In this document: piece by piece, positions 1-64,000 of the stretch | How positions within the stretch are numbered: the first letter of the stretch is position 1 | How the letters are laid out: each line of letters begins with the position of its first letter | Program-made: the position numbers and the translations under genes | From: Lama guanicoe | Taxonomy: Eukaryota | Reading direction: 5' to 3' | DNA: 64,000 nt | NCBI GenBank assembly: GCA_013239625.1 | Contig: MU053810.1 | Location: forward strand, 62,001-126,000 | The notes under the pieces: generated by a model | Database searches by the model: none | The model's input: the letters and a program-made list of their open reading frames with translations, nothing else | Told to the model about the DNA's origin: nothing

Positions 1-799
1 GTTTGTGTGTACCATCTTGATGTTGATCATTTTCTTTTTAATCTCTTGTTTGATCTTTGTTCCCACCTTAATAGAAAAATAAGATGCAGAGCAAAGAAAG
101 TAGGCCTTCTCTGAATAGGTTAGATGCAGAATTCCAGGAGGCTTCATTCACATCAGTCTTTGAAAAGAGTGCTCCTGGATTACAATTTCAGTCCATCATG
201 AATGGACCTCATAGCTAAGGCCACTGTCGGTTGCCATCCTTAGGTTCCATTCAGCCACAGCTCTTGGCCTACTTGAGACATATATCAATGGCTTTAAGCA
301 AACAGCTTTAGTACCTTCATCCCATGGAACTTAAGGTTATGTCAGTTAGAGTTTGATGATCACTACCAGTTATACACAGCCTGGTGCGGAGGAGAGACCA
401 GCCTGTACCACTAGATGACAGCCATCTTCACACTCCACCTGGGTTCCTCAATCCATAGCGAGGATATGGATTGATGTTCTTGTCTTGGTTTCTGCTTCTG
501 ACTATCCACCTGTTAACTACGCTATGTCCTGGACCCCATCTAGGACTGGAACACTGTCCAGCACTCCAAATACATCACCAGGTGCCCAACTGTCCTTCTC
601 TGCTCCTGCCCAACCTCTCCCTTGCACACAGCACCTCAAACATCCCACTGCACCTGCCTGTTCTCCTCCTGCAGCCTGGAAAGTCCTCCTCAGGCCTATG
701 TCCACCCTAGTGAGCTGGCCTTGTGGGAGGTCCAGCTCTTCTCCCCGTTCCTTCTTGCCTCATACGTAAGGTTTGAGCGTTAACGGCCCTGCTCAGACC

Positions 800-1270
800 A
801 TCCCTTAAGCACAGTGCCCAACTCTGGAGACCACATTAGGATGGGTGATGAGTGGAAGGGTTGACTGGAGAATTCTTGAGTTATAGAATCAGACCATGAG
901 GGGGTCTTGAAAAATGTAATGTGAGAAGTGGTCCAGGGAGCTGCTGATGTTTTCTCTGGGATGGAGAAGAATTAAAGACGGTATGATTCTGTGTAATACA
1001 AACCTTTGGCATGCTACTTGGAGAAGAGGAAATGGCTTTATTCGGTGTGACTTGAGAAGCAAGCGTTGAAACATTATGTTATATTTGGTTTTAAGGTACA
1101 GAGGTATGTTCACCTTTGCGATAGGTGGTTGTGCCAGAAAAAGAAAAAGTGAGCTGAGTGCCAGATATGGTTGGAGTGCCCGCCCCAGAGGCCCACTGGC
1201 CACCTGTCAGGGGTGTTTGCCTTACGCTGGGTGAGAGGTTGCCTGCAGGACCTCAAAACATGTGATTCAG
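800..1270 (+). mobile_element. Ancient CR1/L3 LINE 3' fragment
   Basis: Degenerate motifs 'gtgcccaactctggagaccaca' and 'gggagctgctgatgttttctctgggatggagaagaattaaag' are typical of L3 3' ends. Confidence 0.55.
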
Positions 1271-2429
1271 TGTGTCTGAATTTTAAAATCATTCTTGGTT
1301 AGTAGTGGGTCACCAAGGAATTTAAAGAGGAGAAAGGAGATATAGATGACTTGTTGGCTAGGATCAGTCACCTATTGAATATAAGCCAGAGAGGCAAAAA
1401 GGACACCCCAGTTTGGTGACTTTAACAGCTCTCCCCCTGGTGGGATTTGCCGGCACCTCAAGGCATCTCTGAAGGCCTTCCTTCCTATTCCCCTCTCTGG
1501 AACCCCCTGCCCACCTGCCTGCTTCCTGGTGGAGACCCACTGGTCTGACCCAGGTCTGGTGCTCCTCATTTGGGCTCTTCTGGGACCCTGTGTGTCATGG
1601 AGACCATCTCTGCCTCCCAAAACTGCCTTCACCACTGAACAGTATGGGTGACTCCCTCTCCTTCAGCACACAGAAGCTTCTAGAACTTCAGGCTTACAGC
1701 ATCCTCTCCTCCTGTGCTCACTGCTACCCAAGGTCACTTCTGGATTCCCACTTCCTGGAACTGCAAATCCTCATTGAAAATCCCTGGCTCTTCTCATTTT
1801 ATTCTCCCCTCTTTTCCACGGTCCCCCACACTCTGGAGATCAATGATGAAAACATGTTTTGGAGAGTCTCACCCTCACACACGTACATGCACACACAGAA
1901 TGACACTCGGAGGAAGAAATTGGGGCCTTTTCAAGATTGGTACAAAGGCACAGAGGATTAAGAGCAGAAAAATGGATGTGCCCAGAGGACCCCCTGGTGG
2001 AGATCACTCCTGGCCATTCCATTTAACCTGTTCGCAGAATCATCTTAGTCTTAGGCTGAGTGACACGTGACAAGTTGGCTGCCATGGCAACACAGTTATC
2101 AATTCCTTATTGGCAGTGAGTTTTCACTTTGGAAAGCATTCTAGGATTTCTGCTTCAACCACAGGCACAAGAACCCTAAAGCCTAGCAGAGAAACGTAAC
2201 GAACTTCCTTCTGCTTGAAAGTCCTTGCAGCCGATCAAGACGCTTTTTGTATCCTAAGGCACACTGCATAGTGAGGTGGTTTAGAGACAGAGTCAGAAAT
2301 ATAGTGTCCAGCTCTTTGACTTCATTAAACATTTCAGGGGTTTGAGAAGTGTAGACCCAAGCCTGAAGGCTCTAGAGAATAAGTTATGGGCTGAAAAGCT
2401 AAGCAAGCTGTGAAGAAGTCATGTAGCTG

Positions 2430-2878
2430 GCTGGATAAGAGATGGCCTACTTAATGTATCCAGTGTGGATGGCTGTAGTGCCTATGATGGGAAAGATCCC
2501 CAGAGGAGGACAACCTAAGGCAGGAATGCACAGCTGGGTAAGAGATGGCCTATTTAATGTGTCCAGTGTGGATGGCTGGAGAGCCAACGACGGGTAGGAT
2601 CCTCAGAGGTGGACACTCTAAGGCAGGAACAGATGGCTGGATAAGAGATGGCCTAATCAATCTTTCCAATGTGGACGGCTAGAGAGCCAACGACGGGTAA
2701 GATCCCCCAGGAGGAAAAATTAAGTCCTAATTAAGTCAGGCACAGACAGCTGGATAAGAGATGGCCTTCGAAATGTAATCAGTATGGACGGCTGGATAGC
2801 CAACAACAGGTAAGATTCTCAGAGGAGGACAACCTAAGACAGGCACAGCCAGCTGGATAAGAGATGGTCTACTTAATG
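2430..2878 (+). repeat. Tandem array of 103-bp units (4 full + 1 partial) with CTE-like (NXF1/TAP-binding) hairpin motifs; probably an ERV2/betaretrovirus-derived remnant
   Basis: Units start at 2430, 2533, 2636, 2749 and 2852 (103/103/113/103 bp). The consensus includes GCTGGAGAGCCAACGACGGGTAAGA...AACCTAAGACAGGCACAGC. Confidence 0.85.
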
Positions 2879-3649
2879 AAGTTTTGTGACAAAATTTAAA
2901 ACAATCTGTCCTTGGTCATGTAACATCGTATAACATTACTGCAGAAATCTGGGAACCTGGAGCCTGGGAACATAAATGGCTTAAGATTATTAACATTGTT
3001 ATTACTTAGATGGTATGGGAGGCATCATGCATGTCCTATAGAACCCTTTTACAAGAATGGATAAACAGAGTAGCCAACAGCGCTCTCCAAATGCGGTGTG
3101 TATGTGTACCTGATACCGCGACACCGACAAGAAGCACTCTGAAAACTGGAAATTTTCATAGCCCAAGCTCATTACACCAGATGCTTAAAGCAGTAACTGA
3201 AATGATGCCAATTTTGTAGTATGAGACCAGTTTCCTTCAAGGTTCAAAACTGAGCTCATAAGTGAATCTCAGCTCAGACCTAAAGCGTCATCCGTCTATC
3301 GGAGGAAAGAAATTCCACTTTCCATTGGTTTCACTGCAAAGTGCAGCCGTTCCACGGGGTTGTGTACATTGCTGAGTTCACGTTCTTTATCAACATTTGC
3401 AAAGATACACACAGCAGAAGAGGTGTGTTCACGGACTGTATGCTTGGAGTCGTGTTGTCAACTTGTAAAGCTTAATGGATTAGTGCTTACTGGGTGCCCA
3501 CCGAGTTTCAGGCATGGAGTAGGGGTGCTGAGTGATGGACACTGGGGTTCAGACATCTAAGAGTAGAGGTGAGGGCAGGTGCACCCATGACCGTGGTGTA
3601 CCCCTAAGGTAAACCCATCTATGTACCTTATAATAAGATATAACGTAAT

Positions 3650-4050
3650 TGGCTTTAATTCTTGCCTCTGCAAGATAAATGCAAAAAGGGAGGTTCCAAG
3701 CACCAGGGGAGGCCAAAGAGGGTGGATTACATGCAGTCGAGGGACCCAGGATGGCTTTGTGAAGGTGGCATCAGAGACTGGCCTTAGAGAGGGTACCATT
3801 TAAGTGGTTGCGGGTGGGGAGACATGCCAGGTGAAGAAAGTGTCAGGAGTAAAGACTCCAGAAGTGATGGCTAGGGTGTGTTTAGGGGACGGTGAGACTA
3901 GTTCGGGGTGCCTGTAATTCTGTGATTATGAGAGAGTAATGATGTCACATCAGGAAGCTAAGTGAGGACCACCTCCTGGTGGGTTCTGGTTGGTTGCCTC
4001 TGAAGGTTTCTGAGCAGAGAAGTGACATAATATGAATGTGTCTTGGCATG
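3650..4050 (-). mobile_element. L2 LINE fragment
   Basis: Degenerate L2 motifs such as 'gacccaggatggctttgtgaaggtggcatcagagactggcctt'. Confidence 0.5.
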
Positions 4051-5244
4051 TATTTCCCAAGTAGGACAACAGATTCCTTTCTCTTCCAGGAGATTAAAGT
4101 CACAGACGGGCCCGTGGGTTGACGGTAGAAGCCCGTTCCAATCTGCTTTTGTCTACTTGGTTTCTTTCCTGTGTTTGAGGCTTACAGGGCCTCCAGATGA
4201 TCTCTTTCCCCCCACTGACTTTTCGAAATAAGTGATTTATTCTTCAAATCCATCAAAGGATTGTCTTTCTTATCTTGCTCACAAAGCAGGAGGGGAAGGA
4301 GAGGATGTCCTGTACATCGAACATTTGGCAAGTAGCAGAACAAGAGTATGTTTTCTGAGCCCAGAAGGCTCCGGGCTCCCCTTCTCGGCTGTCAATTGGC
4401 CTTTGCGGAATTGTCTCTTTCTGTGCATCCCCTACTGTGAGATGTGACATCTAAGTGGGCATGTTCTGCCAGACTCAGCCTAGGGAAGAGGTTAGAAATA
4501 GACGCTCCTGGGGTTCAGACAGCAGAGAGCCAGCCTCTCTCTTTCTACCACGTGCTGGGATGACGTAAACTCTCTGGGTTCCCACTGAAGGCAGAGGGTG
4601 AGGGGAGGGTGGAAGGGGGTGCGGTGGGAAGACGGAAATGAGAACGGGAAGGAAAGTGATGCAGAGAGAGGGAGCTGGGGTGGGAATAGCGCATCAGTAT
4701 CATCTTACAGAAGCAGCATGTCAGTTAGCATCTAATGCGGCTTTCCAGACGCTGGGCCCTGGACAAGGCTCTTTCAGAACTCACCTTCACCCCGGCAGTT
4801 AGATACAGCGGCTGCATTTTGTAAAGGGGTGCGTAGGCTCTGTGAGGTTCAGTCACCTGCCCAGGACCATGCATTTGCCCAGGGAGGTGCCGGGTTGCAT
4901 CCTGGGTTCCAAAGCATCTCCTGCCACAGAGGAGCCTAGAAAGAGGATGGAGGGTGGACGCAGGCTGGCCAGGAGGAGGCGCAGGGGTTTGCTCGGGACA
5001 GATCCTGAGCCTTCTAGGCACAGAGGTCCAGCCCGGGTCTGGAAGGAGGCCCCAAAGGTCATCAGAGAGGGGCCCCTTGGAGGCCCAGGGGTGTGGGCTG
5101 GTCACAGCACGGGCTCGATTCCCCAACATGGCCCCTGTGCAGAAAGTGAGGGACCATCTGGAGAAGCGGACCCCAGTTTGTAAGGGCAGGAGGAACAGAT
5201 GGGAGAAGGCAGGGTGGGGTGGAAACTCGTTAGGAAGTCCAAAG

Positions 5245-5370
5245 GGATGGCCTGGAGGCGGTGACGATGGCTCCACAGCTGTAGGAATGTGCTTAATGCC
5301 TAGAACTGTGCACTTAAAAGTGGGTAAATTTTGCATTCCGTATATTTTATCACAATAAAAAATTAGAAGA
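5245..5370 (+). mobile_element. Old L1 (L1M) 3' end fragment
   Basis: 'gtgcttaatgcctagaactgtgcacttaaaagtgggtaaattttgc...tatcacaataaaaaa' resembles an L1MB/ME terminus. Confidence 0.7.
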
Positions 5371-6039
5371 AAATAATGTGGCCTGGGCTTTCCCACTGGT
5401 GGGTCAAGTCTGCCAGTGGGCGGGGCTTCCTGGCTTCAAGGTCAATGAGAAGGCCCAGTGGGGATGTAAGGGGGCCCGGTTGCCCCCTCTGGGCTGACCT
5501 CACAGCAGACGTGCACACCCAGCCTCGGGGACAGGATCACAGCACAGAGGCAGCTCTGGCCACAGAGGATGTGTAACGTTTATGAGTCCAAAGGTCACCT
5601 TCCCAGGGACTAGAGTGGAATTTGATGTTCATTAACTGTGAGTTTTTAGAAGCCGAGCTGACGTCCTTCCTCACTGAAATTGCTTCCTTAATTCATTTTA
5701 AATTGAATATCTAGACTGCTCGCAAGTGGGATTAGGGGTGAGGATGAGGAGGCGGGCATCTGGAACTGTGGTTTTCAGTTTTCTTTTTCGGTAACTGAAA
5801 CCTCCAGGTCACAGGCGAATATCACCATGGGTAGTTTGCCCATTGTGGTTTTTTAAAAATTTTTTGAGAGGAGTTGGCAGGTGGTAGTGGTTCTGGGAGA
5901 AGAATGCCCTCGTGTGCTGCCGAGGGCCAGGGAGGGCCAGAGAGGGGCTTGAGGTCCCTGGAATCCTCCACTTGAGCTATTGGTTTGCAAATTAAACCTC
6001 CTTGTTTGAAGACTTGTCACAGAGCTTAAGGGTATGGGG

Positions 6040-6270
6040 CACAGCCTTAGAGGAGGGGTGGTCTGACTCCAAGTTCAAGCTCCATCATGTACCGTGGGGG
6101 CCTCGGGCAAGTTGCACTGGCTTTCTGACCTTCGTTTTCCTAATCTCTAAAATGGGACAAAGAATACCACCTACCATAGTCAAACGTCAGAACTGAATAA
6201 GAGGACGTGTCCAAGACAGGTAGCGTGGCGCCTGGCGCACAGTAGGTGCTTGGTAAATGGTAGTTACTGT
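6040..6270 (+). mobile_element. MIR SINE
   Basis: 'ctcgggcaagttgc...ttttcctaatctctaaaatggg...gcctggcgcacagtaggtgcttggtaaatggtagtta'. Confidence 0.75.
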
Positions 6271-6939
6271 TCTCACTCCAATGCCAGAATCTAGGAAAGA
6301 TAAAGTCCCAAGGATGGGGATCTTGGTGCATTGGGGAAATAACTGCCCCCTCCCACAGCCGTGAACCAGCTCCACCAGGTCATGTCTGTTGGCCCCAGCT
6401 GGTTACATGCTTAGCAATGGCTCCTTCATGACTGCAGTTGGGAAGCTGGTGACCTGGCGGCTTAGTCTAGCTCTGATCAAGTTCACCCGCCCTGTCCTGA
6501 GCCTGGCTTTTCTTCCCTAAAATGGCAACTGCGTCGTCTCTGTAACTCCTCCAGGGCAAGGGCTTAATCGTAGCATGGCTCCCTGGGGGCCAGTGCCCTG
6601 GGTGCTCCGTGGGACTGTGGGACTAAGCTGTGCCGAGCTCCAGGAGGAACCACATGGCACCAACACGTGTGCAGGAGAAATGCACCCCAGGAGCTGATCA
6701 TCCCTTCAGAGAGTATGGCTTTAGTAACACTTACTGATTTGTAGTTGCACAAGTGACACATGCATGGATGCGGCATTGGTATAAAAATGTAAGCACTATA
6801 AATAAAAACACAGCTTCCTTTAAGCTCCGAGTCCCAGGCCCCTCCCCAGAGGCAACCAATTAACAGTCAACATCCTTCCAGTTCCTGTTTTATGGTGTAT
6901 TGCAAGAAAGAGGCAGTGAAGCACTGTTAAGTCAAGCTG

Positions 6940-7150
6940 ATTATGCTGTTGGGGGTACAAGCAGGGTGCTGAGATGGTCATCAGGGGAGGCTACTGACCC
7001 AGTGGTAAGGAAAGACATCAAGGAGGTAACATAGGACCCAGCAGAATGGGAATGAGCTTGCTGTGCAGTCATGGAACAGCATTCTAGGAAGCTGGAACAG
7101 AAACTTGTTGAAGAGGTGGCTAGGAATAACATGTTGTTTGTATAATGGGA
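6940..7150 (-). mobile_element. L2 fragment
   Basis: 'gtggtaaggaaagacatcaaggaggtaacat...aacagcattctaggaag'. Confidence 0.5.
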
Positions 7151-10100
7151 CAGTAATGAAGACATATTTAAATTTTCTTCTCACAGCTTAATAACCCATT
7201 TTTCATTTGTTGTAAGAGTCCATCTATAACCATACACTGGGTAGGATTCTGTAACCTAAAGCCTTTCACATGTAAGCTTTGCCCTGACTATGTTTTTGAA
7301 ACTTTCAAATTTGCAAGGCCTTGTGCTAGATCCCCAGCCAGGAAGGACGGCCCTTGAAAGTTGGCAGAAACACATCACTGTGCTCTAGTCTCTGTCATCT
7401 GTGGTTTAAAGGTTTTCCAGTGATATTTTTACCTATTAACTGAGAACTGATTCTGAGGCATGGGCTCGTGGACTGAGCTTGGCAGTAGGTCATTGTAACA
7501 GTCAACTTGTAGTGACTGATGGCTTCCCAAGTACCTCTGTGCCCCGTCTCACAGTATCAGTATCTCCACTTTCTGAAAGAAGGAAAAACAGCTGTGTGCC
7601 TGGAGCCGGGCCTGAAGCCAGCTCTCCCTAATACCACCCCTAGCTCTTTCTCCTCTAAGGACAGACAGCTCCCAGGCTGCCTGTCCTGATTCAGTAGCAG
7701 AAAAGCCTGTATCTGGGTTTGGTAAAGTCTCCCCAGCAGACAGACCCTGAGCCGTCACGCCCTGGATGTGGCCGTGTGGACAAGTCACCAGTCTCTGGGA
7801 AGTAAACAGAGTGCTCACAGCTCATAAATCTTTGTCACATTCCACAGTTGGGCAGGGCAGGTGGCAGGAGGAGCCCTTTGGGGTTTTCAGCCAGTAGTGA
7901 GGATGCCAGGAAAACACATCAGCCATCAGGAGGAAAAGGAGAGCCTGGCCCTTAGCTGCCCCTTTCAGGAGAAGGACTGGAGACTGAATACTGAACCATC
8001 AAAACCCATGAGTGTGAAAGGCCCCAGGGAACCGAGCCTCGGACCTGAGACTGTTCAGGCCACCGGTGCCTATGGAGAGAGAGCCGGGCAGAGCAGGCCG
8101 GCTTGCCTCTGGGCCAGTTTCTGCTCTAGGCTTCCCTTCTTCAGTGGGCCCTGGCGGTCCATGGTTCAGCCTCCCCACTCAGCATCCTTACTCGGATGCC
8201 TGAAATTAGGGGGGCTGCCTTTAGGTCACCCTGGACCAAGTTCAGAGGTCCACAGGGTGGGGGGAAGCTTCAGCCTGGCCTACTGTTCCCTTGGCAACAG
8301 CAGTGATCCGAGGCCTGGAGCTTAAAGAGCCGATCGGTGGCTCCATGCACCCCACCCAGCAGTGGTCGGCACACCCAGGGCTGGGAGGGGGACAGGAATG
8401 AACTTGGCCTCCATCCCCCATGGTAGCACATCTGGCAACTGCTGGTCTTGGAGGAGGCACCACGCCATCAGGCCCTCTCATTCCTCCTCTCCCATAGCCC
8501 GAGATGCCCTGGAGGCCAAGCACACCCACCAGACAGCCAGTGGACAGCGCTTTAAAAAATCTTGGAGGTTCCAGTGACCATGAACCACACCTGTGCCTCT
8601 GAAGGGAATTCCTGCATGAGCAAGTCTGTCGTGGGTCTGTCTCCCTCCCTCTGTTTTCATGGGAGAGGATCCCAGCCCTGCCTGGGACTGGCTGACTCGG
8701 GACTGAGATGCCCAAGGAGGCTATGACCAAACATTTAGAGGCATTAGCTGTTGGAAGATGTCCTTCAGAGGCTAAAACTGAGGTTGAGGGAGAACCATGA
8801 TTCTCCAAGGTCAGCAGCACACCAGTGGCAGAGTTGGAAAACCTTTAAACCACTGATGCCAGCAGTCTGGAGGGAATTTCTGGGAATCTGGAAAAAAAAA
8901 ATCACAGCCTCCTTCCCACTTGACCTGCACCCATTTTCTCCACTGCACCCTGGAAAGTGCCCGGGAGCAATAAGAGGAGCTAGCAGCCTCTTACCCAAGG
9001 ATCTGTGAGTTCAGTTTCATCTCCCTTGGTAGATCTGGAAAAGCCTTGGGGGTTGGAAACGGCATTCCATGGCCTATCGTCTCCCAGTCTCCCATCCATC
9101 CTAGACAGTGGAAATGAGGTTGGCAGAACTACTGGGGAGATACAGATTCCCCCACAGGAAGCTCAGAACGTAGACTGAAATATCATAGAATGGGACAAGT
9201 TGAGTTCCCATCAGCAAAGTCCACATGCACATAACTGAGTGATTAATATTTTTCTAGCTTCCTAGAATATATATATGGGTGTGTGTAAATATATGAAATC
9301 TGTATCTATATAGATACATGTATAGAGAGAGTTTGTACTGGGATGCAATGAGGAAATTTACTTATGAATGAGTGGTAATTAAAATATTAATTACCTACAA
9401 TATTTCTTTGCAAAGTTCCTGAATCCCTAGGCTCATGATGCCATTTTCAACCATAACATTAAAGGACTTTGTTAACGGACACTGGGAAGAAGCCCCAGGG
9501 ACAGGGCAGCAGGCTGCTCAGGGCTGAGGGGACTGGCCGGGGCTCTGGCTGCCCCCAGGCCGGAGAAGATGGGCCTCTCCCCATGCTTGTAGTTCAGTTC
9601 TTGCTGCCTGTTGCAGGGCTCTGCCCTAGTCAGGTGAGGATGAGTGTAAAAACAGAGGTTGATTTAACGCAGGATCAAAGTGCATGGCTGAGAGGTTAAT
9701 GAGAATTAAGTCAAAGAGCAGACATAGTGTGCAGAATTTTTGTACTTTATTTGACCCAAAAAAAAAACCCTTTTGTTTGCACGCCAGTATCTCATGGGCT
9801 GAGTGTTAGGTGGACTTCAGTCTGGCAACACTTTCTAGTGCATTTATCTAAAGATGTAACTTTCTTTCTCTGTACCGGAACATAACCGATAAACTCCCCT
9901 TTCTGTGACGGCAGGGAATGGACAAGGCCATGAGGTCTTTTCCTGGCTTTAATCATCATCTATTAGGGAGTTAAGCCTTGGCCGTTTAAGACCCTGTGCT
10001 CCTTTTCTTGGCTTTCTGGAGTCTTTCTGAAATGTGGTCTGTCTCCTGAATTTACCTGGGTTTCCTGTAACCCCGCATCCCCTCTCTGAAATTCAGTCCT

Positions 10101-10374
10101 TCCTCCTCTCCATCACGTCCTGCAACTCTGTAGATCTGGCTCAGAATACACAAAATAACCCTGTCAGCTGAGCCTGGGAGAGCATCAGAAAGGAAAGTGC
10201 ACTCAGTTCAAGATCCTTAAAGCCAGTTCCTGATCTGACCAGAACAGAGGAGTCAGAATGGACTTGGGGCACAGAAACTCCACAAGGATCCCAGTGAACC
10301 CAGCCCCCGCTTCCCAAAGGCAGCCCCTGCTTCTCCATTCGTTGTCTGCTTTTAAGTCCCTGAACTTGTTTCAG

Positions 10375-10700
10375 CCTTTCATTTATCAAGTGCTTTCTGC
10401 ACACCAGGTGCTGGATAAACAGATGTAAAGATGGAACCCTTGCATTTATTTGAGAGCTTACAGTCCAGGAGAGAGTCAGATGCACAATGCGATAAACTTG
10501 ACAGTAGAATTAGGGAAAGATTACCTGGCTCTTCCTGGAGGAATCAGGGAAGGCTTCACAGAGGAGGTGACCCTTAAACCCAGACTTGGAGAATAAGTAG
10601 AATTCTGTCGGTTGGATAAAGATGTGAGGAGTGGTTGGCAGAGATGTTCTCAGCAGAAGGCACAGATACTTGAGAGCGCCCAGTGTGGTTAGGGAGTAGC
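10375..10700 (-). mobile_element. L2 3' end
   Basis: 'atttatcaagtgctttctg...gagcttacagtccagg...gaatcagggaaggcttcacagaggaggtgac'. Confidence 0.75.
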
Positions 10701-10759
10701 AGTTCAATCAGGAAAGTGCAAATTCAGGATGAATAACAAGTCAGAAAGCTTCATTTCTT

Positions 10760-10980
10760 GTTTTCTGTGTGTCAGGTGCTATGTCATGTGCTTTACATCC
10801 ATTACCTGGTTTTATTCTGCAGAGCAGGTCTATGGCAGAGGCATTATTTTCCCCACTGGGTAAATGAGGAGGGTGAGCTAAGGCAGCTTCCCGGACGTGG
10901 GCGAGGCCTGCTGTCAGATGATGGAGCAGCGGGGATGCAATTCCAGTTTTGCCTGGTTCTGAAGCCCAGGCTCCTGCCTG
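10760..10980 (-). mobile_element. MIR SINE
   Basis: 'gtgtcaggtgctatg...gtgctttacatcc...attttccccactgggtaaatgagg'. Confidence 0.6.
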
Positions 10981-12059
10981 GGATGCCAGGTGGCCTCCTG
11001 CTTGTCTGGGGACAGTGGGGACAGAAGCAGGAAGGCGGGGGAGCCCTTGAGCCAGCACTGCCCAGTGGGACCAGGACTCCCACCCCAGCTCCGTCCCAAC
11101 CTTCTGCCTGCCTGCCTCCCACCTCCACACCCCTCGCCCTCAGCCACAGCCTGGCTGGGGCATTTGCTCTCCCTTCCGCCAGGCTCCCGGCTCAGGGAGA
11201 CAATGCTCTGACTTCGGGTGGAGCAAAGGGCCCAATGCCAGGTCAAACACAGTCCTAGGAACCCCAGGTGGCTTCTCCAGAGAGTCCTCAAAAGAACTGC
11301 CCTGCTGTCACTCCTGTGGTTTGGGAGTTTTTTTCGGTAGCTCTGGGCGTCTTCCCAATGGTTCCCATTTAGGAAACTATTCTGCAGTGGCTTGGCTCTG
11401 CTGCCTGCCCCCTCACCCCCCCTCCTCTCTAAAAGGGCAAAAACAATGGTGGGACAAGGAGAGACAGGGCCAGAGGGAGCTGGAGAGAACTCAGGGCGAG
11501 GCCAGTGGGCTGAGCATCGTCCCCCTCCACAGAGAATAAAGGGGTCTTGGCCTGTGGCCTTGACTGGGACAGAAGACACGATGCCAGTGTATACTGCTCA
11601 GAACTGGCAGACGGTGTGGCCGAGGGCCACCTGAGAGCCTGTCTGCTGAGAGGGGATGTCTTTGGCCAGTGCACGTTGGGAGGTTCTAGGAGGCTTAGCT
11701 TATCAGTGTCACTGGGGAAGCACTTGAAAAACCAGCAGATAATCACTTTGGAAAGAGCGGTTTTGTGGACCTCCACCTGGAGGTTTGAAATTGGCAGTAG
11801 TCCGTTGAGTCCAAGGATTCTTGACAAGAATCATTGGGAACCTGAGCTCTGACCAGGCAGCCCAGAGCCGTCATCACGCATCGCTGGGCAAGGGGAGGGG
11901 GGCAGTCAGGGTCTTGGGAGACTCTGGGACCCGGTGCTCTTCCCATCTTTCATCCTCCTTCATTCATTGTTGCTGTTTTCTCTCCAAACTCTTACATCCA
12001 GTCGTCTGCTGTTGCCTTTGTGTCTCTGTTTGCCTCGAGCCCCTCTCAAGATTAGGCTT

Positions 12060-12263
12060 CCAGAGTTTTTTCCTACAAAGGGCCAGATACTAAATATTTT
12101 AGGCTTTATGGGTCAGCCTGTGTCATAACTACTCAACTCGGCCACAGTAGCAGGAAAAGAGCCACAGACCACATGTCAACAAAGGAAGGTGTTTGTGGCC
12201 GTGCTCCAATAAAATTTTATTCACAAAAACAGGTGGCAGGCCAGATTCGTTTGCTCACCTCTG
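12060..12263. mobile_element. MER58-like hAT-Charlie DNA transposon
   Basis: 'aagggccagatactaaatattttaggcttt...ccaataaaattttattcacaaaaacaggtggcaggccagatt'. Confidence 0.85.
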
Positions 12264-14185
12264 TTCTCGATTTCAGTATTTTTCTTTTCTTCTTTCTTTC
12301 TTTGAATCTCAAGTACAGTGAAGTGTTAAAAAGGGAAGCTATTGGTCAGTGTTGCCGCTTTGGGACTTGCCTCATTTTTAACATTTTGGAAAGTGCACGC
12401 TGTCTTGTCTTTATAGGTGGCTCTTTAAATTGAAAGCAGCTGTGAAGGCAAGAATTCTTTCAGTGAGCATTTGGTATGTCTGCTGCCGTGAAATAGTCAT
12501 TTTTAATACACTGTTTTTTTCTTAAGGTAGATAGAGAGCTTACTGGTGTCCTGCGGAAGAATTCAGGCAATCTTTCTGCCCCATACAGTGCCAGGCACAG
12601 TGCGAGAGACGCGTCTTGCTGGAATGAACGAACATTTGGAGGTGGAAGCTGTTAAGAAATGATTTCCTTAATCATTTAGAGATGATGCTCTATTGTACAT
12701 GGATTCTATATGGTAACATGAGTAAAGTTCCTTAACTTTTCAAGATCTTGATTGTGAAAGTTTCACACAGCACCAGGGATTCCTGGGGAGAGGTGGACAC
12801 ATGGGAGGGTTTTAGGTAGAGCGCAGGTGAGACACTCTCATGGGTTTGTCCTGTCATTGGAGGCAGGGGACCACCCAAAGGTCACACTGAGATCACTCGG
12901 CCTCACAGATGCATAAACATCCCTCTTGGCATCTTTCCTCGTCGGCCTGTGGTCATGAGGGTTCAGGATTAACTAGTGATCAGTCTTGTGGTTCATGGTG
13001 GCTGGGCAGAACCACCAGACTCATCCTCCCCCCGCTTCCATCAAAATGCTCCATGGAAGTGTACAAAAACAAATATCTAGAAAATAATGATGATAAAATA
13101 GCAAAGGGAAAAAAATTAGAGCAGAAAATCTAATAATGGCGTGAGTCTAACTTTGTTCAAATATGTGTGTATACCAATAGAAATGATCCTCGGAAGAAAT
13201 ACATTAATGTCAACAGTAGCCATTTCTGTGCAACAGAATTGCAGATGATCTTGTCCTTTTTTTGTCCCATAATTTTTAAATGCTTTTCTATAATAAAATA
13301 TGTTGCTTTTAGAGTTTAAAAAGGTTTCTACTTTGAAAAGAGAAAGAATGGGGACCCCAGCCTACAGTTTGTCTTACTGAGAATAAGAGGGCAGGCTCCC
13401 CTGTGACAGTCGTCCCATCCACCCTGAAGCAGTGGCGCTTTCTAGAGAAGGGGGGCTCGGCCACGGGCAGATGCTGGGCCTCTGACAGGCACGTGCTTTC
13501 TCCTCCGTAGCCAGTCAGAGCTGGTGTGATGTCCTGACAGTGGGGCTGCCTACTCGGACTTGGTTGTTTTGAGGTTGCCCAATACGATCATTTGCTTCTC
13601 TTTGGTTCTTCCTCAATGCCTGTTTCAGCTTGGCCGGGCCTGTCCCCCTCCTCTTCTCAGCCTACTGTAAAGTGTCACAAAGCTAAATGAGCAAGTGTGT
13701 TGTCTTTATCTATATTTTAAAAGCAGTTTCTAAAGAGATTGATTTCATTTGGAAAGCATTCCAGACAAAGGATGGTTTTTTAAAGAAACACATGTATTAG
13801 AAAGCACAGCTCTCATGGAGAAATTCTCACTTTCTTAAGGGGTGATGGCCAGGATGCAGGAGGCTTCTCTGAGATGCCGGTGACTATGGCTTCATCATTT
13901 TATGGGGTTAGCCTCTTATTCCCAGGGCCTGAGTCCTCCCTACCTGCAGGCATAGCCCACTTCCCACAGAGATAAAGACATTCTGCCCGGCCAGGGGTTC
14001 TGGGTCACAGCTTTGCTGTTGACATTGGACAAGTTAAGAGTCCTTCTGTGTCTCTCTGCTCCAAATCAAACCCTACCCATGTCAGAGAGGCTGTGGGGTG
14101 GAGAGTGACATAGTCCCTAAGGAACTCCAGTCAGACCACTCATCCCATCTTAATAACTACCGCCCCCCACCCCCCACCTCCCCAT

Positions 14186-14215
14186 AGACACACACACACA
14201 GACACACACACACAT
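14186..14215. repeat. (CA)n microsatellite, interrupted
   Basis: Visible CA run. Confidence 0.9.
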
Positions 14216-15388
14216 CCAGCTGTCCCTCCGCTCCACCTTGGCTTCTTCAGGCCATTGTCAAGGTGGTCTTCCTCTTGCTCTAACTCCCCTGGGGCAGGGA
14301 CCACCCGGCCCCCGGGGTCTGAGGGATGCCACTGAAGAGTGCTAATGTCTTAGACATGATTGCTGACCCACCAAGAGTACAGATCTGTTGCGTCCTACTG
14401 TGTTTGCTCTTATTTATTATCTTAAAATGCAGCGTGTGAAGAATGCCATAAAATGTAACTCAGCCTCCTCTTTGATGTTATGTTCCATCCCACTACTGGA
14501 TCCTGTCCTTTCAAAATGCGAACCGCCAGCCACGTCAAAGCCCAGTTCTCTTGTGTTAGTGGACTTTGCTTGGACTTGTTCACCCTGTTCTTGGCTGGAG
14601 AATCTGTGACAACTTAAGAGGAAGACCACTGCTTAGGGAGGGCGGATGTCCATGCTGAGCCTGGGGCGCGGTCACCTTAGATTGTCAGGAAGTTACGCAG
14701 ATGATACCTGGTCATACACAACATTGTGAGTCCTCCAGAGTCTCCCGTGTCACCTTCTCTTAAGGGGCTCATTTTGGCTAGAAGAGCGCGGTGTGGCTCA
14801 CATGGCCTCCTCTCACCTTGTAACAGTGACTAAAGCTCTTTATTAAGTGATGGGTATTTTTGGAACAACTGGATTCAGATTTTTTTTTTTTTAGTGTATT
14901 CCTAAAATGGCCAGGGCAACAAGGCGACAGAGACCAAGGTGAAAGAGGCCTTCGCCTCTTTGCAGTGCGACAAGGGCAGTGGGCGTGCCCCCGGGGCTGT
15001 GGGGCGCTTGCTGGCTAGACAGCTCCAGGGTTAGGTGCTGTGGAGACGTGGGAGCAGGAAACCTTGTGTGTAACTGGAGAGCCGCCTGTGGAAGGTGTCA
15101 CAGAGGTGGACCTGCACAGTGGTTCCAGGACTGCCAGACAGAGCTGGAGTCAGCCAGCCCTCCAGGAGGGAGGAAGCGGGCACAGAGGCTCAGAGATGGG
15201 AAAGAACAAGACATGCTGGGGAACACCCAGGAGCCAGGATGCTCTGGGCATAAAGTTTGTGAACAAAAGGATGATAAGTGAGACTGCAGATGCAGGCTGG
15301 GTCCAGTTGTACAGGTTAAGGGTGTTAGGAGAATGAACTCTATCTCATAATAATGAGTAACATCTAGGGGATATTTACGGTGTACCTG

Positions 15389-15717
15389 GGATCTTAGTCT
15401 GTTCCGGCTGCCATAGCAAAATTCCACAGACTGGGTGACTTATAACAGAATTTTTATTTTATTACTTATTATTTATTATTTAATATTTAATACTTTATTT
15501 TATTGTAAAGTTTTTTTCCTCAGTTCTAGAGGCGGGAAGCCCAAAGTCAGGGAGCTGGCGTGACGGGTGAGGGCCCTCCTCTAGGTCACGGTTTTTTTTT
15601 TCTTGGTTGTATCTTCACATGGCAGAAGGGGCAACACTCTCTATAAAATGTCTTTATAAGGATGTTAATCCCATCAGTGAGGGCTCTGTCATCAAGACGT
15701 AATCCTCCACCCAAGCT
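15389..15717 (-). mobile_element. MLT1A-like MaLR LTR, truncated by the adjacent L1
   Basis: 'tcttagtctgttccggctgccatagcaaaattccacagactgggtgactta...cacatggcagaagggg...ttaatcccatcagtgagggctctg'. Confidence 0.8.
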
Positions 15718-18340
15718 TTTAACATAAAAGGATGCTAAATTTTTCAAATGCTTTTTCTACATCCGTTGATATGATTTTTACCCTTCATTTTGTGAATGTG
15801 GTGTGTCACATTAACTGACTTGCCATCTTTGTGTCCCTGGAATAAATCCCCCCTGGAACATGGTGTATGATCCTATTTGAAAATAGTTTGCTAGCATTCT
15901 GTGGAGGATCTTTGCATCTGTGTTCATCAGGGATATTGGCCTGTGATTTTTTTTTTTCTGTGGTGTCCTTGTCTGGTTTTGGTATCAAGGTAATGCTGGC
16001 CTTGTAAAATGATTTTTGGAGTGTTCTCTCTTCTGTTTTTTGGAAGAATTTGAGATGGACTGGTATTAATTTTTCTTTTAAATGTTTAGTAGAATTCACC
16101 ACTGAAGCCATCTGGTCCAGGACTTCTGTTTCAGGGGAAGTTCTGGATTACTCATCCAATCTCTTTACTAGTAATTGGTCTGTTCAGATTTTCTGTTTTA
16201 TTTTATGATTTAGTGTGTGTAGGTTGTATGTTTTTAGGAATGTATCCATCTCCTTTCATTTCTCATTTTGTCTCTTTTTTTTCTTGCTGAATCTAGCTAA
16301 AGATTTACTTTTTTTTTCCCCAGAAAACCAGCTTTTAGTTCCACTGATCTTTTTCTGTTTTTTTTAAGTCTCTATTTCATTTATTCTGCTCTGATCTTTA
16401 TTTCCTTCCTTCTATTGACTTTGGGCTTCATTTTTTCATTTTTTCTTTTTCTATTTCCTTGAGGTATAAGGTCGTTATTTGAGCTCTTTTCTTGTTTCAT
16501 CATGTAAGCATTTATCACTACGTACTTCCCTCTTACAGCTGATTTTATTGCATCCCGTAAATTACAGTTTTATTTTTTATTTCTCTTTTGACTGCTTGGT
16601 TGTTCAGGTTCATGCTTCATCTTCACATATTTGTGGATTTTCCAGTTCTCCTTTGTAATTGGCTTCTAGGTGTACACCATTATGGTCAGAAAAGCCGCTT
16701 GATAAGATTTCCATCTCCTAATTTATTAAGACTTGTTTTGTGACCAAACATATCATCTGTCCTGAAGAATGTTTCCTGTGCCTTTGAGAAGAATCTCTAT
16801 TCTCTTGCTTTTGGATGGAATGTTCTGTAAATATTAAGTCTGTCTGGTCTAACATGTAGTTTAAACCCCATGTTTCTTTACGACCTAGCCGCTGTTGGGG
16901 GGTTACTGAAGCCCCCTACTATTATGGTATTGCAGTCTACTTCTCTGTTTAGGTCTGTTAATACTTGCTTAAATATTTAGAGGCTTCTATGTTAGGTGCA
17001 TAAATATTTATAAATGCTATATCCTCATGAACTGATTCCTTTATCATTACATAATGACCTTTGTTTGTTATAGTTTTTCTTAAAATAGAAATACAGTTAC
17101 CCCAGCTTGCTTGTGGTTTCCATTTGTATGAATATCTTTTCCCATCCCTTTACTTTCAGTCTCTGTGTGTCCTTAGAACTGAAGTGAGTCTCTTTCAGGC
17201 AGAATATAGATGGGCCATGGAATTTTTATTTCATTTTTTAAAACTGAAGTACAGTCCGTTACAATTTGTCAATTTCTGGTGCGCAGCACAGTGTCCCAGC
17301 CATGCATACACAGACATATATTCATTTTTATATTCTTTTTATTAAAGGTTACCACAAGATACTGAACATAGTGTCTTATATCTAAAAATCTATTTTCATA
17401 TATAGTAGTTAATATTTGCAAATCTCAAACTCCCAAATTTATCCTTTTCCTCCCCTTTTCCCCACCAGTAACTGTAAGATTTACTATGTTTGCAAGTCTG
17501 CTTCTGTGTTGTAGATGAGTTAGTGTCTTTGTCTTTTTTTGGAGTCCACATATGGGTGATTTAATGTATTTGGCTTTCTCTGTCTGACTTATTTCCCTTA
17601 GTATGATAATCTCTCAGTCCATCCATGTTGCTGCAAGTGGCACTATTTTATTTTTTATGGCTGAGTAGTATTCCATTGTATAAATATACCACAAGTTCTT
17701 TATCCATGCATCTGTCGATGGGCATTAGGTTGGTTCCATGTCTTGGCTATTGAATATGGTGCTGCTGTGAACATTGGGGTGCAGGTGTCTTTTCAAACTA
17801 GAGTTCCCTCCAGATATATAGATGGCTCATGTTTTATATTCATTCAACTATTCTATATAGTCTTTTGTCTGGAGATTTTAGTCCATTTACATTGAACATA
17901 ATTCTTTATAGTTTTCCTTACTGCCATTTAAATTTCTTTCTGGTTGGTTTGTAATTCCTTTTTTCTTCTCGTGTGCTTTGCTGTTTGGTTATCCTCTGTA
18001 GCAGTCTGCTTAGAATCACTTCTCTTCATATTTTGTATATTGGGTTTTTGCTTTGTAATTACCAGGACGTTTATACAAAACAACTTATAACAGCCCATTT
18101 TAAGTTGAAAACTTACTTCCCAATGTTTTTGATGTCACAATATACATCTTTTTATCTTGTGTATTCATTAACAAGCTATACATAGTGATAGTTATTTTTA
18201 CTTATATTTTTTAACCTTCATACAGGCTTTTTATGTGATTGATCCACTGCCTTTATGACCTTAGATTATTCTGAATTTTACTATATATATTTACCAGTGA
18301 GAGTCATACTTCCATATATTTTCCTGTTACTAATTAGTTG
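15718..18340 (-). mobile_element. Old L1 (ORF2 endonuclease/early RT region and inter-ORF), degraded
   Basis: ORF 16111-15806 (...[37 protein letters not shown]) is L1 ORF2p. The plus strand is T-rich throughout. Confidence 0.9.
17221..17815 (-). mobile_element. Younger lineage-specific L1 3' end nested in the old L1
   Basis: Cetartiodactyl-type L1 3'UTR, flanked by a diverged target duplication atatagatgggccatg (17204-17219) / atatagatggctcatg (17816-17831). Confidence 0.85.
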
Positions 18341-20294
18341 CCTGTCTAGGGAGCTAAACATTTTTACTAACTTGTATGGAAGATATTTAAGATTACTATT
18401 TGTTTCCAAATTACTTATTGCCTTTCTCAAAATTTGCATTCCAGAGGCTGTAACAGCAGTTGCGTCATTGGTACTGGAACAGAAGTTTCTGCCAGTATCC
18501 CCCCAGAAAGTGCACTAGTTGAGACACCCCTGGCAGTTGTACCCGAGGCTCTTGGGTGGCAATTGTTACGGGCCTTTCACACGGCCAAGAGCCCCGGGCC
18601 CTGTCAGCCAGTGTCTTCCTCGCCTGTGGTTCCTTGGGCGACCGTGACATCGGAAGGTGCTTGTCTTTCCTCTTTTTTTCTTTCTTCCCTCACTTGTCTG
18701 GTACTTTCTCTGTTCATTTTTATATTCTTTCTCTACTTTCCTTTGAACCATCAATCTGATTTACTGCCCTCCTCATTATGGGCTTTCAAAAAGGCTTGTA
18801 TAAATGGTATTTCTTCCCATTTCCCACGTCTCTGGCAAAACAGTTCCAAGTGGAGAATGGTGGAGTAATTTAACAACCCATTTTGAGGCCAGTGTATCCC
18901 AGAGCCTAAAGCATACATTACCCAAGCAGTGTTACACTAAAACGCCATCTTTTTCTTAGTCACAGGTGGATAACTATAATTAGACCAGACATATGTGATG
19001 TCACGGTGATCTGCAGCACCTTTCCTCTACCTGTTGGCCATTTGTTTATCGCCTTTGGAGAAATATCTGTTGAGGTCCTTTGCCTGAGAGGGTCTGGAGG
19101 CAGCTCACGGACAACTGCAGGGTCCCCAGCAAGGACGTCATGGATACGTGGTGGTGGGGTCAAGACTCCTCCCTTGGTGGACCCCACAGTTCTCTCAGTC
19201 ATTTTTCTTCATGGATAGATGCCAATTTTTTTTTGAGGGGGTGGAATGAGGGATGTCTTACATGGTCCTAATGCTGATGTCATTCCTTAGCCTTCTTGTA
19301 ACAGGAGTGTTTGTTATATATGTATATACTTTTATTACTCCCACATGTGTATTTATATCAGATGAAGTCCCAGAAAGACCAGATAAAAGGATACATGCTG
19401 TCTTCATTTTGATACAAACTGCTCTTTAGACAAGTTTACACTCTACCCACAGTACATGAGCATGCCCACTTCCCCAAATCCTGACTCTGATTTTACCAAA
19501 GAGTAAAATCAAAATTGGATTTTGTGGAAGAAAGCAATTCATTGTGGATCTACTTTGCATTCATCTTAAGGGTAGGACTAAGCATTTCCCACATTTGGGA
19601 GAGATTATTTTCCCTTTCCTGTGGACTGTCCATATTTTTTGCACATCTTCCTGCTCTGGATTTTGTGTTTTTTACTTACTGGATCATTGGAGCACTGTCC
19701 TCCTTGTAGGAATGACAAATATTTAGAATATCTTCTCTTTTCCTATAAGAAACCAGGGTGGCTTAGCTAAGAAACCAAAATTCAGTTTTCCAAAGAGACA
19801 CTTTCAGCCCATCCCGCGATGACTGGAAAGGTTTCCAGAACGCGGGGACGTGCGCCTCCATACAGGCAAAGCCCTTCAGATGGAAATACGCCGAAGGCCT
19901 TCTGTAGATCCAGTACTCCCTTCCAACAAGGTGATCCTCAAGGTATGGCTTTCCTGGAAAGTGTTTTAGACCCAGATTAGAATTTAACGGTCAGAACTGC
20001 TGAACAGGAGGAAAATGTGGAGAGTCACATGCCCCCGCAAGGCCTCCCTGCAGTGCGAACTGGTAAGCGAGGGAAAAGACGGGCCACGGCGTGTCTTTCA
20101 AAATAAACTTACCTAGGGCACCCAATACAGAAAGCGAAAGAGGGGCTCCCTGTCTGGGTTCACTTGGGGGTTCACAGGGTGACAGCAAGAAGGGGGAATG
20201 AGGCCGTCCTTGCCCTGGGGTGGGGGCCACTGGGGAGCATTCCTCGGGAGGTTTTCTGCAACTCACCTTCCTCTCCCGGCCTTTCCTGCCCCAG

Positions 20295-20570
20295 CTCATG
20301 TGCTCCTCGGTGCAGAAGGCCCTGTTTGAGGAGGAGGACCGCGTCAAGAAGCTGCAGCAGAAGGTGGCCACCCTGGAGAAGCGGAACAGGCAGCTGCGGG
20401 AGCGGGTGAAGAAGGTGAAGCGGTCCCTGCGGCAGGCGCGGAAGAACGGCCGCCACCTGGAGCTGCTCAACCACAAGCTCAGCGAGAAGCTGGTGGCCGC
20501 AGCGGGCGCGCTTCCACACATCAACGCCCTGGGGCGGGAGCCCGCGGGGGCCCCCTACCTGCGGGGCTAG
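20295..20570 (+). CDS. CCDC3: CCDC3 (coiled-coil domain-containing 3 / favine) terminal coding exon, 91 aa + stop
   Basis: A polypyrimidine tract and cag acceptor end at 20294 (phase 0). The exon translates LMCSSVQKALFEEEDRVKKLQQKVATLEKRNRQLRERVKKVKRSLRQARKNGRHLELLNHKLSEKLVAAAGALPHINALGREPAGAPYLRG*, matching the CCDC3 C-terminal coiled coil as I recall it. Codons are strongly GC3-biased, and the tail-to-tail arrangement with CAMK1D matches known synteny. Confidence 0.97.
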   Translation, partial: LMCSSVQKALFEEEDRVKKLQQKVATLEKRNRQLRERVKKVKRSLRQARKNGRHLELLNHKLSEKLVAAAGALPHINALGREPAGAPYLRG

Positions 20571-21660
20571 CTGGGCGCCAGCCTCGCGCAGCCAGCGAGC
20601 AGAAACGGAGGGCGGGCGTGGCTGAGCACAGAGTATTTTATTCTGCAGTTGGTAGACTCTAGTTGGCTCCAGGGCAAGTCTTGCTCGCTCTCCCCAGCCT
20701 GGTCCTCCACCCAGTGCTCCAGTACCCCCAGTGCCACGTGCTTGCCTGGGGCCTGCCCCTGGCTTCCAGGAGGAGCCTTGCCAAGTGCACTTAATAGGGA
20801 AAGGACATTTTAGACTCTCTAGTGGCCCAAGAACTCAAGGGGTTCTGCCTTTGTCTTAGAAGAGCCGCAGTGTGGTCCCAGCTGTGCGCAGCCGGACAAC
20901 CATCAGTGTGCAGGAGTGGTCTCAAGCTAGGTCGTGGAACCTTCTAAGGCCGTTAAGACTTACTGAGTTCATCACAGGTCAGGGAGTGGGGTGGCAGGAA
21001 ATTAAACAAGAGTCACACCTGATTTCCCACACCAGCTACCCAGAGTGTGGATTCCTAAGGCTCACTTTAATCTAAAGGAGATGTGCCTTTATGGGCCTAG
21101 TCATGTTTCATCGAACCACGTTCCCAGGTGGGAAAAGCCTGAACAGCATCTCAGATATCAACACTATAAATTCCACAGGGGATGCTGCCCAGAGGCACCC
21201 CACCACCTCCAAAACTACAGGGCCCCGTCACACCGTCCTCTCTGTTGGAAATGGCATTAGTGTCAGATTTCCATCCACTGCCTTTTGAAAACCCACATCC
21301 TTTTTGCTCTAGCAGCTCATCTGGGGCCTGAGCATCCTGTCCCTGAGTTTTGGTGGCAGGCTGCTGCCTCGGGGAGACATTTGCACCCCGGACTGCACAG
21401 CATGGGGACTTCTGCTCAGAGGCTCCTCATGGCCGCACTCCACCAGCACTTTATTCTTCACAGTGTGGTGCCATAGAGGGTGCGTTTTCCTGTTTCTTGT
21501 CTGGGACATTTTCATTCTAGCAGTTTTGCTGTCACCCAAGGGAAGGACAGACCTAAGGGTGATTTGCAGCCCATGCTTGGAGAGCTGGGGGAGCGGGATC
21601 TCTACAGATGCACCACATTTTGCCTTTTCAATAAACATGAGCAATATTTCAGCCACAACC
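20571..21660 (+). other. CCDC3: CCDC3 3'UTR (approximate end)
   Basis: Follows the TAG and runs to the AATAAA at 21630, which has a downstream GT/T-rich element. Confidence 0.75.
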
Positions 21661-21685
21661 ATAAAACCTCGTGTGTTTCTTTTGC
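21630..21685 (+). terminator. CCDC3 polyadenylation signal
   Basis: AATAAA at 21630-21635, CA dinucleotides ~20-25 nt downstream, then gtgtgtttcttttg at 21671-21684. Confidence 0.75.
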
Positions 21686-23132
21686 AGCAGGAAGAGGGCA
21701 GGCTTTCCAGCTCTGTGTCCTCTGGGGACACATCTGTGAGTTAGTTACACCTGGCCGGGGGCACCCAGGAGACTACACTCAAGCCGCCTGTGCCTTCCCC
21801 ATTGGGATGAGTCTGACCCTGTCTCTCCCAGAGTTCCCATCTCTCAACATACCTGCAGAAAAGCAGTGTTAGCCAGGCTTCATCTCCCAGGGGACACACA
21901 GCTTCATTAATCGTCTTCAAATGTACACTCGGATATTCACCAAAGGGGACTCCCCCATCCCTGCTGTCTGCTGGGCTGTTATCTCACCATCGCCCTCGCC
22001 ACCTGTTCATTGTACTCGGAATTGTTTCTGCAAGAAGAACTCAGGACTTACTCGGAACCTGACACACTGTAGCCGATATAAGTGCCATCTGTGAGCTGTG
22101 GGCCGTGGCTTATTTCCACTTGGTGGCTCGAGGGGGCTCACTGACTTTTCCAGAGTCACATAATGAGCAAGAGGCCGATAGACCCAAGCATCTTTAAACT
22201 GTGGTCCCCAGGAGGCACAAGCTGGCAGCCTGAGGGCCACACCTCAGGTGGGGATGAGGTTTCTGGGCTTCATGTCTCTGAATGTCAGACACATGGCTGT
22301 GGTCCGGGCTACTGTTTCTCCTGCTGTTGCTACTAACAGCACTATTGCTGCTCTGCTACTAACTGCCCCCCCCCCACGCACCTTTTTTTTAAAAGCCAGG
22401 CTACATCACACAATTTTGGCACCTGCCTGGCAGCAGAAATTAACAGGGATCCCCATCTCTGTGGTGCAAGTCCTCATCCTCCTTTGGGGCGAGAGAACGC
22501 AAACTCAAATCACGACTATCCATCAGTTGTTGGCTCAGCAATGAACCACATTCTGTGATGGTTTTTTTAAAAACCAAGTACCCGGCATGTATTATTAGGC
22601 TCTTGCACACATACAATCCCACTTAATATTCCTAATAATTTTATCAAGTAATGATTCTGATCATCATTCTTTTAAGAGGAATCTGGGGCTTCAAGAGATT
22701 AAACTGTCTGTTGTACCCAACTAGCGCTGGTAGCCAGCCAAAAATCCAACACCACCTTCCTTTTTCTTTGCGCACGCTCATCTGTAGAATGGGGGAAATA
22801 ATCCTAAGGTAAAGGCTGTTAGGAGGATTGAACTTACTCGTATAGCGGTTTACCATGATGCCTAACACCCTGCAAACACTCCATGGGTATACCGACCCTC
22901 AATCATAACTTTGATTATAAATTCTCACCAGAAAGGTCCAATGCAATGTCACAAATGAGTGGTGAGATTCCATATCATTTTCTTGTCACTTTTCCAATCT
23001 CCAGTACAACATTCCAGCTCTTTTCCATTTTGTTTCCAAACCACCTTTTTTTTCACATACAGTAGTTAGTTGTTCCTTCAAATTAACCAAGAAAATACAG
23101 TGCATCAGAAATGCGTTTCCTCACCTTCCTAG

Positions 23133-23470
23133 TGTCAACATAAAAAATGCACAGCCTAAAAGTTGAGAATTAGGGGTTTTTTTTCGGCAAATAAACTGAG
23201 GACTGTAAGCCCAGGAGGCAGCCTCTCAGCTCCAAGGAACTGTTCTGAAGAGGTTAAGGGAAGAGCCAGGATATATGGGAGGTTTTGCAAAAAAAAACAA
23301 AGAAAAAAGCAAGTAGCCAGAACATCAGAAGATTACTCTTAATTATGGGAAACACAGACATCTCAAGTTAATGAATTGTGTGCTTTTCTGCAGATGGGAA
23401 GATGCAAGAGCCTGGTTGCACAGTTGGGGGTGGCTGCAGTGGCTAGTAGCTTGATGGCTGTGAGATCCTT
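23133..23470 (-). mobile_element. MER41-like (cetartiodactyl ERV1) LTR with internal deletion
   Basis: 'tgtcaacataaaaaatgcacagcctaaaagttgagaatt...gcagcctctcag...gagccaggatatat...gacatctcaagttaatgaat...atgggaagatgcaagag'. Confidence 0.75.
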
Positions 23471-23605
23471 GCCCCCTTCTCACCTCCCTCCCAGCTCAGA
23501 GGAAGGCACACCCCTCTGGCCCACACCCGTGTCAAACCCTTTCCCTGTTCTCGAGTTCATACTGCGGCTCTCAGTCCCTGGCTCCACCCGTGTTCCCTCT
23601 TCTGT

Positions 23606-24012
23606 TGTAACAGAGAACAAACCTGCCTGCGTAGGGGATCTGTTCCTTTCATTTTAACCCTGTGCCCTGCTTTCTAGGCTTAGTCTTGCCAGCTCTGCAC
23701 CTTTTGTGAAACAGTGTTGCCTTTAGCCTGAAGTAAACAGGAGAGCCTAGTCTCGGCTCTGGCCTTTAAGAAGAATGTTCGCACTTCTGCCCTTAGGTAG
23801 AGATGGCAAGTTGCAAAATAGAGAATAACCTTTGTTTTGTTGGAGGTTTACAGGAACACCCTGGCCTGGCCCATGTGGACTGCTGGAAGAACAAAGAATT
23901 CTTTCAGCAAGAAGTTTGCAAGAATGAACCACACCCCCTCCCCTGGTTTTTTGTTTGTTTTTAATTTATTGGCCTGTTGTACAGGGAGCAGAATGAGTTT
24001 GGACTTAGTGCC
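23606..24012 (+). mobile_element. ERV1-type solo LTR (related to the one at 50189-50696)
   Basis: Starts tgtaacagagaacaaacctg and ends ...tttattggcctg...gagtttggacttagtg; both termini resemble the 50.2-kb LTR. Confidence 0.7.
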
Positions 24013-24129
24013 TTTTCTTTGTGGGGTATCCTGCCCTTATCCTCCAACCATGCTCAGATTTACCCATCCCAGGAAAAAAAAAAACATAGTTTAAAAAGTA
24101 TTGAGGCCATCTTTAAAGAAGGCTCCTGG

Positions 24130-26608
24130 ACTCCCCTCCTCCGATGGACACACCTGATGAACAGCTACCCACAGAGCAAGTCCCCATGGGAGACAGACAC
24201 TGACTGAGCACTCAGTGGGGGACCAAGAGAAGAAGTACATCGAAATGAGTAGGAAAGGCTGAGACAGGCTCTTGCCATAGACCCCGGCCACGGCACAGAG
24301 CCAGACAGTTGGGAGGGAGTCCCCAAAGGCCAGCTTCTCCTTGAGGGGTGAAGGGTTTGGACCCCACATCTACAGCCCCAGATTTTAAAACTCCCACCCG
24401 AGAGGTGGGCCTCCACACACCTAGCTTTGGAAGCCAGTAGAGGTGGAGTCGACTAGATGCACTAGACAAGAGCAGACAAAGAAGCAGTTATTGATGGGCA
24501 CAAGGATTCACTTCCAGGGTCAGTGCAGAGGGAACAAGAGAAAACCACCCACCTCCCCGTCCTTCCCTGAATGGCATCTATCTGGGTACTTACAAAGCTG
24601 TTGCCTGAGGGTCAAGCTTCTAACTGGGCACACACCTGGGGGCTGACTGCGCTCCTCCCCAAAGCCCGGGAAGCCAGCGGACACCACCCCTACACTCCCT
24701 CTAGCCTGCTCCAGGTTGCCAGCATCTCCCTGAAAGGAACCTGTACGCACGTCTGCACCCCAGCCTTTGTGGCTGAGGGTAGGGGATGAGTCCCCAGGTC
24801 ACCTGGTTCTGATAGCCACCATAGCATCCATTCAGAAGTCCCACGGGATTACAGAAGACAGAAGCCATTTTAAACTGGCTGTTCCCCCAGGGGTCAGCAC
24901 AGAAGGAGCAGACACGAATGTCCATCTCCCAGTCTTTACATGGAAAGATTTGATTTGCACACTTCAAAATCTTCTTGCTGAGGGTCAGCCTCCTGACGTA
25001 CCACGCACCTAGAGGCTGCCTGTGATCCTCCCTGAAGACCAGGGAGGCCAGCAGACACGTCTCCTCCCCTCTCCCCCTGGCCTGCCTCCAGTGTGCTAGT
25101 CATCTCCCTGGAGCTACCTCCCGCGTACACATGTCTGAGCCCCAGCTTTTACGGCTGTCACCCAAGGGACAGGCACCCAAATCGCTTGGTTCTGATAGCA
25201 AAGAGGATTTGCGTTCCTGTAGCAAACAAAGTTCTTACCAGGCTCAGGAGCACACCTCTGGCCCCCGCCACACAGCTATACTCCTGGACCCAGTGCAGAG
25301 GGAACAGGCGAAAATGCCCACCTCCCCTTTCTCCCTCTCTACAGACATTCCCAGCTGCTGCCTCAGGGTCCAGCTTGCAACCAGCCTGCGTGTCAGTGCT
25401 GACTATGATTCTCCCCTCTGGGACCCTGACAAGTTAAAACAGACATCCAGATCCAGGAAGCCCGGGTTTTCAAAAAGGATGAGTACAAAGAGACTCACAC
25501 TGAGGCACGTTATAATTTAACTGTCAAAAGGTAAAGATAAGGAGAGAATCTTAGAAACAGCAAGAGAAAACAATGTCTTACATATAAGGGAACCCCCATA
25601 AAACTATCAGCTGACTTTCTGAGCAGAAACTGTGCAGGCCAGGGGGGGCTGGGATGTGTATTCAAACTCCTGAAAGAAGAAAAAACAAATCTACCAGCCA
25701 AGAATCATCTGTCCAGCAAGGTTGTCCTACAGAATTGAAGAACATATTACATATAAAAACCCCTAATGACTCCACCAGAAGCAGCTGTTAGAGCTAAGAA
25801 ACAAATTCAGTAAAGTTGCAGGAAACCAAATCATATAAAAAGTAGTCACACTGAAGTTACCCTTTCCAGAACTGAAGGAGAGTTTTCCAGACAAACAAAA
25901 ACTGAAGGAGTTCAGCACCAATATACTGACCCTACAAGAAATGTTAAAAAGACTTATTTAAGCTGAAACAAAAGGGCACTAATCAGTAAGAGGGAACATA
26001 TGAAAGTATAAATCTTCCCGATAAAGGTAAATATACAATTAAATTTGGAATAATCTAATGCTGCAATGGTGCTGGGTTAATCACTTACAAAGGCAATATG
26101 AAGGTGAAAAGGCCAAACAGGAAAAATATAACTATAAACGTTTGTTAATGGTAACTCAAGGTAAAAAGATGCAAATGTGACATCAAAAACATAAAATGTG
26201 GTGGGAGAGAAGAGTAAAAATGTCGAGTTTTAGAATGCCTTTTAACTTGTTATCAGTTTAAAATAGATTGTTATAACTCTTCGATGTCTTCTGTAAGCCT
26301 CATGGTAACCACAAAACAAAACCCCACAGAAGACACACAAAAGATAAAGGAATCTAAGCATACCACTCAGAAAAATCTTCAAATCATGAAGATAACAAGA
26401 AGAGAACAGAGAAATTACAAAACAGCCAAAAAACAATTAACAAAATTATTGTCAGTAAGTCCATGTTTATTAATAATTATGTGAAATGTTAATGAACTAA
26501 ATTATCTCACCAAAAGATACAGAGTAGCCGAACCAAGACTCATCTATTTCTGCCTGTAAGAGACTGACTTTGGCTTTAAGAACCCAAAAACCTAAAAGTG
26601 AAGGGATG
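24130..26608 (+). mobile_element. Old L1 5' portion: 5'UTR with internal subrepeats, ORF1 3' end, inter-ORF region, start of ORF2 endonuclease
   Basis: Recurring 'cagtgcagagggaaca' (24521, 25291) and 'ggttctgatagc' (24805, 25188). ORF1 motif 'gataaggagagaatcttagaaacagcaagaga...cccataaaactatcagctgactt'. EN motif 'tgcctgtaagagactgactt...aaagtgaagggatg'. Confidence 0.8.
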
Positions 26609-27110
26609 TCCCATTCCTGGGTATCTATCCAGAGAGAACTCTAATTCAAAAAGATATATGCACCCCAGTGTTCATAGCAGCACTATTTACAATAGCCAAG
26701 ACATGGAAATAACCTAAACATCCATCCACAGATGACTGGATAAAGAAGTTGTGGTATATTTATACAATGGAATACTACTCAGCCATAAAAATAATAAAAC
26801 AGTGCCACTTGCAGCAACATGGATGGACCTGGAAATTGTAATTCTAAGTGAAATTAGCCAGAAAGAGAAAGAAAAATACCGTATGATATGTGGAATCAAA
26901 AAAAAAAAAAAGGACACTATGAACTCATCTACAAAACAGAAACAGACTAGCAGACATAGTAAACAATCTTATGGTTACCGGGAAAAGGAGGCGGGAAGGG
27001 ATAAATTTGAGAGTTTGAGATGTGCAAATGTTAACCACTATATATAAAAATACATTAAAAATAAATAAAAGGTTATTGAACTTGAACACACACCAAAAAA
27101 AAAAAAAGCA
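26609..27110 (+). mobile_element. Younger L1 3' end with A-rich tail
   Basis: 'tcccattcctgggtatctatccagag...tgcaccccagtgttcatagcagcactatttacaatagccaagacatgg...gcagcaacatggatggacct'. Confidence 0.9.
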
Positions 27111-28098
27111 GTTAAAGTATCTGCTGAATCCCTGAGAAGTAACCAGAATAAAAGGTCTTCAATGGAAAAAAAAAATCATTTTTGGGTTATCTAGACACTA
27201 TTTCTCCAGGGAGGGGATTATAAAGACTTTTGCTTCTCTCCTGCCTCTTCGCCCCTGTTGCCACCCCCTTGGTGTCTGCAAAACTTGTTGTCTTTGGCAG
27301 CAGAGGTTGAACACACTGGAGGGTGAAGCCCTGTGGGTTTGTCTGCTACTTTCTCTGGCTTTTGCTTAAGGCTCAGAGATGAGGCTGAACAAAGAAACTG
27401 AAATGAAACTTTCTGATTATCTGTGTTTTTCCAATTAATCCTGCACCCCACTAAGGGATCATAAGTTGGCTTCAACACTCTGTCCCTAAGAGATGAATCT
27501 TCATTTGCCAGATGGCTGGGCATCAACTGGATGGCCTGGCATTTCATTTCTTCCTGTCCAGTAAAATGAGAAAATTCAAACCAGACACTGAAACGTCCTA
27601 TTTTCTTTCATTAAAAACATTTCTTAATGGTGTCGCTGGGCACTCTGAGAGTGAACTTCAATGTTTCTGAACCTCTGAATGCTGGAAACAGGGATAAAAC
27701 TGCCATTCTAAAAGTGCCAGACAGTTACATAATATGACTCTGAACTACTGGTTCTCAACTCTGCCAGCATATTAGGAACAACTGGGGAGATATGAATTAA
27801 GGATGCCTGCCATCTGCCCCCTTATTATCCCAGTGGGGCGCCAGCATCAGTATTAAAAACAAAACAGACCACATCAAACCAAAGCAAAACAAAACACCTT
27901 CCATGTGATGAGAATATGCAGTAAGGACTGAGAAGTCACTGCTCTGAGGGTAAAAGAGGTTAACCATCTTCAGAATAAACATTTTATTCTAGGAGAGATT
28001 ATTTTGAGGAGCCCCTTTGTAAGAAGAGATACTTTGAGGTACTTGGAGCACCTCTGAATATTGGCAAACTGATCCAAATGCAAATAGTTTAGACAGAT

Positions 28099-28720
28099 AT
28101 GTTAGCTATCCATTGCTGTGTAACATAATACCATGAACTTAGCAATAACTGTGTCATTGCTCATAACTTAGTGAGATAACATGTGCGTTCCAGTGCCTTA
28201 AAGCAAGATACACTTACTATCTCGCAGTTTCTGTGGTCAAGAGTCTCAGCATGGCTTAGGCTGAGCTCTCTGCTTCAGAGTCTGTCACAAGGCTGTAATT
28301 GAGGCGTTGGCCGGGGCTGGGGTCTTATCTGAAGGCTTGACTTTATTTTTAAGCTCACATGATTATTTGTAAGACTGGTTCCCTACAGGCTCTTGAACTG
28401 AGGTCCTTAGGTCCCAGCTGGCTACTGACTGTTGGCTGGAAGTTGCCCTCAATTCCTTGCCACGTTGGCTGCTCCAGCCTGACTGTTTACTTCATCAAAG
28501 CACACAAGCCAAGAAGGCAATGGAGAAAGTCTGCCAGTGACATGTAAGTTACAGTCTTACGTAATCTAACCTGGAAAGCGATACCCCATCCACTTAAAAT
28601 GTTCCATTGGTCAGAATCAAGTCACAAGTCCTACACACATGCAAAAGGAGGGCATCACAAAGGAGGAGGTCAGTACCAGGAGCTGGGGAACTGTGGAAGG
28701 CACCTTAGTCTTCCTGCCTC
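28099..28720 (-). mobile_element. MLT1 (F/G-like) MaLR LTR
   Basis: 'tgttagctatccattgctgtgtaaca...ctcgcagtttctgtggtcaagag...ggggctggggtcttatctgaaggcttgact...ccattggtcagaatcaagtcac'. Confidence 0.75.
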
Positions 28721-28799
28721 AGTTCGGCTTTAGTAATTCAATTTAACAGTATAAAATCACGCTCTGTGGTAAGGAGGGTGCATCCCTATGGACACTTTC

Positions 28800-30155
28800 C
28801 CCCAGCTTTATTGAGGTATAATTTTAAAATAAAATTTTACATATTTAAAGTATACAACATGATGTTTTGATACATGTATACAAACGTTATGAAGTGCTTA
28901 TCACAATCAAGCTAATTAACATATCTGCCACCTCATATAGTCACCTTTTTATTTTGTTGAGAGCAATCAAGATCTACTCTCTTATTCAATTTCAAGCATA
29001 CAATACAGTACTGCTAACTAGTCACTGTGCCCACATTAGATATCCAGAACTTCCTCATCCTGCGTATCTTGAACTCCGTACCCTTTGAACCAACATTTTC
29101 CCATTTCCCCTACCCTCCAGCCCCTGGTCAACAGCATTCTACTCTCCGCTTCGAGGAGTTTGACTTTTTTAGACTTTATAGATAGGCAACATCATGTGGT
29201 ATTTGACTTTCTGTGTCTGGCTTTTTTCACTTAGCATAATGTCCTCCAGGCCCATCCATATTGTCACAAATGACAAGATTTCCTCCTCTTTAAGGCTGAA
29301 TATTTCATTGTGTGTGTGCATGTGTATATGTATGTATGTGTGTGTGTGTGTGTACATATATACATACATATGCCACATCATCTGTATCCACTCATCTGTC
29401 GATGGACACTTAGGCTGTTTCTGTAACTTGGCTGTTGTTAGTACTGCAAACGTGGGAAGTGCAGATTTCTTTGTGAGACACTGATTCCACTCCCTTCGGA
29501 TATATACCCAGGAAGTAGGCTTTGTTGGAACATATGATAGTCTGTTTAATTTTCTGAGGACCCTGCATACTGTTTTCCATAACAGTTGTACCAGTTTACA
29601 ATCCCACCAACTGTGTGCAAGGGTTCTCTTTTCTCTGCATCCTTGCCAACACTTATCTTTTGTCTTTTTTGATAATAACCAATCTAACAGTTTTGGGGCA
29701 ACATTCACAGTGATGTTCACTTGCATTTCCCAATGATTAGCAGTACTGAGTACCATCTCATATGCCTGTTGGTCATTTGTTTATCTTCTTTTGAGAAACG
29801 TCTGTTCAGGTCCTTTGCCCATGTTGAAGTTGTTTCCTAGCTTTTGAGTTACCTGAGTTCCTTATATATTTTAGCTATGAATTCCTTATCAGATACATGG
29901 TTTGAAAATATTTTCTCCCATTCCATAGACTGTCTCTTCACTCTATATTCATTTATGGAGCAGCTTTTTATTTTAATGAAATCCCATTCGTCAATTTTTG
30001 CTTTTGTAACCTTTGCTTTTGGGTTCATATCAAAAAAAAAAAAAAACATTGCCCAGACCAAAGTCAAGAAACTTTTCCCCTGTTTTCTAGTAGTTTTACA
30101 GTTTCAGGTCTTACATTTAAGTCTTTACTTTGAGTTAACTTTTGTATATGGTGTG
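28800..30155 (-). mobile_element. L1MA-type L1 3' end (ORF2 C-terminus + 3'UTR)
   Basis: ORF remnants 30067-29849 (KAKIDEWDFIKIKS...WEKIFSNHVSDK) and 29756-29169; terminus 'cagctttattgaggtataat'. Confidence 0.9.
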
Positions 30156-30248
30156 AGGTAATTAAGTTTATTTTTAATGGAGGTACTGGGGATTGAACCC
30201 AGGACCCCGCACACACTATGTACTCTACCACTGAGCTATATCCTCCCC
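30155..30248 (-). mobile_element. tRNA-derived SINE (vic-1-like)
   Basis: The reverse complement reads ggggaggatatagctcagtggtagag...gggtcctgggttcaatccccagtacctcc, with A and B boxes. Confidence 0.85.
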
Positions 30249-30254
30249 TCGGGT

Positions 30255-30400
30255 AACTTTTTATAAGGGTACTAATTCCCTCATGAGAGCTCCACCCTCA
30301 TGGCCTAACCACCTCCTCAAGACCCCATCTTCAAATACCATCACATTGGGGATCAGAGTTTCAACATACAGATTTGGGGCGGGGAGAACATTCGGTCTAG
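30255..30400 (-). mobile_element. MLT1A/MST-like LTR fragment
   Basis: 'ctaattccctcatgagagctccaccctcatggcctaaccacctcc...aataccatcacattggggatcagagtttcaacata'. Confidence 0.8.
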
Positions 30401-32130
30401 CGCGTTCTCTGCTGCCATCCAGGACCTCCGGGCAAACTCCCGGTGATGGAGAGAATGCTGCCCAAGCAGAGGGCTTTCACTGTGAAAGGCAAGCCCGCAG
30501 TGCTGAGTTCTAGTCTTGTTCCTCATAAATGTTTTCTCTACTGCTGTGGATATGGTTTAGCTTCTCTGTACTACTTTTCCTGTCAGTAAATTTTAAAATC
30601 AATCAAGCTGTTATCTTTATATCTATATTTGCTTTCCAACAGAGCCCCTGGAAAACACATCAAAAGTTTTTTGTTTTTTTTTTAACACTTGCTCAAGTAC
30701 ATGGGTCTCTTCCAATGGGCAGTTCTACCTACAGCCCACCTTGTTTGCAGGCAGCACTTAAAACTGGCTTTCTTTGTGAAGTGATTTTACTTTGGATCCC
30801 CCAAGGAGTTTTTAACTTGGAATTAATAACTCAGACCCAAGTGTTTAGTTTGGAAGACAGAGGTTATTGTAAATCTCTGAGTTCCCCAATCCACGGCCAA
30901 GTGGAAAGTTTTTCTAAGCATCAGCTGGAGGGAGGGGCCAGCCTAGCCCTTTCCCAGCTCTCTTCCAGGTAACCCCTGTCAACGGCTCAGAGGCACAAGC
31001 CTTTCACACCCACCTAGTCTGCCTACTTGCCAAGAACTCCACAGCCCGGGGAATTCCAAGAAGAAAACAACACATCAGTTTGAGAGATGGGTTTTTTTTT
31101 TAATCTCCATAAATTATTTTCTTGTTTTGATCATGAGCATCACTGCTGAGCAGAGTATGTGTCCTGCCACCACTCCAGAATTTTCAACCTATCTGTCATC
31201 CACCCGAGCAAGCAGTGTGAGGCTGGGTCTTCAGCAACCTTCCCTCATCTGCACACCTTGATGGATGGCCCACCAGCAGCCTGTAGCGGGGTCACTGCTA
31301 GTGGGGGCAGGAAACCTTGGGGGTGGGGGAAGCTACACCTGGCTTTCAGCTGAGAAAGAGCAGGAAATAATGGGAGGATTCCCCCACAGTCCTAACCCCC
31401 ATCCCAGAGAACCTATTTCTACTTTTAAAATTCTAAGTCTGTTATGGTTACACATGTTTCTAACCCATTCTGCTGGCCACTTTAAATGTTTACTTTTGCA
31501 CTGGGACTTTCAAAGATTGGATGACCTTTTTTTTTTCTTTTTTTTTTTTGGAGGGTGGTGGTGGGGAAAAAAGGAACATTATATCCCACAAAGCCCAGCA
31601 CGCCACATGTAGCCACACAGCATTTCCCAAACAACTGTTCTTACATCTCCAAGGAGAAGGCTCTACTCACAACTACTTTTTACCATTTTGGTGTCAGATA
31701 CCAAGTGCTAACAAGCCAACGGGTTGTATACATCATGTGCTTTCCCTTTTTTGCTCTCAAACCATCAGATATCAGCAAGGTTTTGGCAGCTCCTCTTTCC
31801 TGGAAACTCAGGCTGCAAAGATGTAAGGCTTCCCTTTTCAGATTTTCCCTTCCAAAATACTGGGATTGATACAGACAGATGTTTCCAGCACTTCATCACA
31901 CTGGTTAGTGAGGAAACAAGTTTTTCATCAGACCAAAATGAGGCATCAACAATATTTCAAAAGAAGAACCAATTCTAGTATCTCCCTGCATAGATCATGG
32001 CTTCTCGCAAGCTATGAACTCTGACCTCCACTAGAGTAATGAAAATTTGACAGGTTTTCCCTTTGCCTTCATACCTCCCTATTGGTCAATTCACATGCTT
32101 CATTTAATACTCTTAAGAATACCCTTTAGT

Positions 32131-32271
32131 GGGGAGGATGTAGCTCAAGTGGTAGAGCGCATGCTTAGCGTGCACCGGGTCCTGGGTTCAATCCCCAGTA
32201 CCTCCTCTAAAAAAACAAACAAATCTAATTACCCGCTCCCCCAGAATAAAAAATAAAACAAATTTTAAAAA
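32131..32271 (+). mobile_element. Full-length tRNA-derived SINE (camelid vic-1-like) with TSD
   Basis: ggggaggatgtagctcaagtggtagagcgc...gggttcaatccccagtacctcc plus A-rich tail. TSD aagaataccctttagt (32115-32130) / aagaatacccctttagt (32272-32288) at a TT/AAGA endonuclease site. Confidence 0.92.
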
Positions 32272-32913
32272 AAGAATACCCCTTTAGTTCAGATTCACAA
32301 AAGTCTTTACCGTTTCAACTTCCCTCTATAATTTTCCTGCCACTTCACTGTGTATTTTCTTAACTGGACCCACTGCCCCTTCTTTCTATTTTTCAATAGA
32401 TTTGGAGGATAGACGTTGCTGGGAAGCTGAGGGCTCTGTGATATTTTCGGTTTCCTCCTTAGGAGGGGAGCTAGCGCTCAGCATCTCACTCCAGTCCCCC
32501 TCGTAGAAATTGGATACAAGCTGCATTCCCAGAACTCTCCAGTGTGTTGAGATGGAACATAAAAATAGCCTTCTCCACTGCAGGGGACAGATTCTGATTA
32601 GAAATCTTGAAATATTTTCTCAGTTTCATTTTCCATGGAAGGGACTAGATTTTAAGCCAGGCAGCTGGCAAACAGCCACATGGCTTTTTGGCTTGCTGGC
32701 CCTGACATCTCATGAGGACAACTCAAAACACTTACAAAACTCTTTTGGTTCAGGAGCTCAGGGAGTTGGAGAGAACCCACCCACCTCGGGTCCATGATCC
32801 TGCTAATGAGGGTGCACCTGCTGTGGTGCTCAGTGCTGGATGCACGTGGCGCCCAGTGCCACGGTCTTCCCTAGTAATTATTCCCTGTGCCGACTTTAAA
32901 ATCCCGTTCCTTA

Positions 32914-33160
32914 TCTGTATGTATATGTATGACTGAAACGCTGTACACCAGAAACTGACACAGCATTGTAAACTGACTACACTTCAATTTAAAAATATCC
33001 AGTTCCTTAGATCTGATTCATCTTGTGTAACTGAAAGTTTGTAGCCATTGAATAGCAACTCCCTGAGCAACTACCATCCTACTCACTGCTTCTGTGAGTT
33101 TGGCTGTTTTGTTAAGAGGGTGGATCTCATGTTAAACATTCTTATTATAATGAATGGAAC
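32914..33160. mobile_element. Compound of short L1 3' fragments (young + tail, then an older partly inverted piece)
   Basis: 'tatgtatgactgaaacgctgtacaccagaaactgacacagcattgtaaactgactacacttcaat' (+); 33010-33110 L1 3'UTR (-); 33111-33160 'gttaagagggtggatctcatgttaa' (+). Confidence 0.75.
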
Positions 33161-33274
33161 AAATCCTGTTCCTTGTCTTGGGCAGAGGACTTGGTGATCT
33201 GGAATAAGGCTACTCCAGCCCACGCTCAGAGCACCAGTTAATCTGCTCATGATATCTCAGGCAGGGCTGGTTTG

Positions 33275-33610
33275 TTCACTTCTTCAACAAATACTTATTG
33301 AGCACCTACTATGTGCCAGGTGCAGGGCTAGTTCTGGCTGACAGCTATGACCACGCAGGCAGGTTTCCTTCCATCAGGGTCTAATTCTCTCTCCAGTGGA
33401 GGGGAGAAGTAAAAAAAAAAACTGTAAGCTAATAATTAGAAATGAATGATAGGAATAAAATTAACAGTGTGCTGGGTGAGGAAATGCTGTAGTAGGGGTG
33501 GAAAGCAAGAAAGACCTATCTTAGACAGGGTGGCTCCAGAAAGCCTTTCTGGGAATGTGACCTTTAACACGCGACCGGAAAACCAGGGAGTTAGAAGGAG
33601 TCTGAAAATA
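33275..33610 (-). mobile_element. L2 3' end
   Basis: 'ttcaacaaatacttattgagcacctactatgtgccagg'. Confidence 0.85.
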
Positions 33611-33879
33611 TGTATGACCCCTCCGGGAAGGGAATTACTCGTCACAGTGTGGTGACTCGCTATCAGTGTCTGTTGAGAACCATCTCTATGCTTGCTTCCC
33701 CTTCCTGGCCCCTGCACCTTGCTCCCTGTAGGCACCTAGAGACACTCCACTGGACCTTTGAGGGAGACAAGAAAAATGGTGGCCCCTGCAATTTCAAGGA
33801 GATGTAGTAACAGTATGCTTTACGTTGCTATGGACATTTCTTTGTATCTTTAGCCTTGATCTTGCCCCTGAACCCTAGA

Positions 33880-34830
33880 CTCTGAGGTCCAGTTGCACGC
33901 ATAGTGTCTCCCTGTGGTTGTCTAATATACATCTCAATTCATCAGGTCTAAAACGAAGCTCTTAATTTTCTGCCTGAGATTCCCTCAGCTTGCAAATGAC
34001 ACCAGCATCTACCCAGTAGCCTGAGCCAAAAACAGTCTTTCTTGATTCTTTTTCTCACCCCCTTCGTGCAATATGTTAGTATGACCCTCTCACCAGTATA
34101 TCTAGAACCACCCACTTCTCTCCTTCTCCAAGGCCACCATCGTGATCCAAACCCTCGACACCTGTACTGCTGCAACAGCTTCCTGCAAGCCTCCTTGTTT
34201 CCTCTACAACTATTTTTCCGCAGCATAGACAGAGTGATCGTTGTAATGTTAAATCAGGCCTTCTTAATCCCCTTCGTAACCCTTCCAAGGGCTTCTCATG
34301 GTCTTCATAATCCCTGAAAAGCCATTGATCCATGCACTTCCCCAGTCCTATCTCAGCCCATTCTCCTTGCTCAGCTTTGATCACTACTCTCCAGTCATAG
34401 TGAGCTTCAAATTCTTCACTACACAAGCTCATTCCAGCCTCAGGGCCTTTGCACATATTATTCTTCTACCTGAAGCCCTTGTCCTTCAGATATTTGCATG
34501 GTCTCCTCCTCTTCCTTTAAAACTTTGTTCAGTCACCCCCTCAGGAGGCCTTTTCTTGGGCACACTCTCTAATAAAGTCCCCAGCTAACTACATTACTTT
34601 GTTTAATCTAATTCATACCATGTATTTCCATCTGCAGTTAGCTTTTTTTTTTCACTTGTCAGTGGTCCCCCCCCCCATTAGAAGTTTAGCCCCAAAGGAA
34701 CAGGAACCCTGTCTGTTTTGTATACTGCTACACCACCCAGAAGGTCGGGTCCACCCTTCCTACCTAGAACAGTGCCTGACGCACACAGTAGGTGTTCATA
34801 ATACATTTGTTGGATGAATGCATAAATGAA
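33880..34830 (+). mobile_element. L2 LINE 3' ~950 bp
   Basis: 'cctcagggcctttgcacat...tagaacagtgcctgacgcacagtaggtgttcataatacatttgttggatgaatg'. Confidence 0.85.
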
Positions 34831-34869
34831 TAAAATATAGCATAAAATACTCTTGTGACAGTCTTAAAA

Positions 34870-35012
34870 CATATATTAAGGAACCATTCTTATCCCTATT
34901 TTACAGATGAGGAACTAGAGGCTGAGACACCCAGAGAAATTAAGTAACTTGATCAAAATCACACCATGAATCTGTGATGAAACTGGCATTTGGACCTAAG
35001 TGATCTGACTCC
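34870..35012 (-). mobile_element. MIR SINE
   Basis: 'tatccctattttacagatgaggaactagaggc...aagtaacttg'. Confidence 0.75.
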
Positions 35013-35059
35013 AGTTATCTTTTTTCTTTTTAATAGTAAGAATCTTATTTTTCTCAAAA

Positions 35060-35280
35060 ATTTATCAGTCATCTTTACTGAGCTATAAACTACATACGTA
35101 ATCAAATGTACCCATTTTAAGTATATAATCCAATGGATTTTGATGAATATATACAACCAGGGAACCACACTATGATATAGAACAAGATACAGAGTATTTC
35201 TGTCACCCCAAAACTTTCCCTGTGCCTCTTTGTGGTCAGTCTCCACTGTCCTGGCAACTACTGATCTTCCTTCCATCAGC
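35060..35280 (-). mobile_element. Old L1 (L1ME/MB) 3' end
   Basis: 'aaatgtacccattttaagtatataatccaatggattttgatgaatatatac...gtcaccccaaaactttccc'. Confidence 0.75.
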
Positions 35281-35438
35281 CTCTGTACTTTGTTTTTCTC
35301 CCTGAACTGCTTTCACCACTAGGGCATACGACCTCTCTGAGCTTGAGGCTCCTCGTTTGCGTCATGTGGATGATGATGGTGAGAGGGGTGCATTACGGTC
35401 ACTGATGCCTGTAGCATGTGTATAACGGTGTTAGACTT

Positions 35439-35640
35439 TGTATTCGTCTGCTTGGGATGACATAACCCAATACCATGGACTGGGTGGCTTAAATAACCGA
35501 AGCTTTGCCCATCCCTGACCTCATTTGGCCCTAACTACCTTCTGAAGGTCTCATCTTCAAATACCATTAGAGATTCAATAGATGAATTTCAGCATACGAA
35601 TGAAATGCGGGTGGGGGGACACAATTCAGTCCTTGGTAGC
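35439..35640 (-). mobile_element. Internally deleted MLT1 LTR
   Basis: 'tgtattcgtctgcttggg...ggactgggtggcttaaataac' joined to 'cttcaaatacca...ggggacacaattcagtcc'. Confidence 0.7.
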
Positions 35641-35775
35641 TTTTATTATAGAATCATTCAACTAGTGAATTTCAGAGCTGAGACTTTCTCCCAGGGCCCA
35701 AGGGGCTTGCTCATTCCGTTATTCTAGTTTCCCTCCCTTTTACCAGCACATGTCATCTCCCAGGACATTATTCCT

Positions 35776-36370
35776 TGTGAAGGTTAATTTTGTGTGTCAA
35801 CTTGATGGAGGACATGGGTGACCAGATAGATGGTTAAACATTACATCTGGGGGTCTCTGGGAGGGTGTTTGTGGAACACTTTGAGTTGGTGGACTGAGTG
35901 AAGCAGATGGCCCTCCCCAACGTGGGTGGGCATCGTCTGATCCACAGAGGGCCTGCATAGGACAAAAAGGCAGAGGAAGCTGCAGTTCTCTCTCTGCCTG
36001 ACTGAGGAGCTGGGACATTGATTTTCTCTTGCCCTCGGCATTTCTGGTTCTCAGGCCTTGAGACTCAGACCGGAATCTACATGATGGCTCTCTTGCCAGT
36101 GAACTACACCACTGGCTTTGCTGGGTCCCCAGCTTGCAGATGGCAGACCATGGGACTTGATACGGACTTACCTCCATAATCACTTGAGCCAATGCCTTAT
36201 AATAAATCCCTTTCTGAATAGATCTAGAGCTGTATAAAAAACTATATGTGTGTGTGTACACACACACACACACACACACAGTGTGCTCCCTCTTACACGT
36301 TCCCTCTGGCACTCTCTCTCTCCATCCATCCTATGTTTTTCTGTTTCTCTGGGGAACCCTGAGTAGTACA
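35776..36370 (+). mobile_element. MLT2-type (ERVL) solo LTR containing a (TG)/(CA) microsatellite
   Basis: TG...CA termini; 'tgtgaaggttaattttgtgtgtcaacttga...gcagatggccctccccaacgtgggtgggcatc...aataaatccc...ctctggggaaccctgagtagtaca'. Confidence 0.88.
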
Positions 36371-39077
36371 TTCACAAAACCCACAAAGCCCACTTCTTAG
36401 TCATCCTCATCTTCTAGTGGGTTCCGTATTGCTAAGTTAAGAAAAAGAGAAATTTGCATAATTTGTAAGCCTCCTTCTACCAAATCCTGTTTGCTTCAAT
36501 AAAATTCAAAAGAAAAAAAAAAAACCAGCAGGACAGAAAGAGCAAAAACTCCCAGGTCCATAGCTTAGTTCTGAGTCAGTCCTGATTTCTCTAAAACTCC
36601 GGCCACACACAACTCTCTCCTGGGGTCACTTCTCTATAAATGAAAAGAGGTTTCACCCCAGATGCAAATTTTTGCCTCAGATCCACCAGAGCTTCACTAG
36701 CCTCAAATTCCACTGGATCATCTTTGTGTATCCCTCTAATTGCAAAATTTAGACTGAGAATCATGGCTCTTTTCCGCCACAAAGCTTATCCGATGCTTTG
36801 TTCCTCTGGGTAAACAGATTTCCAGCCGGGCCTGCCAGCAGCACAGAGCGCTGGCCAAGTTCAGCAGACACCAAGGGCTTCAGGGGCTTTTTCATGTTCT
36901 CAGCTTCAACATGGCCATGAAATGTCTCTGCTCCCCAAAGCCCACCAGGCATTCAGCCATCCCCGCTGTGTGCCTGGCTTGCTAACCCAGCCATCCTCCC
37001 TGTGATAACAGGGCCCACCTTACACCTGGCCGCCCTGTGTGGGACCAGGGCACTGCGTACACACCTTCTGGATGGCCTAACAATTCATTCCAGCCCTACT
37101 TCCTTGCTCACATGGGGAAAGTCTTGATTCCCCAGTTCAGTTACTGGAACCAGGGCAATTTGCAAGGGAAAGGATCAGAGTCATGGAATGTTGATGGAGA
37201 TTCCTCCTGCCCCAGAATTTCAGTTAAAGGCCGAATATGGGAGACAAAAAACAAAAAGCTGGGCTGGGTACCCTTCACACTAAAGAGAGCTGTGCATAGT
37301 TAGGCATCACGAATTGGGACCAGTCACGCGTCTGCTGAGTTAACTAGGAAACATCCTTCCCGGGAAGATGAACCCAACTGGAAGACAGAAATTCTGGTCT
37401 TCCTTTCTTGCTGGCACCCAAGTCTTTGCTCCCTGGCCTCTTCTAAGGGAAAGCACCCCTCTTCACCCCAACAGACGCTCCATGCCCATGAGCGCGCCAC
37501 TTCCCAAGTTAACCGCAACTTCCATTTCTTCCCCCTTCATGTCACTTGATGCCCATGAGATAGAGAGGATGGGGTTGGAGGAGTATTTTGTATTAAAGCG
37601 TCAAGCATTGGAGGCTTTCTTTCCTTCTTTCTTTTTTTCTTGACTCAATCTCAGCTTAACTCCTGAGAGATCAAGAAAGTCCCACTCTGCATCCTGTCAC
37701 ACACAGGGACCTCAGGCCAACGATGTGCTAAGTTATGGAGGAGAGAGGATGCCTCCTCATCTCCTCTCTCTGGTGTCCTATGATCTCCCACGGAGCATCA
37801 CCTGTGTTTGGATGCCCAGGTCTTGCCTGCCTCAGTGAGTGAGCTAGTGCCCCTTCTTTGACTCACATCCCTCTTAAAATGCCCTGTGCCCCTGGTATTT
37901 GCATATTAAGAGGCCCCTGGGGCCCCTAGATTAGGCATTCAGAGATTTTTACTCCCTGATAAGCAGGGTCAATGCAGCTCCTCAGCCTGGAAGCAGTTTC
38001 AGAAGACAGACCTTCGTCCCTCTGCATCCCTGTAAGATTATGGGAGTAGAATTTCTGAGGGGGGAATGAGAGGATGGAAGGGGGCTGGGCACAGCCGTTC
38101 AAGGAATGCCACGGCAATTAGCATAAAAATGGTGAAAGATTCAACCCCCAGTAGGCCTTGAGGCTCAGGATGGTGAGAGATGTAACTTCTGTAGATCTTG
38201 AGCTTCATTATACACCCATTGTAATATATTAACATGGTGAATAACACGCCCGCAGGCTCCATGACAGTCCCAAGGCTAGCCACAAAAGGTCAAAGGGTGG
38301 GAAATGGCCAACTTCCTGGGAGTCCCAGCCCCTTCCCCTTAGACTGGTCCTTCCGCTTCGCATATGAAGCCACCAAGCCCATAAAAACCAGCAACACAGC
38401 GTCTCGTGGCCGCCCCTCTCTCTTCCTCTTAGGAGATGGCCCACATTCTGTCTGTAGAGTATGGACCTACTTTTAATCTGAGCACCCAACCCCCACACCT
38501 CATGGCCTGTCTCTTGCCTTTCAATGTATCTCTCTGAGTAAATTTACCTTCACTCAAAAAAAAAAAAAAAGCAGCTACTAAGTTTAACAAAAAGAGTAGC
38601 TCTGAAGGTAGGAATTTTAGACATAGTAACATGTTAAGGGCAAGTATTTGTAGACAAGTTGGACTTTCAGTGTCTTCCCAGTGGGGACCAAGTAGGCAGT
38701 AACCACAGATCAGGACAAACCCATTCGTAATTTACAGAGAACATCAGTCAACTCAGAATGAAAAGAAAGCCTCTCCTTTTCCATCTCCTTGCACCCTGAG
38801 GCTCCTGACTCTGACGTCTCATTGCAGAAAGTTGCTTGCCAAGCAAGGCTCTCTCCTCCCTCTGGGGGCCTTTCTCAGTGATGACTGTCATATAGCTCAC
38901 AAGGCACCAAGAGGGTATGGAGAAAAGAAATCCTAGGATTAGATCCCTGGAATACAAACATATTTGAATTGGATGGAAAGTTTCTCTGGCCTCCTTTGAA
39001 GTCACTGTCGCTGCTTATTACAGGATTTGGGGTGATGACACAGAGTGAAAACAGGCCATGCGATGAGCATGGTGAAC

Positions 39078-39205
39078 AAGTAGAGCAACCATTTATTGTC
39101 CAAACTGGGACACTTCTGAGGGTGAAAAGGGACATTCTGGCATAATTATGTTGGGACATTATGAACTGGGACTGTCCCAGGCAAACTATGACATAGGTCA
39201 CCCTA
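39078..39205. mobile_element. MER81/MER94-like hAT-Blackjack MITE
   Basis: 'ttgtccaaactgggacac...actgggactgtcccaggcaaact...ggtcacccta'. Confidence 0.7.
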
Positions 39206-41784
39206 ATTCCTGCATGTCGCACCCATAATGCAGTGAGAACCTGTATGACACCTGGGTTGTCACCTTCCCTACACCGCTTCAGCAATGCCAGAGTCCATTT
39301 GAGCATCTAGAAGAGGGCTGGCAACTGGGAACAGCATGCAAAGTTCGAAATCGCCCACTTGGATGTTGTAGTGTTGTCAGTGTCCTAAAAACTCTCTAGA
39401 TGTTTCCACTCGCTTTCTGTATTTTTCTCTCGTCACAGACCACACTTTGAGTAGCACTGAAGGCTACTCACGTAGCAGAGTTGAGGGTCCTTATTATGCC
39501 AAGGAGAGCCAAAGCCCCTTCCAGTGCCCCCAGCATTGCGCCTGGGAGAAGAGGCACAAGGGGTGAGCTGAGCCTGAGGCTCTCGGGGGGGAAGCCTCGG
39601 TGATGGGGCAGGTACGTTGCCTTCAGAACTGTGGAAGGAGAAATGAGGCCGAAGCCACAGAAGCCCACCATTGAGACAACTTTCAGTGGTCACACCAGTC
39701 AGATGAGACAGGGAGTTGGCGTGCAAGGAACACAGGGAAAGAGCCAAAAATGTAAAGGAGACAAAAGCTATGACTTGGGGACACCGGTGTCTGGTGGGGG
39801 CGGGTCTGTGGACGTTCTCCTCTTCTCAACATGCCAGCGGTCCCCAGAGCCGACTGCCCGCGCTTATGACTCGTCACTTCATGGAACAATTCCCTTAAAG
39901 ATCTGTGTCTCCCACGCTATAATTTTATAATGTGGTTTTATTCTATTTAGGACTAGACCTAGAATTTGAACAGCTCTAAGTCATCTAGAGACATTTTTCA
40001 ACGAAAGTAAAATTACATATGCCCCCCACCCCATGAAAATTCCAAAATTGGAAAATTCTGTGAAAAATCTGAATCAACACTCCTTTTTCTAAGCTGTCCC
40101 AAAGGAAGATGATGCTCCTGGAGTCACTCTCAACTTCGGCTTCACTTTGGATGCCCAGGGAGGCTCAGCGGCACTCTTGTGGGTGGTTCCAGCTCCCTGT
40201 GGGTCATGTCACCCACGCTGTCACCCCAGAGCTTGCTCCTTTGTCACACAGGGTAGGATGTGGGCAGGACCAGGTCCTCTGCTCCCTTTCCCTCCCTGCA
40301 AATCCTGTCCCGCCCTTCGGGGTCTTTCTGCGCAGCAACGCCCAGCCTTGTGCCATGTGAAGGAACCCACCTTGGTGGGTGGGAGGGACGGGTCCTGAGG
40401 ATGCTTGTGACTGAGGGGTCTCACGATGGAGGGACAGTCCCAGCCCTTCTGAGAGGGAACCAGGCATGGGCGGCCCAGACTTGGACACAGGGACAGAGGC
40501 AGACTGGGTCTAGGATCAGGTCAGGTGCACAGAAGGGTGTAAGGGACAGAGAATGAGCAATAGAGCAGGAAGAAAATGGTTTCCAGGAGCCCATCCAAGA
40601 GGACATGGGGCGTATAGGGTTTGCCTGAAGGGCACAGTGATGCGGAGCCCTGCACTGTCCCTGTGCGACTGTCATCAGCGTGTCCTCTTCCTGACAGGGA
40701 TTCAGCGGCCAGGTTGCAGCTACCAGCTCAGTCCAGATTCTGGGGGACTTTAAAATAGCCATTTTCTGCTCTTCTATCTGTTTATTTTACAAGATGAGGG
40801 GTGCCCAAGGCAACAAGAAGGCATCCAGGGGCGTGATTCAGAAGTGGGAACCACTCCAGGGTGTCCCCACATCCCTCAGTAAACCAGCCCCCAAGTCTCC
40901 ACCTGTCCTCTCATCCCTTCTTTTGACAACAGCATCCGGGCATCACCTCTGGCCCTGGGGACAGGAGAGGCTGCTCAGAAGAGAGAGCAGAGGGGAAGCT
41001 GCGACAGATGTGGCAACTGAAGTAGGAACCAGATTCCCTGGTGTGCTTTTGATTTCCAGGTGGTTTCTAGCTCAGACCCTCAATGGTCTTTTAGGATGCA
41101 CAAACATCTGTAGAAGGCTCCTAGGTGGGGTGACATAGGTCTGAGTGTCCAGAGCTGAGACGTTGTCACTGGCGGGTCCCAGTGACCCATGTCATCCTCT
41201 CTACCCGCTTGTGCAGCCTGGTTTGCAAATGGGGGATGTGCGCTCTACAACCTACACTAATGGTTCTCAGCCTCGGTGGCACCTGGAAGCTCCCTGGGTG
41301 ACTGTAACACTGAGAATCCATGTTCAATACCTTCTCTTGCAGGTGGGACGACCCCATTCTCTGGTCTCTCATCCTTTCCCCCAAGCAGCTTCATTTTCTT
41401 AGGCCAAACCCCCCAGTATCAGAAAAATTAAAACTAGAGTCTGGATGGTTCACTATGTGACCAAAGAATGAAGGTCACAGAACATGATGGGTATCACCTG
41501 CCTCAAGAGGGTCCCCAGGTTTTCCATGGTTCCTACTCTGAAGAGCTTTGGGGGCTCTGAAAGAACTGTCCTGAGCTACTTCTGAGGCCTCCTATCCCCA
41601 AAGGGCTAGCAGAACCTGAGAAGGAGGTAAGAGCAGACACAAAAAGGGAAGAAGAAAACTTACAGGGGAAAGTGAGACCAGAGATGGAGGTAGGAGGAAG
41701 TTACTTTTCTGGTGATCTCTGACTGTTGTCACCAGGCAGCTTGGCTGAGGACCTGTGGAAAGACTGGTCCTTGACTTCTAACAG

Positions 41785-41935
41785 AGCTTTCCTCTTCTTC
41801 CTTTCGTTACTAGAAGCCCTCAAGTTTTAGATCCCTTGCTAAAGACTACAATTCCCAGCATCCCTTGCAACCAGGTGTGACATGTCCAAGTTCTGTCCAG
41901 TAGGATGTGTGGAAGTGATGTGTGCAGTTCTAATC
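41785..41935. mobile_element. Old ERVL-type LTR fragment (LTR33-like)
   Basis: 'aagactacaattcccagcatcccttgcaaccaggtgtgacatgtccaagttctgtccag'. Confidence 0.5.
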
Positions 41936-42024
41936 AGACATTTACATGGGAGCAGATACTAACTGACATATAGAGAATAAACACGTACATGCTGTAGAGC
42001 ACAGGGAAATATATTCGATATCTT

Positions 42025-43342
42025 TTCTTTTTTGAGGGGGGAGGTAATTAGGTTGGTTGGTTTGTTTATTTTTTTACATTTTTTATTGAGTTATAGTCAT
42101 TTTACAATGTGTCAAATTCCAGTGTAGAGCACAATTTTTCAGTTATACATGAACATACACATATTCATTGTCACTTTTTTTTCGCTGTGAGCTACCACAA
42201 GATCTTGTATATATTTCCCTGTGCTATACAGTATCATCTTGTTTATCTATTCTACATTTTGAAATCCCAGTCTGTCCCTTCCCACCCCCCTGCCCCCTTG
42301 GCAACCACAAGTTTGTATTCTATGTCTATGAGTCTATTTCTGTTTTGTATTTATTTATTTTTTTAAGATTCCACATACGTGCAATCTTATATGGTATTTT
42401 TCTTTCTCTTTCTGGCTTACTTCACTTAGAATGACATTCTCCAGGAACATTCATGTTGCTGCAAATGGCATTATGTTATTCAGTTTTATGGCTAAATAGT
42501 ATTCCATTGTATAAATATACCACTTCTTCTTTATCCAGTCATCTGTTGATGGACATTTAGGCCGTTTCCATGTCTTGGCTATTGTAAATAGTGCTGCTAT
42601 GAACATTGGGGTGCAGGTGTCACTTTGAAGTAGGGTTCCTTCTGGATACAAGCCCAGGAGTGGGATTCCTGGGTCATATGGTAAGTCTATTCCTAGTCTT
42701 TTGAGGAATCTCCATACTGTTTTCCACAGTGGCTGCACCAAACTGCATCCCCACCAGCAGTGTAGGAGGGTTCCCTTTTCTCCACAGGCTCTCCAGGATT
42801 TGCCATTTGTGGACTTTTGAATGGTGGCCATTCTGGCTGGTGTGAGGTGATATACCTCATTGAAGTTTTGATCTGCATTTCTCTGATAATTAGTGATATT
42901 GAGCATTTTTTCATGTGCCTATTGATCATTTGTATGTTTTCCTTGGAGAATTGCTTGCTTAGGTCTTCTGCCCATGTTTGGATTGGGTTGTTTGTTTTTT
43001 TCTTATTAAGTCATATGAGCTGCTTATATACCCTGAAGATCAAGCCTTTGTCAGTTTCATTTGCAAAAATGTTCTCCCATTCCATAGGTTGTCTTTTTGT
43101 TTTACTTATGGTTTCCTTTGCTGTGCAGAAGCTTGTAAGTTTAATTAGGTCCCATTTGTTTATTCTTGTTTTTATTTCTCTTGCTTGGGCAGACTGCCCT
43201 AGGAGAACATTTTTGAGATGTATGTCAGATAATGTTTTGCCTATATTTTCTTCTAGGAGGTTTATTGTATCTTGTCTTACATTTAAGTCTTTGATCCATT
43301 TTGTGTATAGTGTAAAGGAGTGTTCTAACTTCATTGATTTAC
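42025..43342 (-). mobile_element. Relatively young 5'-truncated lineage-specific L1 (ORF2 C-terminus + 3'UTR) plus SINE-type tail, inserted into an older L1 3'UTR
   Basis: ORF remnants [21 protein letters not shown]...[15 protein letters not shown] and LLHCWWGC...CPSTDDWIKKKWYIYTMEYY. The host L1 halves are at 41955-42024 and 43343-43475. TSD at 42009-42024 / 43343-43358. Confidence 0.92.
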
Positions 43343-43492
43343 ATATATTCGGTATTTTGTAGTAACTTATGGTGAAAAAGAATATGAAAATGAATATATG
43401 TATGTTCATGTATGACTGAAGCATTGTGCTACACACCAGAAGTTGACACATTATAAATTGACTATACTTCAATTTACAAATACATATATTTG

Positions 43493-43758
43493 AAATGAGC
43501 CCAGGATATTTACAAATATTTGAGAGGAGTACAGGACCCCATATTCATTGTCACATTTTTTTCGCTGTGAGCTACCTTAAGAACTTGTATGTATTTCCCC
43601 GTGCTATACAGTATCATCTTGTTTATCTGTTCTACATTTTGAAATCCCAGACTGTCCCTTCCCACCCCCTGCCCCCTTGGCAACCACAAGCTTGTAAAAA
43701 TGAGAAAAATGAACCCAGGATATTTACAAATATTTGAGAGGAGTACAGGACCCCATAT
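43493..43758. repeat. 52-bp direct repeat flanking a ~155-bp copy of L1 3'UTR sequence
   Basis: aaatgaRcccaggatatttacaaatatttgagaggagtacaggaccccatat at 43493-43544 and 43707-43758. The insert matches 42161-42316. Confidence 0.9.
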
Positions 43759-43899
43759 ATAACCCACTCAGAATTTCCCTTCTCTCCTTCCTGCCTCTTC
43801 AAATCTCAGAGAAATGTAAAGAATCTCTACACTCCATCTTTAAATGACAGCTCAGGATGAAGGGAAATAAAGTCATTCCAGAGAAGTTTAAAAGTTAAA

Positions 43900-45180
43900 A
43901 GCAAAATTCATGAGCAGATCACAGTAAACAGAAAGTCAATATTAATGCACCCATATTAACTATAAACAAGGTTTGATGTTAGTGGCATAGCAACTAGGCT
44001 AGTAAACTTCAAGGAGAAATGAAAAAGAAATAGAAGGAAGTTTACAGCCTTAGATGCTTCTATGAGAACATCCAGCATATGTAAAGAAATCCAAAAATCA
44101 ATAACAAAAAGATGGTGAGAGAACTGGCAAAGGACTTAAATACTTTCCATATAAAAAAATTAAAATGGGCCAAAAAGGAAAGGTGCTCAACCTCGCTAAT
44201 CATCAGGAAAATGCAAGTTAAAACCACAATGATATCTAAGTAGACAATCAGTATTCTGGCAAAAATATTAAAAGTCCGGCAATTCCAAGGGACGGCAATG
44301 ATACCAAGTAATAGGAATTCTCCAGCAAAGCTGCTAGGGTTCTATGTAAACTGATACAAACATTTCAGAGAATTGTTTGATGTTATTAACTAGAATTAAA
44401 CCTGTGCGTATCCTGTGACCTAACAGTGTCCCTCCTGAGGTGGATATCCTATCCTTCAAAAAAGTGACTACGTACGTACCAGTATACACATAAGAGAATA
44501 TTCCTCAGCAAAAACTGGAAACAAATCAAATGCCCATTTACTGTAGAATGAATAAATGCATCACAGCACATTCAGGGGCATGCTGGGAGATGTTTAACAA
44601 CAGAAGAGGAAAGCACTGGTTTGTAGCATTTGCCAGTTTCTGTGATGTAAATATTCCCCCCATGGCCAATTTCAGGCTCCCACTACGATATCGACCAGCT
44701 TGCAAAATTCCTGTACGTTCAACAGTCAGCTCTTGTGAGCCTGTACGAGACACTTCCAGCACGTCATCAGGTAGACTGGAACACTAGACAGCACTAAAAA
44801 TGAATGACCTCAAGCTACAGGCACCACCAATATTGTGGATAAACCTCACAAATATAACATGGAGCAAAATAAACAAATGACAAAAGAATACACAGAGTAT
44901 GATTCCATTGATATAAAGTTCAAAATAGTCCAAATTAAATCAGAATGTTTAGGGATGTACACTTAGTTGGTAAAAGTATAAAGAACAGCATGAAAGAGGT
45001 CACCGTACAAGTGAGGATATGGTTAATTCTAACGGGGAAGAAGAGATTATAAATGGGACAGGGCACGTGGTGGACTTCTGCGGTGCTGGCAGAGGTCTGT
45101 GCCCTGACCTTGGCGGAGTTACATGGGTATTCTCTCTAAAGGTGTTTGTTAAGTTACACGCCCAGGCTGCATGCATCTTG
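43900..45180 (+). mobile_element. Old L1 (L1MC/ME) ORF2 end and 3'UTR, interrupted by a DNA transposon
   Basis: 'aaggtgctcaacctcgctaatcatcaggaaaatgcaagttaaaaccacaatg' and 'aagaatacacagagtatgattccattgatataaagttcaaaa'. Confidence 0.8.
44572..44770. mobile_element. MER63-like hAT-Blackjack DNA transposon
   Basis: Imperfect terminal inverted repeats 'caggggcatgctgg' ... 'ccagcacgtcatc' and internal 'cagctcttgtgagcctgtacgag'. Confidence 0.7.
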
Positions 45181-46524
45181 ATGTGTGTAGGTTAACATCA
45201 GGCCCTGCTGGTCCTGGCTGCTCACACCAACTTGTGCTATTTCTTCCCAACATCACATTCAGTGACACGTGTTAGTAGCTGGACAGCTCTCCTTATTAAT
45301 TATCAATCCTAACTTGTAGAACAGTGAGAAAAGTTATTCTTTACATATTTGTATGAGTCTACATTCTCATAATTTTACAACCCCAATATAGGGTTAATAT
45401 GATAGCACTTATTTTATTTTGGCTTTCCTGATGGTTCATGACTTAAAATCCTATTTCACTGTTTTCTACAGCTCAAATTTAACTGGGCATTCTGTATCTT
45501 ATCTGATACGTGTGTCAAAAGTGTTTTCAAATCTTTCATTCAAAAGGGAAGAGACTGGTCACCTGGTGGATTTGCCCTTAAAGGACATGGAGGGAAGAGA
45601 AGGAAGGTTTCCACAGAAGCATTCAAATTCAATCTTCCTTCTCCAGATCATCCCTGCTTTGTATAAGCCAGGTGAAGGCAGTAAGGAGTTCCCAGCATCA
45701 GGCTATTTAATCCTCATCAGACTGAGAAGTGCTTCCAGCTGGGCCGGTGAGGTTCCCTTTCCCTAGTGCACGAATCACGTGAGGTAGCTTTAAACATCCC
45801 CGCTGTAGAGGTCATAGCCCAGACCAATTATATCAGAACCGGGCAGACTCACACGGGGGATTTCAATGTGCAGCCAAGTCTGAGAACCACTGAGCTAGGG
45901 CCTTAAGAAATTTAGCCAAATTGCAGGAGTTCAAATAAGTGAGAAAGATCATTCCAAAGTGTCCCCCTGGCCCCAGCCCCCCAGGGGCCAGAAGTGAGCA
46001 AGTCACCCCCGGTGGGACTTAGCCAATGGGATAGCCTAGAGGCTTGGACATCGGAGTGGTGGGGAGGCCCTGCCACAGGGCCTTCATTCCAGGCCTGCCC
46101 ACGCCTGGCCGAGCGGTCAACAGGTGTTTGGGCCACAGAGAAGCAGAAAGGGAGACCCAGCCTTATTCACAGTAGAAGAAATGAAGCATCAGACATAGAA
46201 TGTGAGTTTCGTGCCTGCGCACATAACCCAGAACATCCTCTCCCTCCTGTTCTCACCCTGTGCAGACAACCTCCCACCCCGCGACTGTCTCCATCTGCCA
46301 GAGTGTGTCCCTGCCGCTCCAGCTCCTAATCCAGGGCTTTCTAATCCTGTACCTCATTCTCCGAGAAGCAGACCTACCTCAGAGCCTCAAAATCACCAAC
46401 AAGATCCCCGGGGAGGGGCTCCTCACCCACCCTGGCCCCGCTTCTGCCATTCTTCGGCTGCTAACAGATTTCTGCCCATCACACCCTCCATCTTTGGGGG
46501 GGGGGAAGCATGTCTGTTCTTTTT

Positions 46525-46845
46525 AAGACTTTTTTAAGAACAATTTTTAGCTTCACAGCAAAACTGAGGGGAATGGACAGATTTCCCATACCCTCCCTGC
46601 ACCCAGACATGCACGGCCTCTCCCACCCCCAACAATGGAACGTTTGTTACAACTGACGGTCCTACACTGACATATCATCATTCAGAGTCTACTGTTTACA
46701 GGAGGGTTCCCTCCTGGTGTTTGGAGAAATATGTAATGACATGTATCCATCACTAGAGTATCATATAGAGTATTTCCATGGCCCTAAAAATCCTCTGAGC
46801 TCCACCTGTTCACCCTTCCCTCCTGGCTGAGCCCTGGCAACCAGT
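46525..46845 (-). mobile_element. L1MC-type 3' end
   Basis: 'tttagcttcacagcaaaactgagggg...atgacatgtatccatcactagagtatcatatagagtatttcc...ccctaaaaatcctctg'. Confidence 0.8.
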
Positions 46846-48372
46846 GCCTGACCATGTCTACTCTGGACTAGGTCCTCAAAGCTCCTGGCGTTCTCCCAGG
46901 CATCATGAATGCAACAGATTCACACAGTTGGCCAACTGCAAGGAGACATCTAGAGCTGTCTGATTAAGTTGACTTGGCACACTGCCCCTTCCAGCTGCTA
47001 TGAACACTGCTAGAGGGCCAGGCTTGATGGGATGACCCTACGATGACATGGAGATGACACCAGGAGAGGTCTAGGGCAGGCTCGTGGACTCGTATCCCTA
47101 GTGGCTCCAGGTGGGTTCTGGCCATTTCCTAGAAGCCATTGCTGCCTTGACATGCCAGGCTGGGATGCTCAGTTCTGAACCAATACCTGAACTCAAGTTT
47201 AAGTCCCCTCCGCCTGGACACAGAGGAAACATAAGCAAGGGGGACAGGGCAGTAGAAGAGGACCATGTGTATTCACTCAGGGTGCGTAATTGGCAGACAA
47301 GCTGACCCAAGAGTTCTATTTAGCAACCCAGGAATTTGGCAACTGATGAACTCATCCAATAAATAGTTCTTTAGTGGCCAGTGTCCTGGGGATAAGAAGG
47401 TGAGAAAACAGTCCTGACCTTTCATTCCGACCCACCCGCCACTGTCACCATTTGTAACAAAAGCGCTAGGGGTAGGTGAGCGGAGGTGAGAGGCCCCGAC
47501 AGCCCATCCTAATGGGGACATCAGCTTAGCAGCCTCCTGAAATGACTCGCTGGCAAGTCTGCTCAAGGTGCGAAACTGTAGATAGATGCCTTTAAGGGCA
47601 TCACAAGCTAATTCACTGTCACTTTAGGAAACTTTCCAAAAAGCCGTCTCATTTCCTCAGGGAAAAACAGAATCACACACATTTAACCCGGGGTGGGGGG
47701 CACCCTGCTTTCTTCAACCAAATCTAATAGGAGACCCTGCCAGAGAGCCATGAATCTTTAACCTGCTCTCTTTCAAAAGACAGTAGCAGTTTCTAGTCAT
47801 TCACAGTAGGTGTCACCTTGTGTCACAGTAGGGCCAGGGTGTCACCTTGGAATCACAGAGGGTAGCTTCCTTCAGAAAAAGATAGGACGGGGAAGAGCCA
47901 CAGTGGTCCCGACAGAAAGAAATGGCCGCCCTTTGGGCTCCTGGGTCTCACCTTTGCCGTGTGGATGCTGGAACCAGTCCCGCCCAGCCCTCCAGAGCTG
48001 GCTTACTCCTGCTCCTGCCGGAGTTCCTGCTGGAGCTGGAACACTGGTGGCTCAGGTCACAGGGGACTTTCTACGAAGAGGTACTCATGCTGACAGCCCG
48101 AGCAGAGAGGCAGCGCCACTTCCTCTGCCTTCAAGCTCTCCTCTTGGCTCAGCTGCTTCCTCTTCCCTGAAGAGCGGCTTGTCTCCCTGCTGGAGCGTCC
48201 TCCCGCAGCAGGGGGTGCTGTGGTGCCCACCTGCCCGGCTCCTCCTTGGCTTGACTGTTAACATCCGCTCCTTGGAGAGAACTGGATTTAAAGAAGTTGA
48301 ACACAAAGGTGTCATCTGATTTGGCTGGAAGTAATACTGAGGAGCGGTTGGTTGGGCAGTGGACCTCCTCCT

Positions 48373-48450
48373 TAGTTACTACCTCTGTTAGTTACTAACT
48401 TTGCTAGTTACTACCTCTGTTAGTTACTACCCCTGTAGGTTACTACCTGT
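48373..48450. repeat. 16-bp minisatellite (tagttactacctctgt) x ~5
   Basis: Units start at 48373, 48389, 48405, 48421 and 48437. Confidence 0.9.
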
Positions 48451-48604
48451 AGCTTCTGTGTTCACTGTATAGCTCACCAGTGCCGGCCTCAGTTGGAGTC
48501 CACACGTGTTGGCTGCTGCCAGCAAATGGAGACAGGCTCAGGAAAGACTGGACTCCCCTGCTGAAGACACGCTGATGCTACGGTCTCCTTTCTCATTGTA
48601 TGAT

Positions 48605-48745
48605 CTTGGACCAGTAGCACCTGCGTCTCTTGGGAACTTGTTAGAAATGCAAAATCTCAGACCCCAACCCCAAGCCTGCTGAATCGTAACCTGCAGTTTA
48701 ATGAGATGCCCAGGTGTTTCATGTGACCATTTAAGAGAACCACTG
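48605..48745. mobile_element. MER5A-like DNA transposon
   Basis: 'tgggaacttgttagaaatgcaaaatctcagacccc...tttaagagaaccactg'. Confidence 0.8.
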
Positions 48746-49199
48746 CACGAGGGGAAGGCCCAGTATCTCAATTACATGCAGGTGGTTCTCTTTCTGTGCA
48801 AGCTTTTTACCTCCGCCTCCTTTACAACCTCTCCTCATTGTGCTTTTTTGCTTCATGAGGTCACAAGGGTCACTGACTGGAGCCAGAGAAGGACTTACAA
48901 TTTCACAATGCCCCCTTTACCATAAGGCCCTTTGGTTAGTATAAGGTTTGTCACAATGTAATAGGCTTAGGTCTTCAAGGCAATCACTAAGAGGTCTGCA
49001 TATTTATTCCCAAATACTTTCCCCAGCCACTAGGGGGAATGTTTTCATGGGGGCTTGGTCATGGCTGCGGTCAAGGACTGCAGAGTGGTTGCAAGTTTGC
49101 CTAATTCCTTGTCTGTAGACTGATGAAATATGTCTCCTACGTGTCCTTACTATTGCTTAATAGACATAAAAACCACTTTGAGTAATAAAATACAAACCC

Positions 49200-49780
49200 A
49201 GTTTTTACACCTTTATTGAGGTATAATTGGTTTATGAAGAACTGCCCATATTTAATGTGTACAATTTGATGAGTTTGGACATATGCAAACATCCATCATA
49301 CTGTGACCACAATCAAGGTGACAGAGATACCCAATATGACCCAGAATTTCCTTGTGTCCTTTTGGATTTGTTTCGATTTGGCTTTTGTTTTGGAAAGAAC
49401 ACTTAATATGAGATCTACTTTTGTTAAAGTGTGAAATGCACAAGATGATATTGCTTACTCCAGACAGGATGTTGTACAGCTGATCTCTAGAATATATTCA
49501 TTCAGTGTAACTGAAACTTTTTACCCACTGAATAACAACTCTCCATTTTCCTGCCTTCCAAGCCCCTGGCAACCACCACTGAGCTCTCTGCTTCTGTGAG
49601 CTGGACTGTTTCAGATACCTTATAGAAGTCGAAGCATACAGCATTTGTTCTGTGACTCGCTTATTTCACTTAGCATAATGTCCTGCTGGTTCACATATGT
49701 TGTCACTAATGTCAGGATGTCCTCCTTTTTAGGGCTGAATAATATTCCATTACATGTAAATACCACATTTTCTTTACAAA
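49200..49780 (-). mobile_element. L1MB-type 3' end
   Basis: 'ctttattgaggtataattg...tgtacaatttgatgagtttggacatatg...gcttatttcacttagcataatgtcc'. Confidence 0.85.
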
Positions 49781-50188
49781 TTCATTTTGAAAAGCTATTT
49801 GCACTGTGTCTTTTCTTAGTCAATTCTACTTGCTAGGATGCTGAGCTCCATGAAAAGGGGCCACATTCTTTAAAAGTTTGGGGACCACTGCTGTGGTGGT
49901 CTGAAGCGCCAAGCTCCCTGAAGTGTCTTAATTGAGAGAAAGACATTAGTACATATTTCCATTCAACTGTGGGTTTTCAAAAAATTTGTTTATTAAGAGT
50001 TAAATATAAACATTGACCAGTAGCATTTTCTAACCATCCACATTAGTGTTTTACAGAAAAATAGTCTTTGAGGAACTGTTTGTACCTGGATTATAGTTAT
50101 GTATTTGTGTTACATGATTTAGTGGGGTACAGGGTCTTTGACAGGAAGAGTATGAGGAGAAGCTTGGAAAGAAGGAACATTCTGTAAA

Positions 50189-50696
50189 TGTAACAGCGAA
50201 ACAAACCTGACTCCATACTGGATGTTTCTTTTACTTCAACCTTTGTATTCTATTGCTTTTGCTACAAGGTAGTCGCTAAAGCAATGTTGCCTAGAGCTTA
50301 AAGTATACATAATGGCCCATCTCCAGGAACCCTGTCTCCTGTGCCTGAGCTTAAGCTTAAAATGCCTTTTTTTTTTTTTTTTAACTCACTGGAAACATCC
50401 TGACCAGGCCGACCTGTGAATGGCTGCAGGAAAGCAGAAACTAACACATCCCCTACAGAGTCTGACTGGAACCAGGAAATACTTGCAACAACTTAATGCC
50501 TTTTCCACTTTACCTCTCTGCTCTATAAAAAAACGAACATCCAAACCCAGGCAGCATGGTTCTTCAGGACACTAGTTCACCATCTTCTCAGTCTGCTGGT
50601 TTTCAGAATAAAGTTGTGATCCCTTACCCCGAAAACTCGTCTCTCGATTTATTGGCCTGCCATGAGGGGAACAGTATAAGCTTGGACTTGGTGACA
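50189..50696 (+). mobile_element. ERV1-type solo LTR
   Basis: TG...CA termini, imperfect 4-bp TSD taaa/taat, TATA-like tataaaa at ~50525, AATAAA at ~50607. Confidence 0.85.
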
Positions 50697-50769
50697 TAAT
50701 GACACTACCTTCAGTCCTGTAAGTTTCCAGTTTGGATTCGGTCATGCCCCCAGTTACAAGCTCTTCAAT

Positions 50770-51142
50770 GATGGATTTCTTCAATGTAGATATATAGATA
50801 TATTTCTGCACTGCAACTTTTTCAGTTACAAATAGTGCCCAGAAACCAAGAATTTGGACAAATTAGCCCTAGAATCAGACTTTCAAGTTGCCGTGTTACA
50901 AAAATAAACTACCTACTGAATCACATTAATGTAACAAAGATAAACACTTTGTTCTGCTGACAAGAGTTTGTTTTGATCTTGTCCTTTAATTTTCTTCCTT
51001 TTGTGTATGTTTTATATGTTCATCAGTAGGTATAATACTACACACCTGCAGTTTCCAACTATTCACATTATTAGAGATGTTTGTGTGCTCAAAAACATTT
51101 TATCAAAGGGTGCACAATCAAAACTTTTCGCAGACCCCTGAA
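50770..51142 (+). mobile_element. hAT-Charlie transposon 3' fragment
   Basis: Degenerate transposase C-terminus (…ATFS…/…KLALESDFQVAV…) and terminus '...tttcgcagacccctg'. Confidence 0.6.
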
Positions 51143-53254
51143 CTAGATTAACGATCTCTTGCTGTCTTTTGTCAACAAATGGATCAGAAAAGCCCTTTTC
51201 TTGCCATTATTTAAGGCCAACGTCATGCCACCACATTCTCTAGGCTTGAATCATCCTTGTTAACCCTCGTATTTGAGTTTGTTAATTTAACACCAGACTT
51301 GGAAAGAACTGATAGGACATGCAGGTTTCATAATGACTCTAACAATTCTAACTCGTGTTCTTCCTTGCCTCTGGGCTGGGATCCAAATCTAGAAAAGCCC
51401 AAAATTCACAGGTTCAACTGAGACTCTTTTCCATGTTTCTCGGGGAGCAAAAGGGGTACACTGGACAGTGGCAATCTTTTCCAAACAAAGAGCAAAATCC
51501 AAACAGGGGCACTGGCACCCAGCATGCTTGTAACATGGGAACTCGGGGAGGTCTGAGTGTCAGAGGCTCGAGAGCTGGGAGCTTGGGGGTCCATCGTGGT
51601 ATAAATGAACACAGAAGGCAAAGCACAGAATGAGTCACCCAAGATTACACAGCTCGTTAGTGGCACATCTGGGACCACAACCAAGTCTTTGGATTCCACT
51701 TGGTCTCTGGGACTTGCTAATAGTCCCTCAGGGCCGATGCAGGGTTGCAGAAATGGGTGGGAAGCCACGAGAAACATGGAGAGTTGTTGGCCTCGGATGA
51801 GACACGGCCAGATAATGTCTGGAGCTCAGTGATCGCAGTCAGTGTTGCAGCAGCAATCGCCTGGGCATGCTGGCTCGGCACGCCTGTGTGGGATCCTCTG
51901 AGTGGACTGTGGAGTCCTCCAGCCTGGGAAATTGCTCTGCACAGCCCCGCCTCTGGAGAGGAGAAAGCGAACCTCCTGCTTCTTCAACAGTGGGTGACGG
52001 ACACACAGCTGCAGCTCTTCTGATCATGCCTGCAGCTCCTGCACACACACTGAGGGGCTGCGGAGGAATGAAAGGGGGAGGGGGAGCGGACGCGTCCTCA
52101 CTGCTGTATCCTCAGTGCCTAGAATGGTGTCTAGCACAGAGGAGGCGCTCAGGAAATTTTCGTTTGTGAAAAAGTCCTCACTGGAGAGGATGGAACAGGG
52201 GCAAGTGAGAGGGCTGAGTTTCCAGCCCTGATCTTGTTGGGCTCGTGGGTGGCCACAGGTGGAGAGCTGAGCGTCCAACCAGGAGAGCAGGTCAGGAGGG
52301 ACCCAGGAAACATCCCAGCCGGGATGTGTTATATTTCCTGCTTGCCCAGGAGGCCTCCATGAAAACTCAAATTTTCCTTCCAAAGCTATGAAATAAGCCC
52401 ACTCATGACCCTGCACGTGGCCAGGTTTCCACTGACACGTCTTCATCCACGCTGCTACGGGGGTGACTGCCCTGGGCTTTACGGAGGCCCAACTCGAGCC
52501 CTTAACACTGATCACTGCCACCCTCTGAGTCCCAGTTCCCTCGTGTACAAGGCAGAAATCAGGACCATTCCCACTCACCTCGTGGCCATGGTGACAACTG
52601 GATGGGAACTCACCGTAACGTGCCTCAGTCACTGTAAACCCCTCTGCACGTGTGTGTCGGCGTTGGCGAGAAGGGGCCATGTCTACTGGGTCCACCGGTG
52701 AATTGTGCCCCTCCTGTTCATCTTCAGGTGGAAGGGAGCCACTTTAACTGGTCCAGAGGAAAAGCCCTTTCCAGCCCGTCTCCGTGTCTGGGTGTGACCG
52801 CAGTTGTGAGAACCAGCTGCTGTGGGGCGCGACTTCATTTTCCATCTCCACATGGAGCACGGGAACCCGTGAGGTCTTTAAGAAGGACCCCGCTGACACT
52901 GGTAGATGGGGCATGCCTATGGATGTGAAGCGTTTGGCCACTTTTTTTTTTTCCTCTAAAGATATAAAAGCTTCCTGTCAGGACTCAGGGTATGCTTTGT
53001 CTAGAAGCTTGAGGCCTCCCCAGGGCAGTTTGCTAATGCATTGGTGTCTGTGCTATATTCTTACAGCAAATTAAAGATTTTGAAGACGGTAATTGAGTTC
53101 ATGTTGATTTGAGATGCACTTGTCAGCATCCAGTGTCTGTTCTCAAGCTGCCTCTCCCTCACCACATGGACCACAAGTGCCAGTCCAGCCTCATGCTCTC
53201 TCTCCGGTCAGCAAGGGTGACTGAGCTGTCTTGAGTGTGCCGACAGAGGGGCGA

Positions 53255-53730
53255 TGCTGGGGGAGGCAGCCTTCTAGAGCGCTCCCCCTATGGCCCCCAA
53301 ATCTTGGTAATCAAATCCTTGGGTAATCCTCACTTCCAATTAATAGAATATGGCAGAGGCAGTGGGGTACCATTTCCAAGATTAGGTTATAAAAACCAGT
53401 ATCCACTCTGGGGACTTTCATGTTCTGTCACTGCCTGTCTATCTGTCTGTCTGTCTCTCTCCCTCTAGCATTACCCATGTCATCAGCAGCCCTAGAGGAG
53501 GCCCACATGGTATGACCAGGAATGAAGCCCTCAATCCATGAGGAACGAACCTGCCAATGACCCCATCAATGAACTTGGAGGCACATCCTTCAGTCCCAGC
53601 CATGTCCTGGGATGTCCTAGCTCCAGCCAACAGCAGCTGGGCTGCAACCTCACGGGCAGCTGGGGCCAGAGGCACCCAGAGGCCAAGTTCTGACCCACAG
53701 AAAGTGCAAGATGGTCAATGTTTGTTGCAA
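53255..53730 (+). mobile_element. MLT1 (E/F-like) MaLR LTR
   Basis: 'aatagaatatggcagag...ttccaagattaggttataaaa...gaggcccacatgg...ttctgacccacagaaa'. Confidence 0.75.
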
Positions 53731-54869
53731 GGTCCTCCCCACTCCTGGTGCCCTTGAGACGTTCCTTCACTGTAGGGATTACAGCCCAGACACAAGACAG
53801 TTTGAAAGCCTTACCTCTGAGTAAGCTTTCTCTCCTCCCCTGGGGGTGCCTTGTGACAAGCACCTTGGGCTGGCAGAGTCCAGAAGTCGGCTGTTTGCCG
53901 TGTCCATGCTGGGGAGCAGCTGGTCCCCATTAGAGGGCTTGCTCGGGTGCTCATCTGCATGATGACAGGCAGGTGGGCTGGCGGCTCAGCCTCCCGTGTG
54001 AGTTTTTCTCCATGAGCTGATATACACAGCCTGACCTAGCAAGACCCACAAAATAGATCCTGGTGCCCTCAAGACAAATACAACATTGAAGCTACAGAAA
54101 TGTTATAGGGAGGGGAAGAGGTGGGCAGAGAGGTGGGCAGGAGGAAAAGGGTTCATACATTGACCAAGAATTGCGTTTTCCTGGCCCACTAAGTCTTCCT
54201 GGACAGAGGCCGTGCTCGCTGGTGGAAACATATTAGGAAGATGAGCTCATGTATAACACGGTTCCTCCCAGGGGAGGCTGGCAGAGAACCAGAGATCTGA
54301 GGCACTTTCTTGAAAATAAATCAGCAGCTTTGAAGGTGCTCTGGAGGAGAATAGCAGTCGACAGGGAAGTCTGCATGTCAGGGATGAACTCAGTGTGCAT
54401 GAACAGAACTTCCCTGAGACGTTAATCAGAGCAGGAGAATAGACTAACTTAAGGAAAAACAAAAAAACTCACAAAACAAAAACCTAGCACTGTTGTGATT
54501 ATTCCTGCATCTCTGATTGTAGATCAAATCCAGCTTCTGGGACGTTCCTCATGAGACATGGAGCAGCTGGACAGCAGGAAGACACGGGCTCGGTGTGTTA
54601 CACTGTCACGCCTGTGTCCTCTCTGCCACAGAACTGTGTGTCAGGCTGGGCTCAGCTATTAGGAGAAATTTCTGTCAGAGATGGAGAATGGACCTTAGGA
54701 ACATTAACCAATTGGATCATGCCACTGCTCAACTCAGTAACTATCAGCTCCCCCAACCCCAGTTACCTGTGAAATACATGGAGTCCAGATTGCATAGTTT
54801 GTAAATCTGTGACCTGCACAAAACCGCGAGAGGCAATGCAGTGGAATGACGCTTGGTGTCAGTGCCAGC

Positions 54870-55060
54870 TGAGTTTGGAACTCTGCCGAATTGGGGTAAA
54901 TCACCGAGCCTTTCCGAACCCACCTGGGCAATGAGGGCACCTTCCTTGTGAAGCTGACGGTTAAAGGAGATGTTGAATGGAACGCACTTAGCGCAGTGCC
55001 TAGAGCACAGCAAATGGTCAGTACACGACATTGTTACCAGGAGCAATTACTGTTGATGAT
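54870..55060 (+). mobile_element. MIR SINE
   Basis: 'gcacttagcgcagtgcctagagcacagcaaatggtcagta'. Confidence 0.65.
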
Positions 55061-55922
55061 CATAGTGACAAGGAGCCTCCAGCCCATCTCCCTCTCTCCC
55101 TACGCTTTGCCCACACCCCATCTTCGAGCCCAAGGAAGTAGGTACTAGTCCATCCGCACGCTGTGTCTCCAGCCACCATGCTCTTGCTCACACTGTTCTA
55201 CTGATTTCTTCCTGTCCAAACGCTACCCCTCCTCCCAGCTCCACAGCCTTCCTCATGCAGCCTTTGAGGTTAGCGTCCGCATCGGCTGTACCTTGGTTTT
55301 CTCAGTCAGAATGACAACGCTTGACTATACTAGGTGCTCAAAGAGGCTGAATGAATAAATGGATGGATGGATGGAAGAAACCTTATGGCCAGGGCACTGG
55401 AGGGAACCGGCAGGGGAACAGAGGACGGCGGGTTTGTGGGTCTGTGGGCCCTGAGGCCTAACTTCACTGCTGCTGCTGGCCCTGAAGGGGAGGCAAACTC
55501 TCCCTGGGTTTCTTGTGCAGGACAAGCGTGGCCAATGTTTTTCCACAGCTGTGATGCCACAGCAAGTCTGTAAAGTGCTTTTAACTGTCCCAGCCCTTAG
55601 TGACAGCCTCCTGAGGGCGATGCTTCTCTCCTCGCCTCACATCCCTCAACAAAAGAGGCCACGTGAACTCCCCCTGGAGCCCGGGATTTCAGTCCCAGCT
55701 GTCCCCGGCCTTGAAACCTGGTAAAAGTTCTCCTTGTCCCACAGCACACAGTCTCGTACTCCCAGGTCTGCTGGGCACACACAAGCCAGCAGGCCTCCTG
55801 TGTGGCACCTCTGTTAAACTGAACGTATAACGGTGCCAGGGTGCGTGGAGGGTGCGTGGACTGGAAATCAGCCCCCGCAACAGGTCCCCTCAGCTGGAAG
55901 GCCTTGCATGGTGGGTGCTCAC

Positions 55923-56377
55923 TGTGAAAACTAATACAGGGAACCCTCGCTGAAGGGCAGTGGGGAGGCCAGAGGGGCAGCTCTCCTGCAGGGACCACTT
56001 GACATCACTACGGATTCCAACAGGATGACGCATACTTTGCATCTCTGGCTGGAAGTGACACTTCTTTACAACCACCAGCAGGAAGAAGGAAGATTTTCTC
56101 CCTGACTGGCAACAGCTCAGCCGATGAGAGACTGTTACAACTCAGCCAATAAAAAGCCATGACACTTCTAACTCCAGCTTTCCTCCATGGACTTCTTGTT
56201 TGTTACAGCCCCTCTCAACGCCCCCTTCTCCTCTAAAAGAGTTTCCTCTCTATTGCTGTACTGGACTTGCATGTGGCTTGCCACAGGTGCATGTCCTGAA
56301 TAGCTGTTCTTTGTTGTGCCTGAATAAATCTGTTTTGCTGGTCAAATAGCTGGCTGTTTTATTGTTTTACGTGAACA
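55923..56377 (+). mobile_element. ERV1-type solo LTR
   Basis: TG...CA termini, imperfect TSD tcac/acac, repeated CCAAT-like 'ctcagccaat' motifs, and AATAAA before the U5-like end 'tgaataaatctgttttgctgg...gtgaaca'. Confidence 0.75.
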
Positions 56378-58021
56378 ACACGCACACGCTGACACACACA
56401 CACTCTCCCTGTTATGTTATTGGGGTGCTCTTTTGAGGATTACACGTTCTGGGGGCTCAGCATAGGTTTTGCAACCATATATGTAAAAAAAAGGGGGGGC
56501 TGGGGGGGGCTCTTCTTTGGTCTTTCTCTAACGAGGGGACACCAGCACAGCTAAGTACGTACATAGGACCACAACCACTCCAGCCAAATGGCTTGCCGTG
56601 TACATGATTTGAAGACACTCCGATTTCAGAACGTTTCTTTATGAAGTAGAGTTTTGTTACAGCCATCCTCCTCGGGGGCACAGAGAGCTGGGAGGTTTTG
56701 GCTGTGCACGATTTGTACCCCTCTTTGGCATCACACTGTCTGCTTGCTGTGACCTGTCGTGATTCCTTTCCAGATGGACAGTCCTGTATCTACACAGGCA
56801 GGCTTTTGCTTAATTCTTGTACTTTTGGCTCCTTAAGTGTGTTATGGCCAGTGATAGAGCATCCCAAGGGAATATGTAAGACCAAAATTTATCTGAAAAA
56901 AGTGTAAGAAATTTATGGTGAATTTCAGTGCACGTTGAACACTTTTTTGAGCCACAGGGAGGTTCAGTGACTGTCTTGCGAGGTGTCTGGAGGTGCTGGC
57001 CTGGTCAATGTGACTGGAGCCCAGCAAAAAGAAAGTGAGCTTAAACTTTCTAACTCTAAGGCCCTAATAAATACCAGCTTTCTATTAGGATCAGTTTTAT
57101 ACTCCTGTGCGTTGTCTTTAGCTAAATTTTCAGTCACGGTGGGTGAGCCCTCTCTTTAATAAATTTTTACAAATAGTTTTCAAAAGTGGTTAGGCTACTA
57201 AAGTTCCTTTGTTCTGTAAAATCTGCACTGACAATGTCACCTGTGCACCGACTGAATGAACCCTTTGTTATATTACACCGCCTAAGTAGGGCCTGGGATG
57301 AGAGAAGGCACATCAGCCAAGAGAGAACTAGACATCAGACATCAGGGGGTGTACACTGCATTTCTTTGGGACTCACTTATTTCCACTAAGGCCCACGCTG
57401 TTTTCACTTGCTGCTGGCTGTATGGGACAGTGTTGATCCTGCATTTCTATAACACACATCCAATTCACTCTTCCCCACTTCATAACCACTTACTATGTGG
57501 ACTGGAAGAATTATCTGGTCATCAGACCCAATTCCCATCATATATTTAATGAGCTATGAGCTGTAGTCCCTAAATTCCCCGCACCCCCAACAGTGATAGC
57601 AGCAGCCAGTCTTCCGATCAGAAACCAATTGTCCTTTGGGCACCAAGAATTCCAAGGCTGTGCTGAGGACATGGATGTGTGTGGGCGTGTGCTACTCAGA
57701 GAGGTCTTCCTGGAAATCAGTGCTGGCTTTTCCTCCAAATGACTCAAGAATATCTAGTTAGTGTGATCCGGGTGTCTGGGCCCACCTCCAGCCACCTTCT
57801 GACAGCAGCAAGGAGCAGGGGGGGCTGAGCACCCACCACAAGCCTTGAAGCCAAGAAGTGTCTGCCTGCCCCCTCACCGGCCTTCCTGCCCACTGGGCCG
57901 TGATATGAAGTATTCAGGGACCCTTATGAGCTTCCAGGGGCTCAATTCAAACTCCTTCCTTCAAATCCAAATTTCAGAGAGAGGAGAAAAGAGTGGCAGA
58001 AACAGCCCTCCCAACCCCGCA

Positions 58022-58069
58022 CGGCAAAAACAAACTTCATATATCTGAAGGTGATTAACTGTCTTTATT
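58022..58069 (-). terminator. CAMK1D distal polyadenylation signal
   Basis: tttatt at 58064-58069 is AATAAA on the minus strand, with a GU-rich element (gtttgtttttg) ~30 nt downstream. A second minus-strand AATAAA lies at 58221-58226. Confidence 0.75.
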
Positions 58070-61000
58070 GGAGGAAAACAAGAAGTCATCAGTCTCATTA
58101 TCATTATGATAGAAATCTTGATATGTGTACATGATTGTCAAGGCAGAGAATCATTTGCTACACAGGCCCGTTGACAGTTTTGCAGTGCCGCAACCCGTGG
58201 GGGGTAAACTTCTTGCAGAGTTTATTACATGCACGGAATAAATGCACAGTTTCCCTTCTTTTGGACAAGCATGTTTTTTACAGAAAATTTGAACCAGTTG
58301 CAAGCCTGGTAACAATAGACACGGGGGGACATTCCTGGGTTTGACGTCATAAGCTTTTGGAAAACGTGCTCACTGCTGGGAGAGCTGCAAGAAGGCCTAT
58401 GCCGCTATGTGCGGTGACCAAAGCCAATTTAGAAATTGTTCCCAATTGTATTCTGGACAGAATGTACCTTTTTTTTTTTGTCTTCCAACCTCAACGTGGG
58501 GCTGAGATAAATGTCCTCTGAAACGCTGCAATGTTGCAGCATTGTTGTCATGGACAAGATGTTTTTGTTTTTGGAACATGTTTTTGGAACATGTCAAAAA
58601 GCTGGCTGCCAGCCCTGCCCCAGCACGCCTGCCCCACCAAATGCAGGGCTACTGTGAGGGTCAGCGACCCCCCGTCTGTCCAGGAGAAGGTTTTCCTTTG
58701 CGAAGTAATTTATCTAGTGTTCGGGGCTTTTGATTCCCTGGTGATCTTATCTCTCTGACTAAAACCTCAAACACTCCTTTCACTTTCTTTTTTCCTGTCC
58801 ACAAGAAAATAAAATCACCTCAAAGTAAAATAAGTTGGTAAATCATCAGAAGACATAATCAACATAGGAGAAGTTCCTTGGAGACCAAAAGGTTTAAAAT
58901 GGAGACGGCGAATGCAGAAGCAGCATTGGTACAAAGGGGGAAATGCAATAGTTAGTCCCTTTGGTGTAGAGAGATACAGATACTGAGAAGCCATTCCACA
59001 CTTTGTCCACGAAACCAGGCCTGGCAGCCACATGCTGCAGGGTTGGCTGCCAAATGCACAGCCTTTGGGTTTGCAGAAGCAGAGGCCCCTGGAGCCACAA
59101 GCCGAACTGCTCCTGCTGCAGGTGGCAGGGAAGGCAGGAAGGGCTGGTGTTTCTTCCCGTCTGAGTCGGTGCGATGCAGTGCAGGAGGCGGGCCAGGCCG
59201 CGGCCAGCATGCGGGGCCGACTTCACAGTGGGGCTGGGCTCCTGGGCCCACGCCTGGGCTGCAGATCGCGATGCACGCAGACCACAATGAAGGCGGGGGC
59301 CGCAGGGGGCTCAGGCCTCTATCCTCCTCCTCATCCCTGCCTGCTGTCCAGCGTAGAGGTTTCCAAGCGATCTCATCCGCGCACTAGTTTCCTTGGCATT
59401 GTCAGGAAGCAAGCTCCTCTTTCAGAAATCTGCCCAGTTCACCTTTCCTATCTGAAAATGTTGATTTTCAATTCTGAAAACCAAAGACTGGAACACTTTT
59501 TGGCCAGTGACAGGTACACTTGCAGCCCCAACCAGCCCCCAGCCCCTTGCAAAGAGTGGTGGGTTACATACAGGTATATACATTTTTTAAAAAAAAAACA
59601 AACAAACTGAACAGTGTTTGGTCTGGAATGTGTTTAAGGAAAAGGCCAGCTTTTCAGAGTGTGACTGCGCAGAATGGGGAGTGGTGCTGTTTCAGAACAT
59701 GCAGAGGCGTCGTGCACCGGCTGAATCGGAGGGCCTTCATTTCCTTTGCCAGGAGTGATTGTGCGACCCTGGGGAAGAGTACGTCTTATTTCTGTTAATG
59801 GAAGTGGGAGGAGGTGCCCTTGGCTGGACCGTGCTGTTCCTTCTCACATCCAGAGGAAACCCAGCAGTGAGCTTGTGGAAGTCACACCAAGTTGGAGAGT
59901 TGCGGGTGCAGCACAGAGGCCACAACCCTCCTCCTCCTGCCTTCAGCCCTGAGCGATGGTTCCCGCGTGGCTTCTCCAAGGTGAAGAATTAACACTGGAC
60001 TGGGTTCTGGGTGGGTCACAGGGACGTGGTAGCCAAAGCCTTAAAATACTGAGTTATCTCCACCGGAATATGGCCTTTCCTTTCTGTTTAATATTGCTCA
60101 TGAAAGATCAAACTCCAGGGGTTAATAAGATTATGCTGTCACTTCTCCAGAGAGAGGGTCAGCCCCTGTTCTCAAGAGGGGTCACTTGGGTTCCCTCCCT
60201 TTGTCTCTGGTGTCCCCTGGTCTGTTTTAAATGGGGGGGGTCCCCCTGTCTTACTCACAATCTCGCCTGGGATATGCTGGATACCACGGGAGACAAATGA
60301 ACAAGAGGAGATTAGTGCTGGGCAGGTAAACTGAGTCTGGAGGTCATATGCCAAATCCCTTTCATCAGCTCATGTTCCTTAAGCGCCCAAGCCTTGCCTG
60401 TTTAACCCCAAGCCTGACTTCCCAGCTCCTTGGACACTATGCTAAGAGCTAGCTGGACAGTGGGACTTTCTCAAAGGTCAGAAGCTCCTGTGCCAGGGGG
60501 AGGCTGCTCCCTGTTCCTGCAGTGAGATTTTAGAAGTGATGGGGATCACTGCCATGGTCAAGAACACCAAGCCACACTTGCCTTTGGGTGGGGGGTGGGG
60601 GTGGGTTGCTGCTTTCTGCATCTTTTTTTTTTTAAAGGAAACATGAAGGGGTCATTATCTTTTCTTTCCTCCTATGGAGTCAGGGGCAGTAGGAGGTGGT
60701 GAGAACTGCCTACTGCAACAGCCACGTGCCGCCCTGGAATTGCTGTCCATCTGAGTATCTCTTCAAAGGTTTTCCGTGGAGGTGTGCACTTCAGTGGGCA
60801 CTCTCTCTCTCGGCTCCAGCTGCCTTTACCCGACACTGCAGACCCCATGTGCTCGCTGAGGGACAGCAGTGTGTGGCCCAGACTCCAGGGTCCCCCAGTT
60901 AAGACAATCAGATGCCTATCTGGGCGTGCACTCAGTTTCAGACAAACGCTAGCTTCCCCAATGGCCTCACTGCTGAGATGAAAATGAGGGAAGTAAGGGA

Positions 61001-63730
61001 GGGACAGACAGGCAGTGGAGGCCAAGATCACTCAAGGACACATTTCAAATGAGAAAAACAATCCACTTGCTCTGAGAAGGTGGAGAGACCAAGCTGGAGA
61101 GGGGTGGGTGTTGGAAGGCAGTCTGCGATGAAGCCGTGGTCCACCCTTAGCCTTGCTGCACACAGTGGCCTCGATGGGGAGTGTGAGCTGGACATCCACG
61201 TGCAAGGCTCAGCTTCTATAGGTGGAATTTGACAGCAGTGACAGTCCAATGACTTTGCCCCTCCACTTGGCAGGTGTTGTCAAAAGGCACACTGAGCTCT
61301 CTTCCCTGCTGTAATAAAGTGTAAATAATACCAAATACAGTTGAAAGAGAACTTCCATTCTTCTATTACTGAGGCGCTCTCAACAGAGCAAAGGTTCTTC
61401 CGTATCGGGGTTACTTTCTCCTCTTCCAAAAACAATCGGAAAAAACCTAAGTCTGGTGGCATTGGGACACTACAGGCTCGCCCAATGTCAAGTTCAACAG
61501 AGCCTACTTTGGGGCTGAAACCAGTGACCATCTCCCCGCACGCTGCTGGGGCCCGATGTACTTCAGGCCAACTCGTCCTTCTTTCAACTCTTCTGTGCTT
61601 TCCAGGTTGGACATACTTTCAAACTAATTGCATATAACATGCACCTCACATATCAGCTCCAGCGAATAACTTAATTGCCTGTAAATTTGGCTTCAGATGT
61701 TGCCTTTTTAAGTGCAAGTGACTGCCTACAGCACATAGTACAAGAAGCTGCTAACTCTGCACGCACATGTTTTCCAGCCTTTTCACAGATTTTGAAGAGC
61801 GGAGCTTTGACTTTTCACTCTGGATGCGTGTGCGGCAGGTGCCAAATAGGATTCCTGTTGAGGGGCTGAGTGTCTGCAAAGCATGTGGATGCAGAGTAGA
61901 CCAGATGCCTGTCTTCCCTAAAGGAGGCAGAATGGAGCTGTTATGCTTAATGATTTTGTGTGTGTGTGTGTGTGTATCTGTGTTGGGGTGGCCATCACTG
62001 AACATCTGACCTGGACCTGGGCAGAGGGGTGGAAGTGACAAAGGCGGCCTGACCAACAGCATCTGCCGAGTCTGGCCAACTGTGGGAGAAGAGCATGAGG
62101 ACATGGGCCCAGAAAGTCCCTGGACCCTCAGGCAGGTGGACAGGGGCCGGCGGCGGGCTAGAGGCTGACTCTGGATGCAGACTCAAGGTGCCGCACGGGC
62201 ATAAGGGCTGAGGGAGGGCTTTTGCAAAGCAGACGTTTGGAGCCGCCACCTGCTCGCCTCTTCAAGAGAGCATCCTTGAAGCCCCCTGGAAAAGTGGTTT
62301 GCCCTGGTTTTCACGCTGTGCTCCCTCAGTCCCACACTCTTATCCAGTTTGGCTGGTTTCAGCACTGAAAGTCCTTCATCCCAGGAAAGCCTTCAGTCCT
62401 CAGCAAACTGGGATCTTTGGCGACCTCGCCATCACAGGTCTTTGGTTTCTGGATTCCCTTGGTCAGAGGGACGGCTTCCAGCACTGGCTGGGTGGATCTC
62501 TGGCCATCACTGTAGCGGCGGGTGTCCTGCTTGCCAGGCGGTCCCTGCTCCTCACCATCCTGAAAAACAGTGTCTTTCCAAGGCCGCTCCCCTCTCCTCC
62601 CCTGGACCACCATCCTCTGAGAACAGGGCAGAAATCCGCAGAGACAACTTGTGTGAGCTGGAGGCTGTTCTCAGTTGTAAGGTGAGAAATGCATTTTTTA
62701 AAAAAACAGATAAATTTTAAAACTGAATCGCTGGGAGCAGGGCCTTCATGCGTCATCCTCCTCGAGAGAAATGAGAGCTGCATGTGCAATTCACTCTCAA
62801 CAGGATGGCATCTTGCTCCTTCAGTTGGGGAGGCTCTTAAATCTTTGCTGGGGTCGGGGGTGGGCAGGGGTCCATCTCCTTCACCACGAGGCTAGCCTTT
62901 TGTCTGGGGGAAGCAGGCTTCTTCATTTCTGAACGCTGATGGCAAGAGGCCCCGAGGGTCTCCACTCAGAGAGGGGTTTGCTGGGGGAGCTGCCAGGAAG
63001 GTTCCTCTGCAGGTCCCCTCCCACAGCACCCTGGGGGAGAAGACGGCAGAACGGCTGAGCTGTTTTCTCAGAGAGCTGCCCCTCCAAGGAAGAAGGGGAG
63101 AGAAAGAGAAGGAATTGAAGTAAAGTGCATTCTTCACCTTGGAGACAGATTCTCGATCAATCCTCTTGTTACAATTTTTAAAATTGTAATTTCTTAAAAT
63201 TCCCTTTGGAGGAAAAAAAAATCTCGTAAAGGTTAACATAAAATTCTACCACGGACAAGCGTAAGAAATAGCTCGTGGAACTAAGAAGTACAGCTCGAGA
63301 GGACGTATTTCTTAGAAGGAAAAAAAAACCCTAATGCACAATATTTACCAATACTTAAATAATCCAGTTGAAACCTTTTTTTTGTCATGAATGAAAAAAT
63401 ACAACACAGATGGTTACCTCTACTGGGAAGAGCAGAAACGGCAGGGGAGAGGACTGGGAAATAATCCGTTCTACCAGAGCCTTGCGAGAGTCCTATATAC
63501 AGCACCAGAGCCTATGAAGTCAGCTCCCTTGAGTCAGTAAAGTTAGTGAGAAATGAACACTTCAGAATTGCAGTATAAAATATGGCCGTAAAAAAACTTC
63601 TGTCTTCCAGTCCTGTGCAGGGAGGCGCCCGGTGCAAGGTGGGATCGCTCTGGAGTGGCTGGTGGCGCTGGTGGTCCTCAGGGGGGCCCCCTTCCCTGGC
63701 CCGCCCCCTGGGCCCCACCTCCAGGGCCAG
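58045..63730 (-). other. CAMK1D: CAMK1D long 3'UTR (~5.7 kb)
   Basis: Nearly free of interspersed repeats, unlike the DNA below ~56.4 kb. It has U-rich tracts on the minus strand and ends at a canonical minus-strand poly(A) site. Confidence 0.8.
61957..61975. repeat. (TG)n microsatellite in the CAMK1D 3'UTR
   Basis: Visible TG run. Confidence 0.85.
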
Positions 63731-63886
<156 letters not shown>

Positions 63887-64000
63887 TCAGTCCTCCTTCC
63901 CGCTGCAAGGGTTGGTGGCAGGGGGCAAACTTTTGTGTGCTTGACTACATTTTTACCTGCTTGTGGGAGAACATCTGCAGTGTATCCAAATTCTTCTTAG

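Follow-up and report, generated by a model that had tools for sequence, protein, structure and literature searches.

A tandem array of CTE-like units in the last CCDC3 intron of Lama guanicoe is a decayed and locally expanded part of a betaretrovirus-like solo LTR

Analysis of a 64,000-nucleotide stretch of the Lama guanicoe genome (GenBank assembly GCA_013239625.1, contig MU053810.1, positions 62,001 to 126,000 of the forward strand; this whole stretch is called the window, and positions are counted from its first nucleotide) revealed that a 103-bp tandem repeat in the last intron of CCDC3 is an ordinary relic, namely a solo LTR that was expanded locally and has decayed. A history that we consider highly probable is that part of U3 grew in place from ~1.3 to 4.3 copies within a sense-oriented solo LTR. 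The repeated unit would have been a viral constitutive transport element (CTE) module and would now be a neutral relic without a demonstrable host role.

Tandem Repeats Finder placed the array at 2430–2878, with a period of 103, 4.3 copies, 76% matches and a score of 465, and a repeat search gave copy-to-copy spacings of 103, 103 and 113. The third unit (2636–2748) was 113 bp long as the result of an internal duplication of roughly 10 bp. Both analyses agreed, also in position, with the original prediction, which had described four units and a partial fifth, one of them 113 bp long. A second hairpin that had been described in the spacer was also real, as the 8-bp inverted repeat GCTGGATA/TATCCAGT was present when unit 1 was folded. 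The array was composed as follows:

2430–2878, + strand: tandem array of the U3 unit (Tandem Repeats Finder and repeat spacing)
2430–2532, + strand: unit 1, member of the array
2533–2635, + strand: unit 2, member of the array
2636–2748, + strand: unit 3, 113 bp, member of the array
2749–2851, + strand: unit 4, member of the array
2852–2878, + strand: partial fifth unit of 27 bases, member of the array

A DNA search of the source assembly (2.05 Gb in 55,231 contigs, in which the window is C1724:62001–126000) gave 491 first-look candidates; 40 were scored, with 54 matches listed, and 16 loci were taken for alignment. Many among the matches listed covered only the last unit, with 87–92% identity. 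Alignment of the window with the 16 loci (blastn and MAFFT) showed that the homology with the dispersed copies extends beyond the array, from approximately 2350 to approximately 3130. This region has the ends TGTAG...CGACA, which are of the TG...CA type, and is bordered on either side by AGAAG. The array had been regarded as an orphan with no LTR alongside; this was incorrect, as it sits within an LTR (2350–3129) with a 5-bp target-site duplication, and its location is the U3 of this solo LTR. The features of the LTR were:

2345–2349, no strand: target-site duplication AGAAG, 5′ copy (read directly)
2350–3129, + strand: solo LTR of betaretrovirus-like ERV family A, 780 bp (blastn/MAFFT against 16 dispersed copies)
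2350–2429, + strand: 5′ part of U3, before the repeat (79–85% match to other LTR copies)
3037–3043, + strand: degenerate remnant of the TATA box (TATAGAA; other copies have TATATAAA)
3060–3065, + strand: degenerate remnant of the polyadenylation signal (GATAAA; the family has AATAAA)
3130–3134, no strand: target-site duplication AGAAG, 3′ copy (read directly)

The LTR of family A contains a TATATAAA box and AATAAA, both of which are mutated in the window copy. Target duplications of 5 bp were found in nine of the 17 copies examined, the rest being proviral, nested, truncated, masked or unclear. Typical family A copies are ~461 bp long and contain one unit and a 27-nt partial unit (~1.3 units), whereas the window copy is 780 bp long because the unit is present 4.3 times. 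The 3′ part of the window LTR was 78–88% identical to the other copies, which indicates that the insertion is old.

The position of the LTR relative to CCDC3 was determined from the following exon:

20296–20570, + strand: last coding exon of CCDC3 with the stop codon (splice acceptor, open frame)

This exon showed 94% identity to named CCDC3 proteins and a CCDC3_C match of 0.96 (Atlas). Exons 1 and 2 of CCDC3 were found upstream of the window on the + strand of contig C1724, at 28059–28499 and 31193–31414. With the last exon downstream and exons 1 and 2 upstream on the same strand, the LTR lies in sense in the last intron (~51 kb), and the orientation given by the original prediction, sense to the CCDC3 pre-mRNA, was correct. 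Partial CCDC3 protein matches, some with stops, were also seen at G000:C4751:825709–825903 and C7234:47239–48270; these are possibly pieces of a paralogue or pseudogene.

The units had been attributed to a betaretrovirus-like ERV, and a search for the parent element and its dispersed copies had been suggested. The LTR family was recovered from the assembly itself by blastn and MAFFT, and some of its loci are proviral. A primer-binding site follows the 5′ LTR in L021, L029 and L070, and a polypurine tract precedes the 3′ LTR in L070, L067 and L033/L034. In the L067 provirus, which has LTRs at 67–530 and 4460–4904, a single frame encodes both dUTPase and retroviral protease; the provirus also encodes RT, an RT thumb domain and a GP41-type transmembrane protein. 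L070 is a provirus of a second LTR family (B), with LTRs at 1066–1515 and 7075–7526 and genes for dUTPase-protease, RT, RNase H and integrase. Between the two LTRs of a provirus, 27 of 443 aligned positions differed in L067, and 17 of 450 differed in L070. The closest solved structures were retroviral dUTPase, protease and integrase entries, which we take to be those of M-PMV and MMTV. The order dUTPase-protease is the betaretroviral arrangement, so the betaretrovirus-like origin holds; together with RT, integrase, primer-binding site and polypurine tract in the proviruses, it bears out the attribution. The LTR comes from a dispersed betaretrovirus-like ERV family.

The primer-binding site of the proviral loci is presumably complementary to tRNA-Trp. 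The family therefore pairs 5-bp target duplications with a primer-binding site that is presumably that of tRNA-Trp; betaretroviruses usually have 6-bp target duplications and a tRNA-Lys primer.

The identity of the unit was considered against the CTEs of type-D retroviruses (MPMV/SRV), to which the original prediction had likened it; by RNA hairpins of this type unspliced RNA is exported in these monkey viruses and from the cellular NXF1 gene. When viral contigs were scanned for a 15-mer taken from unit 4, 30 loci were obtained. Two of these, L062 and L063 (on contigs of 8126 and 8557 nt), contained the end of env, two direct repeats, a polypurine tract and an LTR. Both are type-D retrovirus CTEs, as they match the SRV-1 half-CTE primers printed in PMC4330393. 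Of the 13 other papers listed by a motif search of the literature, none concerns retroviral LTRs, as judged by title or abstract. The family unit agreed with the type-D element at 22 of 23 positions near the 5′ loop strand and at 20 of 21 near the 3′ loop strand.

A covariance model, R1, was built from 44 units at other loci, with the window excluded, and was run over 88,443 bases. Units 4, 1, 2 and 3 of the window scored 101.4, 63.3, 62.2 and 40.0 bits, respectively, and the best match elsewhere in the 64-kb window scored 11 bits. The two type-D loci were matched with 28.2 and 27.2 bits (E-values of 2e-4 and 4e-4), their second repeats more weakly. The best of the 28 other viral loci, which share the same exact 15-mer and served as a control, reached 15.4 bits (E 0.26). 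The covariance-model search that had been proposed as a check thus gave significant CTE matches with a model free of the window, and the likeness to the MPMV/SRV element was upheld. An Rfam search of 2000–3400 returned only sub-threshold chance matches; it is uninformative on CTE identity, since the true type-D CTE loci likewise had no CTE family match.

Both loop strands were present, with few changes, in 44 of the 44 aligned family units. One of them, AAGACA, is described as the conserved internal-loop word of the CTE in PMC4330393. When the genome was searched with a two-motif pattern that fixes the two loop strands only, 162 matches were found, against none for the reversed pattern used as a control; two long arrays held 35 of the 100 pattern matches listed.

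The type-D CTE and the ERV unit have in common, in their predicted folds, the GCC/GGC and GGGU/ACCU helices and the AAGA bulge. Both have the sense orientation and belong to the 3′ untranslated sequence of a betaretrovirus-type genome, and each of the two direct repeats of the type-D CTE can be aligned to the ERV unit. The type-D CTE, however, forms a single long hairpin in which two loops are arranged with two-fold symmetry, whereas the ERV element is a single-loop hairpin. The former lies upstream of the polypurine tract and the latter downstream of it, inside U3, and their apical parts are unrelated in sequence. The ERV unit therefore does not have the two-loop MPMV/SRV architecture; one loop per unit is the architecture of the cellular subtype.

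The host NXF1 locus was found through the Tap-RNA_bind family, and 10 kb of it was examined. R1 gave one strong match there, which was intronic and in the sense of the gene (55.1 bits, E 7.9e-12). The core of the unit was identical to this element at 59 of 68 positions in family A and at 57 of 68 in family B, compared to 65–74% identity of either family to the type-D repeats. Outside this 68-nt core, LTR and intron were not homologous. A likeness to the NXF1 intronic CTE, also put forward by the original prediction, was thus confirmed by R1 and by the identity to the genome's own element. Judged by sequence, the unit is truly related to both the MPMV/SRV-type CTE and the NXF1 intronic CTE, and its closest relative is the host's own NXF1 element.

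The NXF1 element and the ERV unit each have one internal loop and a short apical hairpin of near-equal length, and the outer stem word of the NXF1 element is identical in family B. They differ in that the former is in a host intron and the latter in the U3 of a retroviral LTR, dispersed in hundreds of copies. They also differ in the loop word before GACGGG, which in the ERV reads as in type-D and not as in NXF1. The unit agrees with NXF1 at the apical hairpin and the GGCACAG word, and with the type-D CTE at the word before GACGGG and the CAGCC word. Li et al. reportedly described, in 2006, a cellular CTE in a retained NXF1 intron. Cellular CTEs have one loop and require tandem duplication for high reporter activity, according to Wang, Rekosh and Hammarskjold 2015 (PMC4338338).

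A 633-bp stretch, L080 836–1468 (G000:C5323:389836–390468), was 96.4% identical to the CTE-bearing segment of the NXF1 intron. It is on a separate contig, with no Tap-RNA_bind match nearby; a segmental duplication, a retrocopy that retained the intron or a duplication in the assembly could account for it.

The array could also be explained as an ordinary minisatellite that carries CTE-like words by chance. The window contained no more than two occurrences of the 12-mer (with up to one mismatch), a number that 6 of 100 shuffles reached as well; this would fit a chance occurrence and is weak when taken alone. Against it are the reciprocal model matches to the type-D CTEs and the NXF1 intron, the identity at 59 of 68 positions to the NXF1 element, the 162 genome matches against none for the reversed pattern, and the retroviral context. 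On the R1 matches, the NXF1 identity and the pattern counts, chance-minisatellite identity was rejected; we regard it as refuted, with a probability close to nil.

The structure of the unit was predicted from the 44 aligned units with RNAalifold. This gave an outer stem, the GCC/GGC helix, a 6x6 internal loop, the GGGU/ACCU helix, a 5-nt AAGAU bulge and an apical stem of 4–5 bp. A typical family unit folded into the same shape (z −3.30, with none of 200 shuffles as good), and the same hairpin module was present in the predicted folds of both type-D loci. The pairing scheme of the original prediction was therefore correct for the family unit and for unit 4 of the window (RNAalifold/RNAfold) but not for units 1–3, the z-scores of which were approximately zero.

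Within family A none of 18 pairs showed covariation, because the copies are 95% alike. The loop-strand pattern, however, revealed the second LTR family (B), in which the apical stem reads CCCC/GGGG instead of the CCUC/GAGG of family A. The loop strands of family B are invariant by construction, as both were required by the search pattern, and the stems were free to change. What the two families have in common is the element (87% over 69 nt), a short 5′ block and R-U5 (85% over 67 nt). Elsewhere U3 has diverged, and the element is its best conserved block. Pairs were counted in an alignment fitted to the model, which comprised 23 hits (20 distinct) and included one NXF1-derived and two type-D rows. 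In this alignment 92.4% of cells were paired and five pairs had changes on both sides, a number reached by none of 500 shuffles. Between the families, three of the four pairs of the apical helix carried changes on both sides, and all cells (100%) were paired. The suggestion to look for compensatory changes was thus borne out between LTR families, in the apical helix, but not within family A.

Conservation within family A was compared by region in 13 of the 16 copies, leaving out L022 (a run of N), L030 (truncated) and L034 (a duplicate of L033). The half-CTE was 97.0% conserved, compared to 93.9–94.8% for other parts of U3, although this difference is biased as the loci had been chosen by a match to the unit.

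The element lies ~90–190 nt inside U3, and the polypurine tract is directly before the start of the LTR (L070 and L067). R1 found no match outside the U3 position in L069, L070 or L071, each of which has a pair of LTRs. All viral RNAs carry transcribed U3 at their 3′-end, so that the element would be in sense in both genomic and spliced RNA. A natural two-unit copy folded as two separate hairpins (z −6.36) and not as the two-fold symmetric hairpin of type D. In typical family A LTRs, as folded for L024 (2999–3134, minus strand, 136 nt; z −2.72, one of 200 shuffles as good), pairing between the 27-nt repeats on either side of the half-CTE can extend the stem to a hairpin of ~110 nt, which has the NXF1-type loop close to its tip.

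Tandem repeats in U3 are classically enhancers. The function selected in the virus could accordingly have been at the DNA level, with the unit acting as a U3 enhancer repeat and its likeness to the CTE being a leftover of its origin. The location in U3, ~230–330 bp upstream of the TATA box, would suit this, as would the variable copy number, which is also seen in retroviral enhancer repeats. However, RNA pairing in the apical stem is maintained by two-sided changes across the LTR families and the NXF1 copy, the loop strands are identical to those of elements known to bind NXF1, and it is the element that is best conserved in U3 between the two families. We therefore consider an enhancer function in place of RNA export unlikely; the two roles are, in any case, mutually compatible.

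In the window, the half-CTEs of the four units have fared differently:

2463–2537, + strand: half-CTE of unit 1, decayed (AAGGCA; four changes in the 5′ strand; R1 63.3 bits, 6 non-pairs)
2566–2640, + strand: half-CTE of unit 2, decayed (AAGGCA; stems broken; R1 62.2 bits)
2669–2753, + strand: half-CTE of unit 3, 3′ strand destroyed (substitutions and duplication; R1 40.0 bits, local end only)
2782–2856, + strand: half-CTE of unit 4, fold and AAGACA 3′ strand intact (R1 101.4 bits, E 4.6e-22)

The loop word AAGACA has become AAGGCA in units 1 and 2 and AAGTCA in unit 3. The folds of units 1–3 were no better than those of shuffled sequences (unit 1, z 0.00, 91 of 200 shuffles as good; unit 2, z −0.10; unit 3, z −0.33). 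Unit 4 folded into the shape of the family unit, with a minimum free energy of −23.5 kcal/mol and a z-score of −3.57 (none of 200 shuffles as good), and carries two G>A changes at CpG sites in its 5′ loop strand. As unit 4 keeps the fold and the AAGACA strand, residual binding of NXF1 by this unit is possible. The damaging AAGGCA and other changes are common to units 1 and 2, which shows that an already damaged unit was duplicated.

In the RNA libraries, the assembled contigs provided only repeat unitigs of 31–60 nt on the LTR, and its flanks were without cover. None of the assembled contigs bridged the LTR into the unique flanks, which has no bearing on the transcription of this copy. Unitig depths of 1,400 to 13,700 were seen at 2809–2862, the conserved 3′ half of the hairpin, in four RNA-labelled libraries; over the remaining LTR the depth was near or below ~190 in every RNA run and mostly far lower. 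The depth at 2809–2862 is a family-wide signal or DNA carry-over and is no evidence for this locus. Upstream in the intron, positions 1000–1884 were matched by one contig of 2023 nt from RNA library X3, with 33 differences and 4 gaps, the source of which is probably a related organism or an allele.

The original prediction had raised the possibility that the array is an export cassette captured by the host: NXF1 would be drawn to the CCDC3 pre-mRNA, and RNA that retains or derives from the intron would be exported. The LTR is indeed intronic and in sense to CCDC3, and unit 4 folds like a family unit and retains the AAGACA strand. In reporters, moreover, tandem single-loop CTEs outperform one copy, as stated in PMC4338338. 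Three of the four units, however, are broken, having lost both the fold and AAGACA, and in the fourth two changes affect a strand that does not vary among the NXF1, type-D and ERV copies. In addition, a damaged unit was duplicated, the same expansion arose independently in other LTR copies, and the element was brought in with an ordinary solo LTR. Capture by the host is thus very improbable, and the proposal is not supported. The alternative offered with it, a decayed relic, is what the loss of fold and AAGACA in units 1–3, the duplication of a damaged unit and the independent expansion of other copies point to.

This expansion was examined across the LTR copies. The half-CTE of family A is flanked by a 27-nt direct repeat, which includes the GCTGGATA/TATCCAGT inverted repeat. 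Arrays other than that of the window were all embedded in LTR copies and contained the following numbers of units:

L018 and L020: 2 units each
L002: 4 units
L017: 4 full units and one partial unit
C2563:15510500–15512175 (15.51 Mb): 16 units
C8976:110554–112428: 18 units, in a two-unit higher-order pattern
C2563:13506819–13508828 (13.5 Mb): 20 nearly identical 99-bp units

The similarity between units was highest within the same locus, and no unit-by-unit correspondence was found between the window and the multi-unit copies L002 and L017. The expansions were therefore local and independent, and nothing in the comparison with L002 and L017 pointed to a virus in which four units were already present. 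In the three longest arrays, which make up loci L003–L016, the CTE module has seeded minisatellites, the U3 unit having grown to 16, 18 and 20 tandem units.

The in-place expansion and decay that we favour would have proceeded as follows. A betaretrovirus-like ERV would have inserted, in sense, into the last intron of CCDC3, leaving a solo LTR. The 103-bp module in the viral U3 would have encoded a single-loop CTE hairpin with an NXF1/TAP-binding internal loop, and, as transcription of U3 takes place at the 3′-end, all viral transcripts would have carried this hairpin there. By homology, the module most likely recruited NXF1-NXT1, exporting unspliced viral RNA without a Rev-like protein. Slippage or unequal exchange at the 27-nt flanking direct repeat would have produced LTR copies with 1 to 20 units. 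In the window, the expansion would be old and the sequence would since have drifted neutrally, with three hairpins lost and the fourth left with two loop-strand changes.

Other elements of this kind are known. Zolotukhin et al. are said to have reported, in 2001, Tap-binding elements in the human genome. CTE-type Tap-binding motifs have been described in endogenous betaretroviruses of bats (Hayward et al. 2013, PMC3621094). There, the motifs were sought within and downstream of env, whereas here the element is in U3, has a single loop and is nearest to the NXF1 copy. The MER11 (HML-8 LTR) CTE of SERV-K/MER11 (PMC11379458) resembles the present element as an export element in the LTR-derived 3′-end of a betaretroviral RNA, and the HERV-K RcRE as an RNA export element in U3, at the 3′-end of a betaretroviral RNA. 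These two differ in being ~1 kb long or Rec-dependent, and in the available text of PMC11379458 they are not described as homologues of the MPMV/NXF1 CTE. In the literature searched, no earlier report of an NXF1-type CTE in a retroviral U3 was found.

The locus itself is of little weight, and the array can be masked as an LTR-derived minisatellite. The interest for follow-up is in the family, a betaretrovirus-like ERV with an NXF1-type CTE in its U3, by which U3 would, from the homology of the element, join the known places of NXF1-dependent export signals. Wang et al. (PMC4338338) state that, in sequence searches, CTEs were found in the NXF gene family only, and argue that a retrovirus took the element from the cell and then duplicated it. 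An ERV with the cellular single-loop CTE in its U3 may be the intermediate, long postulated, between the cellular and the duplicated two-loop form, or may represent an independent second capture; we put this forward tentatively and doubt it slightly more than we believe it. If it is true, the tandem multiplication of the unit in the LTR copies replays the duplication step proposed for the viral CTE by Wang et al. (PMC4338338). With an LTR family whose element is of the unduplicated cellular type, is 84–87% identical to host NXF1 and occurs naturally in 1–20 units, the idea of capture and duplication becomes testable with natural sequences.
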